From positions 734-64,733 of the forward strand of contig CAZTFC010000003.1 in the NCBI GenBank assembly GCA_964612075.1: a stretch of DNA of 64,000 nt, written 5' to 3'. Below the pieces are notes generated by a model. The model saw only the letters and a program-made list of their open reading frames with translations. It had not been told where the DNA came from and made no database searches. The stretch comes from an uncultured bacterium (GTDB lineage Bacteria; Desulfobacterota; Deferrimicrobia; Deferrimicrobiales; Deferrimicrobiaceae). The position numbers and the translations under genes are program-made. Positions 1 through 64,000 of this stretch are shown here, in pieces; position 1 is the first letter of the stretch, and each line of letters starts with the position of its first letter.

Positions 1-1
1 G

Positions 2-319
2 GAGCTGGCGGTCAAGTGGGAGGCCTTCCGCGAGCAGGAGGAGATGGCCAAGACCGCCGTCGCCGCGGCCACGAAGGTGGCCAACGACCTGGAGACCGCC
101 GAGCTCTCCGAGGAAGTGCTGGGAAGCGGGCCGCTCGGCGGGATGGACGCCGGCAGGGAAAAGGGTTCGGCGTCCGCCAGGAAGGCCGTCGAGCGGTTCG
201 AGGCGGCGGAAAAGATCCTTGCGAAGGACCGGGAAGAGATCAAGCGCATGCTGGCCGGCACGGACGGCTTCTACAAGCCGCTCCAGTTCTACGTTGCCGG
301 CTGCCTTGCGGGGAAATAG
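2..319 (+). CDS. Hypothetical helical protein, 5'-partial (begins upstream of window)
   Basis: Frame open from base 2 (ELAVKWEAFREQEEMAKT...) to TAG at 319; GC3-rich codons; followed by RBS GGAGG of the next gene. Confidence 0.7.
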   Translation, partial: ELAVKWEAFREQEEMAKTAVAAATKVANDLETAELSEEVLGSGPLGGMDAGREKGSASARKAVERFEAAEKILAKDREEIKRMLAGTDGFYKPLQFYVAGCLAGK

Positions 320-347
320 CCAGGGAAAACGGATACGGAGGCGTGTC

Positions 348-1067
348 ATGAAATATGCGGCGATCAAGGCGGGGATCCTTGCGGGACTGATCTGGAGCTG
401 CCTCCCGCCGGCTGCCGGCGCCGATCCCCTGTTTCTCCCCAAGGCGGAGGCGGGCCCCCCTCTGTTGTCCGCGGCAGAGACGGAGGAACTGAAGAAGGAA
501 GCGGAGCTGCTGAAGCGGAAGGCGACGCTCCTTAAGGCGGCCGCGGACAAGAAGTACGCGGCCGCGAAGGCGCTGCGCCAGAAGGCCGGCGTGGTCCGTT
601 CGGAATCCACAAAGAGCGGCGAGGCGCTGCGGAGCAAGGCGGAGCAGAACGCCGCGATGTCGAGCTTCATCGGAGACATGTTCGGCATCATGTCGAGCAT
701 GGGCGGAATGAGCGGGATGGGCTCCATGACGCAGAACGCGATGTTCGCCTCCCAGCTGACCGGCCAGATGATCCAGGGCCAGCAGTCGGCGGACGCGAAG
801 GCCATGGCGAACGCCCACGCCGCGGCCGGCCAGCTCGCCGCGGATGCCGACAAGAAGGCCGGTCCCCTGGAAATGCAGGCCGAGCAGCTCGAGGCCGAGG
901 GGAACCGCCTCATGGAGGCCCACAACCGGATCGTCGGGATCGCGAACGCGAAGTCGCTGCTCGCGGCCTCCGACGAGCTGCTGAGGAAAGTCGACGCCGA
1001 GGACCGGGGGCTGGAGCGGCTGAAAGAGTCCAACCGGCAGTTCGTGGCGTCGATGACGGGGCTCTGA
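348..1067 (+). CDS. Secreted coiled-coil protein with central Met/Gly-rich segment, hypothetical
   Basis: ATG 348 after GGAGG; signal peptide MKYAAIKAGILAGLIWSCLPPAAGA; Ala/Lys/Glu heptads flank MSSFIGDMFGIMSSMGGMSGMGSM. Confidence 0.8.
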   Translation: MKYAAIKAGILAGLIWSCLPPAAGADPLFLPKAEAGPPLLSAAETEELKKEAELLKRKATLLKAAADKKYAAAKALRQKAGVVRSESTKSGEALRSKAEQNAAMSSFIGDMFGIMSSMGGMSGMGSMTQNAMFASQLTGQMIQGQQSADAKAMANAHAAAGQLAADADKKAGPLEMQAEQLEAEGNRLMEAHNRIVGIANAKSLLAASDELLRKVDAEDRGLERLKESNRQFVASMTGL

Positions 1068-1075
1068 TCCTCTTC

Positions 1076-2470
1076 ATGCGCCGCGCCATGGTCCGTTCCG
1101 GATGGGGTCTCGCGGCGCTGGCCGCCCTTTCCCTTTCCGGCCCGTTCCCCCGGGGGGAGGCCGCCGGGCCCGGGGCCGACCGGCTGTGCGAAAGGGCCGT
1201 AAGGGCCGTGAGGGACGCCGGCGACTTCGAGCGGAAATCCGTGGAGCGGCGCAAGTTCCTCGAAGGCCGGGGCGGCGCCGCGTCCGCGGCCGACGCGGCC
1301 CCGGCGGCCTTGTCGGCAGCCGTCGCCGCTTCGATCCGGGCGCAGTCGGCGCAGGCCCGCCAGCTGCTTCCGACGATCCGGAAAGGGATCGCCGCCGCCG
1401 AGAACGACCGGGGGGTCGTTCCCGGCCTGAGCGCGTACTTCCGACAGATGGATATGGTCGTCTCCTCGGCACTGCAGGCCGTCGACGGGTGCCTTGCCGC
1501 CCCCGAGCGCTGCAATCCCCCGCCGGTGGCCTGCCCCGTCCCGCCGGATATCCCGATCTACAGCCACAGGAACGCGTCCGCCGATATGATCCGCCACATC
1601 CAGACGAGCTACCGGCAGGCGGCGAACGAGGCCCGGCAGGCCTGCCTGGCCCTGAACGCCGCGGTGTCGCGCGACCTCCCGCGGCTGAAAAACGGAGGGC
1701 AGGCCGCGAGCGGGGGCGCTGCCGCCGCGGGCGCCGGGGCGCAGCGGTTCGGGGAAACGGACCTTTATCTCGTGAAGGCCGGGAACTTGAGAAGGGAAGC
1801 CGCGCAGCTTCGCCTGGACGCCGACCGGGCGTCCGGCGTCCGCAACTACTGCAGCGTCGGCCCGCGGCCCGCGGCCGCGGCGTCTTCGGCGGGAGCTCCA
1901 GCGAAATCCGGCGGGCGGGGATTGCCCTACGGGGGCAGGGTGGCGGACCTGAAGGCGGGATGGGACTCGAAATGGAGCAAGGGGCCGCTTTCGGCCTCCG
2001 ACGTTCCCTTGCCGGAGGGGTCCGCCGCCTCCGGCGAGGCGTCCGCGACCGATCGGGTCCGGGAGTACCTGGGCGAAAAGGCGCCCTGGTGGTGGTACAA
2101 GGCGAAGTCGATGTACCGGGAGGCGGACGAGAAGGTGGGGCTGACGGAGTTCATCAAGTCGCGGCCGGTGGAGCTCGTGAAGGACGTGGCGGTCGAGTAC
2201 GTGAACAACAACTTCGGCGCGATCGGGAGGAGCGCGACGACGGGCTACAAGATCCTGGGCGTCACGAAGTCCACCGCCGACGAGGTGGGCGAGATCCTCG
2301 TCGCGGCCCCGCAGGTGATCGCGCACGGCAGCGCGGACGACGCAAGGAAGCTGTACGACCGGTCCAACCGCGTCCCCTTGAAGGTGTACAACGAGCTCTT
2401 CGACGACGTCGTGGGCAAGTTCCCGGCCCCCCGGTACGAGTCCGGGGACGGGAAGGGGCTCCCGCAATGA
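1076..2470 (+). CDS. Secreted hypothetical protein (464 aa, Cys-containing)
   Basis: Signal-peptide-like N-terminus; typical codon bias; ATGA overlap with next gene. Confidence 0.75.
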   Translation: MRRAMVRSGWGLAALAALSLSGPFPRGEAAGPGADRLCERAVRAVRDAGDFERKSVERRKFLEGRGGAASAADAAPAALSAAVAASIRAQSAQARQLLPTIRKGIAAAENDRGVVPGLSAYFRQMDMVVSSALQAVDGCLAAPERCNPPPVACPVPPDIPIYSHRNASADMIRHIQTSYRQAANEARQACLALNAAVSRDLPRLKNGGQAASGGAAAAGAGAQRFGETDLYLVKAGNLRREAAQLRLDADRASGVRNYCSVGPRPAAAASSAGAPAKSGGRGLPYGGRVADLKAGWDSKWSKGPLSASDVPLPEGSAASGEASATDRVREYLGEKAPWWWYKAKSMYREADEKVGLTEFIKSRPVELVKDVAVEYVNNNFGAIGRSATTGYKILGVTKSTADEVGEILVAAPQVIAHGSADDARKLYDRSNRVPLKVYNELFDDVVGKFPAPRYESGDGKGLPQ

Positions 2471-3990
2471 ACGGGTTTCCGGGGTCCCGGCGCCTCCCCG
2501 CGTGGGCGCTGCTGGCGTCGCTCCTCTTCTGGGTCCCTGCCGCCGCGTCCGCGGAGCGGATCACCGTCCGGCGGGTGCTCGACACCTCCTCCCTCGGCAG
2601 TCCCTTCGTCTACGACGTCTCCCCGGACGGCGCGGTCCTGGTCCTCACCGGCGACAACCTGTTCGACGCGGGCTCCGGGAAAAACCTCTTCGGCGAGCCG
2701 CTAAGGAACCCCGCGTGGTTCGCCTTCGCGGGAAGGGGCCTTCGCATCCTCGTGGACGGGGTCCTGTACGCCGTGGACGGCGGGGCGCCGCGGAAGCTCC
2801 TGGACGTTCCCTTGAAAAGCTGCCTGTTCGTCCCGGACGGCGACCGGACTTTCATCTCCGGAGTCCTCCCGGACGGGCGGCCAGCGCTGTTCCTTCACCG
2901 GGAGAGGGAGGGGCAAAAGGCGCTGCTTTCCCCCGACGCCCCGATCGACGCCATGGCGCTCGCGAAGGAGACGCTGTACTTTTCCTCGGGGTCCCGGATC
3001 TTCGCCCTGAAGGAGGGCGGTCCCGCCCGGCTCCTCGCCCATCTTCCCCGTTTTTCCCACATACCGTCCGTCGCGGCGGACGAGGTGAACGGGCTGCTCT
3101 ATTTCTCGGACGGCGACGACCTGTACGCGTTGCGGGGCGGGGACATCCTCCTGGTGCGGGAAGGGCTCGGGGGGATGCTCCGCGCTCGCGGAGACGATCT
3201 CTACGTTCTTTCCTGGCGCGGGAACGCCCTGTTCCGGATGACCGGGCTCCCGGCGGCGCTGTCATCCGCGGGCGCGCTCGCGCCGCTTGCGGACCCCTGC
3301 GAAGCGTCCGGATTGTCGCTCCACTGCAGGGCGGCGAAGGCCCGCGCGCTGCTGAAAGCCCTCGCGGACGCTTCCGGAGACCCTTCCGTCGGGACCGCGG
3401 CCTCGCGCGCGGGACTGGAGGACGAGGTGGCGGTGCGGAGGAAGGAGCTTGAAGGGATCCAGGCCTCCCTCGGGAAGGAAGCGGAAGCGGGGTCGGTCGG
3501 GCTCCGGTGGGGCGGCGGCATCCAGGCGAAGACGATCCGGGCGAGCGAGCCGGTCGCGACGGCCCGGGATGGGTCCGGCGTCATGCTGTGGGACGGGAGC
3601 GAGGTCCGGGTCGGGCCGGACTCGAAGGCGGTCATCGGGGATTGTCTCCCGTCGCGGGAATGCCGGATGACATTGGACGGCGGATTGCTGTATCTCGAGT
3701 CGTTCCGGCCGCCCGTGCGAGGCATGGCGGCGCCGGCGCCCGAAGGGTTCGCGATCGCCGCGGAGACGCTGACCCTGGCTTTCCGCTCGGCCCGGCTCGT
3801 GGTGCACGCCGCCGCCGGCCGGACCGTCGTCGCCGTCCTCGAGGGGCGGGTGAAGGCCGTCACGCCGCGGGGGGAAACGGTGATCGTGGCGGCGGGCGAG
3901 ACGTTCGAGGCGGCGAAGGGCGAGCCGACGGGTGCGCCCGCGGCCGCCGACATGAAGCGGCTGAATCCGTGGTGGGAGAGTATCCGATGA
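2467..3990 (+). CDS. Secreted protein: beta-propeller-like N-terminus, helical linker, C-terminal FecR-like domain
   Basis: ATG 2467 overlaps upstream TGA; signal peptide; beta-strand repeats (YDVSPDG..., FVPDGDR..., VAADEVNG...); FecR-like motifs DGSEVRVGPDS and VVAVLEGRV. Confidence 0.7.
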   Translation: MNGFPGSRRLPAWALLASLLFWVPAAASAERITVRRVLDTSSLGSPFVYDVSPDGAVLVLTGDNLFDAGSGKNLFGEPLRNPAWFAFAGRGLRILVDGVLYAVDGGAPRKLLDVPLKSCLFVPDGDRTFISGVLPDGRPALFLHREREGQKALLSPDAPIDAMALAKETLYFSSGSRIFALKEGGPARLLAHLPRFSHIPSVAADEVNGLLYFSDGDDLYALRGGDILLVREGLGGMLRARGDDLYVLSWRGNALFRMTGLPAALSSAGALAPLADPCEASGLSLHCRAAKARALLKALADASGDPSVGTAASRAGLEDEVAVRRKELEGIQASLGKEAEAGSVGLRWGGGIQAKTIRASEPVATARDGSGVMLWDGSEVRVGPDSKAVIGDCLPSRECRMTLDGGLLYLESFRPPVRGMAAPAPEGFAIAAETLTLAFRSARLVVHAAAGRTVVAVLEGRVKAVTPRGETVIVAAGETFEAAKGEPTGAPAAADMKRLNPWWESIR

Positions 3991-4736
3991 AACGCGCGAT
4001 TCGGCACATTACCCTTGCGGTGCTTGCCGCCTCGCTCGCCCTGGCTCTCGTGCTGGCCGCGGGATGCTCCGCCAACAAGAACTTCGTCTACAAACCGAAC
4101 CCTCCCGCCGCGGACGCGCGGTTGCTCCCGGCGAAGGTGGCGGTCCTCCCGTTCGAGGACGGGACGGAAAGCTTCACCTACCGCGGAGAGCTCTTCGGCA
4201 AGGGCCAATACAACCTGGGGAAAGCCGGGGTCGCGGGAGGGATGGCCGCTCTGCCGCCGGAGTTCTGGGGCAAGTCCTTCGCCGACGAGCTCGCGGCGTC
4301 CGGGACTTTCCGGTCGGCCCGTTTCGTCTACAGCAGGTCCGAGGTCGGGGACGAGGATTTCCTGGTCGAGGGCATCCTCATAAAAGCCGACTTCGCCTCC
4401 TCCTGGGAATACCCGAACGAGATCCACGCCTCGTTCCGCGCCACGCGGCTGTCCGACGGGAAGCCGGTATGGGAAAAAGAGGCGGGCGCATCGTGGAAGT
4501 CGCCGGACATTTCCACGGCGTGCGCCGTCAGCATGAAGTGTTCGATCGGGAAGGCGCACGAGGACTGGAACCGGCGGATGAACGCCGTCCTGGCCGAGGC
4601 CCGGATAGACTTCGTCGCCGCGCTGGCGGCCCTTACGGAAGGCGGGCCCGGCGGGAGCGCCGGGACGAAGGCGGCGGAGCGGCCCGCGGGGGAAACGGTG
4701 GACCGGGCGATCGAAAACATTCTCAAGGGCAAATAA
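3987..4736 (+). CDS. Lipoprotein, paralog 1 of 4 (possible CsgG/LpoB/TolB-N-like fold)
   Basis: ATGA overlap; lipobox LAAGC; KVAVLPFEDG; Cx5C; ends GETVDRAIENILKGK. Confidence 0.85.
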   Translation: MKRAIRHITLAVLAASLALALVLAAGCSANKNFVYKPNPPAADARLLPAKVAVLPFEDGTESFTYRGELFGKGQYNLGKAGVAGGMAALPPEFWGKSFADELAASGTFRSARFVYSRSEVGDEDFLVEGILIKADFASSWEYPNEIHASFRATRLSDGKPVWEKEAGASWKSPDISTACAVSMKCSIGKAHEDWNRRMNAVLAEARIDFVAALAALTEGGPGGSAGTKAAERPAGETVDRAIENILKGK

Positions 4737-4756
4737 ACCGGTTGGGAGGGTAATCG

Positions 4757-5497
4757 ATGAGACGCACGGCACGATGGATCGGTTTTGCGGCGTTCGCGGC
4801 GTTCTTGGCCATGGCGGCCGGGTGCGCGGTCAACACGAGCTTCACCTACAAGCCGAACCCGCCCGCGGCGGGCGCGGCGAAGCTCCCGGCGAAGGTGGCG
4901 GTCCTGCCGTTCACCGACGGGACGGAGAACTTCACCAAGCGGGGATCGGCATTCAGCGACGGCCAGTACAACCTGGCGAAAGCCGGGATCTCGGGGAGCA
5001 TGGACGCCCTGACGCCGGAGCTCTGGGGGAAGGCCTTCGCCGACGACCTGGCGGCTTCCGGCAGCTTCCGGTCGGCCCGCTTCGTCTTCGCTCCCTCCGA
5101 GATCAGGGACGAGGGCTACTCCGTCGACGGCACGCTGAAGAAGGTCAATTTCGCGGCCACGTTCGACTACGCGAACGAGATCCTCGTCTCCTTCCGGGCC
5201 ACCAGGGTCTCCGATAAAAAGGTCGTCTGGGAAAAGGAGTCGGGCCGGGTCTGGAAGACCCCGAGGAACGTGTATGCCGGCTGCGGGATGGGGATCCAGT
5301 GCATGACCGACAAGATGCACGGCGACTGGAACAAGGAGATGGTCTCGATCTTCGCCGAGGCGCGGGCGGACCTCGTGGGGACGCTGGCGGGCCTTGCGGA
5401 AGGCGGGACCGCAAGCGGCCCCGCTCCGAAGGCCGCGGGTCAGGCCGCGGGAGAGTCCGTCGACCAGACGATCGACAAGATCCTGAAAGGGAAATGA
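4757..5497 (+). CDS. Lipoprotein, paralog 2 of 4
   Basis: RBS GGGAGG; lipobox MAAGC; KVAVLPFTDG; Cx5C; ends GESVDQTIDKILKGK. Confidence 0.85.
   Translation: MRRTARWIGFAAFAAFLAMAAGCAVNTSFTYKPNPPAAGAAKLPAKVAVLPFTDGTENFTKRGSAFSDGQYNLAKAGISGSMDALTPELWGKAFADDLAASGSFRSARFVFAPSEIRDEGYSVDGTLKKVNFAATFDYANEILVSFRATRVSDKKVVWEKESGRVWKTPRNVYAGCGMGIQCMTDKMHGDWNKEMVSIFAEARADLVGTLAGLAEGGTASGPAPKAAGQAAGESVDQTIDKILKGK
4996..5146 (+). repeat. 151-bp direct repeat, copy A (copy B at 5753-5903), inside lipoprotein paralogs 2 and 3
   Basis: Manual alignment: 149/151 identical, mismatches at 5021/5778 and 5092/5849. Confidence 0.9.
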
Positions 5498-5513
5498 ACC
5501 TGGGAGGGATCGG

Positions 5514-6254
5514 ATGAACCACGCGATGCGATGCGCCGCCGCAGTTGCGGTCGCGGCGTTTCTGGCCATGGCGGCCGGGTGCGCGGTCAACTCGAGCCTG
5601 ACCTACAAGCCGAACCCGCCCGCGGCGGAAGCGCGGAAGCTGCCCGTGAAGCTGGCGGTCCTGCCGTTCACGGACGGGACGGAGAACTTCACGAAGCGAG
5701 GGTCGGCTTTGAGCGACGGCCAATACAATCTGGCCAAGGCCGGGATGTTCAAGAGCATGGACGCCCTGACGCCGGAGTTCTGGGGGAAGGCCTTCGCCGA
5801 CGACCTGGCGGCTTCCGGCAGCTTCCGGTCGGCCCGCTTCGTCTTCGCCCCCTCCGAGATCAGGGACGAGGGCTACTCCGTCGACGGCACGCTGAAGAAG
5901 GTCTATCTGGCGGCCACGTTGAACTACGCGAACGAGATCCTCGTCTCCTTCCGGGGCACCAGGATTTCCGACGGGAAGGTCGTATGGGAAAAGGAAATCG
6001 ACAAGGCGTGGAAAACCCCGATGAGCGTGAATACCGATTGCGGAATGGCGATCCAGTGCCGGATCGACGGGATGCACGCCGACTGGAACAAGTGGATCGC
6101 CGCCGTGTTCTCGGAGGCCCGGGAGGACCTGGAGAAGAAGCTGGCGTCCGCTTCGGGAAGCGGGGCCGGAGGGGCCGCCGCGGGACATGTGGCAGGTCCG
6201 CCCGCCCCGGAATCCGTGGACGGGACGATCGACAGGATCCTCAAGGGGAAGTGA
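5514..6254 (+). CDS. Lipoprotein, paralog 3 of 4
   Basis: RBS GGGAGG; lipobox MAAGC; KLAVLPFTDG; Cx5C; ends ESVDGTIDRILKGK. Confidence 0.85.
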   Translation: MNHAMRCAAAVAVAAFLAMAAGCAVNSSLTYKPNPPAAEARKLPVKLAVLPFTDGTENFTKRGSALSDGQYNLAKAGMFKSMDALTPEFWGKAFADDLAASGSFRSARFVFAPSEIRDEGYSVDGTLKKVYLAATLNYANEILVSFRGTRISDGKVVWEKEIDKAWKTPMSVNTDCGMAIQCRIDGMHADWNKWIAAVFSEAREDLEKKLASASGSGAGGAAAGHVAGPPAPESVDGTIDRILKGK

Positions 6255-6275
6255 AAGGCGAACGGGAGGGCATCG

Positions 6276-7010
6276 ATGAGAGGCATGGCCCGGTGGATCG
6301 GGATTTCCGCGGTTGCGGCCGTTTTCGCGGCAGTTGCGGGCTGCTCGTCCGGCGCCCGGCCGTTCGTCTACAAGGCGAACCCTCCGAAGCCGGGAGCGGA
6401 ACGGTTTTCCTTGAAGGTCGCGGTCCTTGCCTTCAAGGACGGCACCGACGATTTCACGAGGCGGGGGAGCATCTTGAATCCGGATGGGCTGATGCACAAC
6501 GCTGCGAGATCCGGGTGGCTGCCGGCGGAGCTGTGGGCGAAGACGCTTGCGGAAGACCTGTCGTCCTCGGGAGTCTACCGCTCGGTCCGGTTCCTCTACG
6601 ACCGTTCGGAGCTTCGCGACGAGGATTTCCATATCGAAGGCACGTTGGAAAAGGCATACGTTCCCGGCGTTCCGCATGAAAAGCCCACCGAATACGCTTT
6701 CGCGGTCAAGGCCTTCCGCGGACCGAACAGCGAGCCGTTCTGGGAGAAGACGGTCGCGAGGTCGTTCCTGGTCCCGGGAAACCGCTACGACGGGTGCGGT
6801 GCGAAGGTCCGGTGCATGGTGGACCGCAGCGAGGAGGACCTGAACCGGGTGATGCGGGAGATGTTCGCGGAGGCCCGGGAAGACCTGGAGAAGGCGCTGC
6901 CGGGCCTTGCGGCAGGCGGGGTCGCGGAAGGCGCCGCGCCGAAGGCCGGGGCGCAGCCCTCCGGGGAATCCGTCGACCGGACGATCGAGAAGATCCTCCG
7001 GGGGAAGTGA
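6276..7010 (+). CDS. Lipoprotein, paralog 4 of 4 (most divergent)
   Basis: RBS GGGAGG; lipobox AVAGC; KVAVLAFKDG; Cx5C; ends GESVDRTIEKILRGK. Confidence 0.85.
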   Translation: MRGMARWIGISAVAAVFAAVAGCSSGARPFVYKANPPKPGAERFSLKVAVLAFKDGTDDFTRRGSILNPDGLMHNAARSGWLPAELWAKTLAEDLSSSGVYRSVRFLYDRSELRDEDFHIEGTLEKAYVPGVPHEKPTEYAFAVKAFRGPNSEPFWEKTVARSFLVPGNRYDGCGAKVRCMVDRSEEDLNRVMREMFAEAREDLEKALPGLAAGGVAEGAAPKAGAQPSGESVDRTIEKILRGK

Positions 7011-7014
7011 GCGG

Positions 7015-8361
7015 TCAGGCGCCCTTTCCCTTGAAGTACAGGTACACCGGCACGCCCGACAGGACGCAGGCGACCGCCAGCGACGACTCGACCGGACGCT
7101 CGAAGAACGACAGGACGAGGACCCCGGTCCCGGCGGCGAGATAGGCCGCCGGGGCCCACGGGTAGCCGGGAAAGGCGGTTCTTTCGCCCGGGGGCGCGCC
7201 CCGCAACACCTTCAGCCGGAAGACGCCCGCGGCGGCGAGAAGCGGGAAGATCCCCAGCGCGAATCCCATCACGGTCAGGATCTGGTCGAACGTCCCCGTG
7301 AGCGCCATCAGCGAGGAGACGGCGCCCTGCAGGGCGATCGAGCGCCCCGGGGCCCCGGTCGCCGGGTTTACGGCCGCCAGACCCCCGAAGAACAGCCGGT
7401 CCTTCGCCATGGAGTAGTACACCCGGGGGCCCAGGATGAGGAACGCGCTCAGCGACGAGAACAGGGCGAACGCGACCAGGAGCGAGAAGGCGGTCTCCAT
7501 GGAGCGGCCGAAGAGCTTCCCCATGGCCAGCCCGCCGATCGCTATGACCCCCTTCATCTCTTCCGGCGGCACCGCGTAGACGAACACGACGTTGATGAGG
7601 ATGTACAGCGCGGTCACCGCTCCGGTCCCCAGCAGGAGCGACCGAGGGAGCGTTCTCTCCGGGTCGCGGATCTCCGAGCCGATGTAGGTCGCCGCGTTCC
7701 ACCCGCTGTAGGCGAACAGGATCCACATCAGGGAGAGCCCCGCCGTCTTCATCCCCCCGAAGGAGAAGGGAAGCGGGTCCCCTTGCGCGAAGTGGGAGGA
7801 GCTGCCCGACCCGAGCAGGAGGCCGCCCAGTATCAGGCAGGCGATCAGCCCCATCTTGAAAAACGTCAGGACGTTCTGCACCCGCGCGCCGAACTCGATC
7901 CCCCGCAGGTGGATCCCGGTGAAGAGCCAGATCACGGCGATGGAGAGCGCTTTCTTGAAGACCGCGGGGTTCCCCCCGTCGAGGAGCCGGGGGAACGCCT
8001 GGAAGAAGTATTCGGAGCAGCCGATGGCCGACGCCGCGATCGGGGCGGAGAACCCGACGAGGAAGGAGGTCCACCCGGCGAGGAACCCCAGGAGCGGGTG
8101 GTAGAGCCGGGAGAGGAAGACGTACTCGCCGCCCGCCTCCGGCATCGCGGCGCCCAGCGCCCCGTAGGTCAGCGCGCCGCAGAGGGCGACGATTCCCCCG
8201 GCGACCCACAGGGCGAGCATGAGGAGCGGGTCCCCGAGAGCGGCCAGGATCAGCCCGCTGGTGGTGAAGATCCCCGAGCCGACCATGTTGGCGATGACGA
8301 CGTTCGTCACCGGGAACAGGCCGAGCTTCCTCTCCAGGCCTCTGCCGGGTCCGTCTCCCAC
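7015..8361 (-). CDS. APC-family amino acid permease
   Basis: Motifs VIANMVGSGIF, GALTYGALGAAMPEAGGEYVFL, FAYSGWNAATYIGSEIRDP; about 12 TM segments. Confidence 0.92.
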   Translation of the reverse strand: MGDGPGRGLERKLGLFPVTNVVIANMVGSGIFTTSGLILAALGDPLLMLALWVAGGIVALCGALTYGALGAAMPEAGGEYVFLSRLYHPLLGFLAGWTSFLVGFSAPIAASAIGCSEYFFQAFPRLLDGGNPAVFKKALSIAVIWLFTGIHLRGIEFGARVQNVLTFFKMGLIACLILGGLLLGSGSSSHFAQGDPLPFSFGGMKTAGLSLMWILFAYSGWNAATYIGSEIRDPERTLPRSLLLGTGAVTALYILINVVFVYAVPPEEMKGVIAIGGLAMGKLFGRSMETAFSLLVAFALFSSLSAFLILGPRVYYSMAKDRLFFGGLAAVNPATGAPGRSIALQGAVSSLMALTGTFDQILTVMGFALGIFPLLAAAGVFRLKVLRGAPPGERTAFPGYPWAPAAYLAAGTGVLVLSFFERPVESSLAVACVLSGVPVYLYFKGKGA

Positions 8362-8489
8362 CTCTGCCCGTCTCCTGTTCGCGGGATCCTTCCGGCGGCG
8401 TCGCGCCTTCGGCCGCCACGGCGCAGTATACCCTTTCAGCCCCCCGTTCGGTTTCCGGGTGTCCCCGCGCGCGAAATTTTCCTGTTAGC

Positions 8490-8516
8490 TCAAGTTTTTC
8501 AGCAAATTACCGATAA
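8490..8516 (+). promoter_or_regulatory. Sigma28 (FliA)-like promoter
   Basis: TCAAGTTT-N11-ACCGATAA versus consensus TAAAGTTT-N11-GCCGATAA; intergenic, correct orientation. Confidence 0.6.
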
Positions 8517-8574
8517 GACAAACGGTCCTTTGCCGTCTCGGGCACAGGACAGGAAAGGATGGGCGGGTACCCCC

Positions 8575-9699
8575 ATGCAGGGAAACGACGGAAGGGAAGC
8601 CCTGGTGTCGGTGATCCTTCCCACCTACAAGGAAGGGAAGAACCTCGAAGAGATGGCGACGAGGATCTTCCGGTCCCTTGGAGCGGAAGGGCTGAAAGGG
8701 GAGTGCATCGTCGTGGACGACGACTCCGGCGACGACACCGGGTCGGTCTGCGAAAAGCTGGCGCGGGCGCACGACCTGCGGCTGATCGTGAGGAAAGGGG
8801 AGCGGGGGCTGTCGACCGCCGTGATCCGGGGCCTTTCGGAGGCGCGGGGCGATTTCCTCGTCGTGATGGACGCCGACCTGTCCCATCCTCCGGAAAAGAT
8901 CCCCGAAATGGTCCGGCTGGCCGCAAAAGGCGCGGATTTCGTCCTCGGATCGCGCTACGTCGACGGCGGCGAGATCGAGGAGAACTGGGGCTGCTACCGG
9001 AAATTGAACTCGCGGGTCGCGACGCTGCTCGCCTGCTTCCTGACGACGCTCAAGGACCCGATGTCCGGTTTCTTCTGCGTTCCGAAAAGGATATTCGCGG
9101 CCTGCAGGGAGCTATCGCCGCTGGGCTACAAGATCGCGCTTGAGATCCTCGTCAAGTCGGGCGCCAGCAACGTGGTCGAGGTTCCGATCTTCTTCAGCCG
9201 GCGCAAGCACGGCGAAAGCAAGATGAACCTTAGAGAACAGCTCCTGTATATCCGTCACCTGTTCCGCCTGTATCGGTTCCGGTACCCGGCGATCGTGCAG
9301 CTCATGCTGTTCCTCCTGGTCGGGTTTTCGGGGTTCCTCGTCGACACGTTCTTCTATTTTTCGCTCCAGCTTTCCCTGGGCGTCTCCCACCTGGCGGCGA
9401 GGGCGGCCTCCTTCGTCCTGGCCGCGAGCTGGAACTGGTACTGCAACCGGAAGATCACGTTCCTGCAGGCGGGCCGATCGGACGGCCTCGCCCAATGGAC
9501 GAAGTTCCTGGTCATGTCCTCCATCAGCTTCGTGCTGAACTGGGGATCCTACTGTTTCCTCACCACCGCCGTCCCGTTTTTCGCGGAGCACAGGTATCCC
9601 GCCTTCATCGCGGGGATCCTGGTCGGGACCGTGTCGAACTTCACCTTCTCCAAGTACATCGTTTTCAAGGAGCCCGTGGGAGCCGGCTTGCCGCGATGA
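8575..9699 (+). CDS. GT2 polyprenol-phosphate glycosyltransferase (DPM1-like) fused to GtrA-family flippase
   Basis: VSVILPTYKE, VVDDDSGD, VMDADLSHPPE, DPMSGFF; C-terminal 4-TM GtrA-like region (FLLVGFSGFLVD, WNWYCNRKITF, NFTFSKYIVF). Confidence 0.9.
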   Translation: MQGNDGREALVSVILPTYKEGKNLEEMATRIFRSLGAEGLKGECIVVDDDSGDDTGSVCEKLARAHDLRLIVRKGERGLSTAVIRGLSEARGDFLVVMDADLSHPPEKIPEMVRLAAKGADFVLGSRYVDGGEIEENWGCYRKLNSRVATLLACFLTTLKDPMSGFFCVPKRIFAACRELSPLGYKIALEILVKSGASNVVEVPIFFSRRKHGESKMNLREQLLYIRHLFRLYRFRYPAIVQLMLFLLVGFSGFLVDTFFYFSLQLSLGVSHLAARAASFVLAASWNWYCNRKITFLQAGRSDGLAQWTKFLVMSSISFVLNWGSYCFLTTAVPFFAEHRYPAFIAGILVGTVSNFTFSKYIVFKEPVGAGLPR

Positions 9700-11165
9700 G
9701 GGACAACCCGGTGTCGCTTTACCCCAGGATGTCGCTGGTCGCCGTGACCCTGCTGGCGTCGTGCCTGTCGTTCCTGCGCATCGGCGGCGACAGCGTGTGG
9801 TTCGACGAGGCGAACAGCATCTATTTCGCCAAGCTTCCCTGGAGCGAATTCGTCCGGGTGGTGACGACGTACGAAGCCAACCAGGGGATTTATTATCTTC
9901 TGCTGCGGTTCTGGCTCCATCTCGGCGATTCCGAGCCTGTCGCCAGGGCGTTGTCGGCCCTGTTCGCCGTCGGCGCCGTCCCCGTCCTTTACCTGGCCTC
10001 CGAAAGGCTGTTCGGGTCGAGGAACGGCCTGGTCGCGGCGCTGCTGCTGTCGCTGAACGCCTTCTTCCTCCATTTCGCGCAGGAGGCGAGGGGGTACAGC
10101 ATGCTGCTGTTCTGCTCCGTCCTGGCCACGTACCTGTTCATCCGGCTGGTGGAGAACCCTTCGGACAACAGGATCCGGTGCGCGTATGTCCTCGTCGGGG
10201 CCCTGTCGGTCTACGTCCATTTTTTCGCGGCGCTCGTCCTCCTGGCGCATTTCTGCACCCTTCCGTTCCTCCCAGCGGACGGCGTCCGCTTTAAAAAGAT
10301 CCTCGCCGCGCATTTCGCCGTCGGGCTGCTCGTCCTGCCGATCGTGTATTTCATCCTGACGAAGGACCTCGGCCAGATCGACTGGATCCGGAAGCCGTCG
10401 CTGGGCGCGCTGAAAGGGCTGTTCCGGGAGCTCTCCGGGAACACGGCGCACAAAGGGTACAACGAGGAGCTGTATCTCGCCGCGGGGTGCGTCACGGCGT
10501 TGTGCGCGGCGGCATCCCTGTTCCGGTGCGGGCGGTCCGTCGAAGCCTGGCGATACGCGCTGATGTTTTCCGTTGCCGGCGTCCCGCTGCTGGTCACTCT
10601 CGCCGTTTCCGTCCACAAGCCGATCTTCCAGGAAAAATACCTCATCGTCATGCTGCCGGGGCTGGTGATGATCGCGGCGACGGGCGTTTCCTCCGCGAGG
10701 AACCGGCTCCTCTTCGCAGCGGTCCTGTGCCTGTTCGCCGCTTCCTCGACGTTCGCCGTGTTCAAGGGGTATTACCCGAAGTCGAAGGAAAACTACCGGG
10801 ACTCGGTTTCCTACATCGTTTCCGCCTCCCGGCACGGCGACGGGATCATCGTCCACGACCAGGACACGATCCTCCCGGTCGGATACTACCTGGATCGGCA
10901 GTCCCCGGGCGGGGTCGGGCTCGACTTCGTCTACCCGGAGCCGTTGAGCCGGTACGATTATCTGAAGACGTATCCGACGCTCACGGAAACCGCCGCCGCC
11001 GGGTTGAAGGAAAAATACGGACGGATATGGGTGTTCCTGCGGAATTACCGGGGAGGGGAGATCGACCCGGACACCGCCCGGGTGGTTTCGGCGTTGAGCG
11101 GCAGCTACCCGCGGATGGACCGAAGGGATTTCGGCAACCTCGTCGTGTGGCGATTCGCGGAATGA
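9696..11165 (+). CDS. GT-C fold membrane glycosyltransferase (GT39/PMT_2/ArnT-like)
   Basis: ATGA overlap; SVWFDEANS, YYLLLRFW, ARALSALF, AQEARGYSM motifs; multiple TMs. Confidence 0.88.
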   Translation: MRDNPVSLYPRMSLVAVTLLASCLSFLRIGGDSVWFDEANSIYFAKLPWSEFVRVVTTYEANQGIYYLLLRFWLHLGDSEPVARALSALFAVGAVPVLYLASERLFGSRNGLVAALLLSLNAFFLHFAQEARGYSMLLFCSVLATYLFIRLVENPSDNRIRCAYVLVGALSVYVHFFAALVLLAHFCTLPFLPADGVRFKKILAAHFAVGLLVLPIVYFILTKDLGQIDWIRKPSLGALKGLFRELSGNTAHKGYNEELYLAAGCVTALCAAASLFRCGRSVEAWRYALMFSVAGVPLLVTLAVSVHKPIFQEKYLIVMLPGLVMIAATGVSSARNRLLFAAVLCLFAASSTFAVFKGYYPKSKENYRDSVSYIVSASRHGDGIIVHDQDTILPVGYYLDRQSPGGVGLDFVYPEPLSRYDYLKTYPTLTETAAAGLKEKYGRIWVFLRNYRGGEIDPDTARVVSALSGSYPRMDRRDFGNLVVWRFAE

Positions 11166-11283
11166 CCTTCCGGATGCCCGCCTGCCCAGGTCCCCGAACG
11201 CGCATGGTATATTTGATTGAAGGATATTCAATCGCGTTTCGGCATGCCGTCAACGCAACCCTTTTTATCCTGGTAGAGGCCCC

Positions 11284-14200
11284 ATGGCAAGGATCTCATC
11301 GACGGCCCCCTTCATGACCCTGGACGAAGCGGGGGAGGTCACGGGGATCAACGAGGCCTTCGAGCGGCTCCTCGGGTACGCGCAGGCCGATCTCGTTGGG
11401 CGCTCCCGCCTGCCGTTCCTTTCCCGGGGCCACGAGGAAACCCTCCGGGGCATGGTCCTGCAGGCGTTCCGGGGGGATATCCCGGAACCGCTCGATCTTC
11501 CCGCCACCTGCTCCGACGGCGCGGTGAAAGATATCCGCTGGAACGTCGCGCTCGTCCGGGACGAGGGCGAACCGGCTCGATGCGCGGTCGCGGTCTTCGG
11601 GAGCGAGACCGGCACCCGCCGCAGGAAGCGGGAGGGAGCCGCCCTCGGGGAGATCGAGGACCGGTACCGGGTCATTTTCGAGAATTCCGGGGTCGGCCTG
11701 ATGTTCACCGACGAGAAGACGGCGATCGTCCTCGTGAACCGGGAGTTCGAGAAGGCGACCGGCTATTCCAAGGAAGAGACGGAAGGAAGGATGAGCTGGA
11801 CGGCGCTGGTCGCCCGCGAGGACGACCTCGAGCGCATGAAGTCGTACAACCGGCTCCGCAGGATCGACCCGGAGTTCGCGCCGGCGGCGTACACCACGAA
11901 GATCCGGACCAAGGGCGGCGATATTCGGGACATGCTGCTCCGCGTGACGATGATCCCCGGGACCAAAAACAGCCTGGTCTCCTTCGTGGACATGACGGAG
12001 AGGAGGCTGGCGGAGGAAGCCATCCGCGAGCGCGAGGAGAAGTACCGTGCGCTCGTGGACAACATGCAGGACGTCCTATACCGCACCGACCTCGACGGGA
12101 ACCTCGTTTTCGTAAGCCCGTCGGCCGCCGCCGTGTTCGGTTACGGCTCCCCGGAGGAGATGATCGGGGTGAACGTCTCCACGGAGTTCTATTTCGAATC
12201 CGGGGGGAGGGAACCGCTGCTGGAGCGGCTGATGCGGGAAGGGAAGGTGACGAACTACGAGGAGACGCTGAAGCGCAGGGACGGAACCCCGGTGGAAGTC
12301 CAGATCAACAGCCACCTGTATTACGACAGGGACGGGAACGTCTCGGGGGTGGAGGGGATCCTGCGCGACGTCACCGAGAGGAAGCGGTCGGAGAAGCTGC
12401 TCCGGGAAAACGAGGAGCGGCTGCGCGGCATCACCAGGAACATCCCGGGCACCATCTTCCAGTTCTACGTCAGGGACACGGGCGAGTACGCCATGAGCTA
12501 CGTCAGCGAGCGGCTGACGGAGCTGCTCGGCGTCGAGGCCGAGATGGAAGCATTGTTCCCGACCTTCCTCTCCCTCATCCACAAGGAGGACAGGGAGCGG
12601 CTGCTCGCCTCCATCCGGAAGGCGGTGGAGTCGGCGGGACCCTGGAAATTCGAAGGGCGCCTCGGCCTGCCTTCGGGCAGGGAGATGTGGTTCGAGGGCT
12701 TCGCCACGCCGCGGAAGCACGGGGACCGATTGGTCTACGACGGCATCCTGCTCGACATCACGGCGCGCAAGCGGGCGGAGGAGGCGCTGGAGAAGCGCAT
12801 GGTCGCCCTGACCCGCCCCCTGGACGACACCCAGGACATCGCCTTCGAGGAGCTTTTCAACATCGAGGACATCCAGCGCCTGCAGGACGACTTCGCGCGG
12901 GCCACCGGCGTCGCGTCCATCATCACGCACACCGACGGGACCCCGATCACCGTGCCGAGCTGCTTCTCCCGGCTCTGCATCGGCATCATCCGGAAGACCG
13001 AAAAGGGGCGGGCCAACTGCTACAAGTCGGACGCCGCACTGGGCCGCCTTTCCAGGGAAGGGCCGACCGTTCGGCAGTGCATGAGCGGGGGGCTGTGGGA
13101 CGCGGGCGCCGGGATCTCCGTCGGCGGACGGCACATCGCCAACTGGCTGATCGGCCAGGTGCGCGACGAGACACAGACCGAGGAGAAGATGCGCGAATAC
13201 GCCCGGGAGATCGGGGTCGACGAGGAGGAGTTCCTCCGGGCGTTCCGGGAGGTGCCCGCCATGTCGCGCGAGCGGTTCGACCGGGTCGCGCGGGCCCTGT
13301 TCACGCTGGCGAACCAGCTCTCCACGCTGGCGTACCAGAACGTCCAGCAGGCGCGCTTCATCACGGAGCGCAGGAAGGCGGAGGAGGAGCGCCGCAAGCT
13401 CGAGGAGCGGCTGTTCCTCTCCGAGAAGATGAAGGCGATCGGCCAGCTCGCCGGCGGCGTCGCGCACGATTTCAACAACCTCCTGATGGGCATCCTCGGG
13501 AACGCCTCCCTGGTGCAGATGGAGTTCGATCCCTCGCACCCGAGCTACCAGCGGCTATCGCAGATCGAGGAGCACGTGAAGCGCGGCGCCAACCTGACGA
13601 GGCAGCTCCTCGGGTTCGCGCGGGGCGGGAAATACGAGGTCCGGGCCCTGTCCGTGAACGACCTGGTCCGCAGGAGCGCGCAGCTGTTCCTCGAAACGCG
13701 GAAGGGGATCGAGGCCGCGTTCCTGCTTCGGGACGACGTCCGCCCGGTGGAGGCGGACGCCGGGCAGATCGAGCAGGTGCTCCTCAACATCTTCATCAAC
13801 GCCGGCCACGCCATGCCCGGGGGCGGCTCCCTCGACATCCGGACGTCCAACGTGACGCTGTCGGAATCCGACGCCAGGGCCTTCGAGACGAAACCCGGGG
13901 AATACGTCAAGATCTCCGTCACGGACACGGGTACGGGGATGGACCGGGAGACCCTCTCGCGGATCTTCGACCCCTTCTTCACGACGAAATCGGAGCAGGG
14001 GGGGACCGGCCTCGGCCTGGCCTCGGCCTACGGGATCGTCCGGAACCACGGGGGAGCCATCAACGCGCACAGCGAGCCGGGGCGCGGCTCCACCTTCAAC
14101 ATCTATCTCCCGGCCTCCGGGAAGGCGCTCGAGAAGGAGACCGCCGCGAAGCCGGGGGACGAGCTTCTCCGCGGCAGCGGGAGGATCCTGCTGGTGGACG

Positions 14201-14556
14201 ACGAGCCGATGATCCTCGATTCCGCCGCCGGTCTGCTGGAGTCGCTCGGCTATACCGTGTACCGGGCCTCGACGGGCCAGGAAGCGGCAGCGACCTACCG
14301 CGAGAAGCGGGAAGGAATCGACCTGGTCATCCTCGACATGATCCTGCCCGGGATGGGCGGCTCGGAGGTGCTGCGGGCGCTCAAGGAGATCGATCCCGGC
14401 GTCCGGGTCGTACTCTCCAGCGGCTACGGCCTGCAGGACGACGTTCGGAGCGTCATGGAGGCGGGGTGCTGCGCCTTCGTGCAGAAGCCGTACAAGTTCG
14501 CGGACCTCTCCAGGATCATTCGCCAGGTCATCTCCCGCCCCCGGGATCCCCGTTAA
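11284..14556 (+). CDS. Hybrid sensor histidine kinase (multiple PAS, PocR, HisKA, HATPase, REC)
   Basis: PAS repeats; PocR-like IQRLQDDFARATGVASII...CMSGGLWDAG; H-box AGGVAHDFNNLL; G-box GTGLGL; REC ILDMILPGM. Confidence 0.93.
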   Translation: MARISSTAPFMTLDEAGEVTGINEAFERLLGYAQADLVGRSRLPFLSRGHEETLRGMVLQAFRGDIPEPLDLPATCSDGAVKDIRWNVALVRDEGEPARCAVAVFGSETGTRRRKREGAALGEIEDRYRVIFENSGVGLMFTDEKTAIVLVNREFEKATGYSKEETEGRMSWTALVAREDDLERMKSYNRLRRIDPEFAPAAYTTKIRTKGGDIRDMLLRVTMIPGTKNSLVSFVDMTERRLAEEAIREREEKYRALVDNMQDVLYRTDLDGNLVFVSPSAAAVFGYGSPEEMIGVNVSTEFYFESGGREPLLERLMREGKVTNYEETLKRRDGTPVEVQINSHLYYDRDGNVSGVEGILRDVTERKRSEKLLRENEERLRGITRNIPGTIFQFYVRDTGEYAMSYVSERLTELLGVEAEMEALFPTFLSLIHKEDRERLLASIRKAVESAGPWKFEGRLGLPSGREMWFEGFATPRKHGDRLVYDGILLDITARKRAEEALEKRMVALTRPLDDTQDIAFEELFNIEDIQRLQDDFARATGVASIITHTDGTPITVPSCFSRLCIGIIRKTEKGRANCYKSDAALGRLSREGPTVRQCMSGGLWDAGAGISVGGRHIANWLIGQVRDETQTEEKMREYAREIGVDEEEFLRAFREVPAMSRERFDRVARALFTLANQLSTLAYQNVQQARFITERRKAEEERRKLEERLFLSEKMKAIGQLAGGVAHDFNNLLMGILGNASLVQMEFDPSHPSYQRLSQIEEHVKRGANLTRQLLGFARGGKYEVRALSVNDLVRRSAQLFLETRKGIEAAFLLRDDVRPVEADAGQIEQVLLNIFINAGHAMPGGGSLDIRTSNVTLSESDARAFETKPGEYVKISVTDTGTGMDRETLSRIFDPFFTTKSEQGGTGLGLASAYGIVRNHGGAINAHSEPGRGSTFNIYLPASGKALEKETAAKPGDELLRGSGRILLVDDEPMILDSAAGLLESLGYTVYRASTGQEAAATYREKREGIDLVILDMILPGMGGSEVLRALKEIDPGVRVVLSSGYGLQDDVRSVMEAGCCAFVQKPYKFADLSRIIRQVISRPRDPR

Positions 14557-14581
14557 AGTTTTACCGGGGAACATCCGATAA
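14554..14581 (+). promoter_or_regulatory. Sigma28-like promoter overlapping the kinase stop codon
   Basis: TAAAGTTT-N12-TCCGATAA; spacer one base longer than canonical. Confidence 0.5.
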
Positions 14582-14602
14582 CGGATAAAGGGGGAGTGCG
14601 CG

Positions 14603-14971
14603 TTGGGTACGGACATGACGGGCGCAATCGAAGCCGGATCTCTCCGATCCGTCTGCCTGCATGGCATCCGGCAATATTCGTCTGCCCGTCCCTCCGCGTC
14701 GCCGGAATCGGATTCCGAGTGGAGATCGGGAATTTCCGATGCGGTCGACCTGTCGGACGGGTCCCGGCGCGCCGTCCTGGTATCGACTTCGCGCGAGATC
14801 GTCCCGTCGCATCGCCCCGGGCGGCCGGGACAGGTCGCGCAATCCGGGGTGCGGGAAGAGGCGGCCCTTGCGTTTCGCGGGAGCGCCGCCGATATTCCGT
14901 CCGTGCTTGCGAGATACCGGTCCCTCTCGGGCCCGGCGGATTCCGCCCCGCTGGTGGACCTGTTCGTCTGA
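14603..14971 (+). CDS. Small hypothetical protein (Ser/Pro-rich)
   Basis: TTG 14603 with RBS GGGGGAG 6 nt upstream (alternative ATG 14615); fills the gap between promoter and hldD; weak codon bias. Confidence 0.45.
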   Translation: MGTDMTGAIEAGSLRSVCLHGIRQYSSARPSASPESDSEWRSGISDAVDLSDGSRRAVLVSTSREIVPSHRPGRPGQVAQSGVREEAALAFRGSAADIPSVLARYRSLSGPADSAPLVDLFV

Positions 14972-14993
14972 GATCGGGTATCCTTATACCACT

Positions 14994-15962
14994 ATGGGAA
15001 AAACGTTCATCGTGACCGGCGGCGCCGGGTTCATCGGAAGCAACCTCGTCCACGCGCTCAACGAACGGGGGGAGACGGACATCCTCGTCGTCGACCACCT
15101 GAACCACCCCGACAAGCGGCGCAACCTGGAGCGGCTCCGGTTCCGGGATTTCGCCGACAAGGAGGAGTTCCGCAAAACCCTGCGCGAAAGCCGCCTTCCG
15201 GCCGCGGCGGGGGTGTTCCACCTGGGGGCCTGCAGCTCCACGACGGAGATGAACGAGGCCTACATCAACGACAACAACTACCTGTACACCCGCGAGCTGT
15301 GCGAATGGTCGCTGCGGACCGGGGCGCGGTTCGTCTACGCGTCGAGCGCGGCCACGTACGGCGACGGATCCCTCGGGTATTCCGATTCCGACGAGGCGAC
15401 GCCCGCCCTCAAGCCCCTGAACCCGTACGGCAGGAGCAAGCAGATGTTCGACCTGTGGGCGCTTTCGACGGGCGTTCTCCGCAGGATCGCGGGGCTCAAG
15501 TACTTCAACGTGTACGGCCCCTGGGAGGACCACAAGGGCGACATGCGCTCCCTGGTGCACAAAGCGTACGGGCAGGTGACGCGCGAGGGGAGGATCACGT
15601 TGTTCAAGTCGTACCGGCCCGAGTACCGCGACGGCGAGCAGGAGCGGGACTTCGTCCACGTCTCCGACGCCGTGGCCGCCACGCTGTTCTTCTTCGACCG
15701 CCCGGAGGCGTGCGGCCTGTTCAACTGCGGCACGGGGGAGGCGCGAACCTGGATCGACCTGGCGAACGCGGTGTTCGCGGCGGCGGGAGTTCCGCCGCGG
15801 ATCGAGTTCATCGAGATGCCGGAGGCGATCCGCGACAAGTACCAGTACCACACCTGCGCCGACCTGGCGAAGCTGCGGGCGGCGGGGTACACGGCGCCGT
15901 TCCTCTCCATAGAGGAAGGCGTCCGGCGCTACGTCCGGGAGTATCTTTCGAAGCCGGGATGA
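14994..15962 (+). CDS. hldD: ADP-L-glycero-D-manno-heptose 6-epimerase
   Basis: IVTGGAGFIGSN, VFHLGACSSTT, YASSAATYG, PLNPYGRSK, KYFNVYGP, RDFVHV, YQYHTCAD. Confidence 0.95.
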   Translation: MGKTFIVTGGAGFIGSNLVHALNERGETDILVVDHLNHPDKRRNLERLRFRDFADKEEFRKTLRESRLPAAAGVFHLGACSSTTEMNEAYINDNNYLYTRELCEWSLRTGARFVYASSAATYGDGSLGYSDSDEATPALKPLNPYGRSKQMFDLWALSTGVLRRIAGLKYFNVYGPWEDHKGDMRSLVHKAYGQVTREGRITLFKSYRPEYRDGEQERDFVHVSDAVAATLFFFDRPEACGLFNCGTGEARTWIDLANAVFAAAGVPPRIEFIEMPEAIRDKYQYHTCADLAKLRAAGYTAPFLSIEEGVRRYVREYLSKPG

Positions 15963-15996
15963 GGCGGAGCCATCGTTAGCCGCACCCCCTTCCCCT

Positions 15997-16025
15997 GGAA
16001 CTTTCCGGTAGCCTTTCCTGTCTAA
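15997..16025 (+). promoter_or_regulatory. SigmaE/AlgU-type ECF promoter
   Basis: GGAACTT-N16-GTCTAA ending 6 nt before the eptA ATG. Confidence 0.6.
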
Positions 16026-16031
16026 AGAATA

Positions 16032-17660
16032 ATGCGAAGAGTTCGGTCCGATGACCCGGAATACCCTTGCATAACCGCACCGTTCCTGGCGATCCTGATT
16101 GCCGTTTTTCTCGTGGTTTCGGGTAATTATGCGTTTTACCGCAGTCTGCTGGCCGTTTACCCCATGACTTGGAAAAGCGCTCCCTTCCTGGCCTCCGTTT
16201 CCTTCGTTCTGTTCTGTCTCACGGCCCTTTTCTTCCTGGCTTTCGGCTGGCGGCGCACACTGAAGCCATTGCTGGTCCTGGTGCTCCTGGTATCGTCGGC
16301 CACGAGTTATTTCATGAACACATACAACGTCGTGATCGACGTCCCGATGCTGAGAAACGTCCTCCAGACCGACCTGGCCGAAACGAGGGATCTGTTGAGC
16401 CCCCGCCTGGCGGGGTATCTCCTGTTCCTCGGGCTGCTTCCCGCGGCATGGGTGATGAGGGCCCGGGTGCGGCACCGCCCCTGGAAAATCGAGGCCCGTT
16501 CCAGGCTGAAATACGGCGCGGCCCTGCTTCTGGCCCTTCCGGCGGTCGCGATCGCCTTTTCCGGCAATTACTACTCCTTTGTCAGGGAACACAAGCTCGT
16601 GCGGTCGTACGCCAATCCGGCCGCGTGGATCTTCTCGACCGGCCGGCTCGCCTTCGGTTCGGGAAAAGCAGAGGCCAAGGCGGTGCGTCCGATCGGGGAG
16701 GACGCGGCGATACCGGCGACCGATACCGACAGGGAGTTGATCATCCTGGTGGTGGGCGAGGCGGTCCGGGCGGACAAGCTTTCGCTGAACGGGTACGCCA
16801 GGGAGACAAACCCGCTGCTCGCCCGCGAGGATGTCGTCAGCTTCACCAGATTCTATTCCTGCGGGACGTCGACGGCGTACTCCGTCCCCTGCATGTTCTC
16901 CGTATTCGGGAGGAGGGATTACAGCGAAGGGAAGGCCCGGGAAACGGAAAACCTGCTGGATGTTTTGAGGCACGCGGGCGTCAATGTCTTGTGGCGGGAC
17001 AACAACTCCTCCTCGAAAGGGGTCGCGGACCGGGTCGCCTACGAGGACTACAAGAGTCCGGAGAAAAACCCGCTATGCGATGCGGAATGCCGGGACGAAG
17101 GGATGCTCGAAGGGCTTCAGGATTACGTCGACCGTACGGAAGCCGGCGACATATTCATCGTCCTTCACCAGATGGGCAACCACGGCCCCGCCTATTACAA
17201 GAGATACCCGGAGAGATTCGAGAGGTTCGCTCCGGTCTGCCGCACGAACCAGCTGGAGCAGTGCACGGGCGAGGAGATCGAGAACGCCTACGCCAACGCC
17301 GTCCTGTACACGGATTATTTCCTGTCCCGGGTCATCGGCCTGCTGAAGCGGAACTCGAGGGATTTCCACACGGCGATGGTGTATGTCAGCGACCACGGCG
17401 AATCGCTCGGCGAGAACCGCATCTACCTGCACGGCCTCCCGTATATCATGGCCCCCGACGAGCAGAAGCACGTGCCGGCCGTCATGTGGTTCGGGGACTC
17501 CTTCGGGGTCGACCGGAAGGCGTTGATGGCGAAAGCGGGGCTGCCGTTTTCCCACGACAACCTGTTCCACACGGTCCTGGGGATGATGGAGATCCGGACG
17601 ACCGTCTACGACAGGAGCCTGGATATCCTGAACTTCGATCGGCGTTCGGCCGGAACGTGA
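16032..17660 (+). CDS. eptA: Lipid A phosphoethanolamine transferase (EptA-like)
   Basis: 5 N-terminal TMs; LVVGEAVRAD, SCGTSTAYSVPCMFS, WRDNNSSSKGV, LHQMGNHGPAYYKRYP, YVSDHGESLGE, SHDNLFHT. Confidence 0.93.
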   Translation: MRRVRSDDPEYPCITAPFLAILIAVFLVVSGNYAFYRSLLAVYPMTWKSAPFLASVSFVLFCLTALFFLAFGWRRTLKPLLVLVLLVSSATSYFMNTYNVVIDVPMLRNVLQTDLAETRDLLSPRLAGYLLFLGLLPAAWVMRARVRHRPWKIEARSRLKYGAALLLALPAVAIAFSGNYYSFVREHKLVRSYANPAAWIFSTGRLAFGSGKAEAKAVRPIGEDAAIPATDTDRELIILVVGEAVRADKLSLNGYARETNPLLAREDVVSFTRFYSCGTSTAYSVPCMFSVFGRRDYSEGKARETENLLDVLRHAGVNVLWRDNNSSSKGVADRVAYEDYKSPEKNPLCDAECRDEGMLEGLQDYVDRTEAGDIFIVLHQMGNHGPAYYKRYPERFERFAPVCRTNQLEQCTGEEIENAYANAVLYTDYFLSRVIGLLKRNSRDFHTAMVYVSDHGESLGENRIYLHGLPYIMAPDEQKHVPAVMWFGDSFGVDRKALMAKAGLPFSHDNLFHTVLGMMEIRTTVYDRSLDILNFDRRSAGT

Positions 17661-17670
17661 CGGGAAGGCG

Positions 17671-17699
17671 GGGCGGGGGGCGTTCGCGGCCCCCCGCCC
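17671..17699. terminator. GC-rich hairpin between convergent genes
   Basis: GGGCGGGGGGC-N7-GCCCCCCGCCC, 11-bp stem; no clear U-tract. Confidence 0.55.
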
Positions 17700-17718
17700 G
17701 CCGTCTGTCGGGGGAGGA

Positions 17719-18321
17719 TCAGCTCTTCGCCGCCGCGGGGACCTGCATCCCCAGGGTGTTCATGATCTCGACGGCCTTCTCCTTTACGGTTTTCGCCTTC
17801 GCGGACGCGTCCGCGAGGGCCCCTTCCTTGAAAGCGGCGCCCGCCTCTTCCCACGTCTTGGTGATCTCCGCCAGCCCGCTCTTTGCCCCGTCGAGCTTCG
17901 CCGCGTCGAGGCCCTCCGGCAGCTTCTTGCTCTTGGAGAGGATGTCGACGCGGCTCTTGATGGCACCGATCATGTTCGGGAGCAGCTTGGCCTGCTCCTC
18001 CCAGTTCTTCGTCAGCTCGCCCTTCTTCACCATCGCCGCAGCCGCCAGCCCCTTCGCCTGGTCGGCGACCGCCGTGGCCGCGGACAACGCGCCCGCGTAG
18101 TCTTTCTTCTGGAAGAGCTCCTTGGCCTGCTTCAGCGCATCCTCCGCCGCCGCCACCTGGTCCGGGATGTACTTCGCAGCTTCCGCCTTTCCGGCGTTCA
18201 GGGCCTCCTCCGCGCTTTTAAGCGCCGCCTCGGCGGGGCCCTTGGCCTTGTCCCCGCAGGCGCCGAGGGCGAGGGCGAACAGCGCAACCAGCACGAGCGA
18301 CAGGAATCTTTTCACTGGCAT
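17719..18321 (-). CDS. Ala/Lys-rich helical lipoprotein
   Basis: Lipobox LGAC; all-alpha composition; RBS GGAG. Confidence 0.85.
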   Translation of the reverse strand: MPVKRFLSLVLVALFALALGACGDKAKGPAEAALKSAEEALNAGKAEAAKYIPDQVAAAEDALKQAKELFQKKDYAGALSAATAVADQAKGLAAAAMVKKGELTKNWEEQAKLLPNMIGAIKSRVDILSKSKKLPEGLDAAKLDGAKSGLAEITKTWEEAGAAFKEGALADASAKAKTVKEKAVEIMNTLGMQVPAAAKS

Positions 18322-18351
18322 GGTCTCCTCCTTGCCGGGTATGGGTTCGCG

Positions 18352-18558
18352 TCAGGGGATGCGCAGCTTCTGTCCGATCCGGATCAGGTTCGGGTCTTTA
18401 AGCCGGTCCTTGTTCGCCTCGAAGATGGTGGGGTAGAGCGAGGGGTCGCCGTAGTACTTGGCGGCGATCTTTGAGAGGGTTTCCCCTTTCTGCACCACGT
18501 GCCACTGGGTTGCGTCCGTCGGGTCTTCTTCCGGTCCCTTCTTCGGTTCGTCGGACAT
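18352..18558 (-). CDS. Stand-alone LysM domain protein
   Basis: WHVVQKGETLSKIAAKYYGDPSLYPTIFEANKDRLKDPNLIRIGQKLRIP; RBS AGGAGG. Confidence 0.92.
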   Translation of the reverse strand: MSDEPKKGPEEDPTDATQWHVVQKGETLSKIAAKYYGDPSLYPTIFEANKDRLKDPNLIRIGQKLRIP

Positions 18559-18758
18559 CGCCTCTACCTCCTGGCTGGTGGTTTCCGTCGGCCTCCCGGG
18601 ATTGCGATGTGGGTATGATCAAATAGCCTATCGTCGCGCGGCCCGGAAAACAACCCGCCTGTCGCCGGGAAATCCGCCCCGGGCGGGTGGTATCCTTTAG
18701 AAGGCAAGGGGGCGTTCGCCATCGGGTTCCGTTTCCTTTTAAAAAAGGAGGGTGACGC

Positions 18759-19565
18759 ATGGAGGGATTCATCGAAGGGGGCGAGGAGCTGATCGCGTCG
18801 TTCGGCTACAAGGTCATCGCGGCGCTGCTGATCTTTTTGATCGGCCGCTGGGCCGCGAAGGCGGTCCGGAACATCACCCGCAGGATGATGGGCCGCAGCG
18901 ACATGGACCCGACGCTGGTGTCGTTCGTAGAGAGCCTGGTCTATTTCGCCATCCTGGCGTTCGTCGTCCTGGCGGCGCTGGCGCAGCTCGGGATCCAGAC
19001 CACGTCGTTCATCGCGGTCCTCGGCGCGGCGGGCCTCGCCGTGGGCCTCGCCCTGCAGGGGTCGCTGGCGAACTTCGCCTCCGGCGTGCTCCTGCTCGTC
19101 TTCCGCCCCTTCAAGGTGGGCGACTACATCGAGGGCGCCGGCGTCGCGGGCCTGGTGGAGGAGATCCGCATCTTCACCACCACGCTCTCCACGCTGGACA
19201 ACAAGGCGATCATCATCCCGAACTCGAAGCTGACCGGCGACAACATCACCAATTACACGAGCAAGGACAACCGGCGGGTGGACCTGGTGTTCGGCGTCTC
19301 GCCCGGCAACGACATCGACGCCGTGAAACGGGCGGTCCTGGGGGTGCTGGAAGCCGACGCCCGCGTCCTGAAGGATCCCGCTCCGACCGTCGCGGTCCAG
19401 GGGATCGCGGGGGGCGTCATGGAAATCGCCGTCCGCCCGTGGGTGAAGACGGAAGACTACTGGGAGGTCTACTTCGGCACGAACGAGAACGTGAAGAAGC
19501 GGTTCGACGCCGACGGGATCCGGGGCCCCGTGCCGCAGCGGGAGGTGCTGCTCCACCAAGCCTGA
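18759..19565 (+). CDS. mscS: Small-conductance mechanosensitive channel (MscS family)
   Basis: GIQTTSFIAVLGAAGLAVGLALQGSLANFASG, PFKVGDYI, IIIPNSKL; RBS AAGGAGG. Confidence 0.93.
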   Translation: MEGFIEGGEELIASFGYKVIAALLIFLIGRWAAKAVRNITRRMMGRSDMDPTLVSFVESLVYFAILAFVVLAALAQLGIQTTSFIAVLGAAGLAVGLALQGSLANFASGVLLLVFRPFKVGDYIEGAGVAGLVEEIRIFTTTLSTLDNKAIIIPNSKLTGDNITNYTSKDNRRVDLVFGVSPGNDIDAVKRAVLGVLEADARVLKDPAPTVAVQGIAGGVMEIAVRPWVKTEDYWEVYFGTNENVKKRFDADGIRGPVPQREVLLHQA

Positions 19566-19657
19566 AGGCGCCTTCGGCCGGCGGCCGGAAAAGTGCGGCC
19601 GGGGGAGTCGCCCGCCTGCCTTCCCGTGGCATCCTGAAGGCAGGAAGGAGGAGTCCC

Positions 19658-20017
19658 ATGGCCAGATACGTCGACGGATACGTTCTGCCCGTGCCGAAGA
19701 AGAACCTGGCGGCCTACCGCCGCCTCGCGAGGAAGGCGGGAAGGATCTGGAAGGAGCACGGCGCACTCGAGTTCCGGGAATGCGTCGGAGACGACCTGGA
19801 CGTGAAGCCGGGGGTGACGTTCCCGCGGCAGCTCCGGCTCAAGGCCGGCGAAACCGTGCTTTTCTCGTGGATCGTGTTCGCATCGAAGGCGCACCGCGAC
19901 CGCGTGAACGCGAAGGTGATGAAGGACGAACGCCTCGCGGGCATGGACCCGAAGAAGATGCCCTTCGATTGCGGCCGCATGGTCTACGGCGGGTTCAAGG
20001 TCCTGGTGGACATCTGA
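19658..20017 (+). CDS. DUF1428 family protein
   Basis: MARYVDGYVLPVP...EHGALEFRECVGDD...FSWIVF...HRDRVNAKVM...PFDCGRMVYGGF. Confidence 0.88.
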   Translation: MARYVDGYVLPVPKKNLAAYRRLARKAGRIWKEHGALEFRECVGDDLDVKPGVTFPRQLRLKAGETVLFSWIVFASKAHRDRVNAKVMKDERLAGMDPKKMPFDCGRMVYGGFKVLVDI

Positions 20018-20039
20018 TCCGGGGGGGAGGGCGGCTCGG

Positions 20040-20657
20040 GTGCGATCCGCCGGAAATTTCATCGGGCGTATCCGGGCCGCCGTTCCCGCGCGATGGCGGT
20101 TCGCCTGGCGCTACCGGCTCGGCGACACCCCCTGGGACACCGGGATCACCCCGCCCGAAGTGATGGAGTTCCTCGGGCGGGCCGCGCCGGGCAGGGCGCT
20201 GGACCTGGGGTGCGGCACCGGGACCAACGCCCTGGAGATGGCGCGCCGCGGCTGGCGGGTGACGGGGGTCGACTTCGCTTCCCGGGCGATCCGGGAGGCG
20301 CGGCGCAAGGCGGCGCGGGAGGGGTTCGGGATCGAGTTCCTCGCCGCGGACGTCTCCGACCTCAGGGAGCTGGCCGGGCCGTACGACTACGCGCTGGACA
20401 TCGGCTGCCTGCATTCCCTTCCGGAAAAGAGCCGGGCCGGGTACGTCGCGGGGCTCTCGCGGCTCGTGCGCCCGGGAGGGGTCTACATGCTGTACGCCTG
20501 GATGGCGCAGGGGCGGGCCGGCGGAACCGCCGGGCTGGCTCCGGAAGAGATCGCGTCGCTCCTGCGGGATTTTTCGATGGAACGAAAGGAAATCGGGGAG
20601 GAAAAAGGCTCCCCGTCGGCGTGGTACTGGTTCCGGAGGCGCAAGGACAACGATTAG
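20040..20657 (+). CDS. Class I SAM-dependent methyltransferase (TPMT-like)
   Basis: TPWDTGITPPE, ALDLGCGTG, VTGVDF, DIGCLH; start codon uncertain. Confidence 0.85.
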   Translation: MRSAGNFIGRIRAAVPARWRFAWRYRLGDTPWDTGITPPEVMEFLGRAAPGRALDLGCGTGTNALEMARRGWRVTGVDFASRAIREARRKAAREGFGIEFLAADVSDLRELAGPYDYALDIGCLHSLPEKSRAGYVAGLSRLVRPGGVYMLYAWMAQGRAGGTAGLAPEEIASLLRDFSMERKEIGEEKGSPSAWYWFRRRKDND

Positions 20658-20666
20658 AATAACTTT

Positions 20667-23600
20667 ATGACCGAGGCCGATTCGGGAGTGCCCGGCCGTT
20701 CCTGTCCGCCCCCGGCGGCGGCCAGGCCGGAATTCGCCCTGCTCCTGGTGTTCGCCCTGCTCGCGGCGGGAATCATTGCCGTAGGGTACCTCTTCTACCA
20801 CCGGTACGAAACCAACCTCCGGGCCCAGGTCGAGACCCAGCTGGCGGCCGTGGCCGACCTCAAGATCGGCGAGCTGCAGCACTTCCGCGCGGAACGGTTC
20901 GCGGACGCGAACCTGCTGTCCGGCAACCGGTACTTCTCGGGGCTCCTCCGGCGGTTCATCGGGCGGCCGGGGGACGCGGACGCGCGGGATCGCATCTCGG
21001 AGTGGGTCGGAAGGTTCCTGTCGCACGGTTTCTACGACCGGGCCATCCTCATGGACGCGCGCGGCGTCCCGCGGCTGTCGATCCGGAAGGGCCCGTCCCC
21101 GGTCCCCGCACCCGTCCTGCAGGCGCTGCCCGATCTCTTCCGGAAGGGCGAGCCGACGATCCTGGATTTCTACCGGGACGGCCCGGAAGGCAGGGTGTTC
21201 CTCGAGCTGCTGATCCCCTTCTTCGAGGACGGCCCCCGCGGCAAGGCCCCGCTGGGCGCCATCGCGCTGCGGATCGACCCGGAGACCCTCCTCTTCCCCT
21301 CCATCACGCATTGGCCCACCGCCAGCCGCACGGCGGAGACGCTCCTCGCCCGCAGGGACGGCGACGACGTCCTTTTCCTGAACCGGCTGGAATACCGGGC
21401 CGATCCCCCGCTTTCGGTGCGGATCCCGCTCGACGCGAAAGCGATGATCCCGGCCGTGCAGGCGGTCCTGGGGCGCGAGGGGATCATGGAGGGGACGGAT
21501 TACCGGGGGGTGCCGGTGCTGGCCCACGTCCGGGCCGTCCCCGGGTCGCCCTGGCACCTGGTCGCGCGCATGGACCTCTCGGAGGTGGGCGCGCCGGTCC
21601 GGGAGCGGCTGCGGCTCACGGTCTTCCTGGTCGTCGCCCTGCTCCTGGCCGCGGCCACGGGCGTGGCCCTCCTCTGGCGGAGGCAGCGCGCCCGTTTCTA
21701 CCGGGAGCAGTACGAGGCGGAGAAGGAGAAAAGCTGGCTGCAGGGAGTGATCTCGCGGAGCCTGAACGAGATCTACGTCTTCGACCTCGAGACGCTGCGC
21801 TTCCAGTACGCCAACGAGGGCGCCCTCCGGAATCTCGGCTACGGGATGGAGGAGCTCTCAAGGATGACCCCGGCCGACATCAAGCCGCCGTTCACGGAGG
21901 AGATGTTCCGCGACATGATCCGGCCGCTGGTCGCGGGCGAGAAGGACCTGCTCGTCTTCGAGACGGCGCACCGCCGCAAGGACGGGTCCGATTACCCGGT
22001 GGAAGTCCACCTGCAGCTCGTCCCGTCGGGCGACCGCGCCGTGTTCCTCGCGTTCATCAACGACATAACGGACCGCAAGGCGGTCGGGGAGCGCGTCCGG
22101 GCGGCCAGCCTGCTGGAGACCGCGCTGCACAGGATCGACACGCAGATCCTCGAGGGGGCGAACCTCCGGGACGTCCTGGGGACCGTCTGCGAGGCCATCG
22201 TGGAGTCCGGCTACCGCCTGTGCTGGGTCGGCCAGCCGGACCCCGAGGGGAGGGTGCGGCAGATCGCCTGCGCGGGTCCCGCCGCCGGGTATACCGAGGG
22301 CATCGACGTCCGCTGGGACAAGACCCCGGGGGGGTCCGGCCCCACGGGAGTCGCCGTCCGGACCGGGAAGCCGTTCCTGGTCCGCGACACGTTCGGAGAC
22401 CCCTTTTTCGCCCGGTGGCGCGACCGGGCGGTCCGCTACGGGCTGCGGTCCATGGCGTCTTTCCCGCTTACCTCCGGCGAGGGAAAGAACATCGCGGTCA
22501 TGCACGTCTACTCGGACCGGCGGGACGCCTTCGGCCCGGAGGAGGTCGCCCGGCTGGAAACCTTCGCCCGCCAATGCTCGATCGCCCTGCTGAACGCCCT
22601 GCGGATCGAGCGCCTCCGGGACGCGCACCAGCGGCTGACGTTCCACATCGAGCGGATGCCGCTCGCCTATATCGTTTGGGACATGGGATTCCGGGTAAGA
22701 GAGTGGAATCCCGCCGCGGAGCGGATCTTCGGGTGGAAGGCGGAGGAGGCGCTCGGGATGTCCGCCCTCGCGATCGTCCCGCCGGAGGCGAGGCCGCAGG
22801 TCGATGCCGTCTGGGCCGCCCTCGTCGGGAAGGGGGAGTCCGGCTTCTCCCTGAACGCCAACGTCCGGAAGGACGGGAAGGTGATCTCCTGCGAATGGTT
22901 CAACACGGCGCTGCACGACTCCGCGGGGAACGTCACCGGCGTTCTCTCCATGGCGCACGACGTCTCGGAGAAGGCCGAGCTGGAGCGGCGCCTCCAGACG
23001 GCGCAGCGCATGGAGGCGGTGGGGACGCTCGCGGGAGGGATCGCCCACGACTTCAACAACGCGCTGACCGGGATCTTCGGGTTCGCGGAGATGCTGAAGG
23101 AGCAGCTCGGGGGCAAACCGCGCGCCCTGGCGGACCTCGACCAGATCCTGCGCAGCGCGGAGCGCGCGTCGCTGCTGACGCGGCAGCTGCTGACCTTCGC
23201 CCGCAGGCAGGCCGTCGAGCTCGCCAACATCGGCTTGAACCGGGTGGTCGAGGACCTCATGAAGCTGTTCTCCCGGGTCGTCGGCGCCCACATCGAGATC
23301 CGGACGTCCCTCGCGGAAGGGCTGCCGAGCGTGCGGGCCGACGGGGGGCAGATCGAGCAGGTGGTCATGAACCTGGTCCTCAACGCCCGGGACGCGATGC
23401 CTGGCGGGGGGATGCTCCGGATCGCGACCGGGCTGGAGCGGATCGACGAGGAATACCTCCGGTATCATCCGTACATGGAATCCGGCGCCTACGTCGTCCT
23501 GACGGTTTCGGACACGGGGTTCGGGATGGACCGGGAAACCCAGCAGCGGGTGTTCGACCCGTTCTTCACGACGAAGGGGCCGGACAAGGGGACCGGGCTG

Positions 23601-24128
23601 GGGATGGCCGTGGTGTACGGGATCGTCAAGCAGCACAAGGGCTTCATCCACCTCTACAGCGAGCCCGGCAAGGGGACGACCTTCAAGGTCTACCTGCCGG
23701 CGGTCGACGCCCCGCCGGACGAGGCCGCCGCCGCGAAGGCGTCGGAATGCCGGGGAGGGCCGGAGACCATCCTCCTCGCGGAGGACGACGAGGCGGTGCG
23801 CACGCTCGTGGAGCGCACGTTGACGGGAATGGGCTACACCGTGCTGGCCGCCCGGGACGGGCAGGAGGCGGTCGAGACGTTCCGGGAAAACCGGGACCGG
23901 GTGGATCTGGCGATCCTGGACGCGGTGATGCCCCGGCTCGGGGGGAAGGGCGCCTTCGAGGAGCTGCGAAAGGAGAAGCCGGACCTCAAGGTGATCTTCA
24001 TGAGCGGGTACGCGGCCGACTCCGATAACGAATCCTTCGTTCCGGTCGCCGGGGTCCCGTTCCTCCAGAAGCCGACGGGGCCGGGCGTGCTGGCCCGGAA
24101 GGTCCGGGAGGTCCTGGACGGGAAGTGA
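20667..24128 (+). CDS. Hybrid histidine kinase (2 TM, Cache-like, PAS, GAF, PAS, HisKA, HATPase, REC)
   Basis: TM pair; PAS HRRKDGS; GAF segment; AGGIAHDFNN; FDPFFTTK..KGTGLG; REC ILDAVMP. Confidence 0.93.
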   Translation: MTEADSGVPGRSCPPPAAARPEFALLLVFALLAAGIIAVGYLFYHRYETNLRAQVETQLAAVADLKIGELQHFRAERFADANLLSGNRYFSGLLRRFIGRPGDADARDRISEWVGRFLSHGFYDRAILMDARGVPRLSIRKGPSPVPAPVLQALPDLFRKGEPTILDFYRDGPEGRVFLELLIPFFEDGPRGKAPLGAIALRIDPETLLFPSITHWPTASRTAETLLARRDGDDVLFLNRLEYRADPPLSVRIPLDAKAMIPAVQAVLGREGIMEGTDYRGVPVLAHVRAVPGSPWHLVARMDLSEVGAPVRERLRLTVFLVVALLLAAATGVALLWRRQRARFYREQYEAEKEKSWLQGVISRSLNEIYVFDLETLRFQYANEGALRNLGYGMEELSRMTPADIKPPFTEEMFRDMIRPLVAGEKDLLVFETAHRRKDGSDYPVEVHLQLVPSGDRAVFLAFINDITDRKAVGERVRAASLLETALHRIDTQILEGANLRDVLGTVCEAIVESGYRLCWVGQPDPEGRVRQIACAGPAAGYTEGIDVRWDKTPGGSGPTGVAVRTGKPFLVRDTFGDPFFARWRDRAVRYGLRSMASFPLTSGEGKNIAVMHVYSDRRDAFGPEEVARLETFARQCSIALLNALRIERLRDAHQRLTFHIERMPLAYIVWDMGFRVREWNPAAERIFGWKAEEALGMSALAIVPPEARPQVDAVWAALVGKGESGFSLNANVRKDGKVISCEWFNTALHDSAGNVTGVLSMAHDVSEKAELERRLQTAQRMEAVGTLAGGIAHDFNNALTGIFGFAEMLKEQLGGKPRALADLDQILRSAERASLLTRQLLTFARRQAVELANIGLNRVVEDLMKLFSRVVGAHIEIRTSLAEGLPSVRADGGQIEQVVMNLVLNARDAMPGGGMLRIATGLERIDEEYLRYHPYMESGAYVVLTVSDTGFGMDRETQQRVFDPFFTTKGPDKGTGLGMAVVYGIVKQHKGFIHLYSEPGKGTTFKVYLPAVDAPPDEAAAAKASECRGGPETILLAEDDEAVRTLVERTLTGMGYTVLAARDGQEAVETFRENRDRVDLAILDAVMPRLGGKGAFEELRKEKPDLKVIFMSGYAADSDNESFVPVAGVPFLQKPTGPGVLARKVREVLDGK

Positions 24129-24162
24129 CGCCGGCCCTTCCCTTCTCTCTCCCCTCGCCGGA

Positions 24163-25360
24163 TCAGATCCTCCCGAGCGCCTGCTCGAGGTCGGCGATCA
24201 GGTCTTCCGTGTCCTCCAGCCCCAGCGCCAGCCGCACCAGGTTGTCCACCATGCCGATGTTGCGCTTGTACTCCTCGGGGTAGTCGAAGAACGACATCAT
24301 CGCCATCTGCGACACGAGGCTCTCGCTTCCGCCGAGACTGGGCGTGATCAGGAACAGCTCGAGGGAATCGATGAACTTCCTCGTTTCCCGGTCCCCTCCC
24401 TTGACCAGGAACGTGATCACGCTCCCGTATCCCTTCATCTGCTTCTTCGCGACCGCGTGGTCCGGGTGGGACGGTAGCCCAGGGTACCAGACCTTCTCGA
24501 CCTTGGGGTGGGACTCGAGCATCCGCGCGACCGCCAGCCCCGCGGTGTTGTGGTGCTCCATGCGCAGCCCGAAGGTCTTCAGGCCCCGCTCGAGCAGGAA
24601 GCAGGTGAAGGGGCCGGGTACCGCGCCGATCATCCGCTGCATGCGGTAGAGGTCATTCAGGAGATCGTGCCTCCCCATCGCAGCGCCGGCCAGCAGGTCG
24701 TTGTGGCCGCCGAAATACTTCGTGGCGGAGTGGAGGACGACGTCGATCCCCATATCGATCGGCTTGAGGTTGTAGGGCGACGCGAGCGTGGCGTCGATGA
24801 TGGTCATGATCTTGTGCTTTTTCGCCACCTTCACGACGCCGGGAAGGTCGATCACGCGCAGGTACGGGTTCGTGGGCGCCTCGGTGAAGACGATGTTGGT
24901 GTTCGGGCGGATCGCCTTCTCGATGGCCTCGGCGGACGGGTCCACCATGGAGACCGCGATACCGAACTTCGAGAGCGTGTTCTGCGCGAAGTCCCTCGTC
25001 TGGCGGTAGCAGTCGCTGGTGAAGATGATGTGGCCGTCCGGGCGCATGTAGGTGAGAAGCGTCAGGATGACGGCGCTCATGCCGGTGGAGAAGAGGATCG
25101 CCCGCTCGGCGCCCTCCAGCGCGGCGAGCTTGCGCTCGCACTCCTGCTGGGTCGGGTTGCCGTAGCGGCCGTATTCGTGCTCCCGGATCATCCGACCCTC
25201 TTTCTTCGCCTTCATGAACTCGTAGACGGCCGAGGTGTTCTCGAAGTAGTAGTTCGAGGTCTGGACGATCGGGGTGGAGACCGCGAAATGCGCCTTCGGG
25301 ACGCGGCCGAGGCCGTGGACGCCGAGGGTCGAGGGTTTCCAGCTCTTCGCGCGCTTCGAT

Positions 25361-25371
<11 letters not shown>
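24163..25371 (-). CDS. metB: Cystathionine gamma-synthase-like PLP enzyme (plant-type signatures)
   Basis: [45 protein letters not shown] (PLP Lys), [20 protein letters not shown]. Confidence 0.85.
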
Positions 25372-26722
<1,351 letters not shown>

Positions 26723-26775
26723 GAAGTTCACCTCCCGGGTCGCGGCTGTTGAGGAATATATCATATCAACGCGAA

Positions 26776-26809
26776 GCGGTTGCCGGGGCTTGGGGGCCCC
26801 GGCAACCGC
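26776..26809 (-). terminator. Hairpin downstream of the Spy-like gene
   Basis: 14-bp perfect stem GCGGTTGCCGGGGC/GCCCCGGCAACCGC with 6-nt loop. Confidence 0.55.
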
Positions 26810-26859
26810 CGCGTGGTGACTACCGCCGTCCCGTGAGGGCAGCGTTTATTTATGGTCCG

Positions 26860-27636
26860 CTACTTCCAGTACGGGCAGTCGGGACGCCCCGGGCCATAGC
26901 CCCGCCCCGGGCCGTAGCCCCCCCTCGGGCCGGGTCCGCCGGCGCGCATCTTGCCGGGGCCTCTTCCGTAGAATCCCAGCTTCTCGGCCTGCGCCTTCTG
27001 CTCGGGGGTCAGGACCTCCTTGATCCGGTTCATGGCGCCTGCCCGGGAAAGGAACAGCTCGGTGCGCTTCTTTTCCCGGTCGGCAGCGAGCTTGCGGACC
27101 GCCGCCTCGTCGTACGGGGTCTTTCCGGCTGCCTCCCAAAGCCGGTCACGGGTGTCCCAAAGCTCCTTCCGGAGCTCCGAGACCTTCTTCCATTCCTCTT
27201 CCTGGATGGCCTGGATCTTCCCCTTCTGTTCCGGCGAAAGCTTGAGCTCCTCGGTCAGGAGGCAGAAATCCTGCCCGAATCCCGTTCCCATGCCCCAGCC
27301 GCCGCGGGGCCCGTGTCCCGCCCAGCCGGGGCCCATGCCCCGCCGCCCGGCGCCCCTGCCGTGCCAGCCGGCCCTGCCCCCCGGCCCCCATTCCGGACGG
27401 GCGGCCAGCTTGCCGTCGAACTCCCTGCAGACCGCGGCCACGTTGTCGCCGCGGGGCGTGGTGAACCGCACCTCGTCGCCCGCCTTCTTCCCCGCGCAGG
27501 CGTCGAAGGCCTCCTGCGGCGGCCCTTGATAGTACCCGCCGCCGGGCCCCCAGGCGGCCCACCCCGAGACGGGGATCATGGCCAGCAGGGCGAGCGCCCC
27601 GACGGTGTTCCTCACGTTCGTTCCGATCGTTCCCAT
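26860..27636 (-). CDS. Periplasmic Spy/CpxP-family protein with extra N-terminal two-Cys domain and Gly/Pro-rich linkers
   Basis: Signal peptide; EAFDACAGKKAGD...AAVC; LKLSPEQKGKI and VLTPEQKAQ (LTxxQ); divergent from BaeSR-like pair. Confidence 0.85.
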   Translation of the reverse strand: MGTIGTNVRNTVGALALLAMIPVSGWAAWGPGGGYYQGPPQEAFDACAGKKAGDEVRFTTPRGDNVAAVCREFDGKLAARPEWGPGGRAGWHGRGAGRRGMGPGWAGHGPRGGWGMGTGFGQDFCLLTEELKLSPEQKGKIQAIQEEEWKKVSELRKELWDTRDRLWEAAGKTPYDEAAVRKLAADREKKRTELFLSRAGAMNRIKEVLTPEQKAQAEKLGFYGRGPGKMRAGGPGPRGGYGPGRGYGPGRPDCPYWK

Positions 27637-27697
27637 GGCGATCTCCTTTCCGTTGTTTCGGGTGGATTCCCGGTGTCAGGTACAGGAATACCAGGCG

Positions 27698-27719
27698 AAT
27701 ATGGATGAAATATGGACGA
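27698..27719. promoter_or_regulatory. Tandem 11-bp direct repeat, candidate OmpR-family regulator site
   Basis: AATATGGATGA-AATATGGACGA between the divergent spy-like and baeS-like genes. Confidence 0.55.
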
Positions 27720-27789
27720 AAAAAGGAAATCCGGCGGGGAAGGGGGATGCCGGTGGTTTTCCCCGCGCGTCCTGTGGTATTTGGGAAGA

Positions 27790-29217
27790 ATGAAGATCCG
27801 GATCCAGCACAAGCTGTTCCTCGCCATGCTGGCGGCCGCGGGCGCCGTGGTCCTCTCCATGTACCTGGTGATGCGGTGGAGCTTCGACCGCAACTTCCTG
27901 AAGTACTCGCACACGGTCGAACTGGAGCGGCTCGAAGCCGTCGCCGGGAAGCTCGAGGAGGCGTACGCCGAGGAAGGGTCCTGGCGGTTCCTGGCGGAGG
28001 ACCCGCAGCGGCTGCGCGGCCTGTTTTGGGACTCTCCCCGGATGATGTCGCGCCGGCCGGGAGGGCGCAGGGGGATGGGCATGGGGCCGATGCACGACAT
28101 GGCGCCGGGCCCCGGGCCCGAGCCGGCCGGGTGGCTCCTCCGCAGGATCGTGCTGCTCGACGGGGAGAAGAATCCCGTCCTCGGCCCGCCGGCGCCGCTC
28201 CGCGGCATGGAGCTGCGGCCGCTCGCGCACGACGGGAAGACCGTGGGGTACCTGGGGATGCTCCCCCCGAGGATCGTGTCCGACGCGCGGCAGCTCCGTT
28301 TCGTCCGGGAACAGAAGAGGGCCTTCGCCTTCATCGCCCTGTCCGTCGTCGCGCTGGCCGCGCTCCTCTCCGTGCCGCTGGCCCGGCAGATGGTCCGCCG
28401 GATCCGGGAGCTGGCCTCGGCCACCCATCTCCTGGCCTCGGGGAGGTTCGACACGCGCGTCCACGGGGACTCCTCCGACGAGCTGGGGCAGCTCTCCCGC
28501 GATTTCAACACCCTGGCGCTGACGCTCGAGAAGAACGAGGCGGCGCGCAGGCAGTGGGTCGCGGACATATCCCACGAGCTGCGGACGCCGCTCTCCGTCC
28601 TGCGGGGCGAGATCGAGGCTCTCCAGGACGGCGTCCGGGAAGCCACCCCGCAGGCCATCGGGGCCCTCCACGGAGAGGTGATGAAGCTGGGACGCCTGGT
28701 CGACGACCTCTACGAGCTGTCGCTCTCCGACCTGGGCGCCCTCACCTACCGCAGGGCCGAGACCGACCTCGCCGCCCTGCTGCGGCAGGCGGTCGACACG
28801 TACCGGAACGAGCTCGCCGCGCGGGGAATCCGCGTCGAGGCGGACGTGCCGGCCGACCGGCGGTTTCCCGCGTTCGCGGACCCCGACCGGCTGAACCAGC
28901 TCTTCTCCAACCTGCTGGAGAACTCCCTGAAGTACACCGAGGAAGGGGGGCGGCTCTCGGTGCGGATCGGGCGCGAGGACCGGAAAGCCGTGGTTGATTT
29001 CGAGGATTCCGGGCCCGGCGTCCCCGGGCCGGAGCTTGAACGTCTCTTCGACCGCCTCTACCGGGTGGAGGGCTCCCGCAGCCGGGCGACCGGAGGGGCC
29101 GGCCTGGGGCTGGCGATCTGCCGCAACATCGTCGAGGCCCATGGTGGTACAATTGCCGCTTTCCCCTCGTCGATGGGGGGCCTCCGGGTGAAGGTGGAAC
29201 TTCCCCTGAGCGGATAG
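27790..29217 (+). CDS. BaeS-like sensor histidine kinase
   Basis: 2 TM, HAMP (DELGQLSRDFN), ADISHELRTPLSVLRGEIEA, NLLENSLKYT, GGAGLGLAIC. Confidence 0.93.
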   Translation: MKIRIQHKLFLAMLAAAGAVVLSMYLVMRWSFDRNFLKYSHTVELERLEAVAGKLEEAYAEEGSWRFLAEDPQRLRGLFWDSPRMMSRRPGGRRGMGMGPMHDMAPGPGPEPAGWLLRRIVLLDGEKNPVLGPPAPLRGMELRPLAHDGKTVGYLGMLPPRIVSDARQLRFVREQKRAFAFIALSVVALAALLSVPLARQMVRRIRELASATHLLASGRFDTRVHGDSSDELGQLSRDFNTLALTLEKNEAARRQWVADISHELRTPLSVLRGEIEALQDGVREATPQAIGALHGEVMKLGRLVDDLYELSLSDLGALTYRRAETDLAALLRQAVDTYRNELAARGIRVEADVPADRRFPAFADPDRLNQLFSNLLENSLKYTEEGGRLSVRIGREDRKAVVDFEDSGPGVPGPELERLFDRLYRVEGSRSRATGGAGLGLAICRNIVEAHGGTIAAFPSSMGGLRVKVELPLSG

Positions 29218-29224
29218 GCGGGGC

Positions 29225-29899
29225 ATGTCCGGGACAATCTTCGTCGTCGAGGACGAGCCGAGGCTTTCCTCCCTGCTGGCGGATTACCTGCGGCAGGCGG
29301 GTTTCGAGCCGCTTTGCGTCGCGGACGGCCGGGAGGTCGTCCCGCGGGTGCGGGAGCAGGCGCCGGACCTGGTCCTGCTCGACCTGATGCTGCCGGGGAA
29401 GGACGGCATCGAGATCTGCAAGGAGATCCGCGCCTTCTCCTCCGTCCCGATCGTCATGGTGACTGCGCGGGTCGAGGAGATCGACCGCCTGCTCGGGCTG
29501 GAGCTGGGCGCCGACGACTACATCTGCAAGCCGTTCAGCCCCCGGGAGGTCGTCGCGCGGGTCAAGGCGGTGCTGCGCCGCGCCGGCGGGCGAAAGGAGG
29601 ATCCGCACCCGGGCCTTCTGCTCGACAAGGAGCGGTTCAAGGCGGTCCTCCACGGCCGTGACCTCGATCTCACCGTCGTGGAGTTCCAGCTAATGAGCTT
29701 TCTCGCGGAGCATCCCGGGCAGATCTTCTCCCGTTCCCGGCTGATGGACCGGATCTACCCCGACCGCCGCGTCGTCAGCGACCGGACCATCGACAGCCAC
29801 GTGAAAAAGCTGAGAAGGAAGATCGAGGCGGCTGCGCCCGGCGAGGAGTGGATCCACTCGGTCTACGGAGCGGGATACAAGTACGAGGAGCCCTCATGA
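29225..29899 (+). CDS. BaeR-like OmpR-family response regulator
   Basis: LLDLMLPGKDG, LELGADDYICKPFSPREV, RTIDSHVKKLR, SVYGAGY. Confidence 0.94.
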   Translation: MSGTIFVVEDEPRLSSLLADYLRQAGFEPLCVADGREVVPRVREQAPDLVLLDLMLPGKDGIEICKEIRAFSSVPIVMVTARVEEIDRLLGLELGADDYICKPFSPREVVARVKAVLRRAGGRKEDPHPGLLLDKERFKAVLHGRDLDLTVVEFQLMSFLAEHPGQIFSRSRLMDRIYPDRRVVSDRTIDSHVKKLRRKIEAAAPGEEWIHSVYGAGYKYEEPS

Positions 29900-32106
29900 C
29901 GCTGTCCGACCCGATCTTCACGACGCTCGACCCCGACCAGCGCAAGGCCGTCCTCCACGACGGCGGCCCGCTCCTCCTGGTGGCGGGCGCCGGGTCCGGC
30001 AAGACCCGCGCGATCGTGGCCCGCATCCTGCGGCTGATCCACGACGGCGTCCCGGCGCGCAGCATCCTGGGGATCACGTTCACCAACCGGGCGGCGGGGG
30101 AGATGCGGGAACGCGTTGTGAAGGCGCTCTCCGGGGGAGGGTCCGCCTCCGTGGGCGACCTGCTGGCCCGGTCGTTCCCGGCCCCCGATCCCCGGAGGCC
30201 CGACCTTCCCTGGCTGGGCACGTTCCACGCCTTCGGGGCCTCGCTCCTGCGCCGCCACGGGGACCGGATCGGGCTCTCCCCGCGCTTCGTCATCTACGAT
30301 GTCCGCGACCAGCACGACGCGCTGAAAGGCATCCTGAAAGAGCTGAACGTCGACGAGAAGAAGTTTCCCCCCTCGAAGTTCGCGTGGCTCATCGAGCGGT
30401 CGAAGAGGGACGGCGTGACCGTCGAAGCGGCGGCGCTGGCGGCGGGGTGGCGGTTCGTCACCATGGCGGAGCAGGTCGGGAAGGCGTACGACGCGGCGCT
30501 CAAAGAGGCGGGCGCGGCGGATTTCGCCGACCTGATCCGGCTGCCCGTCACGCTGTTGCGGGGCGCGCCGGACATCCTCGATTCCGTGCGGGCCGAATAC
30601 CGGCACTTCCTCGTCGACGAGTTCCAGGACGTCGACGCCGCGCAGGCGGAGCTCACCGAGCTGATCGCCCTGGGGGCCGACTCGTTCTGCGCGGTCGGCG
30701 ACGAGGACCAGTCGATCTACGGGTGGCGGGGCGCCTCCGCGGGGCCGATGCTGTCGTTCGAGCGCCGCTATCCCGGGGCGAGGGTGATCCACCTGTCGAC
30801 GAACTACCGCTCCCGGGCGTCGATCCTCTCCGTGGCGGGGGCGCTCATCTCGAAGAACCGGATGCGCCGGGAAAAGGAGATCGTCCCGTCGCGGGAGGGG
30901 GGGCGGCCGCCCTCGATGTCGGTGTACCCGGACCAGGAGGCGGAGGGGCGCGAGGTGGCCTCGGCGGTCGCCCGCGAGATCGGCTCCGGCGTCGCCCCCA
31001 CGGAGATCGCGGTCTTCTACCGCGTGAACGCCCAGTCCCGGGCGGTCGAGGACGCGCTCCGGATGCTGCGGATCCCGTACGTCCTGCGGGGGGCGCTCTC
31101 CTTCTATGAACGGGCCGCGGTCCGCGACGCCGTGTCGTACCTGAAGTGGTTCCTCAATCCCGGCGACGCGGTGTCCCTCAAGCGGCTCCTGAAATTCCCG
31201 CGGCGCGGCGTCGGCGAAGCGACGCTCTCCCGGGCGAGGGAAGCGTCGCGGCGCGAGGGGGTCCCCTTGGCGGAAACGCTCCGGCGCATACCGAACCTGG
31301 CGCCGTTGTTCGACTTCCGGGACCTGTGGATGTCCGAGCTGCCGCAGATGTCCCCCGCGGAGGCGATGTACGCCCTGTTGAAGGGCGCCGGCTATCTCGA
31401 CGCCCTGGAGGCGGCCGCGAAGGACCCCGGGCCGGACCGGGACGGCGCGGGGAAGGAGGAGGACCTCGAGAACGTCCGGGAGCTGTTCCGCGTGGCGGAG
31501 GGATTCCCGGGGGCGGGGGAGGACTCCCTGCGGGAGTTCCTCGAGAAGATGACACTGGCGGCCGAGGAGAACGGGGGAGAGGAGGCCGAGGCGGTGCGGC
31601 TGATGACGCTGCACAACGCCAAGGGGCTGGAGTTCGACGTGGTGTTCCTCGTGGGGCTGGAGGACGGGCTGCTCCCGCACTCGCGGTCGCTCGAGTCGAA
31701 CGCGGAGCTCGAGGAGGAACGGCGGCTGTTCTACGTTGGGCTGACCCGCGCCCGGGAGAAGGCGTTCCTGTCGCTGGCGCGCAGGCGCAACCTCTTCGGC
31801 TCCTTCCGGGACACGGTCCCGTCCCGGTTTCTGTACGACCTGCCCTCGGCCCTGGTGAACTGGGAGGGAGCGCCCCCGGCCGCCGCGCCGGCCGCGCCGC
31901 CGCGCCGGCCGGGCGAGATCCGCTACGAGCGGGAGGAGCCCTCAGGCGCCGGCAGCCCCCGCAGGGTGCGCCACCCCATTTTCGGGGAAGGGAAGGTCGA
32001 AGCGGTGGAAGGGGACGGGGCCGACCGGAAGATCATCGCCCGCTTCCCGGTTTACGGGCTGAAGAAGATCCTGGTTCGGGCCGTGGCGATGGATTTCATC
32101 GACTAA
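29896..32106 (+). CDS. pcrA: UvrD/PcrA/Rep superfamily 1 DNA helicase
   Basis: AGAGSGKT, TFTNRAA, VDEFQD, VGDEDQSIYGWRGA, NYRS, TLHNAKGLEF, EEERRLFYVGLTRA; C-terminal Tudor-like RHPIFGEG. Confidence 0.92.
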   Translation: MTLSDPIFTTLDPDQRKAVLHDGGPLLLVAGAGSGKTRAIVARILRLIHDGVPARSILGITFTNRAAGEMRERVVKALSGGGSASVGDLLARSFPAPDPRRPDLPWLGTFHAFGASLLRRHGDRIGLSPRFVIYDVRDQHDALKGILKELNVDEKKFPPSKFAWLIERSKRDGVTVEAAALAAGWRFVTMAEQVGKAYDAALKEAGAADFADLIRLPVTLLRGAPDILDSVRAEYRHFLVDEFQDVDAAQAELTELIALGADSFCAVGDEDQSIYGWRGASAGPMLSFERRYPGARVIHLSTNYRSRASILSVAGALISKNRMRREKEIVPSREGGRPPSMSVYPDQEAEGREVASAVAREIGSGVAPTEIAVFYRVNAQSRAVEDALRMLRIPYVLRGALSFYERAAVRDAVSYLKWFLNPGDAVSLKRLLKFPRRGVGEATLSRAREASRREGVPLAETLRRIPNLAPLFDFRDLWMSELPQMSPAEAMYALLKGAGYLDALEAAAKDPGPDRDGAGKEEDLENVRELFRVAEGFPGAGEDSLREFLEKMTLAAEENGGEEAEAVRLMTLHNAKGLEFDVVFLVGLEDGLLPHSRSLESNAELEEERRLFYVGLTRAREKAFLSLARRRNLFGSFRDTVPSRFLYDLPSALVNWEGAPPAAAPAAPPRRPGEIRYEREEPSGAGSPRRVRHPIFGEGKVEAVEGDGADRKIIARFPVYGLKKILVRAVAMDFID

Positions 32107-32133
32107 AACCGCCCGCGGGCGGCGCCGGACGTT

Positions 32134-32295
32134 TCAGGAGCCGATGTAGAGCTCGAACTCGCCTTCCCTCTCCCCGCCTTCCGGGCGGGCGTAGGGGACC
32201 TTCATCTCCGCCTCCCGCTTCCGCAGGACGGCGTACAGGAACGTGGCCGTTCCGGCGGCCAGCATGGCGATCAGCATCAATTCGATTTTCTTCAC
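32134..32295 (-). CDS. Small single-TM protein (53 aa), absent from the ORF track
   Basis: GTG start with GGAGAG upstream; MKKIELMLIAMLAAGTATFLYAVLRKREAEMKVPYARPEGGEREGEFELYIGS*; strong GC3 bias. Confidence 0.7.
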   Translation of the reverse strand: MKKIELMLIAMLAAGTATFLYAVLRKREAEMKVPYARPEGGEREGEFELYIGS

Positions 32296-32489
32296 GCGTC
32301 GTCTCTCCGGTCATGGACAGCTTCACATGCCTGCATCGCTATTATTTTAGGGGATCGCGCCGCCTCGGCCAAGTCGAAACGGCCGTTCCGCGGGCTTGCG
32401 CCCCCCCGAAGAATCGTGGTACTGCTGAACCGTCCGGGGAAGTCCACGGAAACTCTTGCGGGTCGGCCGAATCCAACAGGGAGAGATGA

Positions 32490-33098
32490 ATGCCCGCGTC
32501 CGATCGGTGGAAAGAAGACGAAGGGCTGCTGGAGCGGCTTCGCAAGGGTGCGCCCGGGGCGGTGGAGGAATTGTTGCGCCTCTACCAGGGGAAGATCTTC
32601 AGCCTCGCGATGTCGATCCTGAAAAACGAAAGCGACGCGGAGGAGGCGACCCAGGACGTCTTCATGACCGTGATCCGGAAGGTCGGCACGTTCAAGGGGA
32701 ATTCGGCCTTCTACTCCTGGATCTACCGGATCTGCGTCAACACGTGCCTCATGCGCCTTCGGGGGAGGCGGCGCGAGGACACGGTCGCCATCGAGGACTT
32801 CATGCCCGTGTTCACCGAGGAGGGGATGCACGCCTCTCCCGTGGACGACTGGAGCAAGGAAGTCGAGCGGAAGGCGCTGAACGAGGAGCTCGGGAAGATG
32901 ATCCGGAAGTTCACCGAGGAGCTTTCGGAGAAATACAGGGTGGTGTTCGTGTTGAGCGACATCGAGGGGCTGTCCAACGAGGAAACGGCGAAGATCCTCG
33001 GGATGAGCGTGCCCGCGGTGAAATCGAGGCTGCACCGGGCGCGGCTGTACCTCCGGGAGCAGCTTTCGCGCTACCTCCAGGAAGGGAAGGCGGGTTGA
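32490..33098 (+). CDS. ECF sigma-70 factor
   Basis: DAEEATQDVF, FYSWIYRICVNTCL, VFVLSDIEGLSNEETAKILG, VKSRLHRARL. Confidence 0.94.
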   Translation: MPASDRWKEDEGLLERLRKGAPGAVEELLRLYQGKIFSLAMSILKNESDAEEATQDVFMTVIRKVGTFKGNSAFYSWIYRICVNTCLMRLRGRRREDTVAIEDFMPVFTEEGMHASPVDDWSKEVERKALNEELGKMIRKFTEELSEKYRVVFVLSDIEGLSNEETAKILGMSVPAVKSRLHRARLYLREQLSRYLQEGKAG

Positions 33099-33102
33099 CC
33101 CG

Positions 33103-33615
33103 ATGAACTGCAAAGAGCTCGCATACCTCCTCGCCGACTACCTCGACGGGACGATGGACCCGAGGATGCGGGCCGAGCTCGACGAGCACATCGCCCGATG
33201 CAAGCCGTGCAGGATCTTCGCGGAAACCTACCGGTGCACCTGCAGGAAGGCCTCGGAGCTGCGCGACGACATCCACTACGAGATCCCCGACGAGGTGCAG
33301 GTGAGGCTGGCCGCCTTCGTGGCGTCCGCCTCCCGGAAGTACCGGGACAAGATGGACGAATACCGGCGGCAGGCCGAGCGGGAGTGCGAGGAGAAGGTGC
33401 TGGCCTTCTGCCGGGCCGCCATCGAGGGGCACCTCTCCTCGATGGCGGCCATCATGATGGACGGCCACATCGCCATCTGCCCGAAATGCAGGGAATATTT
33501 CGTGGTCTTGCGGAGCGCCCACGGGGAGCAGTGCCTTCCCCCGCGCGAGATCCTGGAGCACGTGGTCCGCCTGCTGGAGTCCCTTCCCCCCGGCGAGGAG
33601 TTCTTCCTGGTTTAG
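33103..33615 (+). CDS. Soluble anti-sigma factor with two zf-HC2 (HxxxCxxC) motifs
   Basis: YLDG...EHIARCKPC and ...GHIAICPKC; no TM segment; 4 nt downstream of the sigma gene. Confidence 0.85.
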   Translation: MNCKELAYLLADYLDGTMDPRMRAELDEHIARCKPCRIFAETYRCTCRKASELRDDIHYEIPDEVQVRLAAFVASASRKYRDKMDEYRRQAERECEEKVLAFCRAAIEGHLSSMAAIMMDGHIAICPKCREYFVVLRSAHGEQCLPPREILEHVVRLLESLPPGEEFFLV

Positions 33616-33793
33616 CCCGCATTTCTCACCAGCCTCCTGCTGCGGCGGCGGATACGGCCATGTCTACTGCGTTGCGCTCGGTCGGGCTCCTCGACGCACC
33701 GTCCAGTGCGCCTCCGGGGCCCTCGGTCGCGACGCCTTGTAGCCACGCCCGTCTCCACCGCCTCGCTACGGACGCTGGTGAGAAATGCGGGCT
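33614..33793. mobile_element. 180-bp palindromic MITE/REP-like element with 20-bp terminal inverted repeats
   Basis: AGCCCGCATTTCTCACCAGC (33614-33633) / GCTGGTGAGAAATGCGGGCT (33774-33793); imperfect internal palindrome. Confidence 0.7.
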
Positions 33794-34750
33794 CTAGATC
33801 TCCCCGTAGTGCTTCTTGAGGCAATCCGGGCAGATGCCGTGCGAAAACTTCGCCTCCGATCGGTCCGTGATGTAGGCGTCCACGGGGACCCACCCGGCCG
33901 GGTCCGCCGGGTCCGCCCCCTCCCTGCGGATCTTCTTGCAATGGGAGCAGATCGGGAGAATCCCCTCGAGGTTGCGGATCTCCCCCCGGGCTTCATTGAG
34001 GCTGCCGACCAGCTCGACGATGCGGCGGCCGAAGAAGAAGAGGACCGCGAGCACGATCCCGGAGAAGAAGATGTGCGTGAGGACCGCCTTGCGGACGGCG
34101 GCGGCGGAGGACTCTTCGTACGGGGCGAACGAGAAGGCGACGCTGATCCCCCCCAGGTTGTCTCCGACACGGTATCCCTGCGCCCCGTGGCACTGCAGGC
34201 AGGATTCCTCCGCCTTCAGCGGCTCCATGTAATGGAATACGCGGCCGCCGCGCGGGCCGAGGACGGCATGCTCCACGGCGCTGCCTTTCGCGAACCGTTC
34301 CAGCGCGGCGCGCTCCCATTCGGACGGCTCGTTGCCGGGGCGCAGCGTCTTCAGGTTGGTGATGTGGACGACGAAGCCTTCCCTGTTCAGGACGTCCGCC
34401 ACGAGGCGGGTCATGTAGGCGGGGTTGACCTTCGTGAGCTTCACGCCGCCGGATGTCCGGACGTCGCGGTCGGGCCCTTCGAGGTACGGGTTGGGCTGCG
34501 TCGTCTCGGTGACGGGCACGTACACCCCCCCGTGGGAGGCGTTCCAGCTCCGCGTCGCGACGATCGTATGGAACAGGGCGTGGCCCGTGGACGCGGCCAG
34601 GCGGAACCGGTCCTGCCGGATGTGGCGGATTTCCTGGTGCAGGGAGAGGCCGGTCAGAAGGGCGAACAGCATGAAGAGGATGATGAAATAATTGCGGGTC
34701 CGCACGACCGGATGCCCGGAGGCGGGGCCCGCGGAGGCGGTTTTTTCCAT
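33794..34750 (-). CDS. Membrane sensor: DUF3365/Tll0287-like heme c domain plus C-terminal four-Cys domain
   Basis: WNASHGGVYV, VNPAYMTR, SCLQCH (CxxCH); C-terminus GILPICSHCKKIR...FSHGICPDC. Confidence 0.85.
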   Translation of the reverse strand: MEKTASAGPASGHPVVRTRNYFIILFMLFALLTGLSLHQEIRHIRQDRFRLAASTGHALFHTIVATRSWNASHGGVYVPVTETTQPNPYLEGPDRDVRTSGGVKLTKVNPAYMTRLVADVLNREGFVVHITNLKTLRPGNEPSEWERAALERFAKGSAVEHAVLGPRGGRVFHYMEPLKAEESCLQCHGAQGYRVGDNLGGISVAFSFAPYEESSAAAVRKAVLTHIFFSGIVLAVLFFFGRRIVELVGSLNEARGEIRNLEGILPICSHCKKIRREGADPADPAGWVPVDAYITDRSEAKFSHGICPDCLKKHYGEI

Positions 34751-34761
34751 ACCCTATAGTA

Positions 34762-35907
34762 TCAATAGAGCTCGTACTTCAACAGACGGCAGTCGATCGG
34801 GCCGTTCATCACCGGGAATTTCCTGGATGCCTTCAGCCCCAGGAAACGGGTGAGGGCGGGGTTTCCCGACAGGAGATACGCCGTCCAGCCGCGGCACCGT
34901 TTCTTCAGCGCCTCACCCAGGTCCCGGTAGAACGCCTCGGCTTCCGCCCCTCCGGGGAGGCGGGCGCCGTACGGCGGGTTGCACAGGATCGTTCCCGGCC
35001 CCTCGCCGGGGGAGAAGAACCGGATGGAACGCGCGGCAAACAGGACCCGTTCGGCCACGCCGGCTCTCGAGGCGTTCCGTATCGCGCCGGAGACCGCCTC
35101 CGGGGAGATGTCGCTCCCCTCGATCCGGACCGGCTTCGCGCGGCGCGCCCCCTCGCGCGCCTCGGAAAGGAGGCTTTCCCATTTCGCGCGTTCGAAGCCG
35201 TGGAGTTTCCCGAACCCGAAGGATCGGCCGAGCGACCCCGGCGCGATGTCGCCCGCGATCAGAGCCGCCTCGATCGGGATCGTCCCCGCGCCGCAGGCGG
35301 GGTCGACCAGCGGCTCCTCCCCCTGCCACCCCGCCAGGAGCAGGAGCCCCGCCGCCAGCGTTTCTTTAAGGGACGCCTCGGTCGGGTGGGCCCGGTAGCC
35401 GCGCCGGTTGAGGCTTTCCCCCGAGGTGTCGAGCGATACGGAGGCGGCGTCGCGGACGATTCGGACGACGATCCGCACGTCCGGCGAAACGGTGTTCACG
35501 TCCGGGCGGCGTCCCAGGGCGTCCCGGAAACGGTCCGCGACCGCGTCCTTGGTCTTCTGCGCCGCGAAATGGGAATGGGTGATGCCCGACTCGCGGACGG
35601 TGGCGTCCACGGCGATGGTGCATTCGGGCGGGAAGAGGTCGGGCCAGGGGACCTTCCGGGCGCCTTCGTAGAGCGCGGCGGGCGTCGGGGCGGGGAACTC
35701 CGACAGCAGCATCACGACCCGGTTCGCCGTCCGCAGCCACAGGTTCGCGCGGTAGCACAGCTCCATGTCCCCGGAAAACGACACGCTCCCCGTGCCGATG
35801 GAGACCTCTTCCCCCCCGAGGGCGGCGATCTCCCCGGCCAGGACCTCCTCGAGCCCCTTGAACGTGGTGGCGAAGAACCGGTGCCTCGGTGCGGCGCGCC
35901 TTTTCAT
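34762..35907 (-). CDS. THUMP-domain RNA methyltransferase (RlmL-like)
   Basis: GLEEVLAGEI, NLWLRTANRV, SGESLNRRGYR, LKETLAAGLL, DPACGAGTIPIEAA, NPPYG. Confidence 0.92.
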   Translation of the reverse strand: MKRRAAPRHRFFATTFKGLEEVLAGEIAALGGEEVSIGTGSVSFSGDMELCYRANLWLRTANRVVMLLSEFPAPTPAALYEGARKVPWPDLFPPECTIAVDATVRESGITHSHFAAQKTKDAVADRFRDALGRRPDVNTVSPDVRIVVRIVRDAASVSLDTSGESLNRRGYRAHPTEASLKETLAAGLLLLAGWQGEEPLVDPACGAGTIPIEAALIAGDIAPGSLGRSFGFGKLHGFERAKWESLLSEAREGARRAKPVRIEGSDISPEAVSGAIRNASRAGVAERVLFAARSIRFFSPGEGPGTILCNPPYGARLPGGAEAEAFYRDLGEALKKRCRGWTAYLLSGNPALTRFLGLKASRKFPVMNGPIDCRLLKYELY

Positions 35908-36074
35908 GGACACATCATACGCTCTCTTGCGGTCTCCCGGTTGCCGACAAGCCTCAATCACCAACCCGCGACACCAACCACAACGACACGGGCCCCCAAG
36001 ACACAAGCCCCGGAGGAGAACTTCTCTACGGAAGGTACGTACGGTAAAGCTATCGATATAGGGGCGAGTGGTTT

Positions 36075-36202
36075 CGGGGGACACTCTTGGCTTTACGCGG
36101 GCGAAGGGAAAGAGTGTCCCCCGCCCAGCTTGAAAGGAATCATGCTTCCTGATTCGCGACGGGTGCATTTCGAGGAAACGTGGTCTTTGAGACCACGTTT
36201 CC
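36075..36202. repeat. Two perfect inverted repeats in the rlmL-gatC intergenic region
   Basis: CGGGGGACACTCTT/AAGAGTGTCCCCCG (36075-36123) and GGAAACGTGGTCT/AGACCACGTTTCC (36174-36202). Confidence 0.8.
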
Positions 36203-36282
36203 CGGGAAACACCCCCCGCAGAGCGATATCGCATATCGATTCCGCGGGGAAGCGCATCCCGACGCCCTCAAGCGCCCCCGTT

Positions 36283-36312
36283 TTGCCTCCCCGCGCGTCC
36301 CTGTGGTAAATT
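36283..36312 (+). promoter_or_regulatory. Sigma70-like promoter for gatCAB
   Basis: TTGCCT-N18-TAAATT with extended TG. Confidence 0.4.
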
Positions 36313-36350
36313 GATCGTCCATCAAACGCGGTGCGTTGAGGAGGGCTTCC

Positions 36351-36641
36351 ATGGCGATCTCGCGGGAGGAAACGCTGCAAGTGGCCCGCCTGGCTCGCCT
36401 TGCGCTCACCGACGCAGAGGCCGACCTGCTGCGGGACCAGCTCGGGAAGCTGCTGGAGTACATGAAGCAGCTCGACCGGCTCGACACCCGCGACGTCGTC
36501 CCCACCTCTCATGCCGTGGAGATGGGAACCCCGTTCCGCGAGGACGTGGTGCGCCCGTTCGGGGACAAGGAGGCGATCCTGAAAAACGCCCCCGACCGCG
36601 CGGGGGACTTCTTCCGCGTGCCGCGGATCATCGAAGATTAG
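36351..36641 (+). CDS. gatC: Asp/Glu-tRNA amidotransferase subunit C
   Basis: [38 protein letters not shown]; RBS GAGGAG. Confidence 0.95.
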
Positions 36642-36648
36642 GAATGCC

Positions 36649-38121
36649 ATGCCGACCATAGCCGTCCATGAATGGCATCTCCTCGAAGCGGCCCGCAGGG
36701 TCCGGGAGGGGGAGATCTCGTCCCGCGAGCTGACGGAGGCGCTTCTCGACCGGATCGCGGAGCTCGACCCGAAGATCAACGCCTACATCACCGTCCTGCG
36801 GGAAGGGGCGATGGCGGCGGCGGCGGCGTGCGACGAGGAGCAGGCGAGGGGAACCCTGCGCGGCCCGCTGCACGGCGTCCCCGTGGGGCTCAAGGACATC
36901 TTCTGCACCCGCGGGGTGCGCACCACCTGCGGCAGCCGGATCCTCGCCGATTTCGATCCCCCGTACGACGCGATGGTGACGCAGAAGGTCCTCGCCTCCG
37001 GCGCGGTGCTCCTCGGGAAGCACAACATGGACGAGTTCGCCATGGGCTCCTCCACGGAGACGTCGTATTTCGGGCCCACGCACAACCCGTGCGACCCGTC
37101 GCGGATCCCCGGCGGCTCTTCCGGCGGGACGGCGGCGGCGGTGGCCGCGGCGATGTGCTTCGCGGGGGTGGGCACCGACACGGGCGGATCGATCCGCCAG
37201 CCCGCCTCCCTGTGCGGCGTCGTCGGGATGAAGCCGACGTACGGGCGCGTCTCCCGGTACGGGATGATCGCCTTCGCCTCCTCCCTCGACCAGGCCGGGC
37301 CGATCACCCGGTCCGTCGCGGACGCGGCCGCGCTGCTCGGGATCATCGCGGGGCACGACCCGCGCGACTCCACCTGCGTAAACGCGCCGGTGCCCGACTA
37401 CCTCGCCGCCGCGGGAAAGCCCGTGAAGGGGATGCGCATCGGGCTGCCCCGGGAGTATTTCGAGGGCGAGGGGCTCGACCCGGAAGTCAAGGCGGCGGTC
37501 GAGCGGGCGCTATCGATCCTGACGGACCAGGGCGCGGAGGTGGTGGAGGTGTCGCTTCCACACACCGGGTACGCCCTCTCGACGTACTACCTCATCGCGC
37601 CCTCGGAGGCGTCCTCCAACCTCGCCCGCTACGACGGCGTGCGGTACGGCCATCGGGCGGAAGGGGCCGCGAGCCTCATCGAGATGATGTCGAAGACCCG
37701 CGCGGAAGGGTTCGGGGCCGAGGTGAAGCGGCGCATCATGATCGGCACGTACGCCCTCTCCGCGGGGTATTACGAGGCGTTCTACGGGAAGGCGCAGAAG
37801 GTCCGCACGCTCATCCGGCGCGACTTCACGGAGGCCTTCGAACAGGTCGACGCGCTGCTCACGCCCACCACCCCCACCCCGGCGTTCCGGATCGGGGAGA
37901 AAACGGACGACCCGCTGACGATGTACCTTTCCGACATCTTCACCATACCGTGCAACCTGGCCGGCATCCCGGGGATCTCGGTGCCGTGCGGCTTCTCCGC
38001 GGAGGGGCTGCCCATCGGGGCGCAGCTCCTGGCGGGCCCTTTCCGCGAAGAGACGCTGTTCACCGTGGCGGGCGCGATCGAGCAGGCCGTCCCGGCGCCG
38101 TCCGCGGCGCGGGGCGAGTAG
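36649..38121 (+). CDS. gatA: Asp/Glu-tRNA amidotransferase subunit A
   Basis: [52 protein letters not shown]. Confidence 0.97.
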
Positions 38122-38130
38122 GGGGCGGCC

Positions 38131-39546
38131 ATGGAATTCGAAGCGGTCATCGGCCTCGAGGTCCACGCCCAGCTCAAGACGGAGAGCAAGATCTTCTGCG
38201 CCTGCTCCGCGAAGTTCGGCGCCGGCCCCAACGAGAACACCTGCCCGGTGTGCACCGGCATGCCGGGGGTGCTCCCCGTCCTCAACCGGAAGGCGGTGGA
38301 GTACACCATCCGGACGGCGCTGGCCACCTCGTGCCGGGTGCAGCACAGGAGCGTCTTCGCACGCAAGAACTACTTCTACCCCGACCTGCCGAAGGCGTAC
38401 CAGATCTCCCAGTACGAGCTGCCGATCGCGCTGGGCGGCCATATCGATATCGAGGCCGACGGCGGGACGAAGCGGATCGGGATCACCCGGATCCACATGG
38501 AGGAGGACGCCGGCAAGCTGGTCCACGAGGGCGAGTTCGCCGGGGCGCAGGCCTCGCTGGCCGACCTCAACCGCTGCTCCGTGCCGCTCATGGAGATCGT
38601 CTCCGAGCCCGACATGCGCACGCCGGAGGAAGCGGGCGCCTACCTGCGCCGCCTCCACGACGTCCTTGTCTACCTCGAGGTGTGCGACGGGAACATGGAG
38701 GAGGGGTCGTTCCGCTGCGACGCCAACGTCTCGGTCCGCCCGAAGGGGCGGAAGGAGTTCGGGACGAAGGCGGAGCTCAAGAACATGAACTCCTTCCGCA
38801 ACGTGGAGAAGGCCCTCGAGTACGAGATCCGCCGGCAGGTCGAGACGATCGAGGACGGGGGAAGGGTGGTGCAGGAGACGCGCCTGTGGGACGCCAACGC
38901 CGGGGTGACCGTGTCGATGCGCCGGAAGGAGGAGGCGCACGACTACCGGTACTTCCCGGACCCCGACCTGCTCCCCCTGGTGGTGGAGGACGCGTGGGTC
39001 GAGGAGCTGCGCGGCACGATCCCCGAGCTGCCGGGCGAGAAGGTCGCCCGCCTCAAGCGCGACTACGGCCTCCCGAAATACGACGCCGGCATCCTGGCCT
39101 CGTCGAGGGCGCTGGCCGATTTCTTCGAGGCGTCCGCCGCGATCTTCGGAGGGGCCCCCAAGACGACCGCGAACGAGTGCGTCCACTGGAAGGACGCGAT
39201 CCTGGCCGGGAAGCTGGATCCGGAGACGATCGCGCACGCGGTGGAGGACCGGGAGAACGGGACGATCTCCGCGACGGCCTCCAAGAAGCTGGTCGAGGCC
39301 GTCCTCGAGACGGGGAAGCCGTTCCGGCGGCTGCGCGACGAGAAGGGGCTCACCCAGGTCTCCGACGCCTCGGCGCTCGACGCCGTCGTGGACAAGATCC
39401 TTGCCGCGAGCCCTAAGGAGGTCGAGAGCTACCGGGGCGGCAAGACGGGGCTGCTCTCGTTCTTCGTCGGGCAGGTGATGAAGGAGAGCCGCGGGAAGGC
39501 CAACCCGAAGATCGTGCAAGAGGTCTTGAAGAAGAAGCTGGGGTGA
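38131..39546 (+). CDS. gatB: Asp/Glu-tRNA amidotransferase subunit B
   Basis: [61 protein letters not shown]. Confidence 0.97.
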
Positions 39547-39553
39547 CGACGGG

Positions 39554-40117
39554 ATGAAGAGCGGGACGCCCGGAAGGAAAGCGCTGATCGTCGTCGACAT
39601 GCTGAACGATTTCGTGCGCCCGGGGGCGCCGATGGAGCTGCCGGACGCGCGGTCGATCGTCCCCGCCCTTCGCCGCCGGATCGCGAAGGCGCGCCGCGAC
39701 GGAGAGCTCGTGATCTACGTCTGCGACTCCCGTCGGAAGAACGATCCGGCGTTCGCGCGGATGGGATGGCCTCCCCACGCCGTGGAGGGGACAGCCGGGG
39801 CCGCCGTGATCCCCGCCCTCTCGCCCGCCCCCGGCGACGTGGTGGTGGAGAAGCGTTCGCATTCCGGGTTCCACCGGACCGCGCTCGAAACCGTCCTCCG
39901 GAGGCACGCGATCTGGGCCGTCACGCTGGCGGGGTGCCCGACGAACGTCGGCGTTCTGTACACGGCGGCCTGCGCCTCGTCGCGCGGATACGACGTCACG
40001 GTCGACGAGAGGCACGTGGCGGGGCCTTCGCGGAGGGACCATGCCTTCGCCCTCGACCAGATGGAGAAGGCGCTGGGCGTCCGGGTGATCCGGTGCCCGG
40101 CGAAGCCCGCCCGATGA
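39554..40117 (+). CDS. Isochorismatase/nicotinamidase-family protein lacking the canonical catalytic Cys
   Basis: [40 protein letters not shown]. Confidence 0.8.
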
Positions 40118-41154
40118 ACGGGTCCTTCGAAACGATGCGGTGGGAAGGCGACGCCCTGCTGCTTCTGGACCAGCGGGCCCTGCCCGCGGCGGAGTCGATG
40201 CGCCGCTATACGGGCGCGGACGGCGTGGCGGACGCCATCCGGACCATGGTGGTCCGCGGCGCGCCCGCGATCGGGGTGGCCGCGGCGTTCGGGCTGGTGC
40301 TGGCCGTCCGGGGCGCGCGGCGGAAAGGGAAGCCCTGGCGCGGCGCCTTCGACGAGGCGGCGGCCCGGCTGGCCGGAACGCGCCCCACCGCGGTGAACCT
40401 CTTCTGGGCCATCGACCGGATGAGGAAGGCGGCCGCGGCGCTTCCCGACGGCGATCCGGCGGGTGCCCTCGCCCGCCTCGAGCGGGAGGCGGTCGCGATC
40501 TTCGACGAGGACGTCGCCGCGAACCGGGCGATGGGGGCGCACGGCGCGAAGCTGCTGCCGCGGAAGGGGAACGTGCTGACCCACTGCAACGCCGGGGCGC
40601 TGGCCACGGCGGGGTACGGCACGGCGCTGGGAGTGATCCGGGCCGCGGTCTCGGCGGGCCGGAGGATCCACGTGTACGTGGATGAGACGCGCCCGTTCCT
40701 GCAGGGGGCGCGGCTGACCGCGTGGGAGCTTTTGAAGGACGGGATCCCCTGCACCCTGATCACGGACAACATGTCGGCCTCGCTCTTCGCGGCGGGGAGG
40801 ATCGACGCTGTCGTGGTTGGGGCGGACCGGATCGCCGCGAACGGCGACGTGGCGAACAAGGTCGGCACGTACGGCGTCGCGGTGCTGGCCCGCGTCCACA
40901 AGGTGCCGTTCTACGTGGCCGCCCCGCTGTCGACGATCGACCCCGCGCTGCGGACCGGAGCCTCGATCCCGATCGAGGAGCGCGACCCGTCCGAGGTGAC
41001 GCACCTGGCGGGCCGGCGCGTGGCGCCCGCCGGCGTCGCCGTGATCAATCCCGCGTTCGACGTGACCCCGGCCCGGTACGTGACCGCCATCGTGACCGAG
41101 AAAGGGGTCCTCGAACCGCCGTACCCCGGCGCCATCCGGAAACTGCTGCGTTGA
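40114..41154 (+). CDS. mtnA: Methylthioribose-1-phosphate isomerase
   Basis: [69 protein letters not shown]. Confidence 0.96.
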
Positions 41155-44100
41155 GCTCGATCCTCGAGCGCCTGCGCGGGATCGGGGTGCTCGACACCGG
41201 GCGTTGCCTGGTCCTGCTCTCCGAGCTCTTCCGGCCCTCCCCGCAGGAGCACGAATGCCTGGAGGCGGCGCTGGCCGCCGCGGCACGGGCGGCCGACCCG
41301 GACCTCTTCTTCCTGAACCTCTCCCGGTGGGGCGACTCCCTTCCCGCCGACCGGCTCATGATCGCCTTGAGAAACGACCGGCTGCAGCCGCTGATCGGCG
41401 CGCTGCTCGGGGGATCGGAGTTCCTCCCCCAGCAGGTCGCCCGCCGCCCGGAGATCTTCGAGGCGCTCTTCCTCGGGGAAGGCGTGCTTTCGCGCCCCGC
41501 TCCCGGGGCGGTCGCCGCGGAGGCGCTGGAGGCGGCGGACCGGTGCGTGACGGAAGAAGAGATGAAGCGGGCGCTGCGCCTGCTGAAGCACCGGGAGATG
41601 ACCCGCATCGCGGCGCGCGACCTGGCGGGGCTCTCCCCGCTTCCCGAGGTGACGGAGGATCTGTCGGCGCTGGCGTCGGCGACGCTCGACGCGGCGGTCC
41701 GCTTCGCGCGGAGAGCGATCTCCGCGAAGTCCGGGGAGCCGACGGCGGAGCTCCCGGACGGCACGCGCCGGCCGTGCCGCTTCGTCGTCCTGGGGATGGG
41801 AAAGCTCGGGGGGCACGAGCTCAACTTCAGCTCCGACGTCGACCTGATCTACATCTACGAGACCGACCGGGGGGAGGTCGAGGGCGGCCCGCAGCCGATT
41901 TCCCTGCACCAGTATTTCGTCCGCCTGGGGGAGGCGGTCACGCGGATCATCTCCGAGGCGACGGAGGACGGGTTCGTCTTCCGCGTGGACCTGCGGTTGC
42001 GCCCGGAGGGGACGCGCGGGGAGCTGGTCATCTCCCAGCGGGCGGCGGAGATCTACTACGAGTCGTGGGGGCAGACCTGGGAGCGGGCGGCGCTCATCAA
42101 GGCGAGGCCCGTCGCAGGGGACCTGTCGCTGGGCGACGAGTTCCTGAAAAGCCTCGTCCCGTTCGTCTTCCGCAAGTACATGGATTTCACCTCGATCGAG
42201 GAGATCAAGGGGATGAAGGACCGGATCAACCAGGCGGCGGTGCGCGGGCGGAAAGGGGAGCGCGACCTGAAGCTGGGTGCCGGCGGGATCCGGGAGATCG
42301 AGTTCTTCGTCGCGGCGCACCAGCTCATTTACGGGGGGAAGGAGCCCTCGCTTCGGCTCCGCGGCACGGTGGAGGCGCTGGCGGCCCTCGCGCGGCTGCG
42401 GATCGTCACGGAGGGCGAGCAGGAGGCGCTGTCCGAGTCGTACGTGTTCCTGCGGCGGCTGGAGCACCGGATCCAGGTGCACCGGGAGCGCCAGACGCAC
42501 GCCCTGCCGCATGGGGAGGACGACCGCCGGAGGCTGGCCAGGACGATGGGCCTCGCGGACCCGCAGGCGCTGCTCGCCGCGCTGGACCGGAACGGCGCGG
42601 TCGTCCGCAGGATCTACAACCACCTCTTCGGGGAGGAGCGCGGGGCGGCGCCGAGCGGGATCCCCCCGGACGTCCAGGCGCTGTTTTTGCCCGGGCCGAT
42701 GCCGACGGACGCGTCGGAGCGGCTGTCGCGCCTGGGGTTCCGCGACGCGGAGGCGGCGCGGAAGAACCTGGAGGTCCTTCGGGACGGTCCCCCGCACGCG
42801 CGGATCTCGACGCGGGCCCGCCAGTACCTCAACCAGATCGCCCCGGAGGCGCTTCATCGCGCCGCGAAGAGCCCCGATCCCGACATGGCGCTGGTCCATC
42901 TCGAGCGGTTCCTGTCGGCCGTCGGCGCGCGCACCATGTTTTACGCCCTGCTGTTCGAGAAGCCGAAGGTGCTGGAGGCGCTCGTGCGCCTCTTCGGCAG
43001 CAGCCGATACCTCTCGGGCATCCTCCTCCTGCACCCGGAGCTCCTCGACACGTTCCTGCGCAACGACCTTTCCGTGCTGTACAAGGCGAAGACCGAGCTG
43101 CGGATGCAGCTCGGGGGCGACCTCGACGCGTGCGAAGGCTTCGAGGCGGAGCTCGACGCGCTGCGGCGCTTCAAGAACATGGAAACGCTGCGGATCGGCA
43201 TCCACGACATGGGGGGCGGGCTTTCCATCGAGGAGGGTATGGTCCAGCTGTCCGCGCTCGCGGAGGTCCTGCTGGGCCGCGCTTTGGCCCTCGCGCGCAG
43301 GGAGGTGCGCCGCCGCTTCGGCGTGCCGGTCGACGCCGGCACCGGGAAAGAGGCGCAATTCTCCGTAATGGGGATGGGGAAGCTGGGGGCGGAGGAGCTT
43401 TCCTACCACAGCGACCTCGACATCATCTTTCTGTATTCCGGCGCGGGGGAAAGCGCCGCGGACCCCTCGGGGCGGGGGGAGTTCCGCAGGATCACGAACC
43501 ACGAGTATTTCGCGAAGGTCGCCCAGCGCCTGATCTCCATCCTCACCACCGTGACGCGCGAGGGGTACGTCTACCGGCTCGACACGAGGCTTCGGCCCTC
43601 CGGCAACGCGGGCCCGCTGGTTTCCTCGCTGGAGGCCTTCCAGCGGTACCACGAAGGCGCCGCGCAGCTCTGGGAGCGGCAGGCGCTGCTGCGGTGCCGC
43701 TTCGTCGCGGGCGACCGGGAGTTCGGGAAAAGGGTGGAGGAGATGGCGAAGGAGTTCATCTTCGGGCGGCCTCTCCCCCCGAACGCGGCGGACGAGATCC
43801 ACCGGCTGAGGATGCGCATGGAGGTGGAGCTCGGGCGGGAGAGCGAGGACCGGCTGAACCTGAAGGTGGGGCGCGGCGGCGTCGTCGACGTGGAGTTCGC
43901 CGTCCAGTATCTGCAGCTGCTCCACGGCGGCTCCATGCCCGCCCTGCGGGCGCGGGGGACCCTGCGGGCCCTCTACGAGCTGCAGCGGGCCGGGATCGTC
44001 TCGCTGGACCAGTACAAGGTGCTGGACGGGGGATACCGATTCCTGAGGTCGCTGGACGTGCGCCTGCGCCTCTCGCAGGACTCCTCGATCGACCAGTTCG

Positions 44101-44198
44101 ACCCGAACGCCCTCGAGCCGGAAACGGTCGGGCGGTACCGGAAGGAGACGGGGAAGATCAGGAAGGTGTACCTGGAGCTGCTGGGGCTCCCGGGGTAG
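41151..44198 (+). CDS. glnE: Bifunctional glutamine synthetase adenylyltransferase/adenylyl-removing enzyme
   Basis: TTG start overlapping the mtnA stop; two NTase halves ([18 protein letters not shown]; [17 protein letters not shown]), [22 protein letters not shown]. Confidence 0.95.
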
Positions 44199-44215
44199 CC
44201 CCCGGGAAACGGGGA

Positions 44216-44422
44216 TCAGCCGATCTCGTCGTCGGGGAAGTCGAACGTCGGCAGCCGCCGGATCCACTCGGCCACGACGGCCTGGACCGGACTCGCGGGA
44301 TTTCCATCGGTTTCCACCGAGAGCATCGCGTTGCGCAGCTCGGTCAGCAGGTGGGTGTTGAACCCTCCCACGTCTTCCCAGCTGGCGTCCGGGCCGCCCT
44401 CTTTGTCGTAGAACTGCGCCAT
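44216..44422 (-). CDS. Small acidic hypothetical protein (68 aa)
   Basis: RBS GAGGTGG before ATG 44422; MAQFYDKEGG...FDFPDDEIG; fills the gap between glnE and the Fe-S gene. Confidence 0.55.
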   Translation of the reverse strand: MAQFYDKEGGPDASWEDVGGFNTHLLTELRNAMLSVETDGNPASPVQAVVAEWIRRLPTFDFPDDEIG

Positions 44423-44464
44423 GTCCACCTCTGATGATATATACGGAACGGCGGCGGGAAAGAT

Positions 44465-46075
44465 TCAGATCTTTTTTTCCGCCGCCCGCTTCGGGACTAA
44501 GACTGTAGCGGCGTAGGGCAGCGGTGTCAATAGCCGGTTGTCGGGATTGCGGCTCTCGCCCGCGGAAGTGACCCGGATGCCCGCAAGGTCCGTAACGGGG
44601 CATTTGTACTCGCAGATGCCGCAGCCGATGCACAGCTCCGTATCCACTACCGGGACCCGGACCGGGACGCCGTCTTTCCCGGGCTGCTCCCGGAAATAGA
44701 TCGCCTTCTTGGGCGTCGGGCAATGCTCCTCGCAGACGATGCACGGGGTCCCCTGAGCGAAGGGGATGCAGCGGCCCGGGTCGACGAACGCCAGCCCGAT
44801 GACCGTCTTGCGCTTCTCCTCCACGGGAAGGCGCTTGATGGCGGCGGTCGGGCAGACCTGGCCGCACAGGGTGCAGTTGTACTCGCAGTAGCCGATCTTG
44901 GAAACGAGCACCGGGGTCCAGATTCCCTCGACGCCCGCCTCGAGCAGGGTGGGCTGGAGCCCCCCGGTGATGCAGACCTTCATGCATTCCCCGCAGCGGA
45001 CGCAGCGCGACAGGAATTCGTCCTCCCTCGCGGAGCCCGGCGGCCGCACGAGAGACGCCACGGGCACCGCCGACGTCGGGGTGGCTTTCAGGACGATGGC
45101 GGAGCCCGCGCCGAAGGAGAGCGCCGCCAGCACCGACCGGCGCCGGACGTCCACCCGGTCCGCCGTGCCGCGGGAGAATGAGAACTTCCAGGAAAGCGCG
45201 TCTTCCGGGCAGGCCGCCGTGCAGTTGAAGCAGGTCACGCACTCCGAGGGGGACCATTTCCCGCCGAGATGCGGGTTGGCTCCCCCCGCGCAGGCGTCGC
45301 GGCATTTCATGCAGTGCGTGCACCTGTCGTTCATCGACAGGCGCAGCAGCCCGGCGCGGGACAGCAGCGCCAGGAGCGCTCCCAGCGGGCAGACGAAGCG
45401 GCAGAAGAAACGGGTGCGGTGCCGGTTCAGCGCCAGCGCCCCCAGGAACAGGAGGAAGAAGAGGAACGCCTGCCCGTACCGCGACAGGTGGAACGACAGG
45501 AAGTGCGCCTGGAGGAAGGTGTACGCGCCGTCGAAGACGTCGGACACGGGGCGGGAGGGCAGGGCGTACCCCCATTCGAGGAAGGCGCGCAGCCCCGCGT
45601 TGACCGCCGGCAGGATCGAAAGCGACAGCGACCGGATCAGGAAGGAGATCGGGTCGAGGATCCCCGCCGCCTGGAGCCCGAGGAGGGCTGCACCGGCGAA
45701 GAACAGGAGCGCGAGGTATTTCCACCGGCTGCCCGCGGTCTTCACGCCCCGCTCGGGGGAGGCCGGCCTCCCGGCGAAGCTCGTCGCGTGGTGCAGCGTG
45801 CCGAAGGGGCAGAGCCACCCGCAGAAGGCGCGCCCGAACAGCAGCGTCACCGGGATGAAGACGAGCGCCAGGAAGAGCGCCGCGGGCACCTTGTGCGCCG
45901 AGAGGAGCGAGGTGGCGAGGACGAGGAGGTCGGCGTCCAGGAACACCTTCACCGGGTACGCCAGCTCGTCGCTGCCGCCGTAGTCGGTCTTGACCAGGAG
46001 GACGAGGAACAGGGAGAGGAAGGCCGCCTGGGAGATCCGCCGGGCGGTCCGCTTGACATCGTTGGCGCGGCGCAT
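44465..46075 (-). CDS. Membrane polyferredoxin (NapH/MauN-like TM module fused to NapG/MauM-like 4Fe-4S module)
   Basis: GRAFCGWLCPFG, RFFCRFVCPLGA, CTHCMKC, CVTCFNC, CVRCGEC, YCEYNCTLCGQVCP, CIGCGICEYKCP. Confidence 0.9.
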   Translation of the reverse strand: MRRANDVKRTARRISQAAFLSLFLVLLVKTDYGGSDELAYPVKVFLDADLLVLATSLLSAHKVPAALFLALVFIPVTLLFGRAFCGWLCPFGTLHHATSFAGRPASPERGVKTAGSRWKYLALLFFAGAALLGLQAAGILDPISFLIRSLSLSILPAVNAGLRAFLEWGYALPSRPVSDVFDGAYTFLQAHFLSFHLSRYGQAFLFFLLFLGALALNRHRTRFFCRFVCPLGALLALLSRAGLLRLSMNDRCTHCMKCRDACAGGANPHLGGKWSPSECVTCFNCTAACPEDALSWKFSFSRGTADRVDVRRRSVLAALSFGAGSAIVLKATPTSAVPVASLVRPPGSAREDEFLSRCVRCGECMKVCITGGLQPTLLEAGVEGIWTPVLVSKIGYCEYNCTLCGQVCPTAAIKRLPVEEKRKTVIGLAFVDPGRCIPFAQGTPCIVCEEHCPTPKKAIYFREQPGKDGVPVRVPVVDTELCIGCGICEYKCPVTDLAGIRVTSAGESRNPDNRLLTPLPYAATVLVPKRAAEKKI

Positions 46076-46090
46076 CGCGGGCCGTCCCTC

Positions 46091-46792
46091 CTAACCGTAG
46101 TCGGGACGGGCCGCGTACGGGAGGGGGTCGACCGCGTCCGCTTCCGCGAACGCGCGCAGCCGCAGGGCGCACGAGTCGCACAGGCCGCACGCCCTTTCCT
46201 CCTCCCGGTAGCACGACCAGGAATGTTCGAAGGGGACGCCCATGGACACCCCCATCCGGACGATGTCCTTCTTCTTGAGCCCGATGAACGGCGCCTTGAC
46301 CGTGATCCCGCTGCCTTGCTTCGTCCCGCGGCGTATCGCCTCGTTCATGGCCTCGTAGAACTCCGGCCGGCAGTCGGGGTAGCCGGAGGAGTCGGCCTCC
46401 ACCGCCCCGATGTAGATGTTACCGGCGCCGATCACCTCGGCCCACGACACGGCGATGGCCACGAGGTGGGCGTTGCGGAAGGGGACGTAGGTGACGGGGA
46501 CTTCCCCGCGCCCCAGGTCGGCCGCCGGGACGTCGATCGATCCGTCGGTCAGGGCGCTCCCGCCGATGGCCTTGAGGTACCCGATGTCCGCGACCAGGCG
46601 GCGCGACTCGGGGACCTCGAGGTATTCCGCGATGGCGCGGAAGCAGGCCAGCTCCCGCCTTTCCGTGCGCTGCCCGTAGTTGACGTGGAGGAGCGCCAGC
46701 TCGGACTCCCGGCGGCAGAATGCGGCCATCACGAGGCTGTCCATCCCGCCGCTGACCAGCGCGATCCCCGGCGGCTTCCCGCGGTCGCCCAC
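46091..46792 (-). CDS. queC: 7-cyano-7-deazaguanine synthase
   Basis: LVSGGMDS, HVNYGQR, TYVPFRN, SSGYPDCRP, SWSCY...CGLCDSC; GTG start. Confidence 0.95.
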   Translation of the reverse strand: MGDRGKPPGIALVSGGMDSLVMAAFCRRESELALLHVNYGQRTERRELACFRAIAEYLEVPESRRLVADIGYLKAIGGSALTDGSIDVPAADLGRGEVPVTYVPFRNAHLVAIAVSWAEVIGAGNIYIGAVEADSSGYPDCRPEFYEAMNEAIRRGTKQGSGITVKAPFIGLKKKDIVRMGVSMGVPFEHSWSCYREEERACGLCDSCALRLRAFAEADAVDPLPYAARPDYG

Positions 46793-46796
46793 GCGT

Positions 46797-47435
46797 TCAG
46801 ACCCCACGGCGGTCCGGCCCCCAGACGAACTTGTGGAGCTGGAGCTGGAACCGGACGTCCAGCGCGTCCTCGAGGATCCACCCCGCGAGCGTCTCGGGCG
46901 GAAGGAAGCCGAAGGCGGGCGAGAAGAGGACCCCCCAGCCCGCTTCCCCGCGGAAGCGCGCGAGCACGTCCTTGGCGTACCGGTAATCCTCCGCGTCGCT
47001 GATGACGAACTTGACCTCGTCCCGGTCGCCGAGGTGCCGGAAGTTGCTCCAGAGCGTCTTCTTGTGCTCGCCGGAGGCGGGGCATTTCACGTCCATGATC
47101 TTGACCGCCCTCGGGTCGAGGCAAGACAGCGGGATCGTCCCGTTGGTCTCGACGAGCACCAGGTGCCCCCGGTCGAGCAGCTCCTTCACGAGGGCCGGGG
47201 TCTTCTCCTGGAGCATCGGCTCCCCGCCCGTGACGCAGGCCCGGGAAAGCCCGAACGCGGCGAGGCGGGAGACGACCTCCTCCAGCGGGAACTCCCTGCC
47301 GGAATCGTAGGCGTAGGTGGTGTCGCAATACCGGCAGCGGAGGTTGCACCCGGTCAGCCGCACGAAGACGAACGGGAGGCCGGAATACGACGTCTCCCCC
47401 TGGATCCCGGCGAAGATCTCCGTGATCGTCAGCAA
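46797..47435 (-). CDS. queE: 7-carboxy-7-deazaguanine synthase (radical SAM)
   Basis: [49 protein letters not shown]; TTG start overlapping the ilvE stop. Confidence 0.93.
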
Positions 47436-48346
47436 CGGCTCAGCCAGTGCTGGAACAGGGCGTTCTTCCCACGCAGGATGTCGAAGAAATACGCCTGGAT
47501 CTGCTTCGTTATCGGCCCCGGCTTCCCTGCGCCGACCTTCCGGTCGTCCACCTCGCGGACGGGGGTGATCTCCGCGGCGGTCCCGGTGAAGAACATCTCG
47601 TCCGCGATGTACATCTCGTCCCGGGTGAACCGGCTTTCCTTCACCGGGATGTCCATCTTCCGCGCGATCGTGATCACCGCGTCCCGGGTGATCCCCGGCA
47701 GGACGGAGGTCAGCGGCGGGGTCTGGAGGATCCCGTTCCGGACGAGGAAGATGTTCTCGCCCGACGCCTCCGCCACGTACCCCTCCGTGTCGAGGAGCAC
47801 CGCCTCGTCGTACCCCGCCTTGACGACTTCCCATTTCGCCAGGACGGAGTTGACGTAGTACCCGCACACCTTCCCCTTGGACATCGCCGCGTTGACGTGG
47901 TGGCGGTTGAAGGACGACACCTTCGCGCGGATCCCTTTTTTCAGCCCTTCCTCGCCGAGGTACGCCCCCCAGGGCCAGACGGCGATCGCCACCCGGACCG
48001 GGTTGGACCGGGCGAACAGCCCCATCTCGCCCTCCCCCAGGAAGACGATCGGGCGGATGTACCCCTCCTCCAGCTCGTTCGCCTGCAGCGTCTTGTGGAT
48101 GGCGGCGCAGATCTCCTCGCGGGTGAAGGGGATTTCCAGCAGGACGATATGGGCCGAGTCGAAGAGCCGGTCGACGTGCTCCTTCAGGCGGAAGACGGCG
48201 GAGCCGCCGTCCTCGGTCTTGTAGCAGCGGATCCCCTCGAACACCCCGACGCCGTAGTGCAGGGTATGGGTCAGCACGTGGAGCTGCGCCTCGTCCCAGT
48301 TCACGAGCTTGCCGTCGAACCAGATCTTCTTCGATTTCTGAACCAC
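47429..48346 (-). CDS. ilvE: Branched-chain amino acid aminotransferase
   Basis: [57 protein letters not shown]. Confidence 0.96.
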
Positions 48347-48378
48347 GGGACGCACCCCCTATGCTGACGGTATATGCT

Positions 48379-48407
48379 ATTCTTGCAACAGCGGGAAATA
48401 CTGTCAA
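48379..48407 (-). promoter_or_regulatory. Sigma70-like promoter for the ilvE-queE-queC operon
   Basis: TTGACA-N17-AAGAAT with extended TG on the minus strand. Confidence 0.45.
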
Positions 48408-48465
48408 TTCCACGGCATTCCCATCCGCCGGGCGCCATCGCCCGGGGAAAGGACGCACGCCTCTC

Positions 48466-49467
48466 TTGCCGCAACTACCCACCATCCCCCCCGGGACGGC
48501 GGAAAACCGACGGGCAAGGGTCGCGACCGCCCGTTTTTCCCTGGGGAGCGCGGTTTTCCTGTGCCTCGTCAAGCTGGCGACCGGAATCCTTTCCGGGTCG
48601 CTCGCCGTCCTGGCCTCGGCGATGGACAACGTCGCGGACATCTTCATGTCCGCCGTCAACCTGTTCGCGATCACGAAAGCGGCGGACCCCGCGGACGAGA
48701 AGCACCCCTACGGCCACGGGAAGGTCGAGGCCGCGGCGACGATGTTCCAGGGCGCAGTCATCACGCTGACCGGGGCGGGAGTGGTTTTCGAGGCGGTGCG
48801 GCGCCTGATGCGGGGGCAGGCGCCGGAAGGGTCGGGGCTGGACGCGGGGATCCTGGTGATGCTGTTTTCCATGGCCGCGTCCTGGCTGGTCTCCTCCCGG
48901 ATCCGGAAGGCGGGGGAGGCCACCGGCTCCACCGCGCTTCTGGCCGATTCCCTCCACTTCCGCACGGACCTCTATGCGGGCGCGGGCATCCTGGTCTCCC
49001 TGGTCCTGTACCGGTTCACGGGATGGAAATGGCTGGACCCGGGGATCGCGCTGGTGGTGGGGGCCTACATCTTCGTCGCCGCCCTGCCGCTCCTGGGGGG
49101 GGCCGCCCGGGACCTGATGGACACCGGCCTGCCGCCCGAGACCGTGCAGACCATCGGGGACGTCATCGACCGGCACCGGCCGATGGTCCGGGGGTGGCAC
49201 GCCCTGCGGACCCGCCGGTCCGGGTCCGAGATCCACGTCGATTTCCACGTGGAGGTCTGCCGGGAGACGACGCTGGAGGAGGCGCACCGGGTCGCGGACC
49301 ACCTGGAGCACGAGATCAACGAACTGCTGGGGGGCGCCAACGTGGTGACACACATAGATCCCTGCCAGATGGAGTGCCCGGGGACGCAGGAGTGCGCCCG
49401 GATGAAGCAGATGGTCCGGGATTTCGCCGGGCCGGGCCGGGACGGGATGAAAAGGAGGAAGCCATGA
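48466..49467 (+). CDS. Cation diffusion facilitator (FieF-like)
   Basis: SLAVLASAMD, ADEKHPYGHGKVE, LLADSLHFRTD, LDPGIA, IHVDFH, THIDP; start uncertain (TTG 48466). Confidence 0.92.
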   Translation: MPQLPTIPPGTAENRRARVATARFSLGSAVFLCLVKLATGILSGSLAVLASAMDNVADIFMSAVNLFAITKAADPADEKHPYGHGKVEAAATMFQGAVITLTGAGVVFEAVRRLMRGQAPEGSGLDAGILVMLFSMAASWLVSSRIRKAGEATGSTALLADSLHFRTDLYAGAGILVSLVLYRFTGWKWLDPGIALVVGAYIFVAALPLLGGAARDLMDTGLPPETVQTIGDVIDRHRPMVRGWHALRTRRSGSEIHVDFHVEVCRETTLEEAHRVADHLEHEINELLGGANVVTHIDPCQMECPGTQECARMKQMVRDFAGPGRDGMKRRKP

Positions 49468-49796
49468 GAGGATCGATCGTCCTTCTGGTCGTTCTGCTGG
49501 CGCTTCTGGCGATATTCACCCTGCAGAACCCCGAGGTCGTCACCGTGCGGTTCCTCGCGTTCACGGGGAACACGCTGCTGCTGGTGGTGGTCTTGGGGGC
49601 GTTCGCGACGGGCGTGTTCGGGGCCGGCCTCGCCGCGCTCCCCGGCTATTTCCGGCGACGGGGCGAGATTAAAACGGCGCAGCAGCGCATCCTCGATCTC
49701 GAAACGGAGACGAAGGCCTTGAGGGAGGAGATCTACCAGCTGAGGAAAAAGCTGGATGGGTCCAAGGAGGTTCCGAAGCCGGGAGGGACGGGGTGA
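49464..49796 (+). CDS. LapA-family (DUF1049) membrane protein
   Basis: IFTLQNPEVVTVRFL; 2 TM plus coiled coil; ATGA overlap. Confidence 0.85.
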   Translation: MRGSIVLLVVLLALLAIFTLQNPEVVTVRFLAFTGNTLLLVVVLGAFATGVFGAGLAALPGYFRRRGEIKTAQQRILDLETETKALREEIYQLRKKLDGSKEVPKPGGTG

Positions 49797-50497
49797 GCGA
49801 TATTCATGGGAGGCTGGCGGCCGTCGCGCGGCGCCTCGCGTCCCGCTTCGGCACGCCGGAGGTCTGCGGGCACGAGACGTCCCCGGTGGACAACCTCGTC
49901 CTGACGATCCTCTCCCAGAACACGAACGACGCCAACCGCGACCGGGCGTTCGCGTCCCTTAAAAAAAAATACCCGACGGTCGCCCGGCTGGCCGCCGCGA
50001 AGCCCGCGGAGCTGGAGGACGCGATACGCGCCGGCGGGCTCGCGAAGACGAAGGCGGCGTCCATCCTCTCCGCCCTCTCCCGGCTTGAAAAAGAGCGGGG
50101 CGGGTACACCCTCGATTTCCTCCGGTCGATGCCGCTGCCGGAGGCGCGCGCCTACCTCACCTCCTTCGGGGGGGTGGGGGTGAAGACCGCCAACATTCTC
50201 CTGCTGTTTTCCCTCGGGTTCCCCGCCTTTCCCGTGGACACCCACATCCTCCGGGTGACGAAGCGGCTCGGGCTGGCGCCGGAGAGCGCGACGCTCGCGA
50301 AGGCCGCCCTGCTGCTCGAGCCGCACGTCCCCGAGGGCGCTCACGTCCCCCTTCACCTGAACCTGATCCGGCTGGGCCGGGAATTCTGCAGGCCGCGCAA
50401 TCCCCTGTGCCCCTCGTGCCCGCTCCTTCCCGTGTGCCCGGCCGGGGCGAAGGCCGCCGGGCGGACGAAGACGGCGGGGCGGAAGGGGGACGCATGA
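49793..50497 (+). CDS. nth: Endonuclease III (HhH-GPD, 4Fe-4S)
   Basis: LVLTILSQNTND, GVGVKTANI, PVDTHILRV, CRPRNPLCPSCPLLPVC. Confidence 0.92.
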   Translation: MSDIHGRLAAVARRLASRFGTPEVCGHETSPVDNLVLTILSQNTNDANRDRAFASLKKKYPTVARLAAAKPAELEDAIRAGGLAKTKAASILSALSRLEKERGGYTLDFLRSMPLPEARAYLTSFGGVGVKTANILLLFSLGFPAFPVDTHILRVTKRLGLAPESATLAKAALLLEPHVPEGAHVPLHLNLIRLGREFCRPRNPLCPSCPLLPVCPAGAKAAGRTKTAGRKGDA

Positions 50498-51198
50498 CGT
50501 TCCGTGGATTGTTCCAGTGGGCGTTCATCGTCCTGCTGACGCTGGTTGTGGCGGTGCCGTTCACGCTGATCGGCGTCGCGTCGCCCGACCGCATGGCGAA
50601 GGGGAAGGTCTTCCGCTGGCTGTCGAAGCGATACGCGGCCCTCGCCATGCGCATGTTCGGGGTGACGGTGGAGTCTCGGGGGGTGTCCCGGGTGGACCCC
50701 GACACCGGTTACGTGTTCATGTCGACCCACGCGAGCCACCTCGACTCCCCGGCGCTGGCGATCGCGCTTCCGCATCCGACGTTCTGGGTCTTCAAGAAGG
50801 AGCTGGCGAAGATCCCGTTCTTCGGGTGGACGCTCCTGGCGCTGGGGCAGGTGATGATCGACCGGTCCAACGCCCGGCAGGCCCGCGAGTCGATGGCGGA
50901 CGCGGTCAAGGGCTTGCGGGGGAACCTGTCGATCCTGATCTACCCGGAGGGGACCCGGAGCCCGGACGGGAAGCTGCAGCCGCTGAAGAAAGGCGGCTTC
51001 CACCTGGCGATCCGGGGGAGGATGCCGATCGTGCCGGTGCGGATCGCGGGAAGCCATGAACTGCTGCCGAAGGGGGCGCTGACCGTCCGGCCGGGGCACC
51101 TGGTCGTCGAGCTGTTCGACCCCATCCCGACGGAGGGGAAGACCGAGGAGGACATCCCGCAGCTCATGGACCGGGTGCGGGCCGCCCTGCTTTCCTGA
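50494..51198 (+). CDS. plsC: 1-acyl-sn-glycerol-3-phosphate acyltransferase
   Basis: STHASHLD, FKKEL, IDRS, IYPEGTRS, KKGGF, PIVPV. Confidence 0.9.
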   Translation: MTFRGLFQWAFIVLLTLVVAVPFTLIGVASPDRMAKGKVFRWLSKRYAALAMRMFGVTVESRGVSRVDPDTGYVFMSTHASHLDSPALAIALPHPTFWVFKKELAKIPFFGWTLLALGQVMIDRSNARQARESMADAVKGLRGNLSILIYPEGTRSPDGKLQPLKKGGFHLAIRGRMPIVPVRIAGSHELLPKGALTVRPGHLVVELFDPIPTEGKTEEDIPQLMDRVRAALLS

Positions 51199-52336
51199 AC
51201 GACGGGTCGAGGAGGAAGAATCCCAGGGATCCCGCGCCGACCGCCGCCGCCGCGGAGACGAACATCGGCCCGTAGCCGTACAGCTCGACGACGAAGCCGA
51301 AGGCGGCCGCGCCCGTGACCATCCCCATGTCGAAGGCGCCGGTGAACATTGCCATCGCCATCCCGCCGGCGTCGCTTTTCGCGCGGTCGAGCACGAGGGC
51401 CGACAGGGCGGGGAAGAGCAGCCCGTGGCCGCCCCCGGCGGCGGCGCCCACGGCGGCAAGCCCCGCCCCCGTCCCGGCGAAGGGGATCAGCAGGTTTCCC
51501 GCGCCCAGCAGGAGCAGCGCGAACAGCGTCATCCGCTCCCGGGGCAGCCGGTCGAGCAGCCGGCGCCCCAGCACCCGGGTCGCGATGACCGTCATGGCGT
51601 ACACGAACACGAAGACGCCGATCGAACCCTTGCCGATCTCGAGCAGGTAGACGGGCAGGAAGGTGATGATCGTCCCGTACGCCATGCCGAAGAGGTACCC
51701 CGCGGTGTTGGGGACGAGGAAGGCCCGCCCGAGGAAGACGGAAAGGGAGGCGAAGGAGAGCCGCTCCCTCGTCTCCGGCTCGCGGATCCAGATCGGGAAG
51801 AGGGCGGAGACGACCGCCATGCCGATCGCGGCGGCGAACAGGCCGTTGTAGTCCGCCCGGCGAATGACCCATTCCCCGAGCCAGCCCCCCACGGAGACGG
51901 GCAGGAAGAAGGCCAGGCCGAAGATCCCGAACGCCTCCGCGCGCCGGCCCGGAGGGGCGGCCGCGGCGACGTGCGAGAACGAGGCGGCGGTGAACATGGA
52001 AAAGGCCGCGCCCTGGGCGAGCCGGACGAGATAAAGGACAGGGCCCGGGGAGGATATATATAGCCAGGGCACCGTGGAGGCGGCGGCGAAGAACGCCGCG
52101 GCGGAGATGAGGACCGTCCGGTACCCGCGCCCCGCGATCAAGGCGTTCAGCGGCTTCAGCGCCACCGCCACCAGCGTTCCCGTGGCCATCAGCAGGCCGA
52201 TCTCCCCCTCCCGGATCCCGATCCGGAACAGGTACGCGGGGAGGAAGATGAAAATCACGGAGTAGAAGGAGTAGAAAAGGTTCGAGGCGTTGAGGAGGAT
52301 GTAGCCGCGGTCGTAAAGTGGGACGGTGTGGGACAT
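51164..52336 (-). CDS. MFS transporter
   Basis: About 12 TM; VRLAQGAA, RRAEAFG, GRRLLDR motifs; 3' end overlaps plsC by 35 bp. Confidence 0.9.
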   Translation of the reverse strand: MSHTVPLYDRGYILLNASNLFYSFYSVIFIFLPAYLFRIGIREGEIGLLMATGTLVAVALKPLNALIAGRGYRTVLISAAAFFAAASTVPWLYISSPGPVLYLVRLAQGAAFSMFTAASFSHVAAAAPPGRRAEAFGIFGLAFFLPVSVGGWLGEWVIRRADYNGLFAAAIGMAVVSALFPIWIREPETRERLSFASLSVFLGRAFLVPNTAGYLFGMAYGTIITFLPVYLLEIGKGSIGVFVFVYAMTVIATRVLGRRLLDRLPRERMTLFALLLLGAGNLLIPFAGTGAGLAAVGAAAGGGHGLLFPALSALVLDRAKSDAGGMAMAMFTGAFDMGMVTGAAAFGFVVELYGYGPMFVSAAAAVGAGSLGFFLLDPSFRKAGRPAPGP

Positions 52337-52405
52337 GGGTAGGCAATCTTACCACAACGAAACCTAATGCTTCCCCCCGCCCCCGCTTTCTAAGAGAATG
52401 GTCCC

Positions 52406-54022
52406 ATGGGCAGGCCGCTGCGCGTCGCCCTGGCGCAGATCAACGCCACCGTGGGCGACATATCGGGCAACGTACGGAAGATCCTGGAGACCTCCGCGCG
52501 GGCGCGCGAGGCGAAGGCCGACCTCGTCGTCTTCCCGGAGCTGGCGATCACCGGCTACCCGCCGGAAGACCTGCTGCTGCGCTCCTCCTTCGTCGAAAGG
52601 AACCTTTCCGCCTGGAACGAGGTGGCGCAGGGGATCCACGGGGTCACCGCCATCGTGGGGTTCGTGGACCGCGACGCGCGGAAGCGGGTCTACAACGCGG
52701 CGGGGGTCGCGGCGAACGGCCGCCCCGTCGCGGTGTACCGGAAGATGCACCTCCCCAACTACGGCGTATTCGACGAGCTGCGCTACTTCCACCGGGGCAT
52801 GGAGCCGCTGCTCATCCCCGTCGCCGGGACGCGCGTGGGGATCACCGTGTGCGAGGACGTGTGGGTGCCCGCGGGCCCCGTCCCGCGGGAGGTCAAGGAA
52901 GGCGCGGGGCTGATCATCAACATCTCGTCGTCCCCGTACCACGCCGGGAAATGGCGGGTCCGCCGGGACCTCGTGGCGTCCCACGCGCGGCGGAACCGGG
53001 TGCCGGTGGCCTACTGCAACATGGTGGGCGGCCAGGACGAGCTGGTGTTCGACGGGGGGAGCATGGTGGTCGGGCCTTCGGGCGAGGTGATCGCCCGGGC
53101 GGCGATGTTCGACGAGGAGCTGCTCCTGTGCGACCTCGGCGGCAGGGAGCCGGGGCCGATCGCCCCCATCCCCCGGAGGGAGGAGGAGGTCTTCCGGGCC
53201 CTCGCCACCGGCACGCGGGACTACGTGGAGAAGAACCGGTTCCCGGGCGTGATCATCGGCCTGTCCGGCGGGCTCGACTCGTCCATCGTCGCGGCGGTCG
53301 CGGCGGAGGCGCTTTCGCCCTCCCGGGTGCTCGGCGTCACGATGTCGTCGTCGTACACGTCGCGGGAGAGCGTGGAGGACGCGCACGCGCTGGCGGCCAA
53401 CCTCGGGATCCGCTGCATCGACCTGTCCATCCGGGAGGCGTTCGAGGCGTTCCGGGGAACGCTCGCCGGGCCGTTCCGGAACCTGGCGGCGGACGCCACG
53501 GAGGAGAATCTGCAGGCGCGCATCCGCGGCACGCTCCTCATGGCTCTTTCCAACAAGTTCGGGGACCTCGTCCTCGCCACGGGAAACAAGAGCGAGATGA
53601 GCGTCGGCTACGCCACCCTTTACGGAGACATGGCGGGCGGGTTCGCGGTCATCAAGGACGTCTTAAAGACGATGGTGTACCAGGTGTCCCGCTGGTACAA
53701 CGAGAGCCACGGCCGGGCCATCATCCCCGAGCGGGTGCTCACGAAGGCGCCGACGGCGGAGCTGAAACCAGGCCAGAAGGACACCGACTCCCTGCCGGAA
53801 TACGAGATCCTCGACCCGATCCTGAAGATGTACGTGGAGGACGACCGCAGCGTCGCCGAGATGACGGCGGCGGGGCACGACGAGGATGTGGTCCGGAGGG
53901 TCGTGTCCATGGTGGACCGGAGCGAATACAAGCGCCGCCAGGCGCCCCCCGGCGTCAAGATCACCCCCCGCGCCCTGGGCCGGGACCGCCGGATGCCGAT
54001 CACGAACCTGTCGCAGCATTAG
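52406..54022 (+). CDS. nadE: Glutamine-dependent NAD+ synthetase
   Basis: FPELAITGYPPEDL, YRKMHLPNYGVFDE, ITVCEDVW, GLSGGLDS, ENLQARIRG, GNKSE, GYATLYGDM, SEYKRRQAPPG. Confidence 0.96.
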   Translation: MGRPLRVALAQINATVGDISGNVRKILETSARAREAKADLVVFPELAITGYPPEDLLLRSSFVERNLSAWNEVAQGIHGVTAIVGFVDRDARKRVYNAAGVAANGRPVAVYRKMHLPNYGVFDELRYFHRGMEPLLIPVAGTRVGITVCEDVWVPAGPVPREVKEGAGLIINISSSPYHAGKWRVRRDLVASHARRNRVPVAYCNMVGGQDELVFDGGSMVVGPSGEVIARAAMFDEELLLCDLGGREPGPIAPIPRREEEVFRALATGTRDYVEKNRFPGVIIGLSGGLDSSIVAAVAAEALSPSRVLGVTMSSSYTSRESVEDAHALAANLGIRCIDLSIREAFEAFRGTLAGPFRNLAADATEENLQARIRGTLLMALSNKFGDLVLATGNKSEMSVGYATLYGDMAGGFAVIKDVLKTMVYQVSRWYNESHGRAIIPERVLTKAPTAELKPGQKDTDSLPEYEILDPILKMYVEDDRSVAEMTAAGHDEDVVRRVVSMVDRSEYKRRQAPPGVKITPRALGRDRRMPITNLSQH

Positions 54023-54049
54023 CGGGCCGCCTGGCGGCCGAGGGCCCGG

Positions 54050-55708
54050 TCACCGGACAAACACCGTCGAGTACTTCGCGATCCGGACCAGCCCCGGCTT
54101 CGCTCCCTTGAACTTCGAGACGTGCCGGGCCTCGGCGAGGAAGACGGGGACGTTCCGCGAGCCCTTCGCCCTGCTGTGGAACACCGCGAGCCGCGCGGCC
54201 TCCTCGACCACTTCCTTCGGGACCTCCTTCCCGGGAGGGCGGCGGACGAGCACATGGCTTCCCGGGATCCCCTGCGCGTGCAGCCAGAGGTCGTCGGGGG
54301 AGGACAGCTCCTTCACGATCCGGTCGTTCCCGACGTTGTTCCGGCCGACGAGGATCGTGAAGCCGCGGTGCTCGACGGCCTCCACCTGGGGGGCGACCGG
54401 CCGGGGCGCGTCGGAGCGCCCTCCCTTCCGTTTCGGGGGGGCCTTCGCCCGGGAGGCGAAGGAGGCCGACAGCTCCTGTCGGACCGCGATCAGCTCGTCC
54501 CTCGAGCGCGCCGCGTCGAGCTGCGCCTCCAGCGACTCGATGTAGTAGATCCCTTCCGCGACTTCCCGCTTCCGCCGGCGGACGATCTCCATCGCGTTCT
54601 TCGCCTTGCGCGCCAGGCGGAAGTACCGGTTCATGTTCTCGACGGGGGACAATGCCGGGTCCAGCGGGATGCCGCGGAACGAGGTCATCCCCTTGGCGAG
54701 CTCTCCCAGGTTCCCCTTCAGCGTCTCGCCGTGGGCGCCTCCCGCCAGTCCCTCCACGAGCCGCTCCTCGTCCCCTCCGACGTTCTCGAGCTTGTGGCGT
54801 TCTTTCTTCAGCAGCGCCTGGACGCGGGAGGAGAGCTGCTGGCGCAGCGCGGCCAGCTCGCGGTTTTCCGCGACGGCGGAGTAGAAAGCGTCCGCCGCGT
54901 CGTTGGCGGAGGGGTGCGGCTCGAATTCCCCGAACCCGGCCGCGGGGCAGGGAAAGGGGAGGATGCGCCGCTTCCCGCCGGGCAGCGTCCCGATGCCGGG
55001 CGAGAAATCGTCTTCCTCGTACCGGCGCACCAGTTCTCTCAGCGCGGAATACAGCGCGCCGGGGCCGTCCTTCCCTCTCGCCGCCGCCTCGCGGGCCACC
55101 TCCCTGCCCAGCCCCGCCACGGAATCCAGCAGCGCGCGGTCCGGCCCCGCGAACCCCCCGGCGAAGATCCTTTCGGCGTCCTCCGGGGTCACCTCCGGCA
55201 GAAATACCCGCGACGGGCGCGGCAGCGGCCTGTACGGGACGCCCGGGGAGACCTCGCGGATCCGGCTCTCTTCCGGCGACACGACGCGCAGCGGGCAGAG
55301 GATCGTTCCGGCGCCGTCGACGTAGATCAGGTTGGCGTGCCGCCCGAACAGCTCCGCGTACAGCGCGGTCCGCTCATGCTCGGCGTCCGGGCGCGACGAG
55401 GCGAAATCGATCCGCACGGAGCGGTCGTACGGCGCGAGGGCGAGCGACGCGACGCGCATCCCCTCCATGTGCCTGCGGAGGTACTGGCAGAACCGGGGAG
55501 GGACGGCCGGGTTGGGGGACCTGCGAGTCGTCAGGTGGAGGCGGCAGTTCTCCGGGTCGGCGGACAAAAGCAGCCGTTTCTCCCCGCGCCCCGTCCAGAG
55601 GACGAGGACGATCTCCCGGTCCGCGGGCTGGTGCACCCTCGAGACCAGCGCCCCGGGGAGCGCCCCGGCCAGCTCGGAGACGACCTGTTTCAGGAGAAAG
55701 GCGTCCAT
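54050..55708 (-). CDS. NFACT/FbpA (RqcH) ribosome quality-control protein
   Basis: PPRFCQYLRRH, LYAELFGRHANLI, LDPALSPVENMNRYF, LVGRNNVGND, LWLHAQGIPGSHV, AARLAVFHS. Confidence 0.92.
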   Translation of the reverse strand: MDAFLLKQVVSELAGALPGALVSRVHQPADREIVLVLWTGRGEKRLLLSADPENCRLHLTTRRSPNPAVPPRFCQYLRRHMEGMRVASLALAPYDRSVRIDFASSRPDAEHERTALYAELFGRHANLIYVDGAGTILCPLRVVSPEESRIREVSPGVPYRPLPRPSRVFLPEVTPEDAERIFAGGFAGPDRALLDSVAGLGREVAREAAARGKDGPGALYSALRELVRRYEEDDFSPGIGTLPGGKRRILPFPCPAAGFGEFEPHPSANDAADAFYSAVAENRELAALRQQLSSRVQALLKKERHKLENVGGDEERLVEGLAGGAHGETLKGNLGELAKGMTSFRGIPLDPALSPVENMNRYFRLARKAKNAMEIVRRRKREVAEGIYYIESLEAQLDAARSRDELIAVRQELSASFASRAKAPPKRKGGRSDAPRPVAPQVEAVEHRGFTILVGRNNVGNDRIVKELSSPDDLWLHAQGIPGSHVLVRRPPGKEVPKEVVEEAARLAVFHSRAKGSRNVPVFLAEARHVSKFKGAKPGLVRIAKYSTVFVR

Positions 55709-55824
55709 CGCCTTTCATTCTACGCCAGCGGGGGATTCGCCGGGGTCAGGCGACAGGGACCGGCGTGTCTTCCCGTCGCGCCGGGTGATACAATCGAACG
55801 GGTGAATCGCAGCGGAGAAACGAA

Positions 55825-56256
55825 ATGAAACGGGCTTTGAGGCGAGTGCTTTGCGCGGCCGCCCTGCTCCTGCTGTTTTCGTGCGCCGCGAGGAAGGAGG
55901 CGGTCCTCCCGCCCGCGCCTCCTCCCGCGCCCCCGCCGTCGCCCGCGCGGATCGAGGTCGTCCGGCTTCAGATGACCGCGAACCGGGATTTCGTGGGCGT
56001 CAAGTTCCGCATGGCGGGGGAAGAGCGCGTCGATCTCAAATCGGCGGAGATCTACCTGGTCGACGAATCCTCGGGCGACCGGTACCCGGTCGTCCGCCTG
56101 CAGCGCATCGGCCGGATGGCGGAGTTCAGCGTGCCCGGGGAAGCGGGCGTGCACCACGTCATGTTCCGGAACCGCGACGGCAGGCTGAAGATCGGGAAGC
56201 GGGTCACGATCGTCATCGGGAATGCGCGGCACGAGCATCTTGTGATTCGGGAGTGA
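55825..56256 (+). CDS. Hypothetical lipoprotein with Pro-rich linker
   Basis: Lipobox LFSC; PPAPPPAPPP linker; beta-rich C-terminal domain; RBS GGAG. Confidence 0.75.
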   Translation: MKRALRRVLCAAALLLLFSCAARKEAVLPPAPPPAPPPSPARIEVVRLQMTANRDFVGVKFRMAGEERVDLKSAEIYLVDESSGDRYPVVRLQRIGRMAEFSVPGEAGVHHVMFRNRDGRLKIGKRVTIVIGNARHEHLVIRE

Positions 56257-58912
56257 CCCCGGCGGCCGGCCGTTCCGCCAGCAGTTCGCGCGCCTTGCGC
56301 GAAAGCGTCGTCGGCGTGATCGGCTTCTGGAGGAAGGTCCTCCCCCTGCCCATCCTGCCCAGGTGCTTCCGGGCGTCTTCCGCGTATCCCGACATGTAGA
56401 GGACGGGGATTCCCGGCCTCTCGGCCGCCACCCGCTCGGCGAGCTCGATGCCGTTCATCCCGGGCATGACCAGGTCGGTGACCAGCAGGTCGATCGTCCC
56501 GTCGTGTCGGCCGCTGATCTCCAGCGCGGTGGCGCCGTTCGGGGCTTCGAGGACGGTGTAGCCGTTCCCCCGGAAGATCTCCGCCGCGAGCTCGCGCACC
56601 ATGTCCTCGTCCTCGACGAGGAGGATGGTCTCGCCGCCGCCCGTTCCATCGAGCGTTTTCTCCCGCGTTTCCTCCGCCGTTTCCTGCTCCGTCCTTTCGA
56701 CGGCCGGGAGGTAGATGGTGAAGGTCGTCCCTTTCCCGGGGGCGCTCGCGACCCGGATGTACCCGCCGCTCTGCTTCACGATCCCGTACACGGTGGACAG
56801 CCCCAGCCCGGTCCCCTTGCCCTGCTTCTTCGTCGTGAAGAACGGCTCGAAGATCCGGTACAGGACCTCGTTGCTCATCCCCGTCCCGTTGTCGGCGACC
56901 CGCAGCGTGGCGTAGCGGCCGGGGGGGATGGTCAGCTCGCGTTCCACGAAGGGAGACTCCAGGGTGAGGTTTTCCGTGGACACGACCAGCTTTCCGCCGG
57001 CGGGCATTGCGTCCCGCGCGTTGACGCACAGGTTCATCAGGATCTGCTCGATCTGGCTCGGGTCGGCCTGGACCGTCCAGAGGTCCCGGCCCGGTTCCGT
57101 CACGAATTCGATGTCCTCCCCGATCAGGCGGCGAAGCATCTTCGCGAGGTTCTCGACGACTTCGTCCATCCGGAGCAGCTTCGGCTTCAGCACCTGCCGG
57201 CGGCTGAAGGCGAGGAGCTGGTGCGTGAGGGCGGCGGCGCGCTCGCCCGCCTTGTGGATCTCCTCGATCTCCCTCAGGGCGGGGTTTCGCTCGTCGGTCC
57301 TAAGCAGGAGCAGCTCGCTGTACCCCGTGATCACCGAAAGCAGGTTGTTGAAATCGTGGGCGACGCCCCCAGCCAGCTTGCCGACGGCCTCCATCTTCAT
57401 GGACTGGCGGAGCTGTTCCTCGCTGCGGTGCAGGGCGTCCTCCGACTTCTTGGTTTCGGTGATGTCCGCCATGATCGCGACCATGGAGGAGACCTTCCCC
57501 TGCGGGTCGAGGAGGGGCGCCCCGGAGAAGGCGAGGATGATCTCCGATCCGTCGCGGCCGCGGCAGCAGATCTCCGTGTTGGCGAATTTCTCCCCGAGCA
57601 GCACGAGGTTGCACGTCGCCTTCAGCTCCCGGTTCCCCTCGGAGGAGAGCAGGGGGTTGGCCCGGCCGATCGTCTCGGATTCGCCCCATCCGAAGATGCG
57701 GACGGCGGCGGGGTTCCAGACGCGGACGGTCCCGGCGGCGTCGCTTACGACCACCGCCAGGGGCGAGGCCTCGATCAGGGCGTGCAGGGTGCCGCTGGTC
57801 TCGTGATACGCCTCCTCCGCGCGCGTCCGCTCGGAGATGTGGTTCTTGATGGTGTCCAGCATGACGTCGTTTGCCCGGACCAGCGTGGAGATCTCGTTCT
57901 CCCGGGGCGCGGCGTCGAAGTTCGCCCCCGAATACTCGTGGATGGTCTGGAGCGTCTTCCCGTAAAGGTTCTTCAGGGGGCGGACGATCAGGAAGGTGAG
58001 GCCCGCCCCTATCAGCGCGATGCCGGCCAGGATGGCCAGCCCCCATTGGGTCATCCGGACCCGGTTCTTGGCCAATAGCTCCCGGATGACGCCGATGTCG
58101 GACTCGATCAGGAGGCAATAGTTCTCGTCCACGATTTTCAGCGGGACGTAGGTGTAGGACCGGTAGGCGTCTTCGTCGATGTGGAAAAGGGGATCCCGCT
58201 TCGCGAGCGTGCGTTGCGCCAGGCGGGGATCGAACGCGTTGGCGATGGAAAGGTCGTAGGAGCCCGCGATCACCTTTTCGGATGTGGCGATGAACACCTG
58301 GTGCCCCGTCTCCCTGGCGAGCCGGCCCGCGAAGACGTCGTCGACCCGGTTCCCGAGGATCAGCACGCCTCCCGGTTTTTCCTTTCCGAAGACGTAGACC
58401 GGCGCGATGACCACGATCCCGGCACCTTCGGGCCCGGACATCGTCGTGACGGCCTGCTCCCCCTTGAGCGCCTTCCGGAAGGCGTGCGTATCCTCCAGCC
58501 GTGCCGGTTCCCCGCCTTTCCCCTTCCCCGCTCGGTAAAGGATCTTCCCGTTGGGGTCGGCCATCACGAAAAGCGAAAGGTTCATCTTCGGGAACAGCTG
58601 GTTCATCGCCAGCTTCAGCGGCTTGGCGTCCCCCTGCGTCCCTTTGTAGTGGAACAGGCCGTACACGATGTCCGTGTCGCTTTTCAGGATCTTCGCCAGC
58701 CCCGCGATCCGGTTCACCTCCTGGGAGACGAGCGACTCGATCATGCGGTGGGTGTCGAGCGCCTTGTTGCGCTCCCTCTCCTCGAAGACGGTGCGGAAGA
58801 CCGACTTGTTGATCTGGTAGCCGGCGAGGAGGATGCCCGCGCCGATGGAGACGAGGAGCAGGACGATCGGGAAGACGATGCTGTTGCGGACGCGGAACCC
58901 CCGGAATCTCAT
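56213..58912 (-). CDS. Hybrid histidine kinase (2 TM, Cache-like, HAMP, PAS, HisKA, HATPase, REC)
   Basis: AGGVAHDFNNLL, NLCVNARDAM, FEPFFTTK..GKGTGLGL, LVTDLVMPGMNG; RBS AAGGA before ATG 58912. Confidence 0.93.
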   Translation of the reverse strand: MRFRGFRVRNSIVFPIVLLLVSIGAGILLAGYQINKSVFRTVFEERERNKALDTHRMIESLVSQEVNRIAGLAKILKSDTDIVYGLFHYKGTQGDAKPLKLAMNQLFPKMNLSLFVMADPNGKILYRAGKGKGGEPARLEDTHAFRKALKGEQAVTTMSGPEGAGIVVIAPVYVFGKEKPGGVLILGNRVDDVFAGRLARETGHQVFIATSEKVIAGSYDLSIANAFDPRLAQRTLAKRDPLFHIDEDAYRSYTYVPLKIVDENYCLLIESDIGVIRELLAKNRVRMTQWGLAILAGIALIGAGLTFLIVRPLKNLYGKTLQTIHEYSGANFDAAPRENEISTLVRANDVMLDTIKNHISERTRAEEAYHETSGTLHALIEASPLAVVVSDAAGTVRVWNPAAVRIFGWGESETIGRANPLLSSEGNRELKATCNLVLLGEKFANTEICCRGRDGSEIILAFSGAPLLDPQGKVSSMVAIMADITETKKSEDALHRSEEQLRQSMKMEAVGKLAGGVAHDFNNLLSVITGYSELLLLRTDERNPALREIEEIHKAGERAAALTHQLLAFSRRQVLKPKLLRMDEVVENLAKMLRRLIGEDIEFVTEPGRDLWTVQADPSQIEQILMNLCVNARDAMPAGGKLVVSTENLTLESPFVERELTIPPGRYATLRVADNGTGMSNEVLYRIFEPFFTTKKQGKGTGLGLSTVYGIVKQSGGYIRVASAPGKGTTFTIYLPAVERTEQETAEETREKTLDGTGGGETILLVEDEDMVRELAAEIFRGNGYTVLEAPNGATALEISGRHDGTIDLLVTDLVMPGMNGIELAERVAAERPGIPVLYMSGYAEDARKHLGRMGRGRTFLQKPITPTTLSRKARELLAERPAAGVTPESQDARAAHSR

Positions 58913-58992
58913 CCCGGTGTCCTTTATTATTTCCATCAGCCGACCCAAATCCGCCTGTACCGCCTCTCGCGTGCGTATTTGTCCGTCTGTTT

Positions 58993-59019
58993 TTATCGGC
59001 TTATAACGACTGAACCTTA
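58993..59019 (-). promoter_or_regulatory. Sigma28-like promoter for the hybrid kinase
   Basis: Minus strand TAAGGTTC-N11-GCCGATAA (perfect -10 element, canonical spacing). Confidence 0.65.
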
Positions 59020-59074
59020 ATAATATTTTCCCGGGTGCGGACTATAATGTCGTGTCGGGAGGGACGCGTTCGCC

Positions 59075-59893
59075 ATGCCATTTGCCGACCTGAACGGATT
59101 CCGCGCGTATTTCGAGGTGCACGGGGCCGGTTTTCCCCTGCTTCTGATCAACGGGTTGGGGAGCGACCACCTGGAGTGGCTGTTCCAGGTCCCGGCGTTC
59201 GAGCCGCACTTCCGGGTGGTGGTTTACGACCATTTCGGCACGGGGAAGAGCGACGCGCCGCCGGGGCCCTACACCACCGCGCGGATGGCCGACGACGCCG
59301 TCATCCTGCTGGAATCCTTGGGGATACGGCGGGCGCACGTCCTGGGGGTGTCTCTGGGAGGAATGATCGCCCAGGAGGTCGCGCTGCGACACCCGGCCCG
59401 GGTGGAATGCCTGGTGCTGGGGTGCACCGCCCCCGGGGGACCGCTGTCCCTGCGCCCCACCGAAGCGGCGATGGCGGCGTTTCTCGGCGCGGGCAAAGGG
59501 AACCCGGAAAGCGAATTGCGGCGGATGATGCCCTACCTGTACACGGAGACGTATATGAAGGAACGGCCGGAGGAAATAGACGCCTTCCTCCGGAGGAGGC
59601 TGGAAAACCGGACCGACCCGCTGGCGTTCGTTTCCCAGCTGTCCGCCGCCATGAGCCACGACGCGTCCGGCCGGCTCTCCCGGGTCCGGGCCAGGACGCT
59701 GGTCATCACGGGGGACGCCGACCGGCTGGTGCCGCCGGAAAACTCCGCCCGGATCGCCGAGCGGGTCCCGGGCGCCCGGCTGGTCGTTCTTCCCGGCGCT
59801 CCGCACCGTCTGTTCGCGGAGAACGCCGAAGCGTTCAACAGGGAAGTGCTGGAGTTCTTGACCGCAGAACCAAACCACCGAACCGGGACGTAG
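59075..59893 (+). CDS. Alpha/beta hydrolase
   Basis: LLLINGLG, YDHFGTGKS, GVSLGGMIA (nucleophile elbow), ITGDAD, APHRLF. Confidence 0.92.
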   Translation: MPFADLNGFRAYFEVHGAGFPLLLINGLGSDHLEWLFQVPAFEPHFRVVVYDHFGTGKSDAPPGPYTTARMADDAVILLESLGIRRAHVLGVSLGGMIAQEVALRHPARVECLVLGCTAPGGPLSLRPTEAAMAAFLGAGKGNPESELRRMMPYLYTETYMKERPEEIDAFLRRRLENRTDPLAFVSQLSAAMSHDASGRLSRVRARTLVITGDADRLVPPENSARIAERVPGARLVVLPGAPHRLFAENAEAFNREVLEFLTAEPNHRTGT

Positions 59894-60081
59894 ATGAGTT
59901 CTGCCGCAGTTTGGGGACAGAGATGGGGACCGCAGAACCGGGACGTAGATGAGAAGTCCAAAAGCCTGGAAGTCCGACTGCCTGATATGCAGGACTTCTC
60001 ATCTACGTCCCGGTTCTGCGGTCCTTCCGGTTCGTCCACCTCTGTCCCTGTTTTGCGGCAGAACTCATCTACGTCCCGGTT
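59881..60081. repeat. Nested-palindrome REPIN-like element 1
   Basis: Outer 28-bp perfect IR (59881-59908/60054-60081), inner 33-bp perfect IR (59927-59959/59992-60024), 32-nt loop; core GGGACGTAGATGAG x4. Confidence 0.88.
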
Positions 60082-60087
60082 TTGAGG

Positions 60088-60342
60088 TTACATGCCCCCC
60101 GCGTCGCGAAGGTCTTTCTCGAACCGGGCGGCGTCGAAGCCGTCCCCGGAGACCATCGTTCCCTCCACGTCAAGCGTAGGCACTTTCCGCATGCCGTTAT
60201 TGAGATTCATCACGATCTCGGCCGCCGCCGGGTTCTGTTCGATGTCGATTTCCTCGTATGCGATCCCGTGTTCCGCGAGGAACTTCTTGGTGGCCTTGCA
60301 GTCGCGGCACCATGGTGTGGTATACATGACGATTTTTTTCAT
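60088..60342 (-). CDS. Glutaredoxin/NrdH/mycoredoxin-like protein (84 aa)
   Basis: MKKIVMYTTPWCRDCKATKKFL...DIEQ...GMRKVPTL; RBS GGAG. Confidence 0.92.
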   Translation of the reverse strand: MKKIVMYTTPWCRDCKATKKFLAEHGIAYEEIDIEQNPAAAEIVMNLNNGMRKVPTLDVEGTMVSGDGFDAARFEKDLRDAGGM

Positions 60343-60360
60343 TTTTTTCTCCTGCGGATC

Positions 60361-60637
60361 GGGGACGTTGATGAGTTCTGACACAGATGAAGGACACTCT
60401 CGAAGGCCACGAAACGGGGATCGTAAAAGGGAAGACATAAAACCGCAAAAAAGAACCACAGAACCGGGACGTAGATGAGAAGTCACAAAAGCCTGGAGAC
60501 CTGACTTCCTGATATGCAGGACTTCTCATCTACGTCCCGGTTCTGTGGTTCTTCATGTTTGCCATCCCCGTTTCGTGGTCCTCTCACCTCTGTCCCTGAT
60601 TTGTGTCAGAACTCATCTACGTCCCGGTTCTGTGGTT
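60361..60637. repeat. Nested-palindrome REPIN-like element 2
   Basis: Inner 34-bp perfect IR (60451-60484/60520-60553), middle IR (60405-60421/60564-60580), outer IR (about 60362-60385/60602-60625, one mismatch); loop resembles that of element 1. Confidence 0.88.
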
Positions 60638-61314
60638 TCCGGAAGCGGGCTCCGCTTCCTGCGTTCCCCGACGGGCAGGATCGCGTCCTGATGGAACTGC
60701 ACGATGTAGTCCACCGCCGCCTCGGGGTCGTCCGTCTGGTGGAACATCTTCATGTCTTCCGGGGAGATCGTCCCCTGGCCCACCATCGAGCGCTCCATCC
60801 AGCGGACCAGCCCCTTCCAGTAGCTCTTTCCCATCAGGACGACCGGGAATTTCCGCGTCTTTCCGGTCTGGATCAGCGTGAGGGCCTCGAAGAACTCGTC
60901 CAGCGTGCCGAACCCTCCCGGCATGATGACGTAGCCCACGGCGTACTTGACGAACATCACCTTGCGGACGAAGAAATGCCGGAAGGAGAGCGAGACGTTC
61001 TGGTAGCGGTTCGGCATCTGCTCCTTCGGGAGCTGGATGTTCAGGCCGATGGAAACGCCGTTGCCGGCCCGCGCTCCCCGGTTGGCCGCCTCCATGATGC
61101 CCGGCCCCCCGCCGGAGATGACCGCGAACCCCCGCTTCACGAGCCCCTCCGCCACTTCCATGGTGCACCTGTACGACCAGTCGTCCTTCGCGGTGCGCGC
61201 GCTCCCGAAGATCGAGATGGCCGGACCGACGTCCTTGAGCTCCTCGAACCCTTCCACGAATTCGCTCATGATGCGGAACACCCGCCAGGTTTCGCCTCCG
61301 GCCAGCTCCTCCAT
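60613..61314 (-). CDS. LOG-family Rossmann-fold protein (TIGR00730-like)
   Basis: IFGSAR, SGGGPGIMEAANRGA, IGLNIQLPKEQ, FFVRKVMF, PGGFGTLDEFFE. Confidence 0.94.
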   Translation of the reverse strand: MEELAGGETWRVFRIMSEFVEGFEELKDVGPAISIFGSARTAKDDWSYRCTMEVAEGLVKRGFAVISGGGPGIMEAANRGARAGNGVSIGLNIQLPKEQMPNRYQNVSLSFRHFFVRKVMFVKYAVGYVIMPGGFGTLDEFFEALTLIQTGKTRKFPVVLMGKSYWKGLVRWMERSMVGQGTISPEDMKMFHQTDDPEAAVDYIVQFHQDAILPVGERRKRSPLPETTEPGRR

Positions 61315-61322
61315 CGATCCTC

Positions 61323-61742
61323 CTATTCCCCGATGATCTTCACCAGGACCCGCTTGCGCCGCCGCCCGTCGAACTCCCCGTAGAAGATCCGCTCCCAGGG
61401 ACCGAGGTCGAGGCGCCCGTCCGTCACCGCCACCACGACCTCGCGCCCCATCACCTGCCGCTTGAGGTGCGCGTCCCCGTTGTCCTCGCCGGTCCGGTTA
61501 TGCAGGTACTGGGACACGGGCTCGTGGGGAGCCAGGTGCTCCAGCCATTTCGCGTAGTCCTGGTGCAGTCCGCGCTCGTCGTCGTTGATGAACACCGAGG
61601 CTGTGATGTGCATCGCGTTCACCAGGCAAAGCCCCTCCCGGATGCCGCTTTCCGCCAGGCATCCCTCCACGTCCTTCGTGATGTGGACGAAATCCATCCG
61701 GTGGGGGAGGTTGAACCAGAGTTCCTTCCGGTAGCTTTTCAT
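61323..61742 (-). CDS. YjbQ/UPF0047 family protein
   Basis: [41 protein letters not shown]. Confidence 0.93.
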
Positions 61743-61929
61743 GCGGGGCTCCCTTGCGTTGCGGACCGCCCGTCTTGGGCCGTTCTTTAGGAGTATACGA
61801 CGGGAACCCTCCGGCAGATAACGGTTTACGGCATACTTTTCGCGGGGTATCATTTACGGATCGGTTTTTGTCCGGCCGAGGGTTCATCCCGTCCGCCGAC
61901 CCATAGCGCAATCCGATGGAGGGATTCTT

Positions 61930-62925
61930 TTGAAAGGTCGTGTGCTTGTCATCGACGACGAAGCCGAGATCCGGCGGAACCTGACGATCGGCCTCACCCA
62001 GGAAGGGTACGGGGTGATCGCCTGCCCCGACGGCCTCTCGGCGATCCACGAGCTGAACGCCGCCCGGGAGAAGGGGCTCGCCTACGATTACCTCGTGACC
62101 GACATCTTCATGCCGGACATCGACGGCCTCAAAATCCTCAAGGTGATCAAGATCCAGCATCCCGACCTCCCCGTGCTCGTGATCACGGGGTTCGGCGACG
62201 AGGCGCTGAAGCTCACCGCGCTTTCGGAATTCAATACCGCCTACCTCGACAAGCCGTTCGAGATCGCCGACCTCGTGAAGGCGCTCGAGGAGCTCTCCCC
62301 CGGCTCGACCGCGGGGAAGGAGGGCGCGGCGGGCAGGGCGGAAAGCGCCCCCGAGATGCGGGAATCGGTCACGGCCTACCTGACGATCCGGATCACCGAG
62401 CCGGCCAGGAGCATGGACATCTTCAAGGAGCTCCACCGGATGGACGGCGTGCAGCGCTGCGAGGCGGTCCGGGGCGATTTCGACATCATCATCGTCGCCC
62501 AGGCGGGGTCGCAGGAGGAGATCGGGAGGCTGAAGGAGGCGATCGCCTCGATGGACGGCGTCCAGGTCGTCTCCGTCTCCGGCGTCGAGCGGCCGAAGCT
62601 CGACCGGGCCGTGGACGAGTTCGTCGGGATCTATTCCCAGGCGGTCAAGGCGCGCGGCATCGAGAGCTCGAACAAGCAGCCCGGCCGGACGAGCTACATC
62701 ATCGTCGATATCGACAGGAACGCGATCCAGCAGATCTTCACGACCGTCTTCTTCATCGACGAGGTCGTCTTCTGCGACGTCATCGAGAACGGCACGAAGC
62801 TCGTCGGGATGATCACGGGGCAGGGGGCCGTCGGCACCACGCCGCGGGTCATCGAGAAGCTGGGGCGCATCGACGGGGTCCTGCGCGTCCGCGAGGCGGC
62901 GGTGATCCGGCTCGTAGAGGACTGA
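61930..62925 (+). CDS. Response regulator: REC plus two Lrp/AsnC-like ligand-binding domains, no HTH
   Basis: VIDDE, VTDIFMPDIDG, VITGFG, KPF; then EAVRGDFDIII and RIDGVLRV AsnC-like units; TTG start with GGAGG. Confidence 0.85.
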   Translation: MKGRVLVIDDEAEIRRNLTIGLTQEGYGVIACPDGLSAIHELNAAREKGLAYDYLVTDIFMPDIDGLKILKVIKIQHPDLPVLVITGFGDEALKLTALSEFNTAYLDKPFEIADLVKALEELSPGSTAGKEGAAGRAESAPEMRESVTAYLTIRITEPARSMDIFKELHRMDGVQRCEAVRGDFDIIIVAQAGSQEEIGRLKEAIASMDGVQVVSVSGVERPKLDRAVDEFVGIYSQAVKARGIESSNKQPGRTSYIIVDIDRNAIQQIFTTVFFIDEVVFCDVIENGTKLVGMITGQGAVGTTPRVIEKLGRIDGVLRVREAAVIRLVED

Positions 62926-63009
62926 TCCCGGGCGATAAGCAAATCATGTAATTTTTTCAAGTATTTCCTGAAAGGTCCGGCGCGGGGCGGTTGGCCCGCG
63001 GACGGACGC

Positions 63010-63546
63010 ATGGGGGTGGTGACGGCGGTGGCGAGGGACGAGAGCTTCAGTTACAGGTTGTGGCGGTACGATGGCGCGCCGGGGGAGCTGATCCCGCTGC
63101 TCCAGTCGGCCCAGGACCATTTCGGGTACATCCCCCGGAGGGCGATCTCCTACATCGCGGGGGTGACCGGCGTCCCGGAGTCCGAGGTCTACGGGGTCAT
63201 CACGTTCTACAGCCAGTTCCGGCTCCAGCCGATGGGCAAGTACGTGATCAAGGCGTGCGACGGGACGGCGTGCCACGTGCAGAACTCCCGGACGATCATC
63301 GACACGATCGAGGACGAGCTCGGGATCGAGGTGGGGGGCACGACCGAGGATGGCCTCTTCACGCTGAGCACGGTCGCCTGCATCGGCTGCTGCTCGCTGG
63401 CGCCGGTGATCATGATCAACGACGACACCCACGGTCTCCTCACGCCGCAGTCGGTGCGAAAGCTCCTGAGGGAGTACCGGCGGCGCGAGCGGGCCGCCGT
63501 GGCGAAGGAAGCGTCGGCCGGGGCGGCATCGGCCGGGTCGAAATAG
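63010..63546 (+). CDS. NuoE/HydC-like [2Fe-2S] subunit
   Basis: LIPLLQSAQDHFGYIP, VYGVITFYSQF, ACDGTACHV, VACIGCCSLAPV. Confidence 0.93.
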   Translation: MGVVTAVARDESFSYRLWRYDGAPGELIPLLQSAQDHFGYIPRRAISYIAGVTGVPESEVYGVITFYSQFRLQPMGKYVIKACDGTACHVQNSRTIIDTIEDELGIEVGGTTEDGLFTLSTVACIGCCSLAPVIMINDDTHGLLTPQSVRKLLREYRRRERAAVAKEASAGAASAGSK

Positions 63547-63553
63547 GACGGCA

Positions 63554-64000
63554 ATGATGAAAAAAGTCATCGTGGGAATGAGCACCTGCGGCCTGTCGGC
63601 CGGGGCGCAGAAAACGTACGACCGGTTCGCCGAGCTGCTCGCCGGGGAGCCCGGCGCCTTCGAGCTCGCGGCGTCCGGGTGCATCGGCATGTGCTACCGG
63701 GAGCCGCTGGTCGAGGTACGGGAGGGGGCGGGCCGCGTCGTCTACGGCGGCGTGACGCCGGAGCTCGCGGAGCGGATCTACCGGGAGGACGTCCGAGGGG
63801 GGCGCGTCCTCGAGGAGCACGTCGCGCTGCGCCTGGGGGACGGCGCCGCACCCGGCGGGTCCGAGGCGCCGCGACAGGAGCCGCAGGTCCGCATCGTGCT
63901 GCGCAACTGCGGCCTCATCGACCCGGAGTCGATCGCCGAGTACGAGGCGGCCGGGGGGTACAAGGCGCTCCGCAAAGCGCTCTTCGACATGAGCCCCGAG
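63554..64000 (+). CDS. NuoF/HydB-like flavoprotein subunit, 3'-partial, with N-terminal thioredoxin-like [2Fe-2S] domain
   Basis: Frame open to window end: MMKKVIVGMSTCGLSAGA...GCIGMCYREPLVEV...QVRIVLRNCGLIDPESIAEYEAAGGYKALRKAL. Confidence 0.9.
   Translation, partial: MMKKVIVGMSTCGLSAGAQKTYDRFAELLAGEPGAFELAASGCIGMCYREPLVEVREGAGRVVYGGVTPELAERIYREDVRGGRVLEEHVALRLGDGAAPGGSEAPRQEPQVRIVLRNCGLIDPESIAEYEAAGGYKALRKALFDMSPE

Follow-up and report, generated by a model that had tools for sequence, protein, structure and literature searches.

Tandem lipoproteins with a predicted PqiC/PelC-type fold in a conserved eight-gene cassette of exported proteins from uncultured Deferrimicrobiaceae

The window analyzed here is a 64,000-nt stretch of DNA from an uncultured bacterium of the Deferrimicrobiaceae (GCA_964612075.1, contig CAZTFC010000003.1, positions 734 to 64,733), and positions 2..7010 of it are occupied by eight genes (henceforth g0 to g7) in one orientation, all on the forward strand. 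The gaps between successive genes are 28, 8, -4, -4, 20, 16, and 21 bp, the 8-bp gap separating g1 from g2 and both -4 junctions (g2/g3 and g3/g4) being ATGA overlaps. A preliminary description of this DNA had claimed at least eight genes in a single orientation, none more than 28 bp from the next, and two such overlaps, and the coordinates and gaps are as claimed. All seven genes that start within the window do so with ATG, a GGAG-type ribosome-binding site precedes most of them, and the GC3 of the called frames is 0.83-0.90. The window edge truncates g0, leaving the last 105 codons (<2..319). The locus had been said to continue upstream, and the retrieved sequence extends it by this one gene only: the whole of g0 lies at 613-1836 of locus L001, encodes 407 residues, and opens the operon; on its 5' side come about 490 bp without coding sequence, followed by a divergent gene. 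Within the operon, no internal promoter- or terminator-like sites were found above shuffle expectation. The operon ends at 7010, 4 bp from the end (position 7015) of a convergent amino-acid permease gene.

Each of the eight products carries an export signal that can be read from its sequence, either a signal peptide or a lipobox, which bears out the earlier claim of such a signal on all seven complete genes and extends to g0 (LFAG|C). Cleavable signal peptides are present on g1 (348..1067, 239 residues, AGA|D), g2 (1076..2470, 464 residues, GEA|A), and g3 (2467..3990, 507 residues, ASA|E). The other five products are lipoproteins, namely g0 and four tandem paralogs: g4 (3987..4736, 249 residues, LAAG|C), g5 (4757..5497, 246 residues, MAAG|C), g6 (5514..6254, 246 residues, MAAG|C), and g7, the last gene of the operon (6276..7010, 244 residues, AVAG|C). 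None of the five has Asp at position +2. The conserved cysteines of the operon products are even in number, as expected for periplasmic disulfides.

Every related contig long enough to be scored, among more than 50 from genomes and metagenomes, shows one and the same order, g0-g1-g2-g3-lipoprotein(s), and the comparison of gene neighborhoods across relatives thus yielded no case in which the genes were not syntenic. Such agreement across 11 genome loci and 44 metagenome loci is far beyond chance, and since the flanking genes vary between genomes while the order holds, the set behaves as a self-contained cassette. We conclude that the eight genes are a real and conserved cassette of predicted exported proteins with the look of a co-transcribed unit, and that few gene orders in the genomes of this uncultured phylum, the iron-cycling Deferrimicrobiota, are as rigidly conserved. 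The cassette was seen only in uncultured metagenome-assembled genomes, of which two or more bear the name Candidatus Deferrimicrobiaceae or Deferrimicrobium (MBNT15), and is small in public data: 83 clusters of g3 and 199 of the lipoproteins among 5.8 billion protein clusters, and, in a set of 1.84 billion, 139 representatives of the lipoproteins. Searches with the Pfam, NCBIfam, PADLOC, and PHROG models gave no above-threshold match to a window protein, and seven of the eight families lack an above-threshold Pfam or NCBIfam match altogether, FecR passing in relatives of g3. The earlier remark that no enzyme or transporter family is recognizable therefore stands, as the Pfam and NCBIfam searches place no gene in a well-characterized family. 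Mean column identity is 76% for g1, 70% for g0, 61% for g3, 39-58% for g2 (two alignments), and 44% for the lipoproteins, a ranking that fits a constrained core with a variable periphery.

The two most conserved components are g0 and g1. The lipobox LFAG|C of g0 is invariant among 11 orthologs, and behind it N-terminal TPR-like repeats precede a strongly conserved C-terminal helical domain. A profile match to the TPR domain of CpoB (6g5s, E 6.7e-6) and weak, below cut-off matches to YfiO/BamD in 9 of 11 members accompany this layout, and we predict g0 to be an outer-membrane lipoprotein. Its resemblance to the Tol-Pal/CpoB and BAM systems stays at the level of the TPR repeats, as the cassette lacks Pal, TolA/Q/R, and BamA. 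The best-conserved component, g1 (11 orthologs), has the appearance of a helical or coiled-coil protein and contains, at its center, a hydrophobic segment rich in Met, Gly, and Ser. No Pfam or NCBIfam family matched g1, and the sole lead is a weak match to the hydrophobic-hairpin region of the type III secretion translocator AopB (E 0.016).

Next in conservation is g3, in which a linker containing Cys lies between an N-terminal repeat domain and a FecR-type domain at the C-terminus, and nearly all of its 83 homologs are 500-510 residues long. FecR (PF04773) was matched by 24 of the 26 members of the family, with 1.7e-8 as the best E; the copy in the window stays under the cut-off of 24 bits, at 22.4. 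The N-terminal half contains a repeat of about 44 residues (hhalign self-match, probability 90%) and weakly matches beta-propeller families; it is probably a beta-propeller, and the label "propeller-FecR" given to g3 in the preliminary description is a reasonable one. That description had also raised trans-envelope sensing, and a FecR-type signaling system could be argued for from the FecR domain, shared with the periplasmic part of FecR/PupR-type anti-sigma regulators, and from the sensor kinases found near the cassette in several genomes. Those kinases differ from genome to genome, and g3 is predicted to be fully secreted, its cleavable signal peptide running straight into the repeat domain: neither an anti-sigma domain nor a transmembrane segment or anchor was found at its N-terminus, where the propeller-like half stands in place of these parts. 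Moreover, no ECF sigma factor or TonB-dependent transducer or receptor adjoins the cassette among the genes called in the Pfam-tabled loci or in the window flank. The predicted domain architecture thus largely refutes sensing of the FecR kind, which we regard as very improbable.

In g2, whose alignments show six conserved cysteines and a PLP motif, a conserved, disulfide-rich N-terminal module of about 310 residues is joined by a disordered linker to a C-terminal head that exists in at least four alternatives across relatives. The AF2 model is all-helical and of low confidence (mean pLDDT 62, pTM 0.30), and found no fold match in the PDB. The window copy has the common, helical type A head, which is well conserved and present in about 80% of operons. 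The type A form has about 475 residues, as against 570-586 for type B, 772 for type C, and 849 for type D. No head type matched Pfam, and the window copy has no demonstrable enzymatic domain. The type B head has an invariant His and Cys and weakly matches the permuted NlpC/P60-type cysteine peptidase 3kw0 (E 0.43). In some relatives the head is possibly a hydrolase of the papain-like kind.

A conserved N-terminus with at least four alternative C-termini, one of them with this invariant pair and weak peptidase match, is also what would be expected if g2 were a polymorphic toxin and g4 to g7 its immunity proteins, as the preliminary description had suggested in likening the tandem lipoproteins to a poly-immunity array. 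The lipoproteins are indeed paralogs, as that description held (38-72% mutual identity), and their copy number, from one to six per cassette across relatives, shifts fast via lineage-specific duplication. A recent tandem duplicate of g5, g6 is 72% identical to it and branches beside the pair formed by g5 and L012_2; three copies occur in the closest relative, L012, none of them a separate ortholog of g6. By comparison, g4 is 57% identical to g5, and g7, the ortholog of L012_3, is the most divergent (38-47% identity to the others). Against an immunity role, a single family of lipoproteins is found behind each of the four head types, and L016_1, which comes first among the lipoproteins of a type B operon, is closest to its counterpart L014_1 from a type A operon; g2 is always followed by g3 and never by a variable immunity gene; most operons share the conserved type A head; and no toxin, PADLOC, or PHROG family was matched. 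The lipoproteins are further united by a common ring-type fold in the model (see below) and by one near-invariant, putative docking tail. We therefore consider the toxin-immunity explanation improbable, and the likeness to a poly-immunity array is not supported.

The C-terminal tail is ESVEQTIDRILKGK in the form shared by every paralog, ETVDRAIENILKGK in g4, and ESVDRTIEKILRGK in g7. It is amphipathic, sits at the end of a flexible, disordered linker of about 30 residues, and is nearly invariant across 40 lipoproteins, in which the G-C pair of the lipobox is invariant. Throughout the fetched DNA, the one other product that bears it is a free secreted PDZ protein, encoded in the same operon in one relative (L025) and absent from the window. 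This restriction to the lipoproteins and the L025 PDZ protein fits a docking peptide.

Lipoprotein sequences gave no match to the PDB beyond the signal peptide. Foldseek searches with AlphaFold models, which the preliminary description had recommended, were informative for g5 and returned no PDB match for g2. The AF2 model of g5 (mean pLDDT 81.5, pTM 0.74) consists of an alpha/beta domain, a disordered Gly/Ala/Ser/Pro linker, and a terminal helix. Its best match was XCC0632 (2iqi, E 2e-8, target TM 0.69), followed by PelC, PqiC, CsgG, FlgT, and GNA1162 (E 1e-5 to 1e-4), with the PqiC/DUF330 class at E 9e-6 (6osx) and 5e-5 (8q2c, PqiC); the similarity is moderate (query TM 0.3-0.5). The modeled fold of the tandem lipoproteins thus matches the XCC0632/PqiC/PelC/CsgG type of ring-forming outer-membrane lipoproteins. 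XCC0632, PqiC, and PelC assemble below the outer membrane into rings of 8 to 12 subunits, whereas CsgG is the lipoprotein of the curli channel; the same fold is also found in non-ring proteins such as LpoB and the N-terminal domain of TolB. PqiC is an octameric ring that receives the coiled coil of PqiB, and its named structural homologs include the non-ring protein LptE (PMC10897342), while PelC is a dodecameric lipoprotein ring beneath the outer membrane whose partner is the TPR-containing PelB (PMC12141448).

The closest of these precedents is PqiC/XCC0632, an outer-membrane lipoprotein, as g4 to g7 are predicted to be, and paired in PqiC with a coiled-coil bundle, as the cassette pairs its lipoproteins with long helical secreted proteins. 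In contrast to DUF330 proteins, the cassette lipoproteins have no Pfam or NCBIfam sequence match; unlike PqiC, they come as one to six tandem paralogs and add a disulfide loop, the disordered linker, and the conserved tail, and no MCE protein, PqiA, or ABC transporter was found in or near any cassette. PelC (5t10, 5t11, 5t0z, 9h80, E about 1e-5) likewise works with a TPR protein, whereas g0 is a lipoprotein rather than a porin fusion, and neither the PelB beta-barrel nor a glycosyltransferase or other pel gene lies in or beside the cassette. NlpI-Prc and LbcA-CtpA, which combine a TPR-lipoprotein adaptor with a PDZ protease, offer a loose analogy through the outer-membrane TPR lipoprotein, the PDZ modules, and the possible NlpC/P60-like domain of relatives; by contrast, the cassette has no S41 protease domain, and its PDZ module is optional.

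Curli (type VIII secretion; CsgG, CsgE/F) also resembles the cassette in being entirely Sec-dependent and ATPase-free and in combining a lipoprotein with small secreted proteins. By analogy, two-step secretion or surface assembly would proceed through a conduit in the outer membrane that the lipoproteins make up or gate, g0 and g3 would be periplasmic adaptors, and g1 and/or g2 would be a surface fiber, adhesin, or effector with exchangeable heads. CsgG, PelC, and PqiC all act at outer-membrane transport conduits, every component is a Sec substrate, polymorphic heads are found in adhesins and secreted effectors, and the hairpin-like center of g1 weakly resembles a translocator. Yet the operon encodes no outer-membrane beta-barrel; the match to the CsgG pre-pore structure (E 6e-5) is partial and weaker (TM 0.3-0.4); no CsgG Pfam match, amyloid-type repeat subunit, or CsgA/B/E/F homolog was found; the g5 model gives no sign of transmembrane hairpins; and the conservation of g1, the highest of all, would be unusual for a surface-exposed major subunit. 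Secretion or surface assembly of this kind strikes us as rather unlikely, though more probable than the signaling and toxin-immunity explanations.

Taken together, the operon most likely builds an outer-membrane-anchored complex of previously undescribed composition. Our preferred reading, to which we assign a probability of roughly 35%, is a periplasmic complex of ring and stalk, anchored in the outer membrane, by which the head of g2 is positioned. Its components would be Sec-exported and would assemble, independently of energy, at the outer membrane on its periplasmic side. The lipoproteins g4 to g7 would oligomerize into a ring, with the paralogs as interchangeable or mixed subunits since a single copy suffices in some genomes; the range of one to six copies argues against a ring of fixed hetero-stoichiometry. 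Their tails would dock on a common receptor in the conserved core, the g3 propeller being the most plausible peptide-binding platform, while g0, with its TPR repeats, and g1, with its helices and hydrophobic center, would make up the constrained scaffold. Into this scaffold g2 would insert its helical N-terminal module, much as the ring of PqiC takes up the coiled coil of PqiB, and its head would thereby be placed at the outer membrane or cell wall. In favor of the ring and stalk are the export signals, the gene coupling, the strict synteny with variable flanks, the fold matches of g5, the helical nature of g2 with its modular head, and the likeness of g0 to the TPR domains of CpoB and BamD; against it, the fold is only moderately similar and is shared with non-ring proteins, and the g2 model is of low confidence. 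The role of the operon is likely to be envelope maintenance or remodeling rather than signaling.

More tentatively still, the cassette could encode an envelope machine that is confined to the Deferrimicrobiota (MBNT15), a candidate phylum, has not been described before, and lacks a functional counterpart in known secretion, transport, and cell-wall systems, in which a tail-recruited ring of PqiC/PelC fold, a core of TPR lipoprotein and helical protein, and a propeller-FecR receptor support a helical stalk with exchangeable catalytic or binding heads. The cassette bears on no long-standing question, and its hosts are uncultured. If the ring-and-stalk reading is correct, the cassette would put the PqiC/PelC lipoprotein fold to a new use, one that involves neither an MCE tube nor a polysaccharide porin, and would exemplify the recruitment of interchangeable periplasmic modules through a short docking peptide at the C-terminus, and the swappable head of g2 would offer a natural handle on what the assembly acts upon.

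The preliminary description had drawn a closely packed, co-oriented run of genes with two ATGA overlaps, which the list of ORFs and a script for the coordinates bore out: eight genes occupy window 2..7010 on the + strand, namely g0 (<2..319), g1 (348..1067), g2 (1076..2470), g3 (2467..3990), g4 (3987..4736), g5 (4757..5497), g6 (5514..6254) and g7 (6276..7010), spaced in order by 28, 8, -4, -4, 20, 16 and 21 bp, with ATGA at both overlaps. That description also had the locus running on upstream of the window, which it does, by the rest of one gene. The missing 5' part, recovered from contigs with an identical encoded g1, completes g0 as a 407-aa lipoprotein (lipobox LFAG↓C) and holds nothing more of the operon; ~490 bp of non-coding DNA and then a divergent gene lie beyond. 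With this upstream DNA recovered, the operon comprises eight genes, of which g0 alone is truncated by the window, and it ends at 7010, since the convergent gene of an amino-acid permease stops 4 bp past g7. A scan inside the operon found promoter- and terminator-like sites no more often than expected from shuffled sequence, and an alignment of upstream regions for a common promoter or operator revealed conservation limited to the ribosome-binding site. The high G+C content creates spurious very long ORFs at window 1102..3990 and elsewhere on both strands in 1..7000, including a 962-aa frame enclosing g3 and antisense ORFs of 400-540 aa; homologue lengths identify the shorter gene calls as the real ones. 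The GC3 of the called frames (0.83-0.90) is similar to that of adjacent genes and thus does not suggest a foreign origin. Searches of the whole window by tblastn for further copies of the eight proteins, and by Rfam and tRNA scans, were empty.

The proposal that the products are exported likewise held, as cleavable signal peptides can be read at the N-termini of g1-g3 and lipoboxes at those of g4-g7, with the lipobox Gly-Cys invariant in 40 lipoprotein homologues. Consistent with the earlier failure to recognise an enzyme or transporter family, none of the eight proteins scored above cut-off in Pfam or NCBIfam scans, and PADLOC and PHROGs gave no matches for the cassette proteins.

We examined how the genes are distributed in relatives. 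Among 5.8 billion protein clusters, g3 has 83 homologous ones at 38-82% identity, nearly all of 500-510 aa. When a lipoprotein profile was run against 1.84 billion representative proteins, only 139 matches passed E <= 1e-3, and 51 passed E <= 1e-30. We fetched the surroundings of ten homologues, 11 genome-collection loci and 44 metagenome loci (probe, g1), and mapped the eight families onto them by script. The expected conservation of neighbourhood was indeed found: the order g0-g1-g2-g3-lipoprotein(s) is kept in every sufficiently long contig, with near-fixed lengths for g0 (405 aa), g1 (~237) and g3 (~507). The flanks differ per genome and include flagellar genes, transporters, assorted histidine kinases and an ammonium transporter; because the neighbours change from genome to genome, we regard the cassette as self-contained. 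All sources are MAGs or metagenomes, with names such as Candidatus Deferrimicrobiaceae and Deferrimicrobium, some bins still carrying the older labels 'Deltaproteobacteria', 'Desulfuromonadaceae' or 'Geobacteraceae'; a tblastn search of plasmids with g3 and g5 found no match. The lineage is Deferrimicrobiota (formerly MBNT15), an uncultured candidate phylum with predicted iron reduction (PMC9386147). We conclude that the cassette is a real, conserved, lineage-restricted and uncharacterised unit, whose genes are inherited together and encode exported proteins with disulfides. On the contig of locus L020, a Peptidase_M48 gene (L073:13121-13981) lies 5 bp past the last cassette lipoprotein in this genome only and may encode an accessory protease. 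In one lineage and not elsewhere, genes for a 147-aa FecR-domain protein, an OmpA-domain protein and a CHASE2 hybrid histidine kinase adjoin the cassette directly upstream (L010:2414-6444, also L011).

For the lipoprotein g5, AlphaFold2 was run on an alignment of 40 sequences and gave a model (mean pLDDT 81.5, pTM 0.74) that begins with a lipid-anchored stretch bearing the conserved motif FxYKPxxP. Next come an alpha/beta domain, with the conserved KVAVLPFxDGT as beta1, and a long helix; a Gly/Ala/Ser/Pro linker of ~20-30 residues, which is disordered, leads to a terminal helix. The family has an invariant Cys pair, C176 and C182 in g5. The best Foldseek match in the PDB was XCC0632/DUF330 (2iqi; E 2e-8, target TM 0.69), followed at E 1e-5 to 1e-4 by PqiC of E. 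cloacae and E. coli, PelC of two species, the PelBC complex, CsgG, FlgT, GNA1162 and HpaA. PDB sequence and profile searches with the lipoproteins, g2 and g3 yielded signal-peptide or chance-level matches at most. As modelled, g5 belongs to a fold class made up of outer-membrane lipoproteins, and several members of that class assemble into rings beneath the outer membrane. Five cassette products are lipoproteins without Asp at +2. In E. coli, a lipoprotein lacking Asp at this position is sorted to the outer membrane, and by analogy the five would be sorted there in this phylum too. Among the structural relatives, PqiC assembles as an octameric toroid that is proposed to take in the PqiB coiled coil (PMC10897342), and PelB is encircled by a PelC dodecamer (PMC12141448).

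The extreme C-terminus of these lipoproteins, ES(V/A)(E/D)xTI(D/E)xILKGK, is almost invariant. When all fetched DNA was scanned with a regular expression, this tail occurred only on the cassette lipoproteins and one other protein, a 153-aa secreted, free-standing PDZ protein encoded between g3 and a lipoprotein (L025:9447-9908) and ending in SVEETIDRILKEK. In other relatives, a PDZ domain sits within the lipoprotein linker, directly ahead of the tail. Given its presence on the free-standing PDZ protein and after the linker insertions, the tail behaves, by its sequence distribution, as a portable docking peptide. The PDZ domain itself probably does not bind it, because the last residue is Lys instead of a hydrophobic residue. 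Mapped cassettes have 1 to 6 lipoprotein copies (three in L012, the closest relative), and in a distance tree some old subtypes can be seen alongside lineage-specific duplications; g6, 72% identical to g5, is a recent copy of it. The alpha/beta domain also has a few distant relatives that occur as fusions with caspase or DUF4136 domains. At 15216-15968 on the L025 contig, about 4.5 kb downstream of its cassette and directly before a PAS/PocR hybrid kinase gene, lies the gene for an extra, unlinked lipoprotein homologue of 250 aa that shares 67% identity with one of the window paralogs.

In g2, the C-terminal domain, or head, differs among relatives; it follows a ~310-residue N-terminal module with six conserved Cys, a PLP motif and a disordered linker. 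The g2 model is all-helical at modest confidence (pLDDT 62, pTM 0.30), and Foldseek matched it only to generic helical bundles at E above 0.3. Head type A (g2 of about 475 aa) is helical and found in about 80% of operons, including that of the window. Type B (570-586 aa; L016, L036, L062, L069, L070) has an invariant His and Cys and lacks a Pfam match; its weak match to the permuted NlpC/P60-type cysteine peptidase 3kw0 (E 0.43) is a lead only. Types C (772 aa; L021, L038) and D (849 aa; L071) match no family, and an AHSNG motif in the type D head had suggested an alpha/beta hydrolase, an idea that found no support in Pfam or PDB searches. One MAG, WY5.bin129, has two cassettes, of type A (L014) and type B (L016, with a 570-aa g2). 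The preliminary description had likened the tandem lipoproteins to a poly-immunity array, and in a toxin-immunity system they would neutralise such variable heads. We consider this improbable, as the gene after g2 is always g3 and never a variable gene, one lipoprotein family accompanies every head type, and in one type B operon the nearest relative of the first lipoprotein is its counterpart in a type A operon.

Four TPR-like repeats in g0 (profile match to the CpoB TPR domain, E 6.7e-6; weak YfiO/BamD match in 9 of 11 members) precede a highly conserved helical C-terminal domain. The most conserved protein, g1 (mean column identity 76%), appears to be helical. A hydrophobic stretch at its centre, rich in Met, Gly and Ser, can be aligned weakly (E 0.016) to the transmembrane-hairpin region of the T3SS translocator AopB, again a lead only. 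The helical proteins g0, g1 and g2 showed no mutual homology in profile-profile tests. The reading as a curli-like two-step secretion or surface-display system draws on the transport roles of all three ring-forming analogues; it is weakened, being less probable than the model favoured below, in that the cassette is without any barrel or transmembrane hairpin and its g1 is extremely conserved. Of the three functional ideas in the preliminary description, an assembly or secretion machine is the one that stays tenable. In g3, a FecR domain is real by profile matching (24 of 26 members, best E 1.7e-8, with the window copy just under the Pfam cut-off), and the N-terminal 260 residues contain a ~44-residue repeat (hhalign self-comparison, probability 90%) with weak matches to the propeller families APH-like_N (10 of 26 members) and strictosidine synthase, making a propeller likely. 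Two conserved Cys pairs are consistent with a periplasmic protein. FecR-type signalling is very improbable, contradicted by both domain architecture and neighbours, and the earlier idea of trans-envelope sensing largely falls with it.

We favour, at a probability of roughly 0.35, a model in which the lipoproteins would form a ring or cluster on the inner face of the outer membrane and their tails would bind a common receptor within the conserved core, the g3 propeller being the obvious peptide-binding candidate. A scaffold would be formed by g0 and g1, onto which the helical g2 module may dock to present its head. The cassette failed membership tests for Pqi/MCE, Pel, curli, FecR-signalling, polymorphic-toxin and Tol-Pal/BAM loci. 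The outer-membrane ends of Pqi and Pel likewise pair a PqiC/PelC-fold lipoprotein with helical or TPR partners, and we therefore place the cassette, as a variant, among outer-membrane lipoprotein ring assemblies, with a fair though minority chance that it represents a different type of machine. Its composition is new, with the docking tail and swappable head as notable features, and its significance is held back by an uncultured host and the lack of a tie to a major open question.

Beyond the permease, window 8578..14556 holds three genes of ordinary envelope and signalling types with no relation to the cassette. The first two products are a GT2 glycosyltransferase fused to a GtrA-type membrane domain and a PMT_2 (ArnT-like) glycosyltransferase; the third is a PAS-PocR hybrid histidine kinase of 1090 aa.

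What the first reader, a model, noticed from the sequence alone, without database searches (positions are those of the whole stretch)
59881..60637. Two nested-palindrome REPIN-like elements built from eight copies of GGGACGTAGATGAG
Seen: each element has outer IR, middle IR (GGGACAGAG/CTCTGTCCC in element 1), a perfect 33-34-bp inner IR and a conserved asymmetric loop (AAAAGCCTGGA..GAC.GCCTGATATGCA versus AAAAGCCTGGAGACCTGACTTCCTGATATGCA). GC is lower than in the flanks. Established: REP/REPIN elements are palindromic units mobilised in trans by HUH (RAYT) tyrosine transposases. Inference: a repeat family with a doubled hairpin-in-hairpin design that I do not recognise. The conserved non-palindromic loop may be a protein recognition or cleavage site.
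Basis: partly seen in the sequence, partly recalled or inferred. Interest (0 to 1): 0.68.

Follow-up and report, generated by a model that had tools for sequence, protein, structure and literature searches.

The report
Nested hairpin repeats of a RAYT transposase
The two long nested palindromes flanking a small glutaredoxin gene are copies of a dispersed, non-coding repeat family. In close relatives the same repeat brackets a single-copy IS200-like (RAYT/TIRYT) tyrosine transposase gene, so this is a new, oddly layered example of a known kind of bacterial "junk" mobile DNA, not a new kind of system.

Summary
Seven exact copies and one 1-mismatch copy of GGGACGTAGATGAG lie in window 59885-60625. 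They build two long hairpins: element 1 at 59873-60089 and element 2 at 60357-60638.

The motif is the head of a repeat family with at least 14 loci in the related MAG 'bacterium UBA2219' (about 91% identical at the orthologous locus). There, and in three further relatives, inverted copies of the outer arm flank a roughly 290-aa Y1/HUH transposase at a conserved chromosomal site. Its motifs (NHFH, FQ, YIHLNP), its C-terminal DnaA-like HTH and the GGGGACAG motif in the arm place it in TnpA-Y1 subclass 2.1, also called TIRYT or RAYT Group 1.

Metagenome contigs that hold the window also hold this gene at single-copy depth.

The inner hairpin is a separate unit. It is absent from the same site in UBA2219 and in a window-like strain from an oil-field metagenome (a clean 111-bp difference, no target duplication). 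All 7 copies in UBA2219 sit inside outer-arm contexts.

Verdict: a REPIN-like, RAYT/TIRYT-associated repeat family with a nested variant architecture. Mobility and mechanism are inferred, not shown. Interest is moderate.

The parts
59075..59893 (+). Alpha/beta-hydrolase gene. Its last 10 codons (TAEPNHRTGT) and its stop codon (the TAG of GTAG) are supplied by the repeat.
   Evidence: ORF. Pfam Abhydrolase_1 2.3e-31. Orthologues end earlier..FLQG* in L003 and ..EFLTG* in L023.
59861..59884 (+). Two tandem copies of the 12-13-nt 5' unit (ACCGCAGAACC / AAACCACCGAACC) preceding the first head.
   Evidence: (D4, I16). The number of units differs between copies of the family (1-3).
59873..59926 (+). 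Element 1, outer arm A. It consists of the head GGGACGTAGATGAG, then TTCTGCCGCAGTTTG, then a second head-like 14-mer GGGGACAGAGATGG that matches GGGGWSAS.
   Evidence: (I2).
59926..60036 (.). Element 1, inner unit B (111 bp). It is absent from the orthologous site in UBA2219 and in an oil-field strain. It contains the perfect 33-bp arms 59927-59959 / 59992-60024, the 32-nt asymmetric core 59960-59991 and a 12-nt partial 5' unit at 60025-60036.
   Evidence: I5; joint 59925>60041 with CAAG between, in run X5. (no X5 contig over 60032-60059).
60036..60089 (-). Element 1, outer arm A' (inverted copy of A). It abuts and overlaps the stop codon of the glutaredoxin gene.
   Evidence: (I2).
60088..60342 (-). 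Glutaredoxin-family gene (84 aa) bracketed by the two elements. It is a resident gene, not cargo.
   Evidence: Pfam Glutaredoxin 1.8e-16. The gene sits in the same position in outgroups L021 and L023, which lack the elements.
60357..60396 (+). Element 2, outer arm A, with the head variant GGGACGTTGATGAG.
   Evidence: (I4).
60402..60435 (+). Element 2, middle arm C. It is a decayed head-like layer (CCACGAAACGGGGATCGTAAAAGGGAAGA) that pairs with 60550-60583.
   Evidence: I10, 79%. The likeness to the inner-type head was read by eye.
60451..60553 (.). Element 2, inner unit B. It has perfect 34-bp arms 60451-60484 / 60520-60553 and a 35-nt core at 60485-60519.
   Evidence: (I3).
60550..60583 (-). 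Element 2, middle arm C'.
   Evidence: I10.
60585..60638 (-). Element 2, outer arm A'. Its head supplies the last codons (..EPGRR) and the TGA stop of the LOG gene.
   Evidence: (I1, I4).
60613..61314 (-). LOG-family (Lysine_decarbox) gene whose 3' end runs into element 2.
   Evidence: Pfam 8e-36. The C-terminal tail differs from outgroups L021 and L023.

Best explanation
The two elements are non-autonomous, hairpin-forming repeats of a REPIN-like family. The family belongs to a single-copy, vertically inherited Y1 (HUH) tyrosine transposase of the TIRYT / TnpA-Y1 subclass 2.1 / RAYT Group 1 type.

The family has three parts:
- A 25-nt head: one to three 12-nt units ACCGCAGAACC followed by GGGACGTAGATGAG.
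- An outer-arm tail (TTCT..GGGGACAGAGATG), which makes the terminal inverted repeat that also brackets the transposase gene.
- A 32-35-nt core that joins two inverted heads into a 'double-foot' inner hairpin.

Proposed mechanism (inferred by analogy with TnpA-REP and IS200/IS605): the enzyme binds the head on single-stranded DNA, cuts and rejoins near it, and moves units without a target duplication. Outer-arm dimers were laid down first at the 3' ends of genes. The inner hairpin was later inserted at the apex of such dimers, directly after the arm end GAGATG. Element 2 records two such rounds.

As a by-product the elements terminate reading frames, because the head carries TAG and TGA. They probably also act as transcript-end or intercistronic stem-loops.
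For: SHOWN
- It is a repeat family. The head 19-mer hits 10 loci of UBA2219, with 45 heads catalogued in those loci and related loci. Further copies lie in metagenome contigs.
- Head depth is 10-50x the flank depth in runs that hold the window. Many different flanks appear as loose ends.
- The transposase gene is bracketed by inverted outer arms in UBA2219 (L008 2284+ / 3379-), L017, L101-L104 and L105. In the more distant WY2.bin79 lineage the arm is a diverged head, GGGGACGTAGCTAC.
- The gene is always at the same site, between an epimerase gene and a TrmI-like methyltransferase gene.
- Protein evidence: Pfam Y1_Tnp 4.9e-9; NCBIfam REP_Tyr_transpos 65 bits; the only PDB sequence hit is 4ER8 TnpA-REP, aligning HUH and YIxxNP. 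The AlphaFold model (pLDDT 84) has 4ER8 as top fold hit (E 6.6e-7, TMt 0.73) and a C-terminal match to the DnaA DNA-binding domain (rmsd 1.1 A over 66 columns).
- The signature NHFH / FQ / YIHLNP equals the subclass 2.1 signature in Table 1 of PMC6006769.
- The arm motif GGGGACAG fits the TIRYT inverted-repeat consensus GGGGWSAS (PMC3733652).
- The transposase gene is covered at about 91% identity, at the same depth as the window's single-copy flanks, in X1, X5, X7 and X12.
- The inner unit is a separate gain or loss. There is a 111-bp indel at the apex of element 1 against UBA2219. The same empty junction (GATG-CAAG-TCTG) occurs on a window-type arm in run X5. Runs X1, X3, X4, X7, X12 and X14 carry the filled form. 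There is no target duplication.
- The inner-specific 19-mer occurs only inside outer-arm contexts (7 of 7 loci).
- In five UBA2219 or window copies, one side of the inner unit lies 2-4 nt after GAGATG.
- Hairpin arms co-vary: 33 pairs, 97.3% paired, 4 pairs with changes on both sides.
- Outgroup L023 has neither element at the syntenic sites.

INFERRED
- Cleavage at the head, a single-stranded intermediate, the direction of the polymorphism (insertion rather than loss), and any role for transcripts.
Against: - No transposase gene lies in the 64-kb window itself. Its presence in the window organism rests on depth matching in metagenome contigs.
- NCBIfam's REP_Tyr_transpos score (65.4) is below the curated cut-off of 80.
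- Quentin et al. found no REP-like repeats next to subclass 2.1 genes (PMC6006769), so activity of this subclass on repeats is undocumented.
- The outer arms alone do not fold better than shuffles, except the arm left of the transposase gene (z -2.25). The classical 'GTAG at the foot of a hairpin' layout is therefore not met for them.
- The empty and filled alleles of element 1 also differ by two substitutions next to the junction (CAAG against CACC), so the event was not perfectly clean, or it is old.
- The family is small (tens of heads per genome), far below classical REPs.
- The metagenome evidence comes from assembled contigs, not raw reads.
Confidence: 0.75

Rival explanations
1. The nesting does not come from insertion. 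The composite (outer arm, inner hairpin, outer arm) is the ancestral unit, and the simple outer dimers are derived. On this view the long perfect inner palindrome is deleted by replication slippage or SbcCD-type processing, and layers grow by hairpin-templated (fold-back) synthesis.
For: Long perfect palindromes are unstable in bacteria (established knowledge). UBA2219 element 2 has lost 87 bp between two direct copies of the head, which shows that deletions between family repeats do occur. 7 of about 10 dimers in UBA2219 carry the inner unit, as expected if the composite were the norm. The perfect 33-34-bp arms fit templated copying.
Against: The empty allele has the same junction, including the tetranucleotide CAAG, in two lineages about 9% apart (L003 and the X5 strain). 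CAAG cannot be produced by a simple deletion from the filled sequence, which has CACC. Shared ancestry of the empty state is therefore more parsimonious. The sequence between outer arm and inner unit differs in length and content in every copy, so composites were not copied as whole units. The core is 85-95% conserved between non-orthologous copies, so it spread as a unit.
Confidence: 0.15
2. The elements are primarily host regulatory structures: bidirectional terminators or mRNA-stabilising stem-loops, or a small RNA. On this view they are kept by selection, and the link to the transposase gene is incidental.
For: All copies lie at gene ends or between genes. The reverse complement of the 5' units gives T-rich runs after the hairpin (GGTTTTG, GGTTCTGCGGTTTT). 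Low-depth metatranscriptome contigs cover the glutaredoxin gene and run into both elements (X25: 59996-60335 and 60321-60484). REPs are known to have such roles (PMC3733652 abstract).
Against: No Rfam family matches. The simple scan finds no terminator or promoter in the elements. The arms are perfect Watson-Crick complements on both strands, and the two orientations of the core are equally used. That points to a DNA-level palindrome, not a strand-specific RNA. Outgroups with the same genes do without the elements. This reading does not explain why the same repeat brackets the transposase gene in every lineage. It is compatible with the main explanation as a secondary effect.
Confidence: 0.07
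3. The elements are miniature inverted-repeat elements (MITEs) of a classical DDE insertion sequence whose ends happen to match the outer arms.
For: Size (217 and 282 bp), terminal inverted repeats and non-coding content resemble MITEs.
Against: There is no target-site duplication at the 111-bp indel or at the outer ends. No DDE transposase lies next to any copy in the loci read. The only gene bracketed by the arms is the Y1/HUH gene, in five independent contigs.
Confidence: 0.03

Closest known systems
TIRtrons / TIRYT-associated TIR repeat families (Di Nocera et al. 2013, PMC3733652). These correspond to TnpA-Y1 subclass 2.1 (Quentin et al. 2018, PMC6006769) and RAYT Group 1 (Bertels et al. 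2017, PMC5581495).
   Same: Long Y1 transposase with NH[YF]H / FQ / Y[IV]HLNP motifs and a C-terminal DnaA-like HTH. The gene is bracketed by long inverted repeats that carry GGGGWSAS. The same repeats are dispersed at moderate copy number, often as dimers. Group 1 flanking 16-mers occur about 12 times per replicon, which matches the small family seen here.
   Different: Here the repeat also carries a GTAG-containing head with tandem 12-nt units. A second unit type, the inner double-foot hairpin, shares only the head. Units are nested in up to three layers. There is a strain-level presence/absence difference. Quentin et al. reported no REP-like repeats for this subclass.
REPIN-RAYT systems of Pseudomonas and REP/BIME-TnpA-REP of E. 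coli (Bertels & Rainey 2011; Ton-Hoang et al. 2012; Messing et al. 2012, PDB 4ER8).
   Same: Two inverted repeat copies form a long hairpin. The arms co-vary. The elements are extragenic and lie at gene ends. The flanked HUH/Y1 gene is single-copy and vertically inherited. A GTAG motif is present. There are left-arm and right-arm sequence variants, as with the Y and Z REPs of BIMEs.
   Different: The transposase subclass differs (2.1, not 2.2 or 2.5). The arms are not self-folding REPs. GTAG is not at the foot of a REP hairpin. Copy number is tens, not hundreds. The higher-order arrangements I found described in the one paper searched (PMC3337134) are tandem or co-localised, not nested.
'Double-foot' REPs of subclass 2.4 (Quentin et al. 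2018).
   Same: The inner unit is a single hairpin with GTAG on the 5' side and CTAC on the 3' side. This is the layout those authors suggest arises from a dimer by central deletion.
   Different: The cognate enzyme is of a different subclass. Here the GTAG lies inside the paired stem, and the hairpin has a conserved 32-35-nt asymmetric core.
IS200/IS605 insertion sequences and their palindrome-associated miniature derivatives.
   Same: The Y1/HUH fold (fold hits to IS608 and ISDra2 TnpA). There is no target duplication. Hairpin-forming ends and single-stranded DNA logic are plausible.
   Different: The gene is single-copy at a fixed chromosomal site, there is no tnpB, and the arms are symmetric inverted repeats rather than distinct left and right subterminal hairpins.

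Membership tests
REPIN/REP-RAYT system | Short repeat, multi-copy and extragenic in the genome. | tested here: met
   At least 14 loci and 45 heads in UBA2219 and relatives, all at gene ends or between genes. Head depth is 10-50x flank depth in runs that hold the window.
REPIN/REP-RAYT system | Two copies in inverted orientation forming a hairpin, with the arms co-varying. | tested here: met
   For the inner hairpin, 97.3% of cells are paired and 4 pairs have compensatory changes.
REPIN/REP-RAYT system | Each REP is itself an imperfect palindrome with 5' GT[AG]G at or within 1-2 nt of its foot. | tested here: inconclusive
   GTAG is present in every head. However, single outer arms do not fold better than shuffles, except the arm left of the transposase gene (z -2.25). 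In the inner unit, GTAG lies inside the stem.
REPIN/REP-RAYT system | A Y1 transposase gene flanked by the same repeats in inverted orientation. | tested here: met
   L008, L017, L101-L105 and L110. It is not in the window itself. For the window organism it is inferred from equal depth.
REPIN/REP-RAYT system | HUH motif and catalytic Tyr in a Y---NP context. | tested here: met
   NHFH and YIHLNP align to EHMH and YIYINP of 4ER8. Both are invariant in 27 homologues. The top fold hit is 4ER8.
REPIN/REP-RAYT system | Transposase-dependent cleavage or mobility of the repeat. | not testable with these tools
   Only indirect evidence: the 111-bp presence/absence difference between near-identical strains.
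TIRYT / TnpA-Y1 subclass 2.1 | Sequence signature NH[YF]H, FQ, Y[IV]HLNP. | tested here: met
   Sequence printed, compared with Table 1 of PMC6006769.
TIRYT / TnpA-Y1 subclass 2.1 | Long protein with a C-terminal helix-turn-helix (DnaA_C-like) extension. | tested here: met
   286-295 aa. Pfam finds nothing in the tail. The model's C-terminal helices match the M. tuberculosis DnaA DNA-binding domain, 66 columns at rmsd 1.1 A, probability 1.00.
TIRYT / TnpA-Y1 subclass 2.1 | Gene flanked by long terminal inverted repeats sharing GGGGWSAS. | tested here: met
   The right arm is GGGGACAG in L008, L101 and L105. The window arm has it at 59913. The left arm next to the gene reads CGGGACAC, one mismatch.
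MITE of a DDE insertion sequence | Target-site duplication and a parent insertion sequence with matching ends. | tested here: not met
   No duplication at the indel or at the outer ends. No such insertion sequence lies in any locus read.

The most novel reading that the evidence does not exclude
The inner 'double-foot' hairpin may be a currently active, target-specific mobile unit. On this reading a subclass 2.1 (TIRYT) Y1 enzyme inserts it into the single-stranded apex of its own inverted-repeat dimers, just after GAGATG, so that hairpins grow in layers like a Russian doll. No mobile substrate or activity has been shown for this enzyme class. The empty and filled alleles in natural strains would then give the exact 111-nt transposed segment and both junctions.
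Probability: 0.35. Interest if true: 0.6.

Novelty: new variant of a known kind. Interest (0 to 1): 0.4.

Why it matters
How RAYT-type domesticated transposases move or maintain their repeats is still unresolved. For the largest long-tailed branch (subclass 2.1 / TIRYT / Group 1), even the association with a repeat family is disputed in the literature.

This locus offers three things in an uncultured wastewater/digester lineage:
- A clear case of that branch paired with a dispersed family.
- A head motif (GGGACGTAG) that stays constant while the rest of the repeat and the enzyme diverge to 46% identity.
- A natural empty/filled pair that defines one transposed unit to the base.

That is enough to design a direct in vitro cleavage and strand-transfer test. 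Practically, the elements rewrite the C-termini and stop codons of neighbouring genes and break short-read assemblies at these sites.

Tried and rejected
- Rfam, gathering thresholds, whole window: no family.
- tblastn of the transposase against the window: nothing. The cognate gene is outside the 64 kb.
- Pfam on the C-terminal tail at E<=10: nothing. The HTH was seen only by fold comparison.
- Simple promoter and terminator scan: no site inside the elements. The scan cannot see hairpins with long loops.
- Classical REP reading of the outer arm (GTAG plus its own hairpin): folding single arms gave no signal for the window arms, so I treat them as inverted repeats.
- Idea that the two elements plus the glutaredoxin gene form a composite transposon: rejected, because the gene is in the same place in outgroups without the elements.
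- Idea that only the 32-nt core is the mobile piece inserted between two abutting heads: rejected, because the polymorphism removes heads and core together.
- Integron attC sites or a CRISPR array: rejected on size, lack of regular spacing and the transposase link.
L008 was used instead at lower stringency.
- Metatranscriptome contigs were too shallow (depth 2-6) and unstranded to map transcript ends.
- The extra 2-mismatch motif hits at 11295, 46482 and 56874 are chance.
Full report
1. WHAT IS THERE

The 14-mer GGGACGTAGATGAG occurs seven times exactly and once with one mismatch between 59885 and 60625. Shuffles of the window give 0.47 hits even at two mismatches. The copies form two inverted-repeat systems.

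Element 1 (59873-60089):
- 54-nt outer arms, 83% complementary.
- A perfect 33-bp inner repeat.
- A 32-nt asymmetric centre.

Element 2 (60357-60638):
- 40-nt outer arms.
- An additional 34-nt middle pair (79% complementary).
- A perfect 34-bp inner repeat.
- A 35-nt centre.

Each element folds as single-stranded DNA into one continuous hairpin (-95 and -93 kcal/mol, z -18 and -14). GC drops to 0.48-0.57.

The elements sit between three ordinary genes:
- An alpha/beta hydrolase (59075-59893, +).
- A glutaredoxin (60088-60342, -).
- A LOG-family protein (60613-61314, -).

The hydrolase and LOG reading frames run into the repeat and stop at the TAG and TGA of the head. The glutaredoxin stop codon overlaps the end of element 1.

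No other copy of any family motif lies in the 64 kb. No Rfam family matches.

2. IT IS A DISPERSED FAMILY

A 19-mer of the head found 15 loci among GTDB species representatives. Ten of them are on seven contigs of one MAG, 'bacterium UBA2219'.

One of these loci (L003) is the orthologue of the window locus at about 91% identity. The window therefore comes from a sister species. Its LOG protein is 73-76% identical to those of a Candidatus Deferrimicrobium MAG and a 'Deltaproteobacteria' MAG. It is found in wastewater, digester, biogas and oil-field metagenomes.

Cataloguing all heads gives this anatomy:
- Head: one to three tandem 12-13-nt units (G)ACCGCAGAACC, followed by GGGACGT[A/T]GATGAG.
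- Outer arm (A): the head, then TTCT, then 10-12 variable nucleotides, then GGGGACAGAGATG(R). The last 14 nucleotides are a diverged direct copy of the head 14-mer. Left and right arms differ systematically in the variable part.
- Inner unit (B): the head, then AAGTC, then the conserved core, then GACTT, then the inverted head.

Arms occur alone, as dimers with 4-45-nt spacers, and as dimers that enclose a B unit.

The B-specific 19-mer occurs in only seven loci. All are in UBA2219, and all lie in outer-arm contexts.

In metagenome runs that hold the window, head-containing contigs sum to 10-50 times the single-copy depth. They continue into many different flanks. The window organism therefore has the family too.

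3. THE COGNATE GENE

In UBA2219 a 295-aa ORF (L008 2422-3309) is bracketed by inverted outer arms at 2284(+) and 3379(-). Evidence on the protein:
- It matches Pfam Y1_Tnp (4.9e-9).
- It matches NCBIfam REP_Tyr_transpos below the cut-off (65 against 80 bits).
- Its only PDB sequence relative is E. coli TnpA-REP (4ER8). The alignment covers HUH (NHFH) and the catalytic-Tyr motif YIHLNP.
- It has more than 7,600 homologues, many labelled RayT by JGI.

The same gene lies at the same site, between an epimerase and a TrmI-like methyltransferase, bracketed by the same arms, in several relatives:
- L017, 82% nucleotide identity.
- L101-L104, 87% amino-acid identity.
- L105, 79% amino-acid identity. 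There all heads read GTTG instead of GTAG.

In the more distant WY2.bin79 lineage the gene (46% amino-acid identity) is again behind the epimerase. It is bracketed by inverted heads of that lineage's own family, CAACAATAGGGGACGTAGCTAC. That family is also dispersed as hairpin dimers. Only GGGACGTAG and the following TTCTCCCGC are shared between the two families.

The window itself has no such gene. However, contigs of X1, X5, X7 and X12 cover the UBA2219 gene at about 91% identity. Their depths (about 32-36, 10, 4.5 and 3-6) equal those of the window's unique flanks in the same runs (31, 11.5, 6.3, 3.6). The flanking heads show 12-19-fold peaks.

4. WHICH KIND OF Y1 ENZYME

The motifs NHFH, FQ and YIHLNP are the signature of TnpA-Y1 subclass 2.1, which is Bertels' Group 1, in Table 1 of Quentin et al. 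2018 (PMC6006769). That subclass is described there as follows:
- Long proteins with a C-terminal DnaA_C-like HTH.
- Prevalent in epsilon-, beta- and delta-proteobacteria.
- Without detectable REPs.
- Probably identical to the TIRYTs of Di Nocera et al. 2013 (PMC3733652).

The TIRYT genes are bracketed by long inverted repeats sharing GGGGWSAS. Those repeats form moderately abundant families, often as dimers.

The evidence here agrees with that placement:
- The outer arm has GGGGACAG.
- An AlphaFold model of the 87%-identical P0001 (pLDDT 84) has 4ER8 as its best fold match, followed by the IS608 and ISDra2 transposases.
- Its C-terminal helices superpose on the DnaA DNA-binding domain at 1.1 A.
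- Single outer arms do not fold better than shuffles, which fits 'inverted repeat' better than 'REP'.

5. THE INNER HAIRPIN IS A SEPARATE UNIT

At the orthologous site UBA2219 has only the outer dimer. The window has an extra 111 bp (59926-60036) between ..GAGATG and CA..TCTGTCCC, with no duplication of flanking bases.

Allele distribution in the metagenome runs:
- Oil-field run X5: a 98-nt contig joins a window-type outer arm (no differences over 59873-59925, where UBA2219 differs at four positions) through the same CAAG to the other arm. No X5 contig covers the window-specific junction 60032-60059.
- X1, X3, X4, X7, X12 and X14 carry the filled form.

The empty junction is shared by two lineages about 9% apart, and it cannot be made by simple deletion from the filled sequence. 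I therefore read the filled state as derived, that is, an insertion. This is an inference.

Further support for a separate unit:
- In five composites one side of B follows the arm end GAGATG after 2-4 nt. The other side is separated by 12-36 nt that look like decayed 12-nt units.
- The core is used in both orientations.
- The core is 85-95% conserved between non-orthologous copies, and the arms co-vary.
- Element 2's middle pair looks like a decayed B-type head (GGGGATCGTAAAAGGGAAGA against GGGACGTAGATGAGAAGTC). This suggests an older B into whose centre a younger B was placed.

Deletion between family repeats also happens. UBA2219 element 2 lacks the 87 bp between two direct head copies.

6. 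EMPTY SITES FURTHER OUT

Two outgroups keep the hydrolase, glutaredoxin and LOG gene order.
- L023 has no element at either junction, and its convergent stop codons overlap.
- L021 has none at the glutaredoxin/LOG junction. At the hydrolase/glutaredoxin junction it carries a hairpin of its own lineage's family.

The elements are therefore later additions to a stable gene arrangement, and gene ends are preferred landing places.

7. MECHANISM

Shown: the family, the bracketed HUH/Y1 gene, the layered anatomy, the indel without duplication, and the co-varying arms.

Inferred by analogy with TnpA-REP and IS200/IS605: GTAG acts as a guide-like element 5' of the hairpin, and cutting and joining take place on single-stranded DNA (PMC8266576). 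On this model:
- The enzyme recognises the head.
- Hairpin apices and lagging-strand templates offer single-stranded targets.
- Repeated insertion at apices gives the nesting.

The conserved loop is not needed for this model. Its conservation is explained by recent common descent of the B copies. A role for the loop is neither supported nor excluded.

Secondary effects are likely. The elements create new stop codons and C-terminal tails. They may also affect transcript ends, because low-depth metatranscriptome contigs run from the glutaredoxin gene into both elements (weak evidence).

8. NOVELTY AND SCORE

The kind of system, RAYT/TIRYT-associated palindromic repeats, is known. The following are not described in the papers I could read:
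- The combination of a GTAG-containing head with tandem 12-nt units.
- A second unit type that shares only the head.
- Nesting in up to three layers.
- A strain-level gain or loss for a subclass said to lack repeats.

I rate this a new variant of a known kind. Interest is moderate (0.4).

Noticed in passing
window 59861-59893 and 60613-60640; L008 2270-2296: The repeat heads overwrite gene 3' ends. The hydrolase ends ..EFLTAEPNHRTGT*, against ..FLQG* and ..EFLTG* in relatives. LOG ends ..PETTEPGRR*. The epimerase next to the transposase gene ends ..FRTAEPGRR*. The head carries stop codons in two of its three frames (TAG, TGA).
   Followed up: partly
L021 about 4982-5109 (also fetched as L106 4255-4335); L107 5213-5293: The outgroup WY5.bin26 has, at the same hydrolase/glutaredoxin junction as window element 1, a hairpin of its own lineage-specific family (head CAACAATAGGGGACGTAGCTAC). 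Either the same intergenic site was hit independently, or an old element was kept matched to its family.
   Followed up: partly
L008 2422-3309; L017; L101 4001-4861; L105 10001-10978; L110 3110-3964: The transposase gene keeps one chromosomal position, between an NAD-dependent epimerase and a TrmI-like tRNA methyltransferase. This holds across relatives from 87% down to 46% protein identity. It behaves like a vertically inherited resident gene, not an insertion sequence.
   Followed up: yes
heads, for example L105 8870-8910, L005 about 5198-5225, L017 40-82: The 12-13-nt unit (G)ACCGCAGAACC is tandemly repeated one to three times 5' of heads, with copy number differing between loci. Decayed arrays of it seem to make up the variable 'linkers' inside composites. 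Slippage and repeated enzyme action cannot be told apart here.
   Followed up: partly
L018 about 40-60; L019 about 740-760; L016: In some metagenome contigs the inner end of a single outer arm (..GGGACAGACATG) supplies or abuts the ATG of the downstream ORF (MLRTMLKCKIHR..). From memory this resembles the start of aspartate 1-decarboxylase. This was not tested.
   Followed up: no
window 59996-60484: Sludge metatranscriptome contigs (run X25, depth 4-6) cover the glutaredoxin gene and extend into both flanking elements. LOG and glutaredoxin are on the same strand, so element 2 may be intercistronic. The data are unstranded contigs and may include DNA.
   Followed up: partly
window 60938-60977: A 40-nt stretch inside the LOG gene attracts high-depth contigs with unrelated continuations in every run examined. 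It looks like cross-matching of a conserved LOG-family motif from other organisms, and it is unrelated to the repeats.
   Followed up: no
L003 7658-7830 against window 60357-60638: UBA2219's copy of element 2 has lost 87 bp between two direct copies of the head, removing the right middle and outer arms, and a further 16 bp in the left middle arm. The layered hairpins therefore decay by deletion between their own repeats.
   Followed up: yes
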